DNA of 64,000 nt from Calcarisporiella thermophila CBS 279.70 (GCF_041956535.1 NW_027192207.1:126810-190809); one strand, 5' to 3'; counted from the first letter of the stretch, positions 1-64,000 are shown. Translations and numbers: made by a program. Notes: generated by a model from the letters alone, not told the origin.

Positions 1-230
1 GGGGAGGCCGGATTAGATGCGACGATTCAGCTAGATAAGGGAGTCATTAAGTTATATTAAATTAACGTGTACATTAACGCAGAAGAGAAGAATGGGGGAA
101 GGGTGAGGTAAAGGGGAGGAAATAGAAACACGTAACAAGTTGGGAGGAGGGATCGCTTTTTAGCCACTGCTCATCTAAGAGAGCGTGGCGGGGGGGGGGG
201 GGGGAGGAGTGTGTGGAAGCAGGCGGGAGC

Positions 231-1175
231 CTATATGTACTGCTTCTCTACGAGCTGCAGGTAGTTGCTGGGGGCAATCCCGACGGTGCCGTCCGACTTG
301 CGAGCACTCCACCACTTGCCCTGGATGCTCGAGATCTCCAGCACTTCTCCCTTTGCAAAACTGATCTCGTTGGGGTCGTCCGGGTTGGCCGAGTAGGAGT
401 AGATGGCCTTGGCCCTGTGCTGATACTCCGCGTTGGGCGTGAGTAACACGGTATCGGTGGGGTTGCCCCCGGTTGCCACGGTATGCATGGACATGGGAGG
501 GGAATGGAGGGCGGTGGCGCTCCCTCCCAGCGTGCTCCTGCCCAAGCTGTTGGCGACGAAGGGCGAAGCAGGCGGGGAGATGACGGTCTGGGAGGCGTGG
601 GAGAGATGGGATGTGCGAGGGCGCGAATGGCGAGCCGGGTGAGACATGGGGACGGCATTGACGCGGTGCGCAATGTAGGATTCATCCTCGCTGCCAAACA
701 CCAGAATCCACAGGAACTAATGGAGGAAGAGAATCCGAGTGAGCAGGATGGGCAGAGAGGCGAAGAGGAGGGGAAGACTGCGTTACCTGGACGAGGAGAA
801 GCACGACGTTGCCGGCGAGCATGACGCTCCATGCCGCGGACGAGGAGTGCATTGCGGCCGAAGACACGGAGAGCATTGCCACGCTGTACACTAAAAATCC
901 CATGACCTGGCGCGGCCATGTTAGCCCACAGAGAAGAAATGCCCAAGGTAAGCAATGCCAATACTCACTGCAAATCGGTAGGCCTGCAATTCGCCGGTTA
1001 TGATTCCGAAGATGATACCTGCTATTAGGAAGAGTTCGAAAAAGACCAGCCACCAATTAAGCCCATTTCCGATAGCGCATGTGGCCCCGAACAGGAGCAG
1101 GAAGCCGAGGGCGCTGGCACAAATGGTGATTAGGAGGAAGGGATTGCCGATGACTCGGCTGAAGTCGAAGTTCAT
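231..1175 (-). CDS. SHO1: Sho1-like membrane osmosensor (N-terminal TM helices, C-terminal SH3); 3 exons
   Basis: The hydrophobic N-terminus ([15 protein letters not shown]...) is spliced through two GT-AG introns (~968-907, ~786-720) to WILVFGSE. The C-terminal SH3 domain reads [47 protein letters not shown]. Confidence 0.9.
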
Positions 1176-2290
1176 TATCTGTATTTGTGTATATCACTCT
1201 CTCTCTATGTAGATAGATGAAGGCGGGAGGGGCGCTAAGCGCAAGAGCGGGGGCGTGATGCGGAGGTGCTGGCAGGGGGAGCGGTGATGGTGAGCGGGAG
1301 CTAAGAGCGCTTGTTTCCGCGGCCGCCTCTTCTTCAGGGGAACGTTGACAGCTGAGAGGAGGAGTGGCCGAATCTTAAAGTGGAGTGGTTGGAGACCCGG
1401 TCCAAGCCCGAGAGTTCAGTCACATCCCCCCTTCCGAATACACACCCACTCATTAACAATATAAGGAACAGCGAAGACTTCATTGCGTCGAAGCCTGACC
1501 AATGGGGCGCGCGGGCCCTCGCGCGCCATTGGCCGGCTGGATCCATCCAGGTCTAACCTATCCAGTCCTATGGGCTGCGGGCGGTCATACCACTTGGAAT
1601 CGCTAATGCGTTCATCCTTGTGGAGCGATTAAGCCGCTCGGTCCAAGACCTCGTCCGCGCTTTTTGGCAGTATGGGTTCCAAGTTTGCGTCCGGCTTTCA
1701 TGTCACCTCGTGCTGCATCTGTGTTCGGGATGTTTGAGATCGTGCAACGCGCGGGTGCTTGGCCCAGCCCCAGCCAGAGACCGCAGGGGTCGCTCGGACT
1801 CGGCGGCGCCGCAGCCGACATTGGCATTGGCATCCGCATTGCCATTCGGCCCCCATCGGCATGCCGCTCCGGCTGGCCCGCTTGCGGTTCGGAGGGCCTG
1901 GCGAGAAATCCAACTGCGCTGGCCGATTTGAAGCGCCGACCAGCCTATTGCAAATCGGCGAGTGGATCAATTTCACGACACCACTCAGCTCCTGAGAAAA
2001 ATAGAGTTGGGCTTCATCGCGCTTTTTTTGAAAGTCCCTCGCCTTCTCTTTTTTGGCTGTTGAGCGTCGTGGCTGACTTTTGGCATCCCCGTGGCATCCC
2101 CCCCCTAGGCCCCGCTGCCATCCCCAACATTTCCTCCAGCTGCCCTGCCCATTTCCCCGGCTCTGCTGGATCCACGCCGCGTACGAGCTTTTTGCATCGC
2201 CATTCCCGCTGTCTGATCTGCGTCTGTAGAAGCTCGGATCCATCTCCTTCCCTATCCCGCCCACGCCATACCTGCTCCTCGCCGGCATTC

Positions 2291-3957
2291 ATGACGTACC
2301 AGTTCGGCGCAGACCTCAACTTCGACTTCGCGGCCTCGGGAAATTTGAACCCCCCGTCCTCGCACCAGGATATGGTCTCGCACTGGCCCGCCAACATGCA
2401 CGAACTGCCTCCTCAATCCCAATCCCAATCCCAATCCCAATCCCAATCCGATCCACCGCTGCTGCCCTGCACCTCGCCGCATCCCCACCAGGATCAATCG
2501 CAGGTCATGCCAACACCCTCTGACAGCGGCGGCTACTTCGTCAACATGAACTCGGATTACATCTTCATGACGCCGCTGGCAATCAACTCTGGAAACCTGA
2601 ATATAGATGAGGGATTCGAGGACGACGATGTAAGTACCCGCCCGCTGTGGCTCTGTTGCCTTCGGCTCTGCTCTCTTGCCTACTCCCCGAAAAGGGGCCC
2701 TTTTCCTCACTAATGATCATGGATACTAATGCCTGTCCCTCCCCTCCCCCTCTAGCTATTGCTCACGCCGCTGATATCCCCCGCCGCCACCCCCTCCCAT
2801 CCATTTGCCCTGGCAGCCAGCCAGGACGCCGCCTCCAACGAGCTCTTCTCCCCACTCACCTCGCCGGCGCTTCCTCCGCAACAGCCTCCCTCAGCCACCG
2901 ACTCTTCCTCGATCGCAACCGGAATGCGTCCCCGTAAATCAGCTCCAAGGCGCACAACCGAGCCCTATTCCCGCTCGCTGCAGAAAAAGGCCGCACGAAA
3001 ACAGCAGCAGCAACTAGACTCGGCGGCAATGATGCCCCCGCCACTCCCCGTCTCGGCGACGGCGGTCTCGAGTGAACCGCACATGAGCCCCGCGACCCCG
3101 GCGTCACTGATGAATCTTCCCCCCTCCACCTCCCTCCCCTCCCCTGCTTTCATCCCCCCGTCCTCGACGTCCATACAGCCTATCCCGCCTACCGCGGCCA
3201 GCAACAGCAGCAGCACCTGCACCAGCACCAGCAACAACAATAACAACAAGACCCGCCCTGCTCTCCCAGCAAAGGCCAACTCTTCTCCCGCATTATGGCG
3301 AACGTCTCCCGCCTCTGTGCCATCCTCACCCGGGGTCAAACCCCTCATCAGCCCCAGCCTGAAGCCTCTTCTCCCCGTGGTGATGTCACAAGATGCCGCG
3401 GCACGTTTGGCGGCTAAGAGCAACTATCAGAACATCCTGGAAGGAGAGAGCCAGTAAGATTTCGGCCTATCCTTTGTTTGACTTGTTCTTTTGGACACTC
3501 TGATTCACGAGGTATTCCTTTCGCTGCTGTTCTTAGGAAACTTGGGCTGACTTTCTCCCCCGAGCTTCACTCGGGCATCGAGCACCGCCGCACGACCCAC
3601 AAAGCCGCCGAGCAAAAGAGGCGCGATCTCCTTAAGCAGTGCTTCGAGGATCTGCGCAACGTGCTCCCTGAGGTCGAGGACAAGGGAGCGAGCAAGATCA
3701 CCCTGCTGAAGAAGTCGTATGACTACATCAGCGAGTTGAAGCAGTACCACGAGAACCAGAACGATCGGATTGCCACGCTGAAGCGACAATTGAGGGACTT
3801 GAGGCTTAAGCTAGGGCTGCCAGAAGAAGATGACCCCGAGAGTGACGCTGGTGAGGACGAGAAGACAGAGGCTGCACGGGAACAAAGCGCCTCGGAGGGG
3901 CTCGAGGAGAGAGCTCAGAGCGAGGAAAGGAGCGCAGCGGATGAGGTCTTGGGATAG
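2291..3957 (+). CDS. PHO4: Pho4/NUC-1/PalcA-like bHLH transcription factor (phosphate regulon); 3 exons
   Basis: ATG at 2291, introns at ~2630-2755 and ~3454-3536. Has SP/TP-rich regions (SPLTSPAL, SPATPASLM), the LAAKSNYQNILEG motif typical of NUC-1/PalcA, and the bHLH sequence RRTTHKAAEQKRRDLLKQCFEDLR...SKITLLKKSYDYI. Confidence 0.8.
2414..2449 (+). repeat. (CAATCC)6 coding microsatellite encoding (QS)6
   Basis: Six perfect hexamer copies read directly from the sequence. Confidence 0.95.
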
Positions 3958-4699
3958 GTTTCTTATGCACACATAATCTCGTTTTTTATACGCTATTTTC
4001 TACCCCCCCCCCTCCTCCCCACTATGCTATATCATTGTAATTTATCTCTATTTATTTTTTCCTCCTCCCCTGACGCTATTTTAATATATCCTCTTTTTTA
4101 TTTATTTTCAATTAATAAATGAAGCTAATTATTAGACCATACGAAAATGGGTAACGGAATCCACCAACCCTTCCTATGCTGGTTTGGCACGCTGAACCTC
4201 CCCCCCCCCCTTCGTCTTCATTTCTAGTCGTAGACAAATCACTCACGAACCCGTTTGCTTTAACACGCGTGAGACAGTATTACACTCACGATTTGCACTC
4301 TAAACCAGAATAGTGCAGTCACCTTTTCATTGTGCATAGGGAGAGAGTGAACGAGGAGTGGGTATCCTCTACAAACCCTAATATACCCCTGTGACGGCAT
4401 GTTTAATGCTCAGCCTGGCGACCATTGGCAAGCTCGCAAGTTTTGGGGAAAAGAACTGCCTTACTTGTAATCTGAACGAGAGAGCCATGCTGGTTCACCT
4501 ATTCAATTGTATATATAACATAAATGAAAAGGCTTGTGATTAGCCATGAACCATGCTCCATTGAGCACGATCCCAACCGGACTTGTACATGCAGTAACCA
4601 GGGAGGGATGAATGGGATGCCAGGATTCATATCTGTTCGCTGAAGTAAGGTAAAAATAAAGGGGGGATAGATTTAGATTAGAATGAATAAAGGGGGGGA

Positions 4700-5940
4700 A
4701 TTCCATTTATGGCAATCACTCCCAGCTCTTCCTAATTGACTTGAACCAAGAGATATGCCGCTGGTTTGGTTTTGGCCGCTCTAGGAGCCCCTTTTACCAG
4801 GACTTGGGCAGACAAACGCGCTCAAGTGGATGCCCTACGACAAGTAGTTTCTCCCTGAAATCTACGATATCCTATGGTTTCAGGCTCGTCTAATCCAAAG
4901 CGTCTTCACTCAGGCTTCCAAGTAAGGTAGGGTAATAAGCTAAGGTCCAACTTGAGCCTAGAATCTCGAAGGCGATATAAGCTTTTACTCTGTTCAATAC
5001 TAGGACTCAGACCACCCAGGTTGATATGAAAGGCGAGCCGGCTTTTGTCTCGACCATTCTCTCCATCATAGTACTCTGTGCAAACAGAAGCTGCGGCAAT
5101 AGGCGGAAAAGCCTGTTTGGTTCATTCGTATATGTATATGGACATAGTGTAGAAGGATCTTGGCAATTCTTGTTTTAAAAGTGTTTTGAATGCATGATCA
5201 AAGTGCCCAGCTTGCTCGCTTTGCTTTCGCAATTTCCCTCGAGCTCAGCGAGCCACGGATGAATGTTATTTCCAGCTTTTCTTACACAATAAAAAAAAAT
5301 CTCACAAACCACAACCAATTTATCGAGATCAGTTGCAAGCACTTTAATGAACTTCTCCGGATCCTTGCACAGTCTTAATTTATCGACCGAAGTTCCGGCC
5401 ACTCTGGTGTTTCTTTTCGACCAAGAGGCCAGCTCCTATTTATAGAGCCCTCTGAAACTAAAAATAATTTCAAGGATTTGTGCAAGCGCAGTAGCCTATC
5501 TTCGCGAGTTGAGAGCCGCGAAACTGAAGGCGGCTCCTGAGCATCTGTCTCACTCTCTATGGCAGAACCAGCTTCGTGCACAAGGCCGACAAGAAATCCT
5601 GCCGCAACTTATTAAGAAGCCGCTGCGGATCTCTTCATAGGTTCTCCCTAGGGGATACCAAGGGGGATCCCGCAGCCATTCTGAGGAAATTGAGTTTGAT
5701 TTCAAAGCCATTTTGGCTGCCAGGGGCGGTGGTCAAAAGACACGGTATCAGAGAACCAGCTTATGCGATATTCCACAGTTTCAACTGTTCCTTTTAGTGA
5801 GAATGGAATGCGGGTCCACAGCGGGCAGCGGGTCAAGCTCCCTAACACCGGTCAGGGAGACTTGCTCTTGCCTCGCTGCTTACGGCAAGATGAGGAAAGA
5901 AAAACAAGCTCTCTTAAGTTATCTGCGCCTTTGGTAAGGC
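4700..5940 (-). pseudogene. Probable decayed coding sequence of unknown family
   Basis: Protein-like minus-strand fragments (5375-5581, 5175-5402, ~4800-5130) are broken by stops and frameshifts, with no clear introns. No recognisable motif. Confidence 0.3.
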
Positions 5941-6292
5941 CAGATACTTTTTCTGTAGTATGTCATGGTTGCTCAGAGGGACTGCTTCCTCGCGTTTGCA
6001 TCAAAGATTTGGATGATCCAAGGGAGCACCAATGGGCGCTCGATTTGACTAATCCATTGTTTGGCTCATTTTCTCTCTCATTAAATTGGGGATGGGGAAT
6101 TGCGAAGAAACGGTGCTCGCCATTATTATCTCGGTCCGGGTGCCCTGCGCCACCCCTTGACTCATTTAAACCCCTTTTGCGAGAGCTTTCCACCACGAAT
6201 ACAAACACTCGATTCCTCTCATAGTGCCCACCTTTCTCCCACACAATATCAACCCCCATTGCTCCAACTCACTCCAATATCACGGACGCAGA

Positions 6293-6574
6293 ATGCAAAA
6301 AACACAACGAAGCACCAGCCTCACCGACATCCTGCGTGAATTCTCGCATCGTCGCTTTTTCTCCTCCTCCTCAATCCACTCTACCGCCTCCACCTCAAGT
6401 AGTGAGGAGAAGATATTCTCTTTTCCCCCCATCGAGGCATTTAAGACCGGCAGCGCCGTAAGTAAAGCCGAATCGCCCCCGGTCTTATGTGAAGAGAATT
6501 GTGGGTGCTGTCGGTTAGAGCGCGAGGGTGTCTTGGAGATGGAGTCGTATGATTCAATTGCAGTTGTAATATGA
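6293..6574 (+). CDS. Candidate small (93 aa) Ser-rich hypothetical protein
   Basis: ATG at 6293 is preceded by TTTAAA (~6165) and a C/T-rich leader, and followed by a T-rich 3'UTR-like tract, the same layout as bona fide genes here. No homology recognised. Confidence 0.35.
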   Translation: MQKTQRSTSLTDILREFSHRRFFSSSSIHSTASTSSSEEKIFSFPPIEAFKTGSAVSKAESPPVLCEENCGCCRLEREGVLEMESYDSIAVVI

Positions 6575-7700
6575 ACGGTCATTATCCGTGTGTGTATTTT
6601 TGTATTTTGCATATATCTTTCCCATTAATCCTTGGAAGCCTCTGCTTTGCGTATGTCTGGTATCTGATTTATATCGTGTAAATATTCCTTTTTATTTATC
6701 CATTCGATTTCATTTCATTATTTCTCCTCTTCCCCCCCTCCCCCCTTCCCATGTCTCCCTCATTTTTTCAATGCCTATGCTTTTTTCGTGTCATTAAAGG
6801 CGAAATAGAAATGGGTTGACCAAGCTATTGCCAGATTACTCTGGAGCCGAGCATAATGGGGGTGAATGGGGTCTCTTCTCATTATTATTAATATATATTT
6901 CGCCGAGGCCATTCCAATCCCAAACTTTCACCTGACTAGGTGATCCATCAAAAGAGTAGGATGATTATACTTGTCCACAGCTTATTATGCATCTCTCGAC
7001 CCTCCACATTAAAACCTCCACTAGATCAGGTAGTATCGAAGGAGTACTTGAGTACACGCTTCAACCCTATATCATTTTCAAGTTGATATAAAGAGTGAAC
7101 ACAGCACGGAAATAGTCTTGTTTTTCCTAGGTTAAGCGATTCAATCCTAGCTGGAGCTTTTCTAAAATTTTCGGCCGAGAACAGTAGGGTATAATTTTGT
7201 CATATCTCGTACGGAGAACTGCACAAGTGTTCACCTTTCTACTTACGAGGGTGTGATTCTAACAGAGTATTTTCTTCTCACCTCCCTTGACCCCACGGAG
7301 CCAGGGTTTTCTAGCGTAGAGAATGCCAAGCTTCTGGAGCGGCCGTGATGCCTATGCTGATGCAAGCGGTCTAGATAAGGTGAAGCTATAGGTAACAAAT
7401 TGGTCATAGCGGGTCTCTAGTTCATTTCGGTCAAAATGACGAGTGGATTCGGATCGCCGGACTAGCACCCGTCATCATGTTCTAATGGCGTACACATCGA
7501 TTTTCACTTTCACTACTATGATTTCAGCACAAGTTCATTTATTTGAGAGATGTTTTTTTTAACACTATCTTAAGGCACAACCGAAATTTACAAGAGGTCG
7601 AATAATATGGAAACAGCAATAAAGGTGGGGGGCTGAAATAGAAGAGAAGAAGGGGAGATTAGAAGAGAGAGCAAGCAGCTGGCCCAAAGATCAAAGACTA

Positions 7701-8135
7701 TTATTCCTTGGGTGGTCTGCGTGCTCCTTGTGCCTGTACTTGGGGTTGACCCGGTCGCGGCTGCTGCTGCGGCGGGGGCGGCGGCTGTGGAGCAGTTTGC
7801 CAAGCTGGAGCTTGGGGTTTTGGCTGCAGCGGTTGCATGTTGAGGGGATTCAAGTTCAGTGGCTGCAGAGCGTTACCCACCAATTCCTGGGCCCTTCCGC
7901 CGCCTATCTGGGTGAAGAGGCCGCGGATAAGCCCCACCGCCGTGTTGTAAACCTGGCCGAGCGGGTCACGGATCGTGTCCAAAATGGTATCCTGGATACC
8001 GATCGGTTCAAGGAAATCCACCGGCCCAAGGATTTCGGGTATTTTGGGCCGGTTTTCTTTCGGAATGGGCGGTGGGGCCACTACCAGGACCACGCACGCG
8101 AAGAGCACTAGAGTAAATAGAATATGGGATTTCAT
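7701..8135 (-). CDS. Small secreted protein (gene A): signal peptide + conserved DFLEPIGIQDTI module + P/Q-rich tail
   Basis: Intronless 144-aa ORF with signal peptide MKSHILFTLVLFACVVLVVA. Residues 40-98 are highly similar to a segment of 12948..13901. TATAAA lies ~150 bp upstream on the minus strand. Confidence 0.85.
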   Translation of the reverse strand: MKSHILFTLVLFACVVLVVAPPPIPKENRPKIPEILGPVDFLEPIGIQDTILDTIRDPLGQVYNTAVGLIRGLFTQIGGGRAQELVGNALQPLNLNPLNMQPLQPKPQAPAWQTAPQPPPPPQQQPRPGQPQVQAQGARRPPKE

Positions 8136-8799
8136 CTATAGAGGAGGTGTTCTGCTGTCGGGGGAAACGAAGAGATTCTGGCAAAAGAAGTGAAAAAGAA
8201 GAAAGAACTACTGAACGGGATGAGTGGTGGGAAGAGATGAAATCATTTATGAAGGGGTCTATTTGGGCATACGTCCTCAAGATTTATATGGTACTCGATA
8301 GAGTGTTTCAGCATAGCAAGATATGTTTATCCTTCTCGTCATGATGGACTGAAACCCGCTAAACTTTTGACAAGGATGGCCTCCATTTGCTTTTTCGGGC
8401 CGAGATCTGAGCCAGACTTCCGGGGAGTGGGAGAAAACGATTTTCGGCAGGCAAAGTTGTTTGGTCTTACTTTTTTTCCCAGAACCGCTAGGCTATCGGA
8501 GGGCGACCACGTAATTCACCCTTTTATATGGCAGCTTAGAAGATGATTTAAGCACCATTAGGGTTGGTTTTATTACCTCATTTCCCATATGGTTGGACAT
8601 TGTGAGAAAAAAAAAGAGATCCCCTTGCTTATTTTGTCAAGGCCAATCTTTCCACGGATTATCATGAATATCTTATTTGACACTGGTAAAAAAAAAATCG
8701 ACTAGAAAAAACATCAGAAATTTGAGCGGCATGAGTTGATAAACTGCTCAAGTATGGTTTTCTTCACAGGATTGTATGGCCCTTTTCGGACCGGTGGGA

Positions 8800-10200
8800 A
8801 ATTTGTGTGTGAAAGTGTCGATTGTATGTCTCTAATAGATCGGAGACACTACATAGTGAAAGAGGATCCGCAAAGGAAGGTGAAGGATGGTTGATGGTGT
8901 TTTAACGGGAATGCCAGACATATTCCCAAAACTTCTTCTCGCATCTCTAATAGACACCAGCGCAGAATGCTATCATTTTGTGGTGGTGTCCGTGCATCTG
9001 GCCAATCTGTCAAGACAGGTAATCACAATGTCGAGTCGGAGAGGAGTTATCGGCGACAAATCCTGTACATTTCGCTGTCATTTTCTTCTGCACCACCACA
9101 AAAATATATACCTCCCCCGACCGGATAGATTTGTGAAGGATCCCTTTTCTGATCGAGCTCAATGGAGTTGGCCGTTGAGCATAGAAAGTGGGATGAATAC
9201 GCTGCTACAGTAAAGCCTGTTGCTGGTAGCTCTATAGCCTTCAATGTTGTTGTGTTCCCATTATTTTCAAACCAGTAACCTACTAAGTGGGTCGACACTT
9301 GTCTCGAAACAAAAATTTTTAGCGGCATTGATTCCCGCTTAAATTTCATTTCTGGCGATGATTCTCTGAATTTCAGAGCACCGGGAACTGACCCCCTGGA
9401 GTTGTGAAAATCAGCCGGAGCTATATATATTAAATCTGGTTACGATGATGACGAGAGGGAGTCGTTGTCGGCTGGCAACCTCTATTGAAGGAAGGAAAGC
9501 CAGTCAAGTATGAATTTACTTTTGGGGAATGGCATTCCTACCATGGGATTAGAGTTGGCCCAAATGAGGTCCCGTTTTGCTATATCTTGTTAACATGTGT
9601 GGCCCTCTGAAATGGATTTCTCCCAAACACATTGCAATAGTGGGTGGACATCTCTCTCGCATTTAAGCAACCACGCACCAGGGCATTAAAGTGGGCTCTA
9701 CATTTGGTATCGCTCCAGATCTAATAACCGCGTGTTTCGAACGATGAACATATGGGTCAACTGAAACTGAGGGGCTTCTGAAATTTGCCCGGTTATATCG
9801 TGTTAAAGATATTGAATTGCATCTTGAAAATTATCCCAAAATGATCCCCGGAGTGGACGAGACACGGGTTTATTTTCAGCCAAAAAAATTGCATAGCTGG
9901 ACCGGGAACCCGGGAATAATACGAGCCTCCGTCTGTCTCGTGGGCGATTTCTGTTGACGGTGGTCTGCCTACATCGTACGGCACGGTTATCCCCGGTTAC
10001 GAGCTAGCTTGAGGTCGACGAACGTGCATCGAGAGAGATAACGTAAGCTTCCTCTTTCTTTTCTCCCATATCACCGGTGGGGACGTATATCACAAGGACG
10101 ATCGCCCAAACTGCTCTGAGAAACGCGAGAGTTTTGCGCCCATTCCACATCCAAGTAGCTATGTTTTTAACGGTTTCGTGCTCTAATCCCTGGTGCATTT
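8800..10200 (-). pseudogene. Probable decayed coding sequence of unknown family
   Basis: Long protein-like minus-strand reads interrupted by many stops, e.g. ..RDVHPLLQCVWEKSISEGHTC*QDIAKRDLIWANSNPMVGMPFPKSKFILDWLSFLQ*.., plus ORF 9047-9349. Confidence 0.3.
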
Positions 10201-10261
10201 CCTAAATTGACCTCGGACAATCCTGTAGCAACTAGGATGGATGATCTTCCGCCGAATAGTG

Positions 10262-10279
10262 TATATATATATATATATA
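10262..10279. repeat. (TA)9 microsatellite, possibly serving as the TATA element of gene B
   Basis: Read directly; lies ~145 bp upstream of the ATG at 10422. Confidence 0.7.
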
Positions 10280-10421
10280 CTACTAAATCCAAAACACCTC
10301 GGAGCCCTATACGACCTCTACCCGTTAGTGTGTCTCTATTTTGCATTTTCTCACTTGGCATATCCATCTCGATTTCTCTCTTTTTCCCCTTCGTCCCTCT
10401 GCTAAGTTCATTAATTGAAAA

Positions 10422-10976
10422 ATGCTCCTAGTTGCATTTCTCAAGCTCCTCCTTCTCGCTATCAGTGTTGGCGTGGCTTTGGGACATGGGAAACTCACCA
10501 ATCCAGTCGGTTTCCAGATCAAGGACTATGTAAGCACAGTTGACTGCAGACGATATACAACCAGACAGCCCTGTGGAATGGGGGTGAGAATTCCCGCCCC
10601 AGAGAACCCTCCAGAGTATATGGCGGGCGAGTCCATGAGGGTCGTCTGGCGGGTGGCCAATGTCGACGGCGCCGGTCCCATGCAGGCCTATATAGACCCC
10701 AGCGGTACCGGCCAATACTTCACCCAAAACCCGGTGCGTATCCAGTCCGGTGTGCCTGGTATTATTGGGCTTGGGGCACGAGGATTTTACACCATGGCGC
10801 TCCAAACTCCCAACATAAGGTGTGCTGGACCCCAAGGAGCGTGTCTAGTTCGAGTGCAGAATGCGACCGGATTTGCCAGCTGTATCTGGGTTAGGGTTCG
10901 GCCGAGAATGGCCAAGAGAGACGAGGCTGCTGGTTCGGATGCTGAGGACACGGTTGCAAAACCGCAAGCGGAATAG
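10422..10976 (+). CDS. Secreted Egh16-like/DUF3129 (GAS1/MAS-type) protein (gene B)
   Basis: Signal peptide ends ALG|HG, giving a mature N-terminal His. Motifs NVDGAGP, DPSGTG, C.G...ACLVRVQN and GFASC. Ends with KR plus a short acidic tail. Intronless. Confidence 0.75.
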   Translation: MLLVAFLKLLLLAISVGVALGHGKLTNPVGFQIKDYVSTVDCRRYTTRQPCGMGVRIPAPENPPEYMAGESMRVVWRVANVDGAGPMQAYIDPSGTGQYFTQNPVRIQSGVPGIIGLGARGFYTMALQTPNIRCAGPQGACLVRVQNATGFASCIWVRVRPRMAKRDEAAGSDAEDTVAKPQAE

Positions 10977-12947
10977 CCTCTCTAATGACTTGAAGAGTAG
11001 CGTGACGACATTAATCTGAAATCCATTTATCCCTAACTATCTGATAACTAGCACAAATGTATCAATAAGCTTTTATTTTCTTCCACTTTATAATAAAGTC
11101 TAATGGTTTGTAACCTTACGAAACGCGATGCAGCTCCCCATTGATACCTGTGTCTGGGTTTGGAGCCTGACAACCAGGGTTGTAAAAAGGCCGAGAGATA
11201 CAAATAATACGGTATTTCAGTAATCTCCTACTTTTCCTATAGCTACGTCAGCGAAAATAAAACCCCATTGCAAAATGCAACTTGCAACAAATAGTACTCG
11301 ACTTGATGGTTATTATTGTGGGAAATGGCCACGGCCCGATCAAAAACATTTGAATACTGAGCAAGCCAATAGGGAGGGTATAATGACAATGAAACTAGTG
11401 CATCTCAAGCAATGTCCACCTAACATGACGATTAAATATGTAATCAAGAGTCATAGACATCGAATAATTCGTTGAAAAGCGTTCAATACAACGGCGAGCC
11501 TCGAATGGTAGGTGTTCCAACTGCGTTTCCCGTATTCTGGAGCTGTGCATCTACGGCAGGATAGCCTTGTCCTATCTTTTCATGAAAGTTAGAGAGGAAA
11601 CGGGGTGGGGGGAGGGGGGAGGGGGGAGGAAAGGGCAATACAGAGCTCATCCTCTTCACGAAGCTGAAGTATGTCTCCATATAGCCTATTCTTCCGATAA
11701 CGGAGTGCAACGCTACATCCATAGTCGCGCGATATGAATGTAGCATTACACAGGCTTGAGTGCCATGGGCATAAACGAAAAAGTAGAAATAGAGCCGATT
11801 GGTGTGTAAGAGTTTGGGAGCATAGCTTAAAGATAGAACAGCTATATTTAGAGTTGAAAAACAAAAGGGGAGATAATAATCATATGCTATTTTCGTCTCT
11901 GTTCCTGCCAGCGGTCAATGCGCTCTCGACGTATAATGAATTCTGATTCGTATACGTAATATCGGCCTGAGTCAGCTCCATGAGCTCATATGCTGTTTTA
12001 CCGACCGAGTCAGCAAAGAAGGGCGAGCATTCGAAGAACGCTTGGTCATGTAATTTAATTCAACCTCTACAAAACCCTGAGCTGGGTTTTGTTCTGGTCT
12101 GTAGTCTGGTATAACATTCATTGTGGCTAGAACATTGGCCAAGGATTGCGTCCCTCTACAGTTCAAATTAATAAACAATTCACGGCCCGATTTTTAAAAC
12201 CTGTGGCCAAACTGACAGGAAAATTTGCTGCTCAATCTGCACACCGACCGCTGCAGTCAATAATTTGGAAAGGCTTCTCCGGGATGAACGTAAATGCCCA
12301 AAGAGCATGACTTGCCACAAACTCGGCTAAAATTATCTCATTTTCCCAATCCTTTATTTCCTATCTTGCCTGGAAACACGAGAATTATTTTCCACCGGCA
12401 AACCACTCTCGGAAGAAGAGAGCCGCAAAACGGGCTAGCAAAATTAAGGTAAAGTCTGACTTTTGGTCAAATACAGACTCAGGTTTTGGGGGTGGAGGGC
12501 ACAAGAAGAACCATGAAGTGCCTGTGCGGAGGGGCTCTTGGGTAGGTTGAGATAAAAAAAAAAAAGAAACAGTAAGGAGGGGTCGAGGGATAGAGCCCGC
12601 CGGCCCAGGATGGCCTAGAAATGCATACAGAGCAGAACGGCTGACGTGACTTGGTTTTCTAAATTTAGTCGCCCGAGGGATATATTCTGGAATCAGGAAT
12701 ATTAAGGTGGTCCATGCTCCGATAATTTTGTAACTGAGGGTGCTCGAGCAATTTAATGAAATGAAAGGTGGTGATACAGCTCTATTTCCTCGAAATGTGA
12801 TCACATAAGAGGAATAAAACGCCTTTAAATACACCTTAAGTCGGCAAATCTTCACTCCAAATAATCCAAATCCAAACATTCCTTTTTCACCACTACCCTG
12901 GTTCCTCCAACTTCTCCCCTCTTTAGCGCGCTCTCCATAGCATCATC

Positions 12948-13901
12948 ATGGTTGCTGCCACCCTCGTCAAATTCTCTCTGGTTGCCGCGTGCATAGGCAC
13001 CGCGCTTGGCCACGGCAAACTTATCGAGCCGCGCGGGTTCAATGTCCAGAACCCGGTGAACACCATTGACTGCAAACGCTTCACATCAGACCAACCGTGT
13101 GGAACAGGTGTGACCATCCCTGCTCCCGAGAACCCTCCTGAGTACGCTCCTGGCAGTAACGCGCCAATGACCTGGCGCGTTGCCAACGTCGATGGCGCGG
13201 GGCCGTTGCGTGCATACATCGATCCCACCGGCACCGGACAAAACTTCAAAACCGCACTCCGCGTCTCCAACTCTCCTCCTGGTCTCCAGGGCATCGGCCC
13301 GCGCGGCACTTTCAACATCGCCGTGGCAATGCCCACGGACGTAGATTGCCAGGGGCCCGGTGGCGCTTGCCTGCTTCGCGTGCAGAGTCCCACCGGTTTT
13401 GCAAGCTGCACGTGGGTGAAGTTGGGCGGCTCGAATCAGAAGGCCAAGCGTCAGCTTCCCGAGTTCATCCCTGACTTCCTTGATCCCATCGGCATTCAGG
13501 ACACGATCGGCGATACCATCCGTGATCCCCTCGGGCAAGTTGTGAACACGGCACAGGGTCTTATTCGTGGTGTTGCCGACATCGTCGGTGGAAACGAAAG
13601 AGTGGGCAACGTTCTCCGACCCGTGAATCTGAACCCCTTGAGCGGCGTCCTTGGAGGAGGCTCTGGTGGAGCCAGCAGTCGGGCTCAGCCTGCTGCTGCA
13701 GCCGCACCCGCTGCAGCCGGTGCCGCCGTAAAACCGGCATCGGCATCGGCTTCTGCCTCCGGTTCAGCTCGTGTGGCATCCGCCTCGGCGCCCTCAGCTC
13801 AAACTGCTGCCCAGAGGAGCACGAAGCCATCGAAGAAGGCTCCCAAGAAGACCACCAAGAAGAAGACAAAGAAGACTTCCAAGAAAACCTCAAAGCAATG
13901 A
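12948..13901 (+). CDS. Secreted Egh16-like/DUF3129 protein fused via KR to the gene-A module, Ala/Ser linker and Lys-rich tail (gene C)
   Basis: Signal peptide ALG|HG, then the same Cys/NVDGAGP domain as 10422..10976. This is followed by KAKR|QLPEFIPDFLDPIGIQDTI... and a terminal KKAPKKTTKKKTKKTSKKTSKQ. Confidence 0.8.
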   Translation: MVAATLVKFSLVAACIGTALGHGKLIEPRGFNVQNPVNTIDCKRFTSDQPCGTGVTIPAPENPPEYAPGSNAPMTWRVANVDGAGPLRAYIDPTGTGQNFKTALRVSNSPPGLQGIGPRGTFNIAVAMPTDVDCQGPGGACLLRVQSPTGFASCTWVKLGGSNQKAKRQLPEFIPDFLDPIGIQDTIGDTIRDPLGQVVNTAQGLIRGVADIVGGNERVGNVLRPVNLNPLSGVLGGGSGGASSRAQPAAAAAPAAAGAAVKPASASASASGSARVASASAPSAQTAAQRSTKPSKKAPKKTTKKKTKKTSKKTSKQ

Positions 13902-14474
13902 ACCCAGTCATCATAGTAGATAATTTGCCATTTCTAATTAGAGAGCATCTCGCTGCTTATTCTCACACCTAGTATTAGTTCCTTTATTATTTCACTCTGC
14001 ATCTCGAAAGCATGCATATTTTATATACGTTTTGTATATCCATTCCACTGTCTAATGAATCACTTTACATAAAAAATAAACATATATTTACGTACGCTAT
14101 GACATGTTTTCCGTAAATATAATGAGAACATTGTTTGAGTACAAAATCGATCAGCTCGTATCCCCCTTTTATATTTATACAAAAGAGAATCCATGACTTC
14201 GATGTCGATTTCTCTCTTGAAACATGTCAAAATGTGGCTTAGTTTATTGAGAGAAAATTTCCTTGTAAAATAGCAGCATCCCCTCCCCCCTCTTTCTTTC
14301 CTCCCTTCTAAACCCATCCATCCCCGTTGGACTTGTAGCGTACATAGCTTTGAGTTTGGTTAGTATCATCCTGCTCTCCGCAAGCTCTCCCATCGATCTC
14401 GGATGGATTCATCCATCTTCATGTATGTTGTGCTCACTTGCCCATTTTTACAATTGGTAGGGATATAATCCATC

Positions 14475-15121
14475 ATGCGCGACATCTACAAAGACGAGGA
14501 ACTTATCATCCCTGAGGGCGTGACTGTGGAGATCAAGTCGCGCATTGCTACCGTGAAGGGTCCCCGTGGTGAGCTCAGGAAGAACCTCCGCCACCTCGAC
14601 ATCGAGATCCAGCGTGTGGCTTCTAACAAGCTCCGCTTCATCGTCTGGCACGGAGACCGCAAGAAGAATGCTTGCATCCGCACCATCCGCTCCATCATCA
14701 ACAACATGATCATTGGTGTGACCAAGGTATGAATGTTTGCCGGTCTGACCCAGTCCTGCAGTCTTAATTAAGCGTTTTTGCATTGTTTGTTCTATTTTTG
14801 CAGGGATTCATCTACAAGATGCGCTTTGTGTATGCCCATTTTCCCATCAACGCCGTGATTGGCCCCAATGGCGAGTCCGTTGAGATCCGTAACTTCTTGG
14901 GTGAGAAGAATGTGCGTAAAATTAAAATGCTTGACGGTGTTAAGATCGAGCTGTCCACTGCTCAAAAGGATGAGCTTATCCTTACCGGCAATGACCTCGA
15001 GAATGTTTCTCAGTCGGCTGCCAGCATCCAGCAGTCCACCCTTGTCAAGAACAAGGATATCCGTAAGTTCTTGGATGGTGTATACGTCAGCGAGCGTGGC
15101 ACTATTGTTCAAGATGAATAA
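14475..15121 (+). CDS. RPL9: 60S ribosomal protein L9 (uL6); intron 14727-14803
   Basis: [22 protein letters not shown]|[38 protein letters not shown]. Confidence 0.97.
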
Positions 15122-15446
15122 GCAATATGTTGTTTGATTCCTCGAAACAAAAAATAAAGCCTATTTGCGTCTTGATATGGACTCATTGACCGCGTAGAAT
15201 GATGCGCCCTGTTGTTCTATGTTAAGCTCGGGTTGGAGGCGAGGCTATGGAATGGAACTCTCCCTCTAGATGAACCGGTGGAGTGGCGATTTGATGCCAA
15301 TCCCACTGTCAGAAAAGTCCGGCCCAAAATTGATTTTCTGGGGGAGAGAATAAAATTTCCGGTTCGAATATTCGGTGGTCTGTTCGATTTTCTCCAATTC
15401 ATTGTTTAACTCCTCCTCCCCCCTCTTCTCCCCTTTTGTCAAAAGT

Positions 15447-17162
15447 ATGGTAATTCAGCTGGCCACTAGATGTGATTCAGCCGGAGAAAACGGAGGCGAT
15501 TTGTATCAATCGGCCTCTAAGGCGGTAGAGGATGGACTCTATGCAGGTCCTAGTCAAAGTGAATTGACCTCAACATCTACATCTCCACCTAACCATTCCC
15601 TCTGCACCACCGAGCATCAGAATAGTTCCACACCCTCCTCGACATCCCTGTTTATGTCTGGTTCGCCATCGTCTACTGACTTTTCCCGTGAACCCAATTT
15701 CTCTGCCACACCCGGCCGAATCACTGCTCTGAGGCAAATGACCCGCTCTTCAGACTCATCCCATCGTCATTCATTGCATTTTCCTTTTTCTCCGTCAAAC
15801 TCCTCACACCTTCATCACGAAGAGTCGGGCCATTACTCTTCAACTCCTAATCGTCGTCGATACTCTTCTTTTTTCGGCGGGAATAACTGCAATAATGTTC
15901 ACGGGCGATCTGGGGTGGAGGGTGCAAGCGCTGGTTTGTCGGCAACTGGCGAAGTAGTAAAGAGAAGATGGGCCTATACGATCATCAACCAGCCTACAAG
16001 CGATATGATCACAGTGTTCTCCTTTGGGAGAACAATGCTTTTGGAACAAGAATTATTAGATTTCATCCACAAGTAAGACCGATTGACCCTCCTACATCGA
16101 CATACACGATTGATATACATTTTCTACTATCTAGGCCTGTTCCCCAAAATTTCCGTGTTCAATGCCGAATAGTACGCCGCAAGGAAGGTTTTGAACGCTT
16201 CTCGCCCTCTTACGAACTGTATTTGGAGGAGGGCGAGAGCACCAAACTTTTTCTGCTCTCGGCTAAGCGACGCAAGAAGAAACAATCAAGCTATTATCTG
16301 ATCACGACACAGCGAGACCCCAGCCATTGTAAAGGGAAGATGTCCGACGGAATAGTGGGAAAACTAGAGTATGTCGAGTTTGATGACCGTATTGCGATGT
16401 GTGATGACGTTTCGAACAAGCCATTTTATTTATTATAGATCCAATTTCCTCGGGACCTCCTTTGTTATTTATTCCAACGGGAGAAATCCATTCAAGGCCG
16501 CAGTCAGTCGCGAGGAAGAGAAAATCCCTATACGGGAAGAATTAGGCGTGATTACATATGTAAGTTGCATGGCGAGATATGTTGATCAGATGAGAATAAA
16601 TGGAGTGTGGATTATTTGTGAATAGGATCCGAACCTGCTTGGATTCAATGGTCCGCGCAAAATGACGGTGATACTTGGGACTATGACAAGAGATGGCAAA
16701 CGGCCAGAGTGTCGACCTACCAAGGTGCATTGCTGCTTCTCTTGGGTCCTTGTCCTTTCTATTTTCCAACTGTAATCAACCTATTGTGCTATTAGGAATC
16801 GAGCACAATGCTTGCGCGCTATCGCCGCAATGAAACTTCTAACCTCCTCGTTTTACACAACAAGTCCCCCCAATGGAACGAGGATACACAGTCCTACGTG
16901 CTCAATTTCCACGGGCGAGTCACCCTAGCATCCGTGAAGAACTTCCAGATCGTGCACGATAATGATCGTAAGTAGTCATAGTAGCCGGGTGCCAGGAACC
17001 CCAAGTTTAATGCTGAGTTGTTTTTTAGCCGACTATATTATCATGCAGTTTGGCCGTATTGACGATGATTTGTTCAACATGGACTTCCAATACCCCCTTT
17101 CTCCTCTGCAAGCTTTTGCGATTGCTCTATCAAGTTTTGACGGGAAGTTAGCCTGTGAATAG
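15447..17162 (+). CDS. Tubby-like protein (C-terminal Tub domain); multi-exon
   Basis: [70 protein letters not shown] and [30 protein letters not shown]. The start codon is approximate. Confidence 0.92.
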
Positions 17163-17361
17163 CCCTTCCCCGTCTTTTTTTTTCCCCTCTCTTTTTTTTT
17201 CTCCAGCAAACGTTTGCTTTGTATTTCAAAATTTTAGATTATTCGCCTTTTGCTATTCATTCTAATGACGATCTCAATAACATCATGCAGTAAATAGTCA
17301 CTTCCGCCTTAATGCATTATTTCAAAACCATATTGAGCAAAAGCAAGTGAGAAAACACGGG

Positions 17362-20300
17362 TTACTCTTCATCGCTAAACACGGTTATCCCATCTCTCTC
17401 CTCATTCTCCTCCTCTTCGTCCTCATCCTCTTCCACCTCATCGTCCTCACTCGCTTCATCCATGAAAAATTGCCGCACTACATTCCTCTGGGTTAAAACC
17501 GACGAAACTCGCTCCTCATCTTCCTCGTCGTCGTCGTCCTTCCTCTCTTCCTCTTGTTCCTCCTCCTGCACTTGCTCTTCAACCTCGTTCTCCTCCCCAT
17601 CGCTATCGCTACTAAACGGGTGTCGCACTCTATTCTTGGCAGGACGCTCCTTTTGATCACTCCCTCGCCGTTGCGGGGAGGAGGATGACTGAGTGAAAAT
17701 AACGGCATGCCGCCTCCGAACCCCTAAGCTTCGACGTGTGCTAGCCTTCTTCTCTGCCTCTGGCTTTAAAAGGGATTTATTCTCTGCTGAAGTGCGTAGT
17801 TTCTTCCGGGGTGGAGGGGAAGGGGGGTCCTCCTCCTCATCTTGCCCTGTTGTGTCGAGCGCAGTGATCTCCTGTTCTGCTTGCATTACTCCATCTTCAA
17901 CTTCTCCATTGCTCATTGCCGGTACCTCGTCGCTGTTCACTGGCTCTTCGCTCGTTTGACTTTCTTGTCGAACCCTTTTCTTCGATGACCCCGATTTTGT
18001 GCTGTCAGGCGTGATTGTGTTAGAAACCAGCTGTGAGTGCTGAGATTTTTCGGATGCAGCCTGTCTAGATTGCGAAGCCTTGTGCTCTGGGCGTATTTTT
18101 TTGCTAGACAAAGAGCTCTGCTATTTGTTGTGTGTAGCAATGTTAGTTCTCTTCAAGTTCCAGAAAATCTAACGTGTATAGTCAAACAAGGAGGAAAGTG
18201 AAAGATAAAATACCCTCTCTCCGTAATCATTGGATGGCCGTGATCGTTCTCTTGCCTGTGTGCCGCTGCTATCGTCTCTTAGCTGGTCAACCTCCTCTTC
18301 CTCTTCCTCTTCCTCTTCGTCTTCTTCTATCTCCTCCATTTCAGCGGGCCTTCTCACTTCTTCGTCTGAGGAATCAATTGGTATCTGGGACGATATAACT
18401 TCGTTCGTAATCAAATCACGGTGTTTCAACGAGCCTGTATCCGGCATATAGGGGGAGAGAGGTTAATTCGGCGAGGGATTGCCAAAGCAATGAAAGTAGA
18501 ATACCCAAATAGAACGCCTCTGAGGGGCAGTTGTTTTCTTGAAGCATTGCTTTTACTTGGAATATGATCGTTTCCATCGCTTTTCTAATTGGCGGGACTA
18601 ATGAGGCCAAGGCTCTATCCTTGATGACCTTTACGTGCCCACAGACAATCTAATAATGTGGAGTGCCGTTTAGAAGAGAAATCTCAAAAGGGAATAAATA
18701 AAAAGGTAGGGTAATTTAGAAGATAAGTCCTAACCTGGAAGGTTCTTGTGGATGTTTGCAAATTTCTTAGAATCACAACCACGCTCTCTTTATGTGCCTT
18801 GAAATTTCTTGCGAGGTAGGGCAAAAAGCTGCGAAGGAACCGCTCGAGGAATATTCGGCCGTAGCGCAGTGTGACTGAGAAGAGAGGACGGTGGTCCATG
18901 CCTCTAACACTCACCGTCAATCGCGACCAGTTGTCAATTGTATGGTGGATGTGGGCTATACACTCTTCCGTGGTGCTATAGTGGAGTAGGTCAAACGACT
19001 CGATTACGGAAACAAGCTCCATCTCAATAGCCTGTAGGTGTCGCAAGTTAGATCCTAGCAATGGTATGACAGGAACAGATCATTTCGAAATTCAAACCGT
19101 TCATTACCTTGAAATGGGTTACATAGGTGTGTCGAGTGAGTAAGGGGTGCTTTTCCAAGGTTTCACTATCCTCAATGCTAAGAGCAGGTAAAACGGTGGT
19201 GATGTAGTATTCCATCGTTTCTAGAGGCTGCTTTGAATTGGAGATCTGTTGTCTGAGCAAATATACAATAGTCTCGGACTGAGAAAGATAGTGTTAGATC
19301 CATGAGTGATGCTGATTGAAGGGAGATAATCGAGTAGCAAGTATGTCACCTTGAGCGTGGATCTATCCACCCACTCCGTTCCTAGGTATTTCTCTGCCAA
19401 ATTACTAAGCGTTTCTCGCAGCTCGGCTGCTTCTTCTGAATCGCCTTCTCCAAGCGACAGTATTTTCGAGAGAATACGGTGCAGAATAACAGCTATTGAA
19501 GCAGTCGGAACGGTTTCGGAGAACTTGGCAAAGTAGTTGAATGCTTCCGTCACTAATTGCCTTAAACTATGGCTCGACGGAGATCCCTCAAACCGGATAC
19601 GAGATGCGACCACAGTAAGCAATTGCTAAAAATTAAACATAATCAGTATAGTGAAGGAGGATCGGGTGCGTTAGGTAAATTTACCATTAAGTTGGATCTA
19701 TTATCTGGGCTCTTCAATTCGGGCCACGAGAAAAGATGCTCTATTGATTGAAGGAGCATGGCAAAACAATTTTGAGATTGATCATCCTCCTGTTGATGAA
19801 AGGTTAGTTGGGATCAAATTCAAACCAAAATGAGAGATAGCTGAACCAAAGAGGGAGATATACCTCTGTTATTCTATTCTCGTCCTCTATCTCCTCCAGG
19901 ATAGCCTCCAAACGCCTCAAAATAAACGGCAAGAAATCGATAACCTAAAAATATCAATTGCATGGATTACTATACATATTGAATGACTCGCTCATTTCAT
20001 AAGCGAAGTACCTGTTTCACTACTGCCAGCGCCCCTTGCCGTTTTACAAGTGCAAACTTGTCCTCCTCTGTTCCCCATTGCTGCGACTGTGATTTCTGCT
20101 TTTGTCTCGCAAAAAAGGGATTCGTCACCGGAGGCGGCAAAAGGTACTCGAGCTTACAGTTAAGATCTCGGAGTAGATATTTTAATTCTGGGTACTATAA
20201 GAATAATAAGTATAATAAGTCATTAAAAGATGAAAACGGGCGCCTAGATAAAATGTCATTAAATTTACCCCCAGATCTAAAATTTGTTCGCCCTCCGTTT

Positions 20301-23300
20301 GGCTATTTATTTGGGGGTCCAATCCGACTCGTAAAACCTTGAATACGTCCATCTATAAAGAAAGAGAGGTTTCAAATGCAAAGCATATAGAGGGAAAACA
20401 AATGTACTACCTCGAGTTCTCTGAAAAATGGTCGAAGATCCTCGATCGTAGAGAAAGAAGGTTGTACCGACTTCCTAGAGCCCATGGACGCGCTATTCAA
20501 ATCAGGACGGCTGTTTGCAGCTTTCTTACTATTGTTAGGGCGGCGGGGCTGTAATTTATGGAGTTTAAGATTCTGGGTGAAGAGTATGAAAGTGTAATAC
20601 TCTATTTACCTTCGCCCCATTTAGACTCAAACTTTCTTTTAATGACAGTCTATCGCCCATCCCAGCTGTTAGCTCATTGGAATGTCCAAGATTGGCCAAA
20701 GGAAAAAAATTCGTGGCTAATCCCAGCATATTGTTCAAACTATCTTCAAGCGAATTAATATCCCGGATTCGTGCGATGATTTTAGCTAATAATGCAAATG
20801 GATTAAGGTATGGATTCGGCACCTTAATTATTGAAGCAGGGCATTCACCTTCGATTTCGTGTCCCTTTTGCGACGCAAAAGCGTTCAATAGTTCCCGGAA
20901 CCTTATCGGATATAGTAAGGTCAATATAAAAAGTAGGTATGCAGAGACAGACATGATATAGTACCAGTTGATTGCCATAAGTAATGCGTTACAAGCTGCT
21001 TCGATCATTTCAGGGGTAAAAGAATCCTGTAACATCGAAATAAAGCACAATGAGAAATTCTAAACAGCCCACCACAACCACTAACCAGGGCATCAGAGTA
21101 CACTTACATTATGTTCAAATTTCTTATACATCAAGATCCCACAACCTAATAGTGCATCAATCTCGTCTAACGAGCCTGCATTCAATGCCTTTTCACATGC
21201 TTGTAGCAATTTGAACATAGAGCAAAGGCATAGAATAAGTTCAGGATGTGTAGGCAGGATTCCAAGTTTGCCACAAAGTAATGGGTAGAGTTTTACTGCT
21301 ACGACGGAATCCTAAGTATATAAAAGACTATCAGTGTTGATTTAAAGAACTAAAAGCAAGGCTGCATGAATTACATCTGCATCCAAATTCATCCATGTAT
21401 CAATTGACATTCCTTTCAAAAGTGAGATGCTCTTTTCGCACATCTCTTGCACCTCCTCTTGGTCCGAAATAAACTCGTCAGTAAAGTGCTGTACGTACTG
21501 GTCTTTGATCCAGAAAACAAGACGCTCGTCCAGTCCACCTTCTTTGGTAATCAGTGCAAGTTCATCATAAGCAAGTGACATAGCTTCCTATTTTTTTTAA
21601 AAAAAATGCACCAGTAATTCGCTTAACAAAAGTGCTCAAGTTGACGAATAGCAACTATTACCATTGATTTTTGACACGAGTCCCGTACAAGATTTAATAT
21701 GCTAACCGCCTCAGAGAGGCTCTTGTGACTAAGTGCCTGATTAGCTGATACAGTAGATCCAATTGCAGCTAAAAAATGAACCGGTATCTAGTTTACATAT
21801 TAAACTAAAGAGTTAGGAATGACATACCACTCTGACTAGAGCTTGCCATCTCTATGCACGCCATTTTTGCTCCTAGTTGCTTAACAATAGCTAATGCTCC
21901 AAGAACGCCTGCCTTTTTTACTTTTACAAGAGGATTTGATAATTGTTTGCGTACAATAATCATCAATTCGCCGCGCAAATTCCCTTCACATTGAGGATTG
22001 ATCTCCATCTTGGTAATGGTTAGTAATCCAACGGGTGGTCTAGAGAAACTCGTGGTCATCAAATGTTACCTCATATGCAAGTATTCCAAAAATATCAAAG
22101 AGAATGCGGATTTGGTCAAGAGAGAGGTTGTCGATATAATCTAATACGCCCTTGATGAATATCACGAATCTACTTAGCTTTACAGGGAATTGTTGAGCAA
22201 GCTGAAGCAATACCGACAGAGCAACATCAATTTCTGCAGAGTATGAAAACAAAAACAAAAGGTTAAGGATAACTTGATTTGTTTTTTACAATAGAACTTG
22301 GCATGAATATCATATTCCCAATAAAAAGGATATTGAGCCACTCCCGATATGGGTTACCAACGACCCAACAACTTCTTGTTGATAGGAAGGGTCAAACACT
22401 TCAAAGGCACTACTATATAGCGTAGAAGCTGCTCGAGCAACGATTGCATACTGTTGGCTCGATCTCAGAAAGTTATCGGCAAGCGAGGTGATAACGCCAA
22501 AGTATCTTCAATGAAAAGGAAAATGTATAGAATTAAATATTAAAAAAACCCAATGAATCATTAGTACGAACTCGAGTAGGCCGTCTGCATGTTGCTTCAC
22601 GCTTTCTTCTAAAAGCGTCCTAGTGATCAAGCCTTCGGCAATCTTCTTCTTAAACAGGTTTTCAATTTTCCTCTTATTATTAGTCACGACATGCAATATG
22701 AACAGCACCAAAACGTCGAGCGATTTTAGCGAATCCTATAATTGAGCACAACAAGGTAAATACAACAAGAACATTGGAGTATCGATTCTCCGAGAAATTA
22801 CTACCGGCCGATTGTTTTCGCTAATCACCCTGAACCACGCATCGTATACAAACTTGTGGAAGCGTACTCCCGTTTTTATAGCATCTAAAAACAAAGCTAT
22901 GTAGCCATTTTCAAAGTAAGCACACACTAAGAGAGTTCGATTTACCCAAAATAAGTGCCTCTGGTACTTGATCTGGCTTCATTTTCCGCCTCTGTGTTAG
23001 CTGGCTCACAAATCGTAGACTGGTCTCTTGCTGAATCTGGCTGATCGAGTTGATGTCGAATGCATTCCTCATACGACGAACGACCTTGAAATTAAATCCC
23101 CCCCCCAAAAAAAAACTCTAATTAGCTCATATATATCTCCTGACAATAATGAAAAATACTCACTTCTTGTGCATTCTCCGGCGTACAGGTCTGGAGCAGT
23201 ACTTTGATCACTACCGGCAAAGAATCCAAGTCTGCTGATCTAAGCCGGTCGATGATAATGCTACGGACATCGGACTAAATACCATTGAAGTATTAATTGA

Positions 23301-24393
23301 ACAGTTAACTGAGCCAAGAATGGCCTGCCTCAACTCTACCATAAAATCGGGCGGAAGGGATAGATTTCCGAGAGCATCAAGTATTGGAACAAGAAGTTCC
23401 TGATTCTCCTCCATGATCTTTTTTAATTCGTGAGCCACTGTCTACCAGTTTTGACCAATGTTAGCCTAGGGTTTGAGTTCAAGCTGCTTCAAAGAATAAT
23501 CGACCTTATGCTCTGAATCGTTTAAAATTTCCGGCAGGTTTACTATGATGTCTCTTTGAATGGCAAATGGGGTACAATCAATGATCTATCAAAGATAAGG
23601 GAAAGTTGAGTCACTTCAGACTGTTGAGTAGTAATGTCGCCAACTGACTTCGAGAAGTTTCTCTGTTAATCTACGCGGTTCAACGACATAATCTAGCCAT
23701 CTAAATTGTTGCAAAATCATTCGATGAAGACTTGAAGAGTGTGCACTATTAGTTATTAACGTAGAACGATTGAATATGCAGCATACAAATATCAATTATG
23801 CAATAATGAATATATACTCTGAGTTTTCTTCTGACTCCATGATAAAATTGGGTAGACGTTCCAAAAGTTGGTCCATTAACTCGGGCTGTAGACAGTCAAT
23901 AGATAGAAGAAGTCGTACTAAACTATCTGGCGTGGTTGAGCTACATAAAACCCATCAATCCAAATAGTTAAGGTGAGGGAAATGGCCTACTGCAATTCCG
24001 CAAGAAACGCGAAAAATTACTTGAAACGGTTAGAAGCACCAACTTCAAGAGTCATAGGAATTAGGCATGACCGTAAATTTTCGATGTGATCCAGGTGTTC
24101 TTGTAAAGCTTCTAAAAATTGGGCCACCCCATCATGCTGCGTGTGCGAGACGAGCTTCTTTGTAAGATTCCGGCGGAAAATGGCTGGGTCCACGACTTCG
24201 AAAGATAATGAAAAATTAGATACAATGAATGTTAAAAAATCATTAATCAAATAGAATCTCGCGGAACTTGATAGAATCTCAAAAAAATCACCACACCTAA
24301 GCGAGTCGATGATCCTCCCGAGCCTAGACGGCCACCGGCCTGATATATGAATTGATGGAAGATCGTCTCATGTTCAGGCTCATTTACCTCCAT
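17362..24393 (-). CDS. FANCD2: Fanconi anemia group D2 protein ortholog; many exons, acidic C-terminal tail
   Basis: DSLVRLLLSIDCLQP..LLERLP, QFRWLDYVVEP..LTEKL, QRDIIVNLPEIL, IIVRKQLS (monoubiquitination-site motif), NWFRELLNAF, LQTSTRTFQIVCGHVK and AFYLGSLKHRDL. The start at 24393 is inferred. Confidence 0.88.
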
Positions 24394-24717
24394 ATCGCGG
24401 CCTAGAATCATATTGTTTATTTAAGCCGTGTTTAGAGAGAACTTAAAAGGAATTGCGCGTGTAGCTATCCATCTCCCTAATAATTTACCATCATTTATAG
24501 GCATTTCGTGTTTTGGCCACCGACAAAGACGTGTAAAATTATACAGTCACAAAATAAAATTGGAAGGCTAAGTTTGGTCAAAAGCGGCAAACAGTTATAA
24601 CTGGGAGTAAACAAAGAGCCGTCACATATTTGTACTTTGTCACTCTAACTCCCTTTTACCCTTATACTCTCGCACATACCCCTACTTGATTAGCTTTTAG
24701 CTCCTCTATTATATATT

Positions 24718-25419
24718 ATGACAGAAAAACGGTATTATAGTTACGACCAAATTCATCGACTTATAAAGGAGTCAGTAGAGAAACATGATCTCCGTGAGGG
24801 ATGGAAGCCAGACGTCATTCTTGCCATTGGAGGAGGGTAAGTAAAGACGAAAGGGAATATTGGCAGCCAAAAAAAAGCAACCTATATCTATTGAACTTGT
24901 AGTGGTTTCATTCCTGCACGTATTTTGCGTACATTTCTTAAACGCCCAGACAATCGAAGTGTTCCCATTCAGGCTGTAGGACTTAGACTTTACGAAGAGC
25001 TTGAATCAGGTGAATCTCGTATGGGTGACAAGGTTGTTCGCACGCAATGGCTCCACTTCGGCGAAGGTGAGGAAGAAGCAGCGGCAGCAGCATTAGTTGG
25101 GAAACGCATTCTAATTGTGGACGAGGTCGATGATACAAGAACTACCCTGGCCTATGCTGTTCTGGAACTGCAGAAAGATTTGGAACGACTCGCACGGTTA
25201 AGAGGATTAGAAGGATTTGGTGGAACTAAAATTGGAGTGTTTGTCGTGCACAATAAGCTCAAGCCGAAACGTGCTGAGCTACCAGTCGAAGTTGACTATT
25301 TCTCTGCTGAGGATGTGAAAGACGCGTGGTGCGTGTACCCATGGGATGTCGAGGATATTGAAGAGCATACACGTATAGCGAATGAAAAGGTTCGAGGAGT
25401 CGAAAGCGCAACAAACTAA
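24718..25419 (+). CDS. HPT1: Xanthine/hypoxanthine-guanine phosphoribosyltransferase (fungal XPT1/HPT1 family); intron 24837-24902
   Basis: SYDQIH..PDVILAIGGGGFIPARILRTFLK, the PRPP-binding motif ILIVDEVDDTRTTL, HNKLKPK and YPWD. Confidence 0.9.
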
Positions 25420-25796
25420 ATACAGTAAATCGGAGACGCTAAATATTAGTAGAGTCCTCAAGTGTTAACCGATCCTAGTTCATACCAATCTCTAAACTAG
25501 AGTCAATTACAGCCTTTTTAACATTCACCCTTTCCCTCTCCCCCTCTCCCTGTCGTGTTCCTCGCCCTCTTCCTTCCCTTCTCTGTCAATAAATAGGTAT
25601 TACAGTTTGTTGTAGAAGGGGCATCATATTATAACTATGGCCCAGATTTTTTCTTCTGGCATTAATGTATAAATTCCTTTCAAAACTCCAAATCTGTGGC
25701 TACCTTTTACGAGGATCATAAGCTACACCACACTCGTTAAACATTGCATTGATAGAGAATAAAATTTGACATGTATCAAACAGTATATTAGAAGAT

Positions 25797-26286
25797 TTAA
25801 TATCCTAGCTCTTCCTTGGTCAGAATCCCAAGCTCTTCTTTCAATGGCTTGAGTTCTTCGAGGTATTGCTTATACTGTGACTCATTCTCGACCTTAGCCT
25901 GGATACCTTCGAATACGCGAACAGCTGTAGCGAAGTCGTTAACACGGCGGGCAGCCTTAAGCGCACTTTCAATCACTGATGGTGCAGGTACAAAGTCATA
26001 GGAAAAGCAATTGTTGAGCCCACGTTGAAGTTCAAACTGGTCATCGATTCCATCAAAAAACTTGACATAGCGGGTAGTGAAATCTTCGAAGGACTCTTCT
26101 TCGTGTGCGGAAGAATAGCTGCGGCGGACGATGATGGGAACTAAAGGCAGAGTGGGAAATGGAATCAGAAAAAGAATTAACATGACATAAACAACGCCTC
26201 TGAAAGGAACGCTTACCAATGGTATGTCCGTTGAGAGACGATTGGCGTAAGGCACCGGTTACTGAGCGTACAAGTAGTCTATTCAT
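25797..26286 (-). CDS. COX6: Cytochrome c oxidase subunit 6 (yeast Cox6 / mammalian COX5A) with mitochondrial presequence; one intron
   Basis: EESFEDF..DQFELQRGLNNCFSYDFVPAPSVIESALKAARRVNDFATAVRVFEGIQAKVEN. Confidence 0.95.
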
Positions 26287-26785
26287 TATGTGCTGTAATT
26301 AATCCGTGAAAAATTGTTTATCGAAACTTATTGACCCCAGTCGGATGCATGTTGGTGGCTTGTCTATTCCGTATCGGCTTCCCGAAGATGAGTCGAAATC
26401 TACATAAACTAAGCAATTAGATGATACTCTTGTATTTTTATTGTATCTGCATACCTTGCTTAGCAAAGTAACAATGCCTATGATCTATTTTCGAAAAATG
26501 TTTTGCCTGGATATTCGACCAAGTGAATACAAATATAAAAAAGAAAAATCCGAATAAGCAGCGGATGCTCGTAAATCCAAAATAAGAAATCCTATAAATA
26601 AAGCTTGAATAGATAGAGTTAACGAGGTGGGAGCAAGTTTAATATCCAGCATATATATTCTATTAGAGCAGTGCATATTCAAACGAAGCGGTAAAATGAT
26701 ACAAGATAAAATTGGAAAAGCGGGGGGTTGATATGTACAAGGAGAGGTGCAATTTGATACGATGGCCCTTTTCCATAATAATTAT

Positions 26786-28217
26786 TCATCTCCATACCTT
26801 CACCATGTTATCCCATCCGCAGCTTGCAACCACACCTCTCTGACCCGCCCAAGCAACGTGGATACAAGCGGCCTCGTGAGCTTTATCCACAACTAATCTC
26901 TTGTTTCCACTCGCAAAATCGTAAAACCACATTGCTCCATCGGAGCTTCCGCTTGCAACCATCCGACCTTCTGGTGAAAACTCGCATTGTATTGGGAATC
27001 CTGCGACACGATGTCCTTCCAATCTCTTTCTTTTATTCATTCGCCAACTCTTTGCAGAGAATATGGCAATATAATCTCCGTTTGTCTGGGCCACGAAATG
27101 TTGCCCTAGAACACGTAAAGCCGTAGGAGTATATGCCTCCTGATATATTTGATTTGAAAGCACACAGCCCGAATCAACGTCCATCACCATAATCGCTTTA
27201 TCTGCAGAATTCCGCACTGTATAGTCAGAAGCAGCAAGGAATTGGGCAGGGTCAGAAAGAAATTCAACATCTTGCACCTGACCGAAAAAACGAGGATAGC
27301 TCTTTGTTTTTCTAGATCAATATATAGCTATCAGCACTAATGCACACAAAAGTACTAGGAAGGAACACCTACTCTTTCGCCCGACAGTCCCAGAGTACCA
27401 ATCCCCCTTGATGCATTCCAGCAAGAAGAAGATGGGGATCGGTCGGGTGGTATCTGAGACAAGTAACATAATTATCGTGAGCAAAATCCTATTTCCAACC
27501 ATTTTAGTAAGCTAGCTCAATATTAAATATAAATAGTCATCACTCACATGGAGTTTTACCCCCTTCTCTACATCCCATACTCGCAGCTTCTTGTCATATC
27601 CGCCGGAAGCAATTTTTTGACCATCCCCACTCCACTGAAAGTCCCTCACTGCACCTGATGTAATCACAATAGTATTCAAAATGTATGTTTGCAAATTATT
27701 TTACAGTAATACTACCATCATGTCGATATTCTCTGACACAATCCTTGGTACGTAATGCATCATAAATCCGAAGGATTCCATCAGCACCCGCGCTTGCTAG
27801 TAAGTGCGCATGTGGCAGGGACCAGCGTACCTTATTTACCTTATCTTTTTGCACAAATTTAGCAACGCATCTTCGCGGGAGACCGTCGAGGCCATCGAAA
27901 TGAAGTGGATGCGGATTTAAAATATATAGAGATTGTTTTACGGATACTTAAAAGCCGAAATTCAAAGAGGGTAATAAGTAAAAGAAGAGTTTCTATATTC
28001 AAGAAGATCTGTGGACCGGCAAAATACCTGCATCGGTTTGGAATTTTTCTTCTACCGATTCCGGCTGAGACTCGAGTCTTCTTTTGCGCTTCGGAACGTA
28101 AGGTCGAATCTAATAATAGGAATAAAAAATAAACTATTGACTTTGCCAGAGGGAGTTTGCATTTGATTTAAATCGTACCTCTCCAGTCTTTGAGCTCGTT
28201 TCCACCGATCGTTTCAT
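26786..28217 (-). CDS. WD40-repeat protein, WDR25-like; multi-exon
   Basis: IRPYVPKRKR, VNKVRW..HLLASAGADG, VRDFQWS..IASGGYD, NKRKRLEGHRVAGFPIQCEFSPEG..ASGSSDG and ASCGWD. The start is approximate. Confidence 0.8.
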
Positions 28218-28566
28218 GCCCTTGACGCCGTTGGGAGGAGATGAAAGGAAAATGTGACTGCCGCTGGGGGTTTATCATCCTGGAAGGTCGATCCTAGAGT
28301 TTCAATCACCGCGTCATATTTCAAGAATGGAAGTAGCAATTTAGATTCATGCAAGAAATAAGTAGGAAAAAAAAATCAAGACACGCCTATTCACACACCA
28401 CTCTCTATAAATATTTTCTTCCCACCCCTTTTATTTTTTTTCTTCTTCTTCTCTCTCTTCACTCCAATATTGCATTCTTCTATTTCTCTCCCTTTCTCTC
28501 CTTCCTTCATTTCAAGATTCACTTCTGATCAGCCAGCTGTCCTTTTCACAAAATCTCATTGAGTCA

Positions 28567-29904
28567 ATGACCACATTCGACCGTGCTCCATGGCGACTAC
28601 CGAGCCCACATCCTCAGGAGGTCACCTCACCCGTTAACAAAAAATACATCGAGCCTGAGCCACTTACCCCGCACTCACAGGGTAATGATATGAAAGAAAA
28701 CACTCCACTCCACTCCACCGAGCGGGATTGTAACCTAACCTACCTCTCCGTTAGTTTTGTGTACGGATACCTACTCTCCTTGCTCTCCTCTTCTCACTCC
28801 GGTTGATATGGAGAAGAGTCGCAAAGTAACCACCTCTCTCTTTCCATCTCTTATTGGTGCTTGCAATGGAAATCGAGTATTTTACACTCTCTTTACGTTG
28901 GTAGTTGGCACAGGCATGGGATCGAATGCTAAAAGAAGAGCAATACCGCAAACTCCTCCACCAGAACTGTGACGAGGCTACCTGCTCTCGTTACCATAGA
29001 ACTATCCGATATTCATTCGAGACCCGATTGAAGGCAAAAGCACGTGTGCCAAAATGCGATAATACTAAGGAAGAGGTAAGAGAGGAGAAAGCGATTAGAA
29101 AGAGGAAATGGAGGAGCAATTTGGAAGAAGTTGGGAAGATAATAGGAGAGGATGGAGGGGAAATTGAAGAGCTAAGTGAGGGGAGAAAAATGGAGGAGGA
29201 AGCGGATGAATACGAAGGTGAAGACGAGGACGAAGTGAGCCTGGAGAGAGAGGAAGAAGGTGAGGAAGTGGACGAGGAAGTGGAGGAAGACATGTCAGAG
29301 GGGCCTCAACACAAAAAGCGAAAATCCATTCGTATCGCTCGTAGCCCTCCGCAACTGCTACGACATTCCCAGGAAAATTCTCCTATTGCATCCTCAATTG
29401 CATCTGCATCATCATTCATTGCCACAGCCTTGGCTACTCCTTCCCCGCATTCGCCCGCAAAGACATTGTCACCGCCCTCAGTTAAGGGAAAAACCACCTC
29501 GTCTCCCTCGGGCAATCCCCTGGCTAGTGGAGGCTATACTGGTACACTACCCAACAAAAGATGCCGGAGTTGTCACATGGAAATAAGTAAATCAACGTGC
29601 GGACGGCGAGGTGTTGATCATATCCCTAATGAACTGTGCAATAGCTGTGGACTCCGGTAAGAACCTTAAGTTAGCAGTAAATTGTACTAACACTGCTTCT
29701 AATTTATGTGTGATTCTCTTTAAATCTCCTTAAATTATGCATCTTGCATTTAGTTTGTTCAAGGGACGCTACTACTGCCCCGACCGTTCCTGTTATTTTG
29801 TACCAAGTAAATCCGAATACAAGCGTCTCAAAGCGTCAAGTTCGCGACCAATGTGTAGCCGCTGCAACCGTCAAGTGCTTGCTTATCACCACAAAGACAA
29901 ATAA
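28567..29904 (+). CDS. Ash1-like atypical GATA zinc-finger protein
   Basis: C-X2-C-X21-CNSCGLR, then after intron 29657-29753 the sequence LFKGRYYCPDRSCYFVPSKSE...MCSRC (a second Cys set). Acidic and SP-rich middle region. The 5' exon structure is uncertain. Confidence 0.65.
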
Positions 29905-30419
29905 CTCTTCATACTGCACTATTACCTTTTGCATATCTTTTTTTTTTCACTCTCGGGTTGTGAGAGAGGATAAAATTTTTGCGTAGATTTGGAAAAAATT
30001 TAGAGTTTTGGTCAAAATACTTCTTTCACAAACTTGTTTCTTACCCCCTCCGTTGTTCTTTTATATATTTTGTTTCTTTCTTCTTCTACCTATGTTGTGC
30101 TATTACCCACGCCCTTATATCCCCGCTTCTCAAAAAGTCGACGCTATTTTCTTTTCTTTTTGCAAACTTTTGCGTGATTTGGGAATAAATAGGATGAATG
30201 GAGACCATTGCCTTTTTCATCTCCTGATTATCATATGCATATTGAGCAAGTATCTCAATATTTACTATAAATATTTACATATATAACCGATAAAATAATA
30301 GTACAGTAATAATTATTCTAATAAAATTAAAATTTGACATTGCGAAGATAGGTAAGAACCACCTGACCCACAAGGCAAACTGAACAAAGCTAATCTCAAT
30401 AGTCACCATTTACACCAGT

Positions 30420-31088
30420 CTAATCCTCATCTTTGTTTTCAAAGTTTCGAATAATCGCCCCCACAAAATCTCCTTGTGAGTTCAGGTTGGAATGTTTGTT
30501 TCGTATCGTCTCTTCTCGACTGTTATAACTTTTATCCCAGAAGCTCTTATCCGAAAAGATCTTAATGCCATTTCCTACGCCGTCATGGAGCTTTCCCTCC
30601 TCCGAGAGTTTCTCGAAGTATTCCATGAGCTTCAAGAATTTCCCGCTAGTCATAAAATCTCTGAACCCCCGTTCCTCTAAGGAGTTCGAGTCCTGGCGCT
30701 GGTCGGCATCAATAAGCTGTTGCAGATATTCTCTCATACTAGAATCCTCGTCTCGTGACCAGAAAAAATGCTTCTTCTTTTTCTTTTTTGTTTTCGTTTT
30801 CTTCTCATCATCCTCCTCGTCGTCTTTACTCATCCATCGCCCAATGAAATCAACAGCCTTCTTCACGTCCTTGTCTTCTAGAAGATGTTGTTTAAGTCGC
30901 TCAAGTTCTTGTTCTTCAATCGCTTGGAACTCTTGTTCCGCTAGCTCCTTTATATAGGACACCATCGCCTTGATCGGACGGCTGCGGAAGAACTCCCTAA
31001 TTCCACCGCTGTGCTCACCTCGCTCCTGAAGATCCTGCAGTTGGGCGGTGATAAGGAGCGGGAAAATCAGAAAATACAATATCTTCAT
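30420..31088 (-). CDS. Secreted hypothetical protein with internally repeated helical units
   Basis: Intronless 222-aa ORF starting MKILYFLIFPLLITA (signal peptide-like). Two segments led by LxERG and a central poly-Lys run. Confidence 0.7.
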   Translation of the reverse strand: MKILYFLIFPLLITAQLQDLQERGEHSGGIREFFRSRPIKAMVSYIKELAEQEFQAIEEQELERLKQHLLEDKDVKKAVDFIGRWMSKDDEEDDEKKTKTKKKKKKHFFWSRDEDSSMREYLQQLIDADQRQDSNSLEERGFRDFMTSGKFLKLMEYFEKLSEEGKLHDGVGNGIKIFSDKSFWDKSYNSREETIRNKHSNLNSQGDFVGAIIRNFENKDED

Positions 31089-31770
31089 GTTGAAGAAGGG
31101 AGCCGTACAAAAGTATATAGTAAAACACAAAAACAAGCCAGAGATTAAATGGGACAGAGGTCCTAATATTTGGATTCTTCGGATATTTGTAGTGCAGCTA
31201 CTTTCGACCCTGGCGCATGTATTTTCGTGGATTTATTGTAGTTTGGGAGGTGAGCTGCACAAACACATAGCCACGCTGTTTTTAATTTCGCACAAATCGT
31301 GGGGAAAGTTTCGACGAGGGACGCTGGGCCTTGTTTTTCCCAAAAAAATAAAGCAAGTAAAACTCAAAACAGGGGTTCATCCCATATGAAAACAAACTCG
31401 GGCTTGCATTTGCTGGCCAGATGAAGGGCAGCTCCAGGCATTTGATCATCGCACCCCTCGCTACTCCACAATGGCGTGAATAATAGACGCGCCTCGCTTA
31501 TCACACGAATCTAAATCTCGCAGACTCTTCGTTATGGCCCTGTACTTGGCCAATCGGATCGCATGGGTCTGGCGCGGAGGTAGGGCGCCTTATGGTTCGA
31601 GAAGCTTCCCTGTTTTACCTCTTCATATGATATCTGCAGTTTAAGCCTTCAGGATAAATTAAAAAATTTCCACTGACTAAGAGTATTTCCCTGGAATATT
31701 TATACCGGGATTGAACAGGCATTCTGCTCCCCAAATCAAATTGTGATCAACCACTTATCCCAAATCGCTA

Positions 31771-33172
31771 ATGCCGATCCGAGCTAAGAGCTGGTCTTTC
31801 GCTACTACGATCCCGGAATTTACAGGGCCATTTCGTGTGGGCTGCCATGACATTGAGCTGGTTTACAAAGGCGGTATGTCTGAGGGACATCCCGAAGAAG
31901 GCTCAAAAGTTGCCGGCGAGAAACTGAGCAAAGGACTGGAAGGCCTTCTTGTTCGCCTATATTATCCAGCTGAACCCCAGAACAATCACTTGACGAGCTG
32001 GTTGCCGACTCCGATGAATCTGTATGGTCAAGGTGAGATCTCGAAATTTGTCATTTTATCATTAGCCACTATTAATTCGAGCTTGTTAGGTTACGGCGAT
32101 TTCGCTAAAATTCCCAAGTGGATCTCCACACCCGTTTTCGTGTGGTCTCTTATGTACACCAAGATCCCTGCATTCTTGAATGCGCCGTTAGCCTCCGACA
32201 AGAACCGCTTCCCAGTGGTGGTGTTCTCTCATGGGATTGGCTGCAATCGCTCCACGTATTCGTATATATGTGGTCAGCTTGCAAGTGCAGGCTGCGTGGT
32301 ATGTGCTGTGGAGCACCGTGACGGTTCAGCTTCCTTCTCTCATGTAAAACGAAAGCAGCCACTCGAATACGTGCATCCCGTTGATCCATCTGCAATGGAA
32401 TTCCGGCGAGAGCAGGTGAAGCACAGGCTTGAGGAAGTAAACGCCTGTTGGGAGCTAGTGAAGAAGCTTGAAGATGGGCATCTGGTCGAGAATATTTTCG
32501 AGGAGAGAATTGACCTTGGGCAGTTCAAAGGTCGACTGGATCTCGAGAATGCGGTAATGGCGGGTCACTCTTTTGGTGGCTGCACAACGGCAAGTATCTT
32601 GCATCCTATGGCCACATTTTTTCATGAGTTTACTAACTTCCTCTTTTTCTTAGATCGAGGTACTAAAGAATCCGGATGCTCCTTTCAAAGTTGGCATCAC
32701 TCTTGACCCTTGGATGGAACCTTTCTTGGGAACACCCACAGTCACTCGTCCATTGATTGTGATTAATAGCGAAGGATTCACGAAATGGTTGCTCAACTTT
32801 AGGCTTGTTGAGGCTATGATGAAGAATGCACCTAAGAACTCTAGATTATTCACCATTCTTGGTAGCGGACATCAGAATCATAGCGATATTCCAGTAAGTC
32901 ATCGCAACCTAGATAGTGTTCCGTCCTTCATCTCTAACATTCGATTTTATTTTTTATCTTTTAAATAGGCGCTTTTCCCAACGCTCAGTCGTCGTTTCAC
33001 TAAATCAACTGGACCTATGGATCCCGCACTTGCTCTAGAGTTAAACGCAAGACTCATTTTCGAGTTTTTGCGCCAGTATGTCCCGAATATTGCTGAAAAG
33101 ATTCCTGTCGATTCGAAGATACTATCGGATAACCCAACAGAGCGGCCGGTTGAAATCCAAATTCATCAATAG
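31771..33172 (+). CDS. Platelet-activating factor acetylhydrolase family (alpha/beta hydrolase); introns include one GC-AG
   Basis: GPFRVGCHDI, RLYYP, PVVVFSHGIG, VEHRDGSA, nucleophile motif GHSFGG, LDPWM and GHQNHSD. Confidence 0.92.
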
Positions 33173-34046
33173 CAAACTTATTTATTAGACGTTGAACAAT
33201 CTATTGCCTTTCTCCGCCAATTTATATCTATATTGAGACATCTTATCCTATACGACCACTTCATTAATTTTATGCAATATACATATTTAAAAACAGCCCC
33301 ATCTGATTTTCTTGTTCTCCTTATCTCCCATTCCAAATATTCTGGAATCTATACGCTGTGGAGATGATTGACTGACAAACTGAGCTTGAATTTAATCGGA
33401 CACTGGGTTTATAGGTCATTCGAATAAATAGCACGAATACACATACTCGGGCAAAAGTATCGCCAGAAGTAGGGGTTAGGGGTACTTGCTTAGTAACACG
33501 CGTGTACAATTGGCTTTGATAATTGTCATGATTTTTCGAATTATATTATCTAGATATCCGGGAAGTGCCTCCTTTCAAACGAACACTTCCCAAGGGTCAC
33601 AAAGGACTTTTAAATAAACGAGAAAAATCTTTGTCCACTTATATTAGACAGTAACATTAAGTCTATAATTTCAACCATTTAATCTACTAGTTTGCGATGC
33701 ACTGAGCATCCAAAGTCTGGTAACAACTAAGTACTCGTGAATTTGTGATTCTTTTTTCAAATGGCCTCACTCTTGTAAAATGAAGCTGACAATAGGCTAA
33801 AAATAGGCATTGAACATTATAACTGCCTGAAAACTTCATCCAAGAAAGTGTCACATTTCCTTTAGAGTCTCATAAGCGGGCCTTGATCTTGCCGACCAAA
33901 AAGATATTTTTTCTAGAGAGTTGAAAATCAATTTTCGATTTTGATATTCGCATAATTTACCAAGATAAAACGCAGAATTCACGAGGCGCAGTTTCATATA
34001 TATTTTGGCCACCGAGGAAGCAACTGGGGAGTGAAGGGTTGTGAAA

Positions 34047-37000
34047 ATGGGAGGGGAGAAGCGTAAAATTACCTCGATCAAGAGAAGAAAAAAAGATGAA
34101 GGAGAAGATGAAGGGATTAATGTTGAAACCTCATCCACGTCGCGAAAGAAAAACCCAAAGAAACGGTATAAGGTTACCTCTAGATTTAGACTACCAAATC
34201 GCAGCAATGGACAAGGTTGGATTATCACTACCGTGTGAATAAAGTAATTCAATCAAGCTAATGAGAGATTCTTTGTCTCTTATTTTAGATCATAATGACG
34301 TGCTAGGCGTAGAGCAACGTACCAGCGGAAATTCAAACGTACATTCGCAAGAGCTCGGGGAAGAGCATTTGTCGGAGCTAGAGCAAGAAGAAGAGGCCGA
34401 ATATGTAGAATTCGGTCATCTGTTGACAAGAATTGTTGGAATCCGTTATTACACAGGCATAATTAATGTGGGGGAAATGACAGTTTTCAAGCGAGAGCCC
34501 CATAATCCTTACGATGAAAATGCTATACGAGTAGATAACATGAGTCAATTACAAGTAAGTTTGATTGTTGGCTTATAATTGCCACTTCTAAGTAGGAACA
34601 TATTGTATTAGGTCGGCCACATCCCTCGCGATAAAGCAGCAATATTAGCCCCTCTTCTTGATGCAAAAAGACTCGTAATGGAAGGTGATATTGTTTATAT
34701 TCAATTGATTATCATCAAGGATATTAAATTTTTATTGCCAGGAATTGTCTCTGGCCGTGCCCGCACTTATGATATTCCGTTGTTGCTGACGTTTTATGCG
34801 TCTCCTCACGATATCCCAAATGTAAAACGCGTGTTAGCAATGCAAGGTATTGATGTAGGCTTGCCCAAGCCTACTATTAAGATGGGAAGGCAATCTCTGC
34901 CCGTGAAAATGGACGAGTCGTGGGGTGAGCTGATGGCTGCGACGCAAAAATTGGACCAAAAGAGATCTCAGCAACTCCTTGATAAAATTGGAATAAGTGT
35001 CAAAGACCTCGGTAATATTTTATTACGGGTATCTTGGCTGTAACATTTGCTAAAGTTTCTCTAACATGACCCATGTAGCTAAACTTCAAAAAGCAAGCCA
35101 GCCAGAAAATCTTCGAACTAAACTCCTTCCTTTTCAGCTTCAGGGCCTACAATGGTTGCTTGATCATGAGCATCCACAATTGCCCGAAGGGAAAAAGATC
35201 GAACAGTTCTGGAAGGTTCAATCAAGCACTGCTGGTTCTTCCTCAAAAACTTCTGAGCCCATATATAACAACATTCTCACAAATCATTCCATGAAAACCA
35301 GGCCTAATCTTATGCGAGGCGGAATTCTGTCGGGTACGAGCATCATTATTTCGTGAACGGTCCCACTTTTTATTTTCATGAGCATTATAATAATTGCCCT
35401 GATCCCCTTAGATTCTATGGGACTCGGAAAGACGCTGCAGATTATCGCCCTGATAGTAAGCGACCCCACCGGCAAAAACCTTGTCCAAAATCCGGTGGCC
35501 TCTGATCCTAGTTACAGTAAAACTACTCTCGTAGTTGTGCCATTGAGTGTTATCGGTAATTGGGTGGTGGGTAAACTAGATTAATACAATTATTCCTGTA
35601 AAAGTTTAAACTAAGCTTCTATAGTCTTTCAGACACAATTCGCTTCACATGTCAGTCCCGAGTACGAATTCAAGGGCTATGTATACCATGGTCCCGATCG
35701 TAATGATGATCCAAAATTTCTGATGCAGCACGACTATGTTATCACCACCTACTCAACGCTGTCACAAGATGATATTCCTAAAGGAAAAGGCAAAGCGAAA
35801 GTAAGAGGGCTATTTGGTGTTAAATGGCGCCGTGTTGTGTTAGACGAGGGGTGAATTTATGAATGATCTAAGGAGATGTATTCTCGCTTCATTTAACGCC
35901 AATGCTTTTTATCTAGACATTTGATCAAAAATCATTCCACCAAGACCGCACAAGCATGCACAGCTCTCAGTGCCGAGCGCCGAATCATCCTCACTGGAAC
36001 ACCTATTCAAAACTCTCTTAATGATCTCTATTCCATGCTGAAATTCCTACACTTTTCACCGCTAGATGACAGAGATTTTTGGCGCTCGTGTATCTGGAGG
36101 CCAATGAAAATCGGGGTATTACACTAGTGGTTTTCTTCCTGTTTTCCTGTTACTTTGCGATTTATTTTTATTCTATAGAATCTTGAAGGTCTATCTCGAC
36201 TGAAAGCTCTGTTGCAGTTTATCAATCTACGGCGCACGAAGGAAATGGAGTTCAACGGCAAGCCCATCCTCCATTTGCCTCCCTGCGAATCCTTCCTATA
36301 CAAAGTCAAGTTCCCGCCAAGCTTACAGAAGAAATATACACGTCTTGAAAAAGAGGCCAAAACTCTATTGAGAGATTGCATCCAGAGTGGAGGTCAGAAT
36401 TCCGTGTTGAGTAACTATATGGTGTTTCTCTCCCTGCTTACTCGCCTGAGGCAGCTTTGTGACCACGAGGCACTCATGCCTGACGAAATTACTGAGATGC
36501 TAGAATCGGCGGCAGCAACGACGAATATAGACAAGGAGGTTCTAAAGCAGCTCATAGAAGCACTACAAATGGCAATCGACTCGAATGACGATTGTTGTAT
36601 TTGTCTCGAGACTATAAGCGAGCCAGTTGTGACACCTTGTCGTCATGTGTTCGACTTGAAATGCATCGAAAAGGTGCTGGAAGTGAACCCGAGCTGTCCA
36701 ATGTGCCGGGGAAAAGTAGAATTAAAAGAGTTGATAACAATGCCCGAAGGGAAGGAGATGGATGCTGAGTTGACTTCACGGGAGGAAAAGGGCAAACGAG
36801 TGTTAAGCTTGAGCCCGAAGATCGAAGCTTTATTAAAGTTTTTGAAAAGTAAAATGCCGCCGCTCTAATGAATCCTATGTGCTGTGATTGATTTATGTTG
36901 TATTTACAGATTCGCATACTCAAGATACCACCACTAAATCGGTTGTGTTTTCGCAATGGACCTCCTTCCTTGATCTCGTTGAGCCCCACTTGGAGGAGGC

Positions 37001-37525
37001 TGGCCTCCAGTATGTTAGGCTTGATGGAAAGGTGAGCACATTCGAGGAAGATATCGTGACACAATAAAAAGTGGGCAACTATATAAGAGCCTTTCTTTTT
37101 TACTCTAGATGCCGAGTGTCAAGCGAGAAGCTGCTATCGATGCATTCCAGACGGATCCGAATGTGACCGTGTTTCTTATGAGCCTGAAATGCGGCAGCTT
37201 GGGCTTGAACCTCACCGCCGCCAATCAAGTTTTCTTGCTCGACCCTTGGTGGAATCCTGCAGTGGAGGACCAGGCCACAGACCGCATTTATCGCCTCGGT
37301 CAGACGCGTCCCGTGCGGATCTTCCGGCTCGTAATAGAAAATACGGTCGAGGACCGTGTAATAGAGCGGCAAAACATTAAGCGTAAGCTGGCTGCACAGG
37401 CGCTCGGAGATACACAAAAAGGGAATGTTGAGCGGGGATGCGAGCAGCGTATGGATGATTTAATGGCATTATTATTGGCCGATGAATCTCCTGGGGCCTC
37501 CTCCGCCGGTAACAGTGGTAAATAA
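34047..37525 (+). CDS. HLTF/Rad5-family SNF2 helicase-E3 ligase (HIRAN, SNF2_N, RING, HELICc); multi-exon
   Basis: HIRAN: [26 protein letters not shown]. Helicase: [28 protein letters not shown] and [38 protein letters not shown]: CCICLE..TPCRHVF..CPMCR. Confidence 0.92.
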
Positions 37526-37998
37526 CATAGCCATGCTCACATATAGCGTGTCTGCGAAATTTGGTTTATTCAGCGGGAACGAGGGTGGGGCATTGATTGA
37601 AAAAGCAAAGTATGGTTCCGTTTTACTGAGCTCGTTTGTAAAGACACATCAATTGTGCAACAAAATAAAATGATCGGCTTCTGATTTTTGTATTAATTAG
37701 CGAATTTTATTACTTGAAAATAATGAGTAATAATATATATGAAGAAAAAGTCAATAATAATATATAGATACAAGAGCAAAAAAACGTGGAACTATATTTT
37801 GAAAAAAAAAAAAGTCTCTTGAATGGCTCAAGACCAAAAATAGCTTGAAGCAGGATGAAAGAAAAAAAAATATAAAAAAAAAGATAAGGTATATTCATTT
37901 ACACAAAAATAAAAGAAATGTAGTGTCAAAAAAAGTTAGCCTAAAAGGAGGATTAAAAAATATATATAATATAATATAATATAGAGAGAGGAAGCAAA

Positions 37999-40772
37999 TT
38001 AATTTATATAGCAAAGGTTCAATGCGTGCACTTCCTTAGCCAGCACGCTCCAAAAGATACTCCGTCGGCCGCGAAGACGATGTTCATGCTGCAGTAGTTC
38101 GTACATAAACTTAAGGTTGGGTTGGATGATGACGTTAAGCCGGCGTGCACGAACATAGAGATAGGCTTGGGCGAGAGAGAGGTTCAAGTGATACATCACA
38201 TAAGCGATAACAATCGTGGCAGAACGGGACACACCAACTCGGCAGTGAACAAGAACCGTGCCGTTTTGACGACGTGCGTTTTCTAGATATACACAATAAA
38301 AAGCATGAATGCCTAGATTTTAAGGGTGATTCTCAATATGTAGCTCAACAATACCTATAAATTCCACACATTCATCAATGTAATGCCACAGAGAGTCGAT
38401 ACCATCGTCGAAGCAGTTCTCCACAAACTTCAGCTCAAATGTATCGCGTGGCAAGTTTGCAAACTCCCCTACGCTCACCACGTGGGTTATTCCGAGCGCA
38501 CGGAGCATGGCTGGGTTAGACGCGTGATTTAAATTACCAAGATACAGAAACGGTTGGATACGGGAGGGAAAACTGCCTTCAAACTGTGGAACGTAGAACC
38601 ATGGAAATCGTTCTCTAGACTCGCGCTGAAGAACATCTAGTGCCGGGTCTCCTGCGAATGGATCAGTGCCATATATGAGACCAGAGCATGGCGCGGCCAG
38701 AATCATGGGGGGTACATCTGAGAAGTTCCCGAATGCCTCAAGATCAGAATCGTCATCATCGTCATCCTCCACGATATCATCGTCGTCCTCAATAATGACA
38801 TCCTCACTACCGTCATCTTCATCATCAATAGCCTCACAGAGTTCCATTTCTTTATCCTCTTCATTGTCTTGGTTTGCATGTGTGTTTGCCGAATTGAGCT
38901 CTCCGGAAGCTCCATTCTCGTGAGATCCAGTATCACCATCTGCTAAATTGCTCTGATGATCATGATTTGTCGCTTTCTCAGTATCATTTGTATTGGGGGT
39001 CTGCTTGCCATTGTTGCCTGATTCTGAACTGATTGGGCTTGGCTCTTGTGCTCCATGTCCATTTATTTTCTTTGTCTGCTTTCCTACTCCATTCTGATCT
39101 GCCTCAGCCGGTCGCTTCGCTACTCCATTTCCGGAGCCAAGTATATCAGACAAGGAATCTTTGCCCAGTATAAGTCGCCATATCCGTGTTTCTATCCGTT
39201 TAAGCACCTCTAGATCAACGGCGTACACAAAAAAACTTCTAGTTTCCTGGAGCTTTAAATAGGCTTCAGGAAGTCGAAGATGGAACTTATACATCAACCA
39301 TGATAACGCAAGCAGGGATGTTTCAGTGTAACCATCTTGGCAATGAATAAGGATATTCTGGGCTCGCGACGCTTGGTCGTCCATGAATGCAAGCAAATGC
39401 AGCAGTCGATGCATAAAGTCCTCAAACATAGCTGGCGTGGTCAGTCCAGCCCCCGAGGAAAGCATGTCCAGGTGAATAAGCTCTGGCGGGGGTTTTGACG
39501 TCGTCACCAAAAAGTCATTGATGGTCTCGCGCGCAAGCGTTAGTGTGCTCGGAGTGGGCATCTCAGCAAGTTCATGAGCTTCAATGCAAATGCTGATATT
39601 ATGGGGATTGTGGCTGTGCCCCTCGTGATTGAGAGTGGGTGCAGGGGGATCGCCATCCAACGTTTGGTCTTGCGATTTGGCTGCAAATTCCGGTGACTGC
39701 AATTGGCCTGCTGATTCAATATCCATTGCCACAGGATCAAGAGCAGGTAGAGAGGGCACATTTTGAGTGTTGCCGAGCTGCAGGGATGCGGGGGGAAGAG
39801 GAAAATGTAAATAATATTCAGGAAGGAAAGGAAAGAGTTAGATATAGATACCCATATATGAGGGCTAATTTCTGAAGCCGTTGTTAAAAGCCGCATCTCC
39901 TCGCGCTCTTCCTCCCAGAAGTTGAATTTGTTCACAGGCATACCCTTACTATCCAATAGAACCAGAGAGGGGAATTGTTCCTCAATAACGGAAAAAGGAT
40001 CTGAAGCATAACCAAAAATAAAGGAAGAAGGGCCTTTAGTTGAGCGCTGGAGGGTTAAAGTTAATCATTTAGGCGGGTTACCAGTTATAACAAAAGTGTG
40101 ATATTCTAGTTTAGGTCTTGTAGAGGGGTCAGCACGCAAGGCCTGCTGTGCCCAAGATATCTGCTTTGCAATTTCTAGCACTTTCTCATCCACGCCGTTC
40201 TCCCCATACACCACAATATCAGAAATCAGCGCATACTTCGCAACTTGAATTTTGAAATTTCGTAAATTGATTAAAGGCTCACTGTTTTCGCTCTGGACGA
40301 AATTGCGCTGATCAGTTGGTTGTTGCTCATCTGCATTGGAAGAAACTGCATCAACAGATGGAGGCGGAGTAGCCGCGGTTGCTGATGCGAGAATCTCTCC
40401 AGGCAACACTGATCCGACAATGGAGCACCTTCTTACATCATCACCCCCGTGCACTACTGTCAGACCCCGATGTTGCGGAATTTCCACTTTTGTTACGTTG
40501 AAGAACAGATTTTGGTGGTAATTCTTGCCATCAACGCCATGTAACCAAGGGAAGAGAATGTCATTTGGAAGCGGAGTGCGGTGGTAGAGGTCCTGGATTT
40601 CGAAGTAGTAAGATGCGGTGACCCCGTATATGGATGGATTGTCGCAGATCAGCTCACATCGGGAGAGATCTACGCTGAATTCAGTACCAGCTGTTTCGGC
40701 GGATTGAGGCGTGGGCGCTTTCATCAAATCCTCTTTGATTAAGATGTCGCTTTGAGCCATGAGTTCATTCAC
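37999..40772 (-). CDS. PPS1: Pps1-like dual-specificity protein phosphatase; multi-exon
   Basis: [17 protein letters not shown], degenerate first motif [26 protein letters not shown], active site [14 protein letters not shown] and [13 protein letters not shown]. Confidence 0.88.
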
Positions 40773-41907
40773 ACCAGGAAAATGAAACGATTATAATAGA
40801 ATACGGTAGCTGACTCAAAATGGCAATGGTTTGGAGAGAAAGTCCAGGAACATGTAGCAGCAGTATGCTCTCAGCACTCGATTCTTTGTTCTCCCCTTGC
40901 AACTTGCGATTGCTGTGACACAAGTTTCGCGAGAATAAGGTGGGAATGAAAATTGGACGGTTGCAAGATGGTGGCTTGGATCTCGATTGGAGATTTTCCT
41001 TCAAGCCTGTCTCTTCCCGAGAAGAGGCGACTGATTGGAGAGGACTGAAACCTCAGCAATTCCTCGGGCTAGATCAAACAAATAGTATATAGTTTCGGTT
41101 AGCTGAGCGCCCTAGGAACGCTAGCACGGTTCCTCATGAACTTCCGTAGCAATTGGCTTGGAAGTACTGTGGAAGGGGGATGGAGTTCAGGAATAATAAG
41201 AGCCATTGTCAAGTGTGAAGCTTGCTAACACGTTCAATATAGCAATTGGTTATTATTCGCAAACAATATGCGCAGTTTTTATTTAAGACCTGTTTGGGTG
41301 CGAGCAATGGGGAAATCTCAGGAGAAAAAAAAAAATTGGCCAACAGGTTTTACAATTGTTATTGTTAGACTAGACCGATACATCTCACAGCCAGAATGGG
41401 ACCCCTACTTGAATAACGCAGAGATGCTTGGAAACTCAACGATATTTTCAAAAAGACAGATTGAATTCTATTTTAAATTTTCCGAGGATTTGAAAGGCTT
41501 CCCTTATTGTGCTCGTGTTTGTAGCCAATCTTAATAAAAGATATTCGTGGCATCAAACCGATATAACCATATATTTCAATTCTGATGATAATATCATCTG
41601 TGCCTAGTCCAATCACGATATCATCGTGAGCACTGCGTCTTTTTTAAAGCAAGTTCGATTCCTTTTTCGACTGAGTAGCTCGGGAGGCTCAAGTAGTTTG
41701 AATGACAGGAAAAGCTTAAATCAAGATTCTAACTTGTTTCAACAGCAGCCTTGATCTACAATTTTCATATCGGGATTATGTACACAATATTAAGATATTT
41801 TGTGTATTTGCTCGTTCTATTATAGCTTTTTATAACCAATTCCTTATATAAAAATTCGCCTGCAGTCTGGGATTCATCCCCCCATAACCGATTGCTCCAC
41901 CCCTCCT

Positions 41908-44656
41908 TCATTCATTAAGTTTAGCTTGGAAAGCTGAGGAAGTGTCCAACTTAATCACTTCACGGAGTGCCATAGTCGCATACTGGCTGGTTTTTAGGGT
42001 AAGTTGGAGGCGTAGTGCGAGATATTTCCCATCTAAATCGAAATAGGTTTCAATATGTAAATTTACGTCTTTAAATTGACGAAAGAGTAAAATGTTTACC
42101 TGCCACTCCTTGAGGCTCTGGGACATTCTCCAGAATTTCAAGGTCAGTTCTACAGAGGGGAAGGTTTGGGTCATCATAGCGGAGCAGCGACCTTGGAAAA
42201 TATAAAGAAATTAAGTAATAGGTATACTAGGCCATATTAATATAAAATTTAAATTACCACGAGACGTTTCCGGGTTTAGAAACTATATTGCGGTAATTGC
42301 CGGAAAGTGAATAATCCCTGTGAATCCTCAAAATTATCAATCTCTTCTTACTTCATATGCAGTTAGTTGGTAAACCTACTTTATATTTCGCCTCATATTA
42401 TAAGGATCGAGCCCATCTTGCTGCATAGCCTCCTTATACATCTCTCCAATATCATTAGCTGGATATGTCACGTCATACCCGGGACAAGGAAGTACAACAT
42501 CGTATATTGTGTAATCTGCAATGTCCTTCTCATCCAATATTTTAATTTTCACGTCTTTCACCTTTGGTTTCGTCTCAACTGTCTCTGCTGCCACCTCTTC
42601 GGATTCAATGGAATCATCGTCTCCCTCCTTTACAAGGACGATGTCTCCTGGAACTGGTACGCACCCATACTTGCGAATGCGCTCGGAGGTCATTTTGTTC
42701 CAAATGTAAGATTGATAGGCATGTACGTACATAAGTCTTAAATTACGTGGAATCTAGGACGGATTGGAGTTATAAGTGATGTAGCTCACATAATAAACAG
42801 ATAAGTCCTACTAACCATACTAAAGGCGCCAAGGAAGTCTTTCATATGCCCTTTCTTGACAAATGCGTTCAAAATTGAAGTTTCTGCGACACAGCCTTTC
42901 GAAAATAGTTTCAATGCTGCACTCGGGTCCCGGTATTCCTTCCAATGCAGCCGCGCTTTTTGGTAGTCTTCTCTCTCTACCATCATAAATAACAGTTGGC
43001 TTAATGAAGTTTGGAAACAACGAAATAAAATTCAACCCACCTCCATCCCTAGGATCCATGACTAAATTCACTGCTTCCTCCCACTGTTCCCTCAACAAGG
43101 CAATACCGATTTTGTGGGTTGACACTGAACTCGTTCCAAAACGTTGCATACCGAAATAATTGATGAAGCCGCGGTCTTTTAATGAGATCATGGCTTGATT
43201 TATCGCGTCTTCAGATTCAGCTTTGATATTTCTGGAAAATGGTTTGAGTTCCGCTATTCATCATTTTAATAAAATCTCTAAAACTTCATCCAACCTTAAG
43301 ACTATTTTAAATTGGTTTCCTTTCAAGTCTCCTAACCGCAGAGATCGTTCAACGTATCTAGCATTGCCAAAAGAAATAAGCAGCCGGTTGAATACACTCG
43401 AATGAAGCAATTTTACTTGAAATCACCAAACCGAATTCCATGCCACTTTCCATTCATGTTTGCCAGGCGCTCCGCCTTGAGTTTATGGGCTGTGACCCTC
43501 TGTACGGTTACTCCACGTTTATCCTTTGTGCCTGCATAGCCAAAAATACGACTTGTAGTTCTAGTGAAGATAAAATAATATCGGTTGTCAATGACTGCCT
43601 CCATAATTGTAGTGGCTACTAACATACTTTAATGTTTTACAGATCAGGTTGATTGCCTCCATGGTGTCGCGATTTTCTTTATACAGGCTGAAGCTGCAAA
43701 ACTGTCCTCCAAGTGAATCCCATGATAAATCCTTTGGTCTATTTCGCTTATCTAGTGGTAAAGACATCGAGCTGAGATAATTGACGGATAAATGGTAAAT
43801 TAGAGCTGTTTGCTTACCTCGAAGATCTTTTTTAGTCTTGAATCTAATTCTAATGGATTTTTCACTAGTCTCTGTGACAAGCTTATCACCGTAATACTTT
43901 TTGAAGAAATTGTGAATTTCAGTGCGCTTTTGCTTATCTTCCACTGGCTGAAGAACAAAGAGCAAATAGCAGTGAAACCAATTTCCTTCACACATACATT
44001 TTAGTGCCGTTCTTACCTTAGTTAAGACAAATGTGGGGTCGGAGCCGTTGCTTTCAAGCAGTTTATGTAAAAGCACAATTGTCTCATCATCGAGAACCTT
44101 CTTCATATCTGCGCTTATTTCTTCAGGGCTCGCTCTTGTCTGACAAAGAAATCGAATGCTATCAAAAGAATGGTCATTTGTGGGCTAAAATATAACTTTA
44201 CTTGATCTTCGTCTTTTTCTACGGCTAACTCGGGGGGCGTGAGTTGAGTAAGATAGACTACTTGTCCGTCCTGGTCTACTTCATTGACAATGAAATCCGA
44301 ATACCTTAAAATGATAAGAATAATTTAATGTTAACACTCATTCCTTCAAAATACAAAACATCACAGCAGAATTACCGCTGTTTAATAACTCCAGAAAATC
44401 CAGGGATCGTCGCATCGACGTACTCAGTTATCCCAACGTCAACCTCTCTGATGCGTGGGAATTCCCTCGACTGTTTGTGAGTGTCATTATCTACAGCTAT
44501 TGTCTCGCTAGTCTCAGCTGTGTCTAATGCCGAAGGGGATGTTGTCTCTAAACGTAGCTTTTTGGCTGGATGTGGGCTGGTCTCATCTTCGGTGGATGCC
44601 CGCTTCACCTCCTCCGCCGCAACTACAGCACCGGTCATCGGTGATTGTCCCTCCAT
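41908..44656 (-). CDS. PUS7: Pseudouridine synthase 7 (TruD family); multi-exon
   Basis: EVDVGITEY..GFSGVIKQRYSDF, GYAGTKDKRGVT, GFINYFGMQRFG, MYVHAYQSY and SQYATMALRE. Confidence 0.95.
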
Positions 44657-45005
44657 AATTAACTAATGTTTCCTGCTATGGATAGAAAACTACATAAGCA
44701 AATCAATTCTGAGCCTGAAATGGACAAGCCACTGCAAAATTCGAGTTCTCTTGCAGCAACTCTTTTAATCAATCAATCTTTATTACTGTGTAAACTGCAC
44801 TTGGTGTTGCGTGTTGTATTGAAAATAATGACCGATTCTCTAGTCCTTCACATGCATTAGCATTACTAAGATTTAATTTGATTTCTGAAAAAAATAATAA
44901 TCATTTTCACATTTGTTTAAGGAACTTTCTAGTTTTTAATTCCAATATACACTCTCCCCTCCCCTCTCCCTCTACCTTCTCTTCTTTCCTCACAAACACT
45001 TCCCC

Positions 45006-47651
45006 ATGACGTCCGAGCGCCGTGAAAACCGGCTGCCGGACGCAGGGTCCGTCAGCGCTTATCGTCTCTATCCAGAGCAACAGCAGTCCCATGGCTGTCC
45101 TCACTTGGTGTCACCCAAGGGTAAAGCGTCGCGTCAGAAGGGCATTCCTCCCCTAATTGATGCCTATGCCATGGTCGTACGCTATTCTCTTGCTTGTAAA
45201 TTCCGCAATAACCGAGAGATAAGAGAGAAGAATTTGCGTAATGGCACAAATGACACTGCTGGGGTTAAGAAACGAAAGCGGAGTGGAGAGGTAATGAATC
45301 TTGGCTAATAGCTATAGAACATCTTGATTTATCATTGCTTGGACACAAAACAACGCTTCTTGTGAAAAATGGGATTGTGGAAATGGTGCAAGCAGTTCAA
45401 GCATTATAGCAACCATGCATAGCCAGTCCCTATTTTTCAGCTGATGTGTCAAGAAGATTCGTTTTTTATTGGAATTTTTGGCATGTTGTATATGTTTCGA
45501 GGCACTCATTCACACAATTTTTTCTCCCTTACTTCTCTTTAGCCTCCATTTCTTCAATGCGTCTCGTGCGGAGACATAATGGGCTTAACACATATTTGTC
45601 TCGATTGTTTGTACATGGGTTGTTCTCGCAGACAACATATTCAATCCCATCTCTCCACTACAGGTCACAAATTTGGTAAGTTCTGAAGCTTTGGATCCTA
45701 ACTTCTGGTGGAGCGAAGTTTGATGTTTCCTGGCCTCCTCTTCTAGCCGTAGAAACCTCCAAGGGCTCCTTATATTGCGCCGAGTGCAGCGACTACATAT
45801 ACGATATAGAATTTGAGCACGTCCTGCTACGAGAAGCATTTAATATCGATAATAGACTAAACCCTGTTCGTGGTAAGTGCACTTAGAGCCTCTTCAAACC
45901 AAACGCCCAGGTTTGCTAAAGCACTGGTTGCCACTAGATCCCTCGACAAAACGCTCAAAACAGCTTGAGTGGAAGCCAAACGAGGATGAACTTAAACTGT
46001 TAATTACCAATGCGCAACTCGCACCATGTCATGGTGAGTTTTACAACAGCGCTAGCCTTGGTGCGTGCAAATTACTAATCTTCCGATCTCTCGATATTTT
46101 GAATAGGTCTTCGAGGGCTTCGCAACATGGGCAGCACATGCTTCATGAACGTGATCCTGCAATCCTTTATCCACAATCCCCTACTTCGCTCCCATTTCCT
46201 CTCTGATCAGCATAACTACAGATTATGTCAATCTAAGAGCAACTGTATGTGTTGCGAGATGGACAAACTGTTCTCCCAGGTATCTATTGTTTTTTTCCTC
46301 CAAGTATCTTATGGATAAACGGCTCTATAACTCCCATTACCAACCTTTCTTTTGCTATCTAGTTCTATTCCGGAGAGAAACACCCATACGGGCCGTGCAG
46401 TTTCTTACACACAATGTGGTTGTCTTCTACGGAACTTGCAGGCTATGCTCAGCAGGATGCACATGAATTTTTTATCAGCGCGCTGAACCAAATACACAGT
46501 TCGTCTCCAGGTGTGTAAAGTCGAAACCCCAATTATTCCTAACCAAGTTGAGCTAATCATTCATGTTCCAATCCGTCGTAGGCTCCTCTAACATTGATTG
46601 TCAATGCATTGTCCACAAGACCTTTTCAGGTCTCCTGCAGTCGGATGTCACGTGTTTACGATGTGGCAACGTAACTACAGTATGCGATCCCATGTTGGAT
46701 ATTAGTTTGGATTTCCGTACCGGCGTACGACGAAAAAAGAATGGGGGGACTGCAACTCCCACTGATCCAAACCCCGGACCAAATTCGTTGTTGGATTGCT
46801 TAGACAGGTTTGTGCTTCTACATTGCGTCCGCAGGCTTCGATTGCTCTATCTCTAAAGTGCCACTTCTCTGTTTTGCTTTTCCTACTCCAGATATACTCA
46901 GTCAGAGAAGCTAGGCCCAAATGTTTATAGCTGCAGTAAATGTAATAACACTTTTCAGGAGGCGGTTAAGCAGCTTTCAATAAAGCGGCTACCCATGGTA
47001 TTAAGCATCCAGCTAAAGGTAAGAATCGTTTACCGAATTATGTTCTTAATTTTCGACCTCCGAGAAAAAGCTCAACCCTTTTGTTTTCTGCGACATCACT
47101 TAGCGATATGAGCATTCTGCGAGTGCTTTTAAGATTGAGACGATGATCCGATTTCCAGAGGTCCTGGATATGACCCCCTACACCACCTCTGCAAAACGCG
47201 CGTCTATGAATGGTGATGCGAACAACAAGGGATCCGAGCTGCGGCATATTTATCGACTTTTCGCGGTGATCAACCATGAAGGGAAGATGGATACCGGGCA
47301 TTACACCATGTTTGCTAAGCATCGTGGAGAGGTAGGAGCGAGATTCTCGCGCAATCCAAACTAACCATGACGTCCTAATGAATTTCATTGTAATTTATTA
47401 CGTTGTAGTGGTTTTTCATTGATGACCACAAGATCTTGCTCTCTTCAGCGAGCTATGCGTTGAACAGTAAAGCGTGAGTATCCGGGATTCACTCTTCTTT
47501 GAATTCGAGTTCTCAACTCCTCTCCAATAGGTATATGTGTTTCTACATTCGCGAGTCGCTTATTTATAGCACTTCCCATCCACTTGATCAGCCCCAGTTT
47601 GTCGTAGACTCGCTGCCTTCTTCACCTGCCTCAGACGACAGTGACAGTTAG
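45006..47651 (+). CDS. UBP8: SAGA deubiquitinase Ubp8/USP22 (ZnF-UBP + USP domain); multi-exon
   Basis: GCPHL, LYCAECSDYIYD, Cys box GLRNMGSTCFMNVILQ, QQDAHEF, CQCIVH..F.G.LQSDVTC and His box HEGKMDTGHY. Confidence 0.92.
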
Positions 47652-48439
47652 GATCCCCGTATCTATCTTCAACCATCTTGTATATTTAAAAATTCTTAGG
47701 TACTTGAAGGGAAATGGAGCTCGGGTTGCTGATAATTGGACTTTTTTATTTTCCTCTCTGCCTTTTTTTTACTATCTTATTCCGGTGGGTCCTTTATAAA
47801 AGACATTTAACGTTTTTTTTTACTCTTTTTCTTTACTCTTCTTTTATACAAAATTTCATACGCATACGTTATTTTATTTTATTTTTTATTTTGGCCCCAA
47901 ACTTATCTTAACAAATCCGCTCTACTAAGCTCTTATCTCTTTTTGGTTGGATTTTCTTTGATGATGTACAGCTTAAGAAATATATATTGAATAGATAGAA
48001 TTGAGTGTGAAATATTTCTTTATTGTTGGTCCACATTTTATGGTATGTTTGATTGGGACTATTGAATCAAAAACCAAGAAAATGCTGTATTATATTCAAG
48101 AAATGCACGCTATCAAGTGTAGAATTTTAAAGGTTAAATAAAGCCAAAAATCAATCAAACTCCTTTTACTACAGTGATAAATGCTTCTCAAATATAAAAC
48201 AGTAATCGAAGAAAGAAGTATATCAAACACACGCATGTATATGTATAATATATATAATTTATATTTATAAGGAGAGGATAAAAAGATTGAGATTGCTCGT
48301 CACCGAGGGTCGAATCGAGAGCTGAAAAAAATACTCTAAGAATAATCTAAAATATTTATAAATCGGAATAAAAAAAAAGTATAGAATCTAGGCAGAATCC
48401 AAAATCCTCTAGACGTATTAGATAGAGAAGAGAGGCAGC

Positions 48440-51400
48440 TCAGTTCGCGACGGAAGCTGCGACATCCTTGCCTGCTGAAGTGTTGGCTAATTGTCGCTGC
48501 ACTTTGCGCAACTCGTCCACCACAGGCTGTTTCTTCTCCACGATGTTCACGCCTTCGCGTGACAGTCCTTCCAAGATTTTCGTATACACATTCTTCATCA
48601 TCGGGCCCACCACACCACGCTCCGCCACCTCACCTCGGAGAACCATTTCTGTTGCCATTGCGGCCGGAAGACCCACCGTCTTTGCCATCGCAGTGGTGGT
48701 ATCCAAAGTGCCATATGCGATGAGACTCGAGGTGTGGACCTCTTTGGTGTTTTGCGCAGTTAGTACCGTGAATTCATGGTGGAGGGCGACCATGTCACGT
48801 TCAGAGGGAGCATAGCGGAGTTTGTGCGCCAAAAGAGTGCTAAGATTGTCGAGAGGAGCCTGAGTAGGCGAAGGAAGCACTTCGCATGAAGTGGGATCCA
48901 TCATTCCCAGCCTAGAAAGAAGAATACATATGATGTGAATAAATGACATAATGAGAAAAGTTAAAAAAAGAAGAATTGTGTTGCCAGCCTACCATTTCAG
49001 AGTATGAACAAGATTCGTGACCCGGTCGTTGTGCTTCGATACTCCCAACTTGTCGGCAATGGCCGCAATCCTATTAGCTTGCTTGTCGCCCCTGATTGCT
49101 TTTGAGCCAAACAGTACGCTATCCAGGAAATCAGTCCAACTCTCCATCTTGCCAACTGCAGCTTGCGGAGCCTGTGGGTCCATCAAGCCCAGCCGCTGGA
49201 TCCCATGCATTGTCCGAGAGAACCCACGGTATCTCAGAGTTCCGCGGAACATGGTGTCCATCTGCGACACATCGCCAAGGCCATAGGTCTCAGCATAGGG
49301 CAGCGAGTTACGATTCGCCAGTCCCTCGAACGCAAATCCAGGGATGATAGGCACGTCGGAGAAGTGTGATTTGAGAAGATCTTTTCCAGCAATGACATGG
49401 TTCCGACCGTTCATCCGGAAACGAGCCTCATTCAAGGCTGCAGTGAGCACTCCACGGGGTGACCAGCTGAATTTGTAACCGAGGGGAACATCTGATGCCT
49501 CTGGAGCCGGCAAACCTCCGCACCAAGATACAAAGGAAGTAATCTATCAAAGATTAGAAAATATGGCTCAGCATCACCATTATGGTTGGGGGAGGGGTTC
49601 TTTTCTATGCCGAGAGATTACCTTTCCTCCTTGTTCTTTGATCTCATCGATCATCTTCATGGCTGACAGATGATCAATTCCGGGATCAAGTCCAATTTCA
49701 TTCATAATGACGATCCCAGCATCTTTTGCCCTTTGGTCGAGTGCGCGCATAGCAGGGGAGATATAGCTCGCAGTGACCATATGCTTGCGTTGCTCAATGC
49801 AGACCTCTGCAACGATAGGGTGTAGGGGTGCAGGAATGAAGCTCACCACCACATCGGCCCCACCGACAAGTCTGGACATGAGAGAGCGGTCATTCGCATC
49901 CAAGTTCACAATATCTACGGATTCTCTCCCGCCTGCAATCATTCTGGCTTCAGCTATCGCGTTGCTTGCTAACCACGATGCCATGAGGAACAGATTGGCC
50001 GATGAGTACATTCAGTACACCCCATATTAAGAAAGAATAGTCACTTACCAATCGTAACATTGATGCCAGCTCGCACAAGATAATCCACCAGTGGCTTCGC
50101 AACAAAGCCGCTTCCCAACAACAGCACGCGCTTCCGACGTTCTGGAATCGAGGCTGAGCTCTTCTCGCGATGCTTGTCTAGATGACTGTTGAGGTTTTGA
50201 TGGGGTGCTGTCAGTTTGCCCTCGTGAGCAATTGTGGCGTCCCTTAGAACCTTGTCTTTAAAGTTTCCATTCACCTGTCAAAGCAATTAAGGTAAATTAG
50301 CATGAAACGCATGGGCAATATCCAAAGGACACTCACTAGTTCTTTGACATGCGGGTAGAGGCAGTCGTTGAAATGCTGACTAGCCTCCTTTGGTAACTCG
50401 GTGGGTAGGATGTCGACAGACATGATCTGGGTTCCAGCCCCTTCAGCACTACGAAACATAGTCGAGAACGGTTAGACCACTTCGGTTGGGACTCTAGGCA
50501 AGGCTCCTACTCACTCTTTGTGCTGTTTTCCGGACACGGCATCCACATAGAAAAAGGGATCGCAAATGGTCGTGGCATGGGTCATGAATTCGAGCGCCCC
50601 CTATATCAACACAAATGAATTGAGATGAGATGCCAACAGGCTATCAAGGGGACTGAATTCACCTCAACGTCACAGCTAATGTCTGCAATGGCTAGCATTC
50701 TACGGCTGAGTTGAGGATTTGCTTGTATGTCGCGAAGTTGTTGCGTAGTTAACGTGCGTGGGAATCGGGGGTCCCAATAGGCACCCGTAATGAGCATGGA
50801 TGTATATGGAGCAATCTAAAGGAGGAGAGAAGTGAGGCGAAATGCCACCACCAGCAAACAAGGCAGACACATACTGTTTTGTGGAAAATGGATGTGTATT
50901 CGTGGGGGTTTTTCATATAATCGTCTCGGGAAACGAACTTGCCGTTGTCTTTTCGTACAAGATAGTCACTATATTTTACTTGGACCCCGTAGACTCTATC
51001 GTTTTTAGAATCTGTCGTGAAAAAATAATGAGAACCGATCCATAGGACAGATTACAAGTCGGAGCTTACGCTTGCTGGAAACAAGCTCAGGGAGATCTCT
51101 CGCTTCGACGTACTCGTGTGGCAAACAGCTAAATATTTCCTGTGCTCCCTTCGAAACATTTCCTGTGCCCGTGAAGGAGAAAGTCATTGGGCTAAATTCG
51201 GTTGAAAGTCCGTCGCGTTGAATCATTCCACCGATATCTTTTACAGCGGATTTGGCAGCATCCAGCGAAGGATAGGTGTGAGCCATGCCAACGTGCTAGA
51301 AAATACATAGATGGGCGCTTGTAAATTACCAAAGAGAACAGGTATGAATAGGTCGAATTATTTGCGTACCAAGAAAGGGCTTCCGTGTCCGAGACCTAGC

Positions 51401-52033
51401 ATGCGTTGGCCCAGGCCATGCAATCCATCCAACATTCCAGCGTAGCCGGCGAACTGCCCGAACATGACTAGCCGCTTTCCCTCCTCGTTTGTCATGAGCT
51501 CGTAATCAATGAGGCGAATGCGCTAAATGGGTTAAGGACTCAGCCAAGATATACTAAAGAAGTTTCCCACGGTGTCTCTATCCTCACCTTATCCAAGATG
51601 TCCTGCAACATTCCCATATTGTAATGCTGTCCCTTATGAGTGTGTGAAAAGTACACGTAGGTTTTGCCTGGTATCAAATTATTAATAGGCACTTCCTTAA
51701 TCCCAAGAATAACGTCAGCTTGAGATAAATCTTCTTGCACAATGGCACCCGCCTAGACAAACATCTAATTAGTCGAGGAGCTTTGACCATCAAGGAAGAC
51801 TTCCTTACCTCCTCATATTGCTTATTGCCAAAGACGCGATTGGTCGAAGGCTGTACATAGACCTTAGTGCCTGTCTCATCAATTAAGCGTTTCACACCTT
51901 GTGGGGTCAGGGCCACCCGGCGCTCCCATCGGCTTTTATCTTCTCGTCGCAACCCGATAGAGAGGCGAGCTGCTGTGGAATAGTGAGCACGGCGGATATG
52001 AAGCCGTGTCAGGGAGGAAATCTGGGAAGCCAT
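48440..52033 (-). CDS. AASS: Bifunctional lysine-ketoglutarate reductase / saccharopine dehydrogenase (AASS-like) with mitochondrial presequence; multi-exon
   Basis: N-terminal LKR domain: [59 protein letters not shown]-terminal SDH domain: [58 protein letters not shown]. Confidence 0.93.
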
Positions 52034-52829
52034 TTCAAAGCCAAATCAGGGGGGTTTATTAGATGCGTTTTCCGGAGAATATTAGAAAGACCAGCTATTT
52101 GGGAGGGAGGAGAGAGAGAGAGAAAGAGAGCCTGAACAAGCTTGAATGCGAGGGTGGGAAAATTAATTTAAGCAAAAATCTCCAAACGAATCTCCGTTAA
52201 GCAAAAGGCAACTATGTCACAAGGACAAATTCCTTGACGTAGGGCTGTGCTTTCGACCTTCGCGCTTGCTTGAAATTGGTTGTTTGCACTGTCACGGAGG
52301 TGAGAAATTCAGCCAAGCCAACCTGAGAGCATTCTTGATCCCCATATAAGCTTAGCGTGGGAACTTTGCCCTAACCCTCCTGATTATTAGAAAGGGAAAA
52401 AAGTAACCACAGAGCAACAGTGCGACTCATTCTTACCTAGTGGATAACAAACAGAGGACAAAGTTACCCGCATTTCTGTCCTCGCCTCCCCATTTTTTTT
52501 CCTTGGGTTTCAGAGCATACAGATTTAAGATATCACTTTACTAATAAATTAATTAATAGTGTGCAATTAGGAGTATCAAATGAAGTGATAGAGGAGAGAT
52601 CGGTGAAAACAAGGGATAAACAAAAAGAAAAGGGGGACTCCATAATGAAGTGAAATAGAGAAATAAAATAAAATAAAATAAAATAGAATAGAAATAATAA
52701 AAAAAGCCAAGTAATATAAGGTAACCCAATGTTTGCGGCTTTCGATACAGCCAGTATGACATAGCCAAATCCATGAAAAAAAAAACTTCTATAATCGGGT
52801 TGAATGAGTTTGAATAGCCTTGTCGCTAG

Positions 52830-55800
52830 TTAAAACAGATCATTGTCCTGAATATTCCAATCTCTATTCTCCTGCCCTGCACATCGCTCTCGCTCCTCCC
52901 AGTATTCATGTGTAAAATGCCAGTATGCTTCCCCTGTGTCACTGTCCACCTCAAGTTTGAACCACCGCGGTTGCGGAGTGGGTAATCCCTCCTTCTCACG
53001 CGCCCGGCGTTTTGTTCGCTGCTTTTCCTCCAGCCTCACCTTTTCGTCACCTGCAATATCATAGTCACCTCGCTCCATGAACCGCTGGTCGGGACGGAGC
53101 CGCGAGTCCGTTGGAGGCAGGTGGGGTCGCAGCTCTTCCGGCATGTCATTGAGTGTGGCCGCGAAGGCGGTCAGGTTGAAGGGGAGCGGGATGGGACGCG
53201 ACTTTCTCCATAGTACAAGGATACCATCCTCTTCGCACAGGTCCTTGAGAGGCTCCCCAGACTCACCATCACACTGTCTTGCAATCAGCTTTTCGTTCCA
53301 TCGCCCCACCAACTCCCACATTTTTCTTCCCTTCCCGTCGTTCACATACCCACGCACCTCAAAAGCATCCTTTCCACGCCACCCGCGTGCCTTAAACGTT
53401 AGGTGGCACACTTCACCTGTGCGGTGGTTGTTCACGATCATATCTCCGTAGTGGTCGATCCATGGCTGCCCTAGAATCAAATTGTTCACGCAGGTTGTTG
53501 GCTTGCGCCACGTATAATGCTCGATGGTCTTGCCGTCGGGGGGTTCGGCTCCAGGGATGAAACGGTTGGGCACCTTGAGTTCAAGATGCACAACCCCCTG
53601 AGGAAGAATTTCAAACGACTTGCCCCAGAATTTGGATTTGACATCGGTATCACTGTAGAAGTTGAAGTTGGTAGAGTCGCAGTAGCAAGCACTGATGGGC
53701 GGATGGTGCGAGACCTGTTCGGCGATGTAGCGATACCCTTTATCTTTTCGCACATACTCGAAGGTTTCTCCCTATCAAAAGGAAAAATAAAGCAATATTA
53801 GAAACAGGACCGATATGGAAAACCACTCCTTTTTCCAACAAACTCACCAGGAGCGGGTTAAATGGCTTTGCAACCCGACCCCATGTGCTTGAATAATTGC
53901 TCATAGCAAACGCCCCCACATACAGTGCGCGCTCAACTGCGCTAGGTTGCTGCACAGCCTGGTCGAGGAGCTCGCTATATTCCATGTCCTCACAAAGACG
54001 CTGTAACATACTGGTGGGCTCGTTGAACACCACGGGAATACTGATTTTGGTTAGATCCTTGCCTATGTTGTTCTTGAGGATAGACCAGAGTGACATCGAG
54101 GGTTTGGGCGCTGAAGGATCGAGGGGAAGCTCCTTGCGGAAGACAGCGGGATATCCAGCGGCAGCTTGTTCAATGGGGTCGATCTCTTTGGCCGCATTCT
54201 CCAACTCCGCCTGCCCTATGCTTTCTACTACACCCTCTATTTCGCCCATGCCTACCTCCATTTCCTCCTGTTTAGCCTCGGCGTTATCTCCAAAGGTTTC
54301 CACTCCTGTTTTCTGCTCTTGGACTTGTTCTTGACCCAGCGCTGAATCCACTTTCGGCTCTGCATTCTCGATAAGCTCTTCCACCTCAACTTTCTTGACT
54401 GCCTCTGTTTTCGCAACTCCAATCTCCTCTTCAGCTATCAAGGTAACATCTTCCTCACCCTCAGCGTCCTCATCCTTATCCATTTCCTCCTCGAAATCTT
54501 CATCTAGTGCGTCAAAGAATTCATCTTCGTCGTCCTCATCAGAGTCCCCGATTAGATCCACGAGCTTCATGGGAGAGACGGGCCTTCCATCCACAAGGAC
54601 AAATGGAGTTCGGCGCCCAAGGGGATCTGCTGCGGCACGAGAGGCAAGGCTACGTACACTGCGGATGCTACGAAGACTGCGCACGCTTCGCACACTGGCG
54701 GGGGTCTTGCGACCGGAGGAATTAGGCTTCTGAAGTTTAGCGGAGGCCTCGGAGGGTTCGGGCAGTTCGCTCTCAACTGGAGAGCGAGTATCTTTCTTGC
54801 ACTCTTCCGTAGAGGGTTCTGTGGACCCATCTGTACCCTCTTCGTCTGCCTCCCTTTCTTTCACTTCGTCCTTCCCTTCGTCTGTTGTCTCTTGCGTGGC
54901 CTCTGGCTTCTCCTCGTCTTCAATGCCCTCCGTCAAGAGTTCCTTCAGAGCGGCTCTCCATTTCTTCTTCTCCCGCACCGAGCGTTGGATCATAGCCTCC
55001 ATGTCTTGCGCTTGAATCGATAATTGGCGTAAGCCTTCCTCCATGCTGATTTGCTTGTCGCTCTCCATGCGATGCAATTGACGCCAATGTTGCTCACGCT
55101 CCTCGGCCATGCGCACAATCTCTATGAGTAGCTGGCGCATGGAAGTGAGTGAGCGGGTCAGAGCTTCGGTGCTAGCGTCGGTAGGGGAAAGGGTCGCAAG
55201 GATCTGTGCATGGAGATCGAGCTGGGCATATGCGTTTTGGATGGTAAGCGCATAGGTGTCCTGATGGGGGACCGCCTCTGAGCATGTGCTTTCTGTGGAG
55301 GGAGTGGATTCCGAGGTCAACTTCGTCGCAGGGGTGGAGATCTCGGTAGTGGAGGTTACTTGCGATTGAGACGGGGTGGAGGGCGGATGAGGCGGAACCA
55401 CACCCGTGAAACTCATCGCGCTGTCTTTCTCGGTTGCTTGTAATGGCGTCGCCATACTCCAGCGTTTCGGAGAGTCGCTCTCCAGTTTGTCACCTTCTCC
55501 ATCTTCATTTCCGCTGAACACAGACGAAACCCGAGGCGACCGGGGTGGGGAGTCGAGCAGATACTGCTTGGATTGCATGAGGGCATGCACCCACCGCTTA
55601 GCCTCCAGTGGATGGTCGGTTCGCAAGTAGTAGCGAATGGAGCCCTTGCCCACCACCTCGAATCGATTCTTGTCTGCGGGGTCGATGCGCACGCGTGCTT
55701 GCTTCATTGAGATGGATCCGCGACACGCATTGGATGCTTCCTCACGGCTCTTGTAATAGGAAAGGACTCCGTCAGCAAGTACAAACCATCGAGACTTGAA

Positions 55801-56897
55801 CCCGCTCGCGTAGTTGGTCCACTTGCTCAGGTAGCCCTGTAGACGCGGCGGCTGCCCGGGGGTCACATTGGCGACGAGGAGATGCCGGGGGACTTCTTTG
55901 AGAGCGGCTTTGATTTTCTCTGACCTCGAGAGATCGCTTGGTCGCTTTCCCTTGGCGTCTCGAGCTAGAACATCTGCACCGTGGGAGACTAACCACTTGA
56001 CGATGTCTAGCATTCCGCTCTTTACGGCAATATGGAGAAGGGTTGACCCGTTTTCGTCCGCCACGTCATTGATGCTCACGAGCGCTGCGACTCTGGGGTC
56101 GCCAAAGAGAGCCTCCAACTCCTTTATTCTTCCATCCCTGACGCATCCCCACAGAATGCGCTTCTTCTCTTCAATGAATGCCGCTTGGCTCAGCTGCAAC
56201 ATGGCTGCTACCTCTTCTGACCCGGCCACATCGAGCGGCGTCTTACCCTCGATGTTGGGTACGACGTCATTGATATGGGGTTGGTCAAGAAGCAACCTGA
56301 CCACCTCAACACGCCCAAGGCGTGCGGCGATATGGAGCGGGGTATTTCCATTAAGGTCCTGTTGGTTCAGCCGGGATTGTTCGAGTACGAGCGCAATAAC
56401 TGGAAGCTGCGCACATTGGACTGCCCAGTGCAGCGGCGAGGGGCGCTTGTGGCGACTGGTGGTGTCTGGCGGTTCAGAGGGGAATTCTTTGAGCAGCTGT
56501 TCGATAGCGCCGAGGTCACCTTATTTCCAAGTAGAAAATAACAGGAGTCAAAATAAAGTTTCTTTTAAGCTTTGAAGCCATATTAGCCTATATGGGCTCC
56601 TCATATAAATTTTTATCCTTTTGCTGAGCTGATTCCCTTACCTATCCGAAGGGCCTCCAAGAGTTTAGCGGTTCGCAGCGTCTCATCCTTGTCTGAAATG
56701 CGATAGATGGTGAGCATCCTAAACCCGGATCATATCAAACAGCCGAGAAAAAAGGCAGGAGAGAACTTACCTAGACTCAATTGCTTCAAGTCATGAATGG
56801 TCCCCAATGGCACAGCCTTGGATGACAGGCTTCGTCTCACAGAACGGGGATCAGCGTATGATTGTCGGCGTGATTCGGCTTGCATGCGACTGGACAT
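52830..56897 (-). CDS. OSH1: Oxysterol-binding protein Osh1/Osh2-like (ankyrin, PH, FFAT, ORD); multi-exon
   Basis: Ankyrin repeats (SPLHWAV, TPLHIAA, TLLHIAV), PH domain (GYLSKWTNYASGFKSRWFVL), FFAT motif EDEFFDA, and ORD motifs NEPTSMLQR, KPFNPLL, EQVSHHPP and PTDSRLRPDQR. The start at 56897 is inferred. Confidence 0.93.
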
Positions 56898-57526
56898 CCC
56901 CAAGAGGGAAAAAAAACTTGGATTTCAAGGGAGGGTATTGCCCCAAAACCTGAGCTGGTATACGAATCGGAGAAGGGGAGAACTGGGGAGCGAGCAGAGT
57001 TGTAAGCCAGGACGGCTGGTGGGGAATCAAACAGAGTATCAAAATCAGCGGCCCGCGGCGTAGCAAAGAGCAAGGATGGGGGCAGGGCTTTCCGAGTGAG
57101 TAGCACACCGGCTCCAACGGTGAGGCCCCTTTAAATTTAATGAGGTTTGATAGATCCAGATAGACAGATGAAAAATGAAGCACCGATTTCCTTGTGGAAC
57201 TGCTGCCCAACCCCATTCAATGCAAACAATTGAAAAAAAAAGCTTGTTTCCTCTCCGCACCATATAAAGCCATCGATTCTTGTGCTCGCCTTCTATAGCC
57301 GATGTTTCTTAGAGAAAAAGGAAATACATTCTCGCTCTCCCCTCTTTGAGTTCTTAGCTTTACCACTTAAAAACCAACTGTTAATAATAAAGAAGAAGGA
57401 AAAAGAGAAACGGCAGAAGAGAGAAGAAGAAGAAAAAAAATGAACGTAAAGAAGAGGAGGGAAAAAAAAAGAGAAAAGGATACAAGAAAAAGGAGAAGAA
57501 ACAAAATTCTAAAGAAGAAAAACCAA

Positions 57527-58688
57527 CTAGTGCTTCTTGGTCGGAGGTGAATAGAGGATCTTTCGGTTTGTAAGGCCGGCCCACTTGAAGCGTTTCACCC
57601 AGAGCGCCAACCCAGCGAGCATGGTCAGCATAACAATCGTCTTGAATCCCATCTTCTTTCGCTCGTCGTGCTCTGGCTCCGAAGCCCACGACAGGAAGGT
57701 CACCACGTCCTTGGCCATCTGCGAGGTTGTCGCCGGAGTTCCGTCCTCGTACTCTACAACGCCATCGAACAGTACGCGAGCCATGCCGATAGCACCCCCG
57801 GGGAAATAGGGGTTGTAGTTGAGACCCTCACGAATCTCAACGCCCTCAGGCGGGTCACAATAGCCGGTCAAGAGAGAGAAGACATAGTTGGGACCGTTAT
57901 GGCGAGCCTTGATGATCAAAGAAAGATCGGGAGGAAGAGCACCCGCATTTGCGGCACGAGCAGCTTCATCATTAGGGTAGGGGCGGGGCAAGTAGTCTGA
58001 CAGCTAGCGGCAGGTAAGAGACGGAGTAAGTTCCGATTCGTAAAAAAGAAAAAAAAAATAAGCGGCCATACTTTGCCGGGACGCTTGAACATATCTCCGT
58101 TATCATCCGGCCCGTCATCATACTCGACCTCCTTTGCCATCTCTGCAACCTCATCAGCAGTGTGCGACACTCCGACCAAATTGCGCCACGCGATGTAGTT
58201 CAACGAGTGGCAGGTGGAGCATACCTCCTGGTAGACCTGGAATCCACGGCGGATGGCAGCATGGTCGAAAGTAGAAAAGGGCCGTTCAAAATCCCACGGA
58301 TAGTGCGGGGCGTGAAGTCCTTCGTCGGCATTGTCAGCAGACACAGTGTTTGTCATGTAGAGATAGCTGACAGTGGCAAGCGTGGCGGCACCACCAGCGG
58401 CGAGGGGGAATGCCTTCTATTTAATTCGTAGGCAAGAAGCAAGTCGTTACCTTTATTGAACGAAAAATGCTATGCATCTCTGCCAACGGAAAGATCCATC
58501 TACTTACGGAACGGGCTGCATTTGCCTGGGTAGAAGCAAGGCGGATCTAGGATTGCAGGAAACGTAAACATTCAGCGAGTCCATCGATCAAACAATGCAT
58601 AATTCCTAAAAGCATCCATGTCACTCACCTGCGGCTGAGTAGCTCGTTTTAGCGAGCGCCCTACACTGTTTCCTGTGAGTCTAAACAT
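57527..58688 (-). CDS. CYT1: Cytochrome c1, mitochondrial; multi-exon
   Basis: [22 protein letters not shown] (CxxCH), [24 protein letters not shown] and C-terminal TM helix. Confidence 0.97.
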
Positions 58689-59698
58689 TTTCGGTTGATT
58701 CTTTCTAGAGAGGAGAGAGAGATGATCTCCCTTCGATTATTTTTGTTTGCGTGCAAAAGGAGGGAGAGCAGCTAGGAAATCGGCTCCTTGTTTTCGACTG
58801 GGGTGTGCTAAGCCACCAGCTATCGCTCGTCTGAAAGATGAGGGGATGGAGGTTGCGCGGTGAAGTGTCTTATAATAATCTGAAATTCATGGAATGTAGC
58901 TTGATGCGGCTTCTCTGTAGGGTCCCCATGAATCACTATCATGAGCACCATCAGCGAGCATATTCTAATGGAGAATGCATGTTTTGAACGACATAGGGGT
59001 GCTTGCAGCCCATAAACTGCCCTTGCCCTCTGCTTTGACTGTAGTAGCTAGGGGGAGAGCATAGCCGTCTGACCCGTCATTTTTGTCACCCTGCCCTATT
59101 AGATTTTGACGCCTGGCAGAATTACCTCAATGGAAATCGGAGGAGGGGGAGGGGAGGGAAAACAAATCCCAGAATGCAATGAAGTTGGCGATGGAAAGAA
59201 TCTGGAATGGAATCAAGACAATAGATAAAATCGGAGGATAGGAAAACGTAACGAAACCTAATAAACCAAGCAAAATGCGATCAAAATGCTTTTCTACTAG
59301 AATATCGTATGATATAGTGACCAATGAAAGGCCGATGCCCCAACTGATAAATCCTGCCATTCCTTCGTACAAGGGTGTTGAGGGTGGTTATGGCACGACG
59401 AAGTTGTGCAATGCGGCAAAAGTCAGCCTTAAAAGCTTGTGTTCCAAAGGTTTCTTCTCATGCACGCGAGCAGGCTACCAAAAATTCATTAACAAGTCCC
59501 AATTTATTTCTGTTCCTGTTCTACTTTATCAAACTGAAACCCTATCAAATTCCTTGCCTTTTTCTACTCATAGAGTGGGTTATTATTAGCCTGCCATGGT
59601 CTCGTTCCCTGGTTAAGCAAGACCCCTCTTTCTCTATTTTTCCAAAATCGCATCATTCTCTTGTCTCCCCTTAGTCATACCCGCCGTTCCATAGAGTA

Positions 59699-62383
59699 AT
59701 GTCGGCGAGGGAGCGTGAGCAGAGGCGCAACTCAACCCTCAAATTCCCCTCGCTTCTCACCCCAGATGCCTCTTCTGAGGCAAAGCTCTTCAACTTTCAA
59801 TTACGCCCACGTTCCGTATCGGATGCAACCTGTCTTCATCCTGCTGCCACCACCTCCAATGAGCCTGGACCGCCACGCGGCTCTCCATTCCGGAGGTCGC
59901 TCACCTTTTTGAAGCAGGGACCTGTCATCACTGAGACCTCTCCAAGTTCTCCAGTGTTGGTGGGAGGTGCCCAACCTACGATAATCAAGCGCAGAGGCTC
60001 ACGTTCAGCAGAGGCTGACAAGGAAGTCGCCCTTAATGAGCCACAAAGTGATAAAGAACGACCAGTGCCTAGGCGGAGTATCAGCCTGATGGCTGACCAT
60101 CCTGGTGAGCCGGAACAGACTTGGGGCGTCAGTCGCGACGAAAAAGGAGAGAGTCCGGTAAGCCAAATTATTAGAATAGCTATAGGCAGTCATCTTAATG
60201 AATGTGTTCGTCTACTCGCTGAAAGTCCAACCACCCAATGACATCCGATGTCACATGTATGACGAGCTCCCCCTCGGAAGAGTGGTCCATCTGGCCGCTT
60301 ACCAAAACTCAACGCAAATTCCAGCGCTATTTTCCAGAGATAGCCGTCGAAGCTATCTGGGTGAAGCGATGCTTTACATGTGCGCTCGACCGCGATGCAC
60401 TGTGGCAAGGACAGCTGTATTGCACACGGCAGTATGTGTGCTTCTACGGCAGGCTTTTTAATAAAGCTACGAGGATCTTGATCCACCGGCTGGACTTGAC
60501 GGCGGTGGATAAAGACGTGCGCTTAAAAGTGATCCCGAATACGCTACGAATTTCCACAAGTCAAAAGACAGTAAGTCACTCTTCATCCAGAAAAAAATAA
60601 CACAGCGCTAATCTCCCCCCTCCCACTCCTTTTTATTTTCGCTTGTATTCAATAGTACATCCTCACCAATTTTCTAGCACGCGATGCCGCTTATGAGGAT
60701 ATATGCGAGGTCTGGCGCAGTTGCACGGTGGGCGATACCTACGATCCTCTCGCCGTGGATATATCAGATGATAGCTTCACGGCTTCGTCTGAAATGGCCC
60801 GCTCCATTTCCGAGAACAGCTTCCTTGGCAAGGACGATTACGCATTTGGCTACGTTCCCCCCTCTCCTGTTTTAGATCCAGACTATTTCTTGGCACCAAG
60901 CGTGCCCGTACTTGCTGAGAATCTGGCCCAACGCGCGGGAGAGAGGCGCAGATCAAGAGATTTGTCCCTCCCACCATATGCCACCCAGCCGCACGCCAAT
61001 ACGGTAGAGGGTGCGAAGGGGGAGATGAGGGTAGATAGGTTGGCGGAGAAAGAAGATATGGGAGAAGTGTATTGGAAAGAACTGCTAGAAGATGGAAAAG
61101 AGGCTGAGCTGGAAATATCTAGTGACTTAAGACGCGTGCCAGAGCCTCGAGAAAAGCTTGCGTCCGAGAAATGCACGTGTGCGGAACACCCAAAACACGA
61201 GTTGGTGAATGTGGTCATCGCATTACCGCCCACCACCGTATTTGAGCTGCTTTTTGGGGAGAAAGGAGGGGATATCGTCCGGCGTGCTCACCAGATTCGC
61301 GGCACGCTAAGTTTGGACGTGAGTGATTGGACGGAGCGGGTTGAAGGCTCTACGGAAGAGAAGCCTATGCTCGAACGAGAATTGAAGTATCGGGCTTGTT
61401 TTCGAGTCCTCCGACATCGAGCCGTGACCAACTGCATTGAGGTGCAGCGACGTCACCCCCACGAGCTAGTGGTCGAATCCAGATCGCGGACGCCCCAGGT
61501 CCCGTTTGGAGACGTGTTTGAGACCGTCTATCGATGTTGCCTCACGAAGGAACGCAACAAGACGCGGTTGCGTGTGACAGCGGGAGTTCTATTTCGGAAG
61601 TCGCTGCTCTTCGAGGGGGTGATCGAGCGAACGGCTATGGATGGGATGGGGAGCTATTTCCAAGAGATCCTATCGCTCCTTCATGCGGCTGAAAGCGTGC
61701 GTCCAACTCGGCGGAGCCTTCACTCGAGGTTGGGTGAAACGCCGGGAACTCCTCGCGTTTCCTTGCGGCGGCGAGCAAGGACTAGAGGCTCTTCATCGAG
61801 CCGGCATGACATGTTATCTGAAACGCAGGGGGAGGCAAGTGTTCCGAGGATACCGGAGCAAGAGCGACCCAAATCCCTGGTGGAGGCGGAGCCCTCGTAC
61901 CCGATTTTCAAACTTTTCACATCTCTTTTCGTGGGCTTTATCGCTCTGCTTCGTTCGGCGGCAACGCGAGAGGGCATCGGCCGCGCCAACCAAGCGATGC
62001 CTCGGAATAACGATCGGGTGATGGGAGGGGGTGAGACAAGAGAGAGGGATGCGCCATTCTCTCGCCGGTTGGCTTTCGCGTTCATTGTGATGGGTCTGGT
62101 CATCACGGCCATGAGTGTTTCGCGATTGCGCCAACTTGAAAAGCGACTGGCGGACGAAGGCTGGTGCGACAACCCTCAGGGAGCAGGCTATTCTCAGGAG
62201 GACCTGGGGCTAGGGCAGTATGAGGCTTGGAGACCCCTTTCCGACTTGCTTACGGAGCGAATTCAGGGCGGGCAAGGAAGAATGCCGCATATTGCAGTGG
62301 AGCCACTGCGAAAGCGAGCACAGTGGCTACAAAGTGAGCTCCGTGATATTGAACGTATGTTGAGCGAGCTAGATTTGGTGTAA
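59699..62383 (+). CDS. LAM/Ysp2-family GRAM + VASt (StARkin) membrane-contact sterol transfer protein; introns ~60158-60225 and 60571-60654
   Basis: GRAM: FTCALDRDALWQGQLYCTRQYVCFY..IPNTLRI..FLARDAAY. VASt: VFELLFG..TPQVPFGDVF. C-terminal TM and coiled coil. Confidence 0.85.
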
Positions 62384-62484
62384 TGAGTCGTGTTCTATAG
62401 AGAATGCTTTTGCTTCCATGGGGATACATATATAAGAACATTTTCAGGTCGTTGGCCTCCAAAATAATTCATTATCTTATAGGG

Positions 62485-63245
62485 NNNNNNNNNNNNNNNN
62501 NNNNNNNNNNNNNNNNNNNNNNNNNNNNNNNNNNNNNNNNNNNNNNNNNNNNNNNNNNNNNNNNNNNNNNNNNNNNNNNNNNNNNNNNNNNNNNNNNNNN
62601 NNNNNNNNNNNNNNNNNNNNNNNNNNNNNNNNNNNNNNNNNNNNNNNNNNNNNNNNNNNNNNNNNNNNNNNNNNNNNNNNNNNNNNNNNNNNNNNNNNNN
62701 NNNNNNNNNNNNNNNNNNNNNNNNNNNNNNNNNNNNNNNNNNNNNNNNNNNNNNNNNNNNNNNNNNNNNNNNNNNNNNNNNNNNNNNNNNNNNNNNNNNN
62801 NNNNNNNNNNNNNNNNNNNNNNNNNNNNNNNNNNNNNNNNNNNNNNNNNNNNNNNNNNNNNNNNNNNNNNNNNNNNNNNNNNNNNNNNNNNNNNNNNNNN
62901 NNNNNNNNNNNNNNNNNNNNNNNNNNNNNNNNNNNNNNNNNNNNNNNNNNNNNNNNNNNNNNNNNNNNNNNNNNNNNNNNNNNNNNNNNNNNNNNNNNNN
63001 NNNNNNNNNNNNNNNNNNNNNNNNNNNNNNNNNNNNNNNNNNNNNNNNNNNNNNNNNNNNNNNNNNNNNNNNNNNNNNNNNNNNNNNNNNNNNNNNNNNN
63101 NNNNNNNNNNNNNNNNNNNNNNNNNNNNNNNNNNNNNNNNNNNNNNNNNNNNNNNNNNNNNNNNNNNNNNNNNNNNNNNNNNNNNNNNNNNNNNNNNNNN
63201 NNNNNNNNNNNNNNNNNNNNNNNNNNNNNNNNNNNNNNNNNNNNN
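62485..63245. other. Assembly gap (761 N)
   Basis: Run of N bases. Confidence 1.
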
Positions 63246-63493
63246 ATAGTACTATCTCTTCTATTTTCGTTTATTTTTTTCCCCTCCCCCTACAATCGCC
63301 CTTTCTATATACATAGTATAATTGTCTAATAACGTGTAATTTTCTTTTGACTAATTCCAATTAAAAATAGTGCTGCGTTTTTCCGTTCCCATTGTGCTTT
63401 CTTCATCCATTTACATTATGGCATGGTATAAGTTCACTTTCCAATAAATCTATTGAGTAGCAAAATAGTGTTCGGGGGAGGGGCTTATATGGA

Positions 63494-64000
63494 TTAATTT
63501 AATGTGGTTTTACATATATACTCCTTCCACCACCTATCCCACTCTTCTCTTAGTTGCTCCTTCACCTCCTCCTCCTCGAAGATGCAGGCGATCCCGCGTC
63601 GCGACAACTCAAACAGCTGCATCTCGGTCATGCCAAATGTCCGAGCTGCTATCGCGTATTCGTTCGATAGCTCTGACAAAAAGACACCTTTGTCATCTGT
63701 GCAGAGAACAACGGCATGGCCCTCTCGCAGATGGTCTTTGACGTGATGGTCCTCGAAGGAGGCCACCGTGTGGCTAAGCACGTTGGAAGACATGCAGATC
63801 TCGATAGGGATATTCTGAGAGCGGATAATCTGCTGGCTAGCGGGATCGACGTGGGTAGCATGGCCAAGGCGATGCGGGGAGACGCTGAGCAAGCTCTCGG
63901 CCTCGTTCAAGTTTTCGGGAATCTCCCCGAAGTGCACGGTTAGGCGGAGCCCGCCTTCTCTTGCACGCACAAACGCAGGCTTGACAATATCAAAATGACC
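63494..64000 (-). CDS. Adenosine deaminase-like protein (ADAL/MAPDA-type), 3' part only
   Basis: LTVHFGE, RLGHAT, IEICMSSN and LCTDDKGVF..LSNEY; the gene runs off the window edge. Confidence 0.85.
   Translation of the reverse strand, partial: GHFDIVKPAFVRAREGGLRLTVHFGEIPENLNEAESLLSVSPHRLGHATHVDPASQQIIRSQNIPIEICMSSNVLSHTVASFEDHHVKDHLREGHAVVLCTDDKGVFLSELSNEYAIAARTFGMTEMQLFELSRRGIACIFEEEEVKEQLREEWDRWWKEYICKTTLN

Follow-up and report, generated by a model that had tools for sequence, protein, structure and literature searches.

A predicted secreted peptide module encoded alone and behind Egh16-like domains in Calcarisporiella thermophila, with stand-alone relatives in Streptomyces

Calcarisporiella thermophila, an early-diverging soil fungus and the sole member of its phylum in the NCBI taxonomy, carries three neighboring genes for proteins with signal peptides, in which one and the same module of ~60 aa is encoded alone (gene A) and, behind a dibasic KR, as a passenger on an Egh16-like domain (gene C), with a domain gene that lacks the module (gene B) between them. 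What is this module, where does it come from, and does it depend on the Egh16-like domain? Positions are counted in the window, i.e. the whole stretch of 64,000 nucleotides that was analyzed, in which the cassette comprises the following features:

7701..8135, minus strand: gene A, 144 aa; signal peptide, proline-rich leader, module, P/Q tail
7836..8078, minus strand: aa 20-100 of A, its mature region, with homology over the full length to the Streptomyces ORF L039:3827-4225
7905..7992, minus strand: module core of A, 88 nt, 83% DNA identity to the Streptomyces gene
8136..10421, no strand: A-B spacer, 2286 nt, between divergent starts
10422..10976, plus strand: gene B, 184 aa; signal peptide, His1 Egh16-like domain, KR, 18-aa acidic tail
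10485-10901, plus strand: Egh16-like domain of B (PF11327)
10914-10919, plus strand: KR of B, residues 165-166
12948..13901, plus strand: gene C, 317 aa; signal peptide, Egh16-like domain, KR, module, Ala/Ser linker, Lys-rich tail
13011..13427, plus strand: Egh16-like domain of C (aa 22-160), LPMO-type beta-sandwich, His1 only
13446..13454, plus strand: K167-R168-Q169 of C, a predicted Kex2 site followed by Gln as the predicted pyroglutamate start of a putative product
13452..13646, plus strand: module of C (aa 169-233), an invariant Pro flanked by two predicted amphipathic helices, followed by a GN...NLNPL segment; the net charge is -4
13647..13898, plus strand: low-complexity tail of C, 84 aa, with 24 Ala, 15 Ser, 14 Lys and zero acidic residues

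The three frames of the initial annotation were recovered exactly, on the same strands and with the divergent orientation of A and B: all are intact and uninterrupted, and each is 100% identical to a database protein ("intronless" is read here from the open frames, and the signal peptides and cleavage sites of the cassette and its paralogs were assigned by eye). C carries the module of A, as had been claimed (71% identity over 59 aa, E-value 2e-23), together with a domain related to that of B (54% identity over 160 aa, E-value 2e-64), while B is devoid of the module. The flanking genes are ordinary fungal ones (a bHLH-like factor, ribosomal protein L9, a Tubby-like gene). A run of N, either an assembly gap or a withheld stretch, occupies positions 62400-63300 of the window.

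Egh16-like domain and KR site

Members of the Egh16-like (DUF3129) family are tied to host penetration or, in the case of EWCA, to the breakdown of chitin oligomers. The assignment of B and C to this family was borne out by PF11327 scores of 40.4 and 49.2 bits, respectively, against a cut-off of 25, with a match that spans positions 84-176 of the profile only. With Egh16H, GAS1/2, EWCA and TrsA the proteins share, besides passage of the Pfam cut-off, a signal peptide followed by His1, an Asp in place of the second His, and a variable C-terminus. They differ from the described members in that the domains are compact (~139 aa), in that four of them bear a conserved module behind KR-Gln, and in that their host is an early-diverging soil fungus and, to our knowledge, not a pathogen; the link to host penetration that had been suggested initially does not carry over to such an organism.

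In all six Egh16-like domains of the genome the signal peptide ends in A/V-L-G (A-L-G in both B and C, directly ahead of His22), followed by the His, and the Asp of the NxDGxGP motif and the Phe of the TGF motif are invariant. An AlphaFold model of the domain, based on eight alignment rows and covering the core only (pLDDT 60-88), is a beta-sandwich whose best structural match is AA15 (5msz, Z-score 8.9, 119 residues aligned, rmsd 3.0), followed by AA10, AA13, AA11 and X325. The domain of B and C is thus of a known kind, Egh16-like with an LPMO fold, and any enzymatic activity is putative. Similarity to the LPMOs (AA10, AA11, AA15) and to X325 extends to the N-terminal His and to the late Phe in the TGF motif; the difference is that B, C and three paralogs, five domains out of six, have a single His and hence no canonical two-histidine brace, so that copper binding is putative as well. 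The Egh16-like family has been described as having a conserved Asp that replaces the second brace His (PMC6950343) and as variable at the C-terminus (PMC11378017), and one member, TrsA, has copper-dependent oxidase activity (PMC12377627); the TrsA model possesses a second His, and in Calcarisporiella only the paralog P0008 has one. Five Cys are invariant in all six domains (window 10485-10901 and 13011-13427), an odd count for a secreted domain, and one of them might be free, bind a metal or take part in an intermolecular bond. A word-seeded search with the Egh16-like domains revealed no relative outside the C. thermophila genome.

The KR that had been located after the domain is present in both proteins (residues 165-166 in B and 167-168 in C). 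A KR followed by Gln precedes the module in all five fungal copies other than A (the four fused genes and P0004), and in three of the four fused genes two dibasic sites flank a spacer. No fewer than four full kexin genes, complete with catalytic motifs and P-domains, are found in the genome (C5:1111919, C7:757755, C17:258385 and C19:558104; loci L048, L050, L052 and L051), compared with usually one in most fungi. Cleavage of C after its predicted kexin site appears plausible.

The module and its relatives in Streptomyces

The claim that the module is undescribed held: none of 11 module rows matched a Pfam family at E-values up to 1, NCBIfam gave no relevant match, no PDB sequence was hit, and the ESM Atlas yielded nothing usable. 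We conclude from these comparisons that the module represents a hitherto undescribed family of predicted secreted proteins. Its structural model, of low confidence (pLDDT 59, pTM 0.27), suggests a long helix running through the invariant Pro and a short second helix. Both halves of the module are amphipathic, with a hydrophobic moment of 0.42-0.54 for helix 2 (shuffle p 0.001-0.025 in five well-aligned fungal copies), and the net charge ranges from 0 to -5 across the copies. Purifying selection acts on the core of the module, with pN of 0.13-0.27 against pS of 0.69-0.88 among the copies in A, C and the fused genes on contigs C33 and C9. Across the fungal copies core identity drops to 27-35%.

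A profile of six fungal copies, searched against 1.84 billion representative sequences, retrieved no other fungus, but only C. thermophila proteins and four small proteins with E-values of 2e-6 to 3e-4: P0011 (Streptomyces sp. NPDC055254), P0013 (S. eurythermus), P0010, whose gene is 71% identical to that of P0011 over 200 nt of DNA, and the fragment P0012. P0010, P0011 and P0013 consist of little more than an actinobacterial signal peptide and the module core. An ORF of Streptomyces sp. NPDC052101 (L039:3827-4225) that is colinear with mature A (50% identity over 94 aa) came from a further scan, in which each bacterial and archaeal species was represented by a single genome. In the core, 23 of 26 residues are identical between the two, the genes are 83% identical over 88 nt (pairwise E-value 5e-23), and the core pN of 0.05, the lowest among all pairs, counts toward homology; none of 5000 shuffles reached the score of the proline-rich leader or that of the C-terminal segment. 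A and this ORF are closer to each other than either is to its own kin.

The copies have a native context on both sides, A on a 695-kb contig with ordinary fungal genes around it and the bacterial ones on Streptomyces contigs, one of which is a 9.26-Mb chromosome; the match between kingdoms thus reflects homology, and contamination as its source was ruled out. With its closest relatives in another kingdom, A has the features of a horizontally transferred gene.

Within Streptomyces the family is rare and patchy. Five overlapping samples of 300-400 actinobacterial genomes, with the best candidates per genome scored, contained no further true copy; two metagenome scans found nothing, and tblastn on plasmids and phages gave only E-values of 0.4-1. 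Rejected candidates were L040 (an off-frame match within another gene), L043 (a brief segment within a phage protein of 1205 aa), G309 (17 residues of a 638-aa frame), and weak profile matches to P0009 (plectin repeats) and P0014 (HYR repeats) that we regard as chance. The bacterial copies are diverse (46-69% core identity), carry native actinobacterial signal peptides and lie in accessory regions with transposases or integrase-like genes, in one case with an Imm49 gene. Their GC3 is 0.68-0.77, compared with 0.86-0.92 in core-type neighbors, and the loci have neither common flanks nor a conserved neighboring immunity gene. No LPMO gene was called beside them, and an Egh16-like domain was found neither in the one carrier genome examined (NPDC052101) nor in 150 other Streptomyces genomes. 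A search for a link between the module and PF11327, proposed with the initial annotation, gave a divided answer: the module is fused to the domain in four of the six Calcarisporiella genes and stands alone in Streptomyces. In the NPDC052101 locus a DnaE-like gene (L039:4435-8034) lies tail to tail with the module gene, and the region also bears integrase-like and NB-ARC/TPR-like genes. In S. eurythermus a frame resembling a ricin-B-type lectin (by eye, interrupted by a stop) is found at L036:5311-5847, 150 nt upstream of the module gene and on the same strand.

Spread of the family within the Calcarisporiella genome

The genome encodes six Egh16-like genes and six copies of the module. Four genes are fusions (C and those on contigs C33, C9 and C20), two Egh16-like genes are without the module (B and its closest paralog, a 79% identical twin on contig C14), and two genes encode the module only (A, and P0004 on contig C20), both of them less than 20 kb from an Egh16-like gene. 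P0008 (L006:1453-2367, near 320k on C20) is the most diverged fused paralog and has the most diverged module; its second His stands just ahead of the NxDG motif, and a long acidic spacer separates its two KR sites. P0004, taken here as the spliced database protein, contains the only intron of the family, a spliceosomal one (L005:1401-1489), which interrupts the module after helix 2 and ahead of its C-terminal segment.

In the module tree (11 rows, 65 columns, unrooted) A groups with the Streptomyces sequences, apart from the five other fungal copies (support 96/93), and P0004 sits among the fused copies; the tree of the Egh16-like domains likewise has no outgroup. The data reject a sister relationship of the A and C modules (AU test, p=0.018) and the placement of the two module-only genes in one clade (p 0.006), but not monophyly of the fungal modules (p 0.38). 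This rules out A as a fission product of C, and with it the reading of the locus as a simple fission of C. The complementary description of C as B and A fused holds for the parts in common, the domain and the module, but not for the particular genes, since the A and C modules are not sisters. A has no KR ahead of its module. Neither a module nor a domain remnant was found in the A-B spacer.

The two module-only genes have different histories. P0004 arose from a fused gene by loss of the domain following a segmental duplication, as shown by the synteny of C20:331-341k with C9:665-683k and by its signal peptide. Collinear blocks at C20:331000-346000, with P0004, and C9:665000-685000, with the fused C9 gene, share a Pumilio-like gene, a module gene and a Chs5-like gene, and represent an old segmental or whole-genome duplication; the signal peptide of P0004 resembles those of the fused genes C, C33 and C9 (shuffle p 0.0035 or less), which that of A does not. 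A chitin synthase-like gene is located at C20:349-351k. A is the stand-alone, Streptomyces-like form, and its position beside B and C suggests that the fusion arose at the cassette locus. The C14 gene ends in domain-KR-spacer-KR-stop, which resembles a shortened fused layout; no module gene was found on its contig, and no decayed module downstream of it or of B.

As to the direction of transfer, the absence of the module from other fungi among the 1.84 billion representatives argues for a bacterial donor, which we consider probable, and bacterium to fungus is also the commoner direction of gene transfer in general. The reverse, in which the module is an old Calcarisporiella invention passed to Streptomyces by an A-like donor, is kept in play by the depth of the fungal copies (their low core identity, the intron in one of them, an age greater than that of the segmental duplication), by the rarity and low GC3 of the bacterial ones, and by the proximity of A to the NPDC052101 ORF; it is nevertheless unlikely, given the diversity and native signal peptides of the bacterial copies, and the tree, which is unrooted, does not reject fungal monophyly. 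Several transfer events or a third donor appear less likely still.

Possible roles of the module

We propose, with a probability of roughly 0.4, that the module is an autonomous surface peptide that was transferred between kingdoms and recruited as a Kex2-releasable passenger. It would be a secreted peptide domain of two amphipathic, net-anionic helices that most likely acts at a surface, where it would bind to or coat either the wall of the hypha or an air/lipid interface. Its occurrence as a secreted protein by itself, in Streptomyces and as A, means that it probably works without the Egh16-like domain. Horizontal transfer would have placed it in both the Streptomyces and the Calcarisporiella lineage, with A retaining the stand-alone layout, and one copy would have become fused behind the KR of an Egh16-like gene to yield a polyprotein. 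A Golgi kexin would cut after KR and free both the domain and the Gln-capped module; the freed domain, with its His1 LPMO fold, may bind or remodel the fungus's own chitin/chitosan wall, on which a Lys- or Gly-rich tail may hold the module (the tails of C, the C9 gene and P0004 are rich in Lys and may bind anionic polymers of the wall). The benefit of fusion would then be co-expression and co-delivery to one wall site rather than an obligate complex.

The release logic has a precedent in Ustilago Rep1, from which kexin liberates amphipathic wall peptides (PMC3133707). Like these repellents and other KEPs, the fused proteins are predicted secreted precursors with dibasic sites and amphipathic products of similar size, in an organism that has kexin; unlike them, they carry a single, unrepeated module that is fused to an enzyme-fold domain, is predicted to be helical, has bacterial homologs and shows no sequence similarity that we could find. 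Chaplins, rodlins and other small secreted surface proteins of Streptomyces resemble it as short proteins that actinobacteria secrete and that have an amphipathic core, but the module matches neither Pfam nor NCBIfam and is rare and accessory rather than core. Repellents and chaplins form beta-amyloid, which together with the predicted helices speaks against a surface role, as do the patchy distribution in Streptomyces, odd for a developmental coat protein, and the fact that amphipathic helices would equally suit membrane-active or protein-binding roles.

The last point leads to a different reading, in which the module would act on membranes or block enzymes as a peptide directed against other soil microbes, and the LPMO-like domain delivered with it would open the chitin wall of the competitor. 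Kexin-released amphipathic toxins are known in fungi (candidalysin), the shortest bacterial forms are approximately a signal peptide and the core alone, and the low-GC3 accessory loci with mobile elements and an Imm49 gene would fit such a weapon; however, a net charge of 0 to -5 is unlike that of cationic antimicrobial peptides, the module resembles no toxin family in Pfam, NCBIfam or the PDB, and no immunity gene accompanies it consistently, so we regard this reading as unlikely. Somewhat less likely again is the obligate two-component system of the initial annotation, whose module would serve the Egh16-like domain as chaperone, inhibitor or anchor, either in cis (in C) or in trans (by A together with B). 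That claim is partly supported: KR-Gln is kept, the fusion recurs in four of six domains, kexins are present, both module-only genes are close to an Egh16-like gene, and A and B are divergent. On the other side, the module stands alone in Streptomyces, with no Egh16-like domain in the one carrier genome examined, the C14 twin of B has no module nearby, the proximity on C20 stems from duplication history, and the papers on Egh16-like proteins (PMC12377627, PMC11378017) describe no partner of this kind; the AlphaFold model of the fused protein shows no confident contact, although with the module region below pLDDT 50 it is uninformative on this point. The least likely of the readings is that the KR is cut rarely or never and the module stays attached, as a CBM-like anchor or a disordered C-terminal extension. 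About 60% of LPMOs bear C-terminal extensions of unknown role (PMC8615602), the C-termini of Egh16-like proteins vary (PMC11378017), and low-complexity tails follow the module; yet KR-Gln is retained in all fused copies, three of them have a spacer between two dibasic sites, and the module is encoded without a catalytic partner in A, in P0004 and in Streptomyces.

The cassette is real, its domain belongs to a known family, and its passenger belongs to an undescribed peptide family of two kingdoms, whose only members outside the Calcarisporiella genome are rare, stand-alone Streptomyces proteins with signal peptides. Eleven sequences, six fungal and five of bacterial type, make up this small family at present, and its function is putative. 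We tentatively suggest that an amphipathic peptide family was exchanged between two filamentous soil kingdoms and built into a polyprotein, such that a single precursor would deliver an LPMO-like enzyme with one His and a peptide of bacterial type, acting jointly at the hyphal surface or on a competitor. A single genome preserves the stages from a gene that stands alone, through its fusion behind a kexin site and duplication, to a later loss of the domain, and very short secreted peptides have seldom been documented as transferred genes. The module is amenable to synthesis and direct assay, and a non-pathogen with six Egh16-like genes offers a clean setting in which to study the role of this family in a fungus's own wall and copper binding by its His/Asp site.
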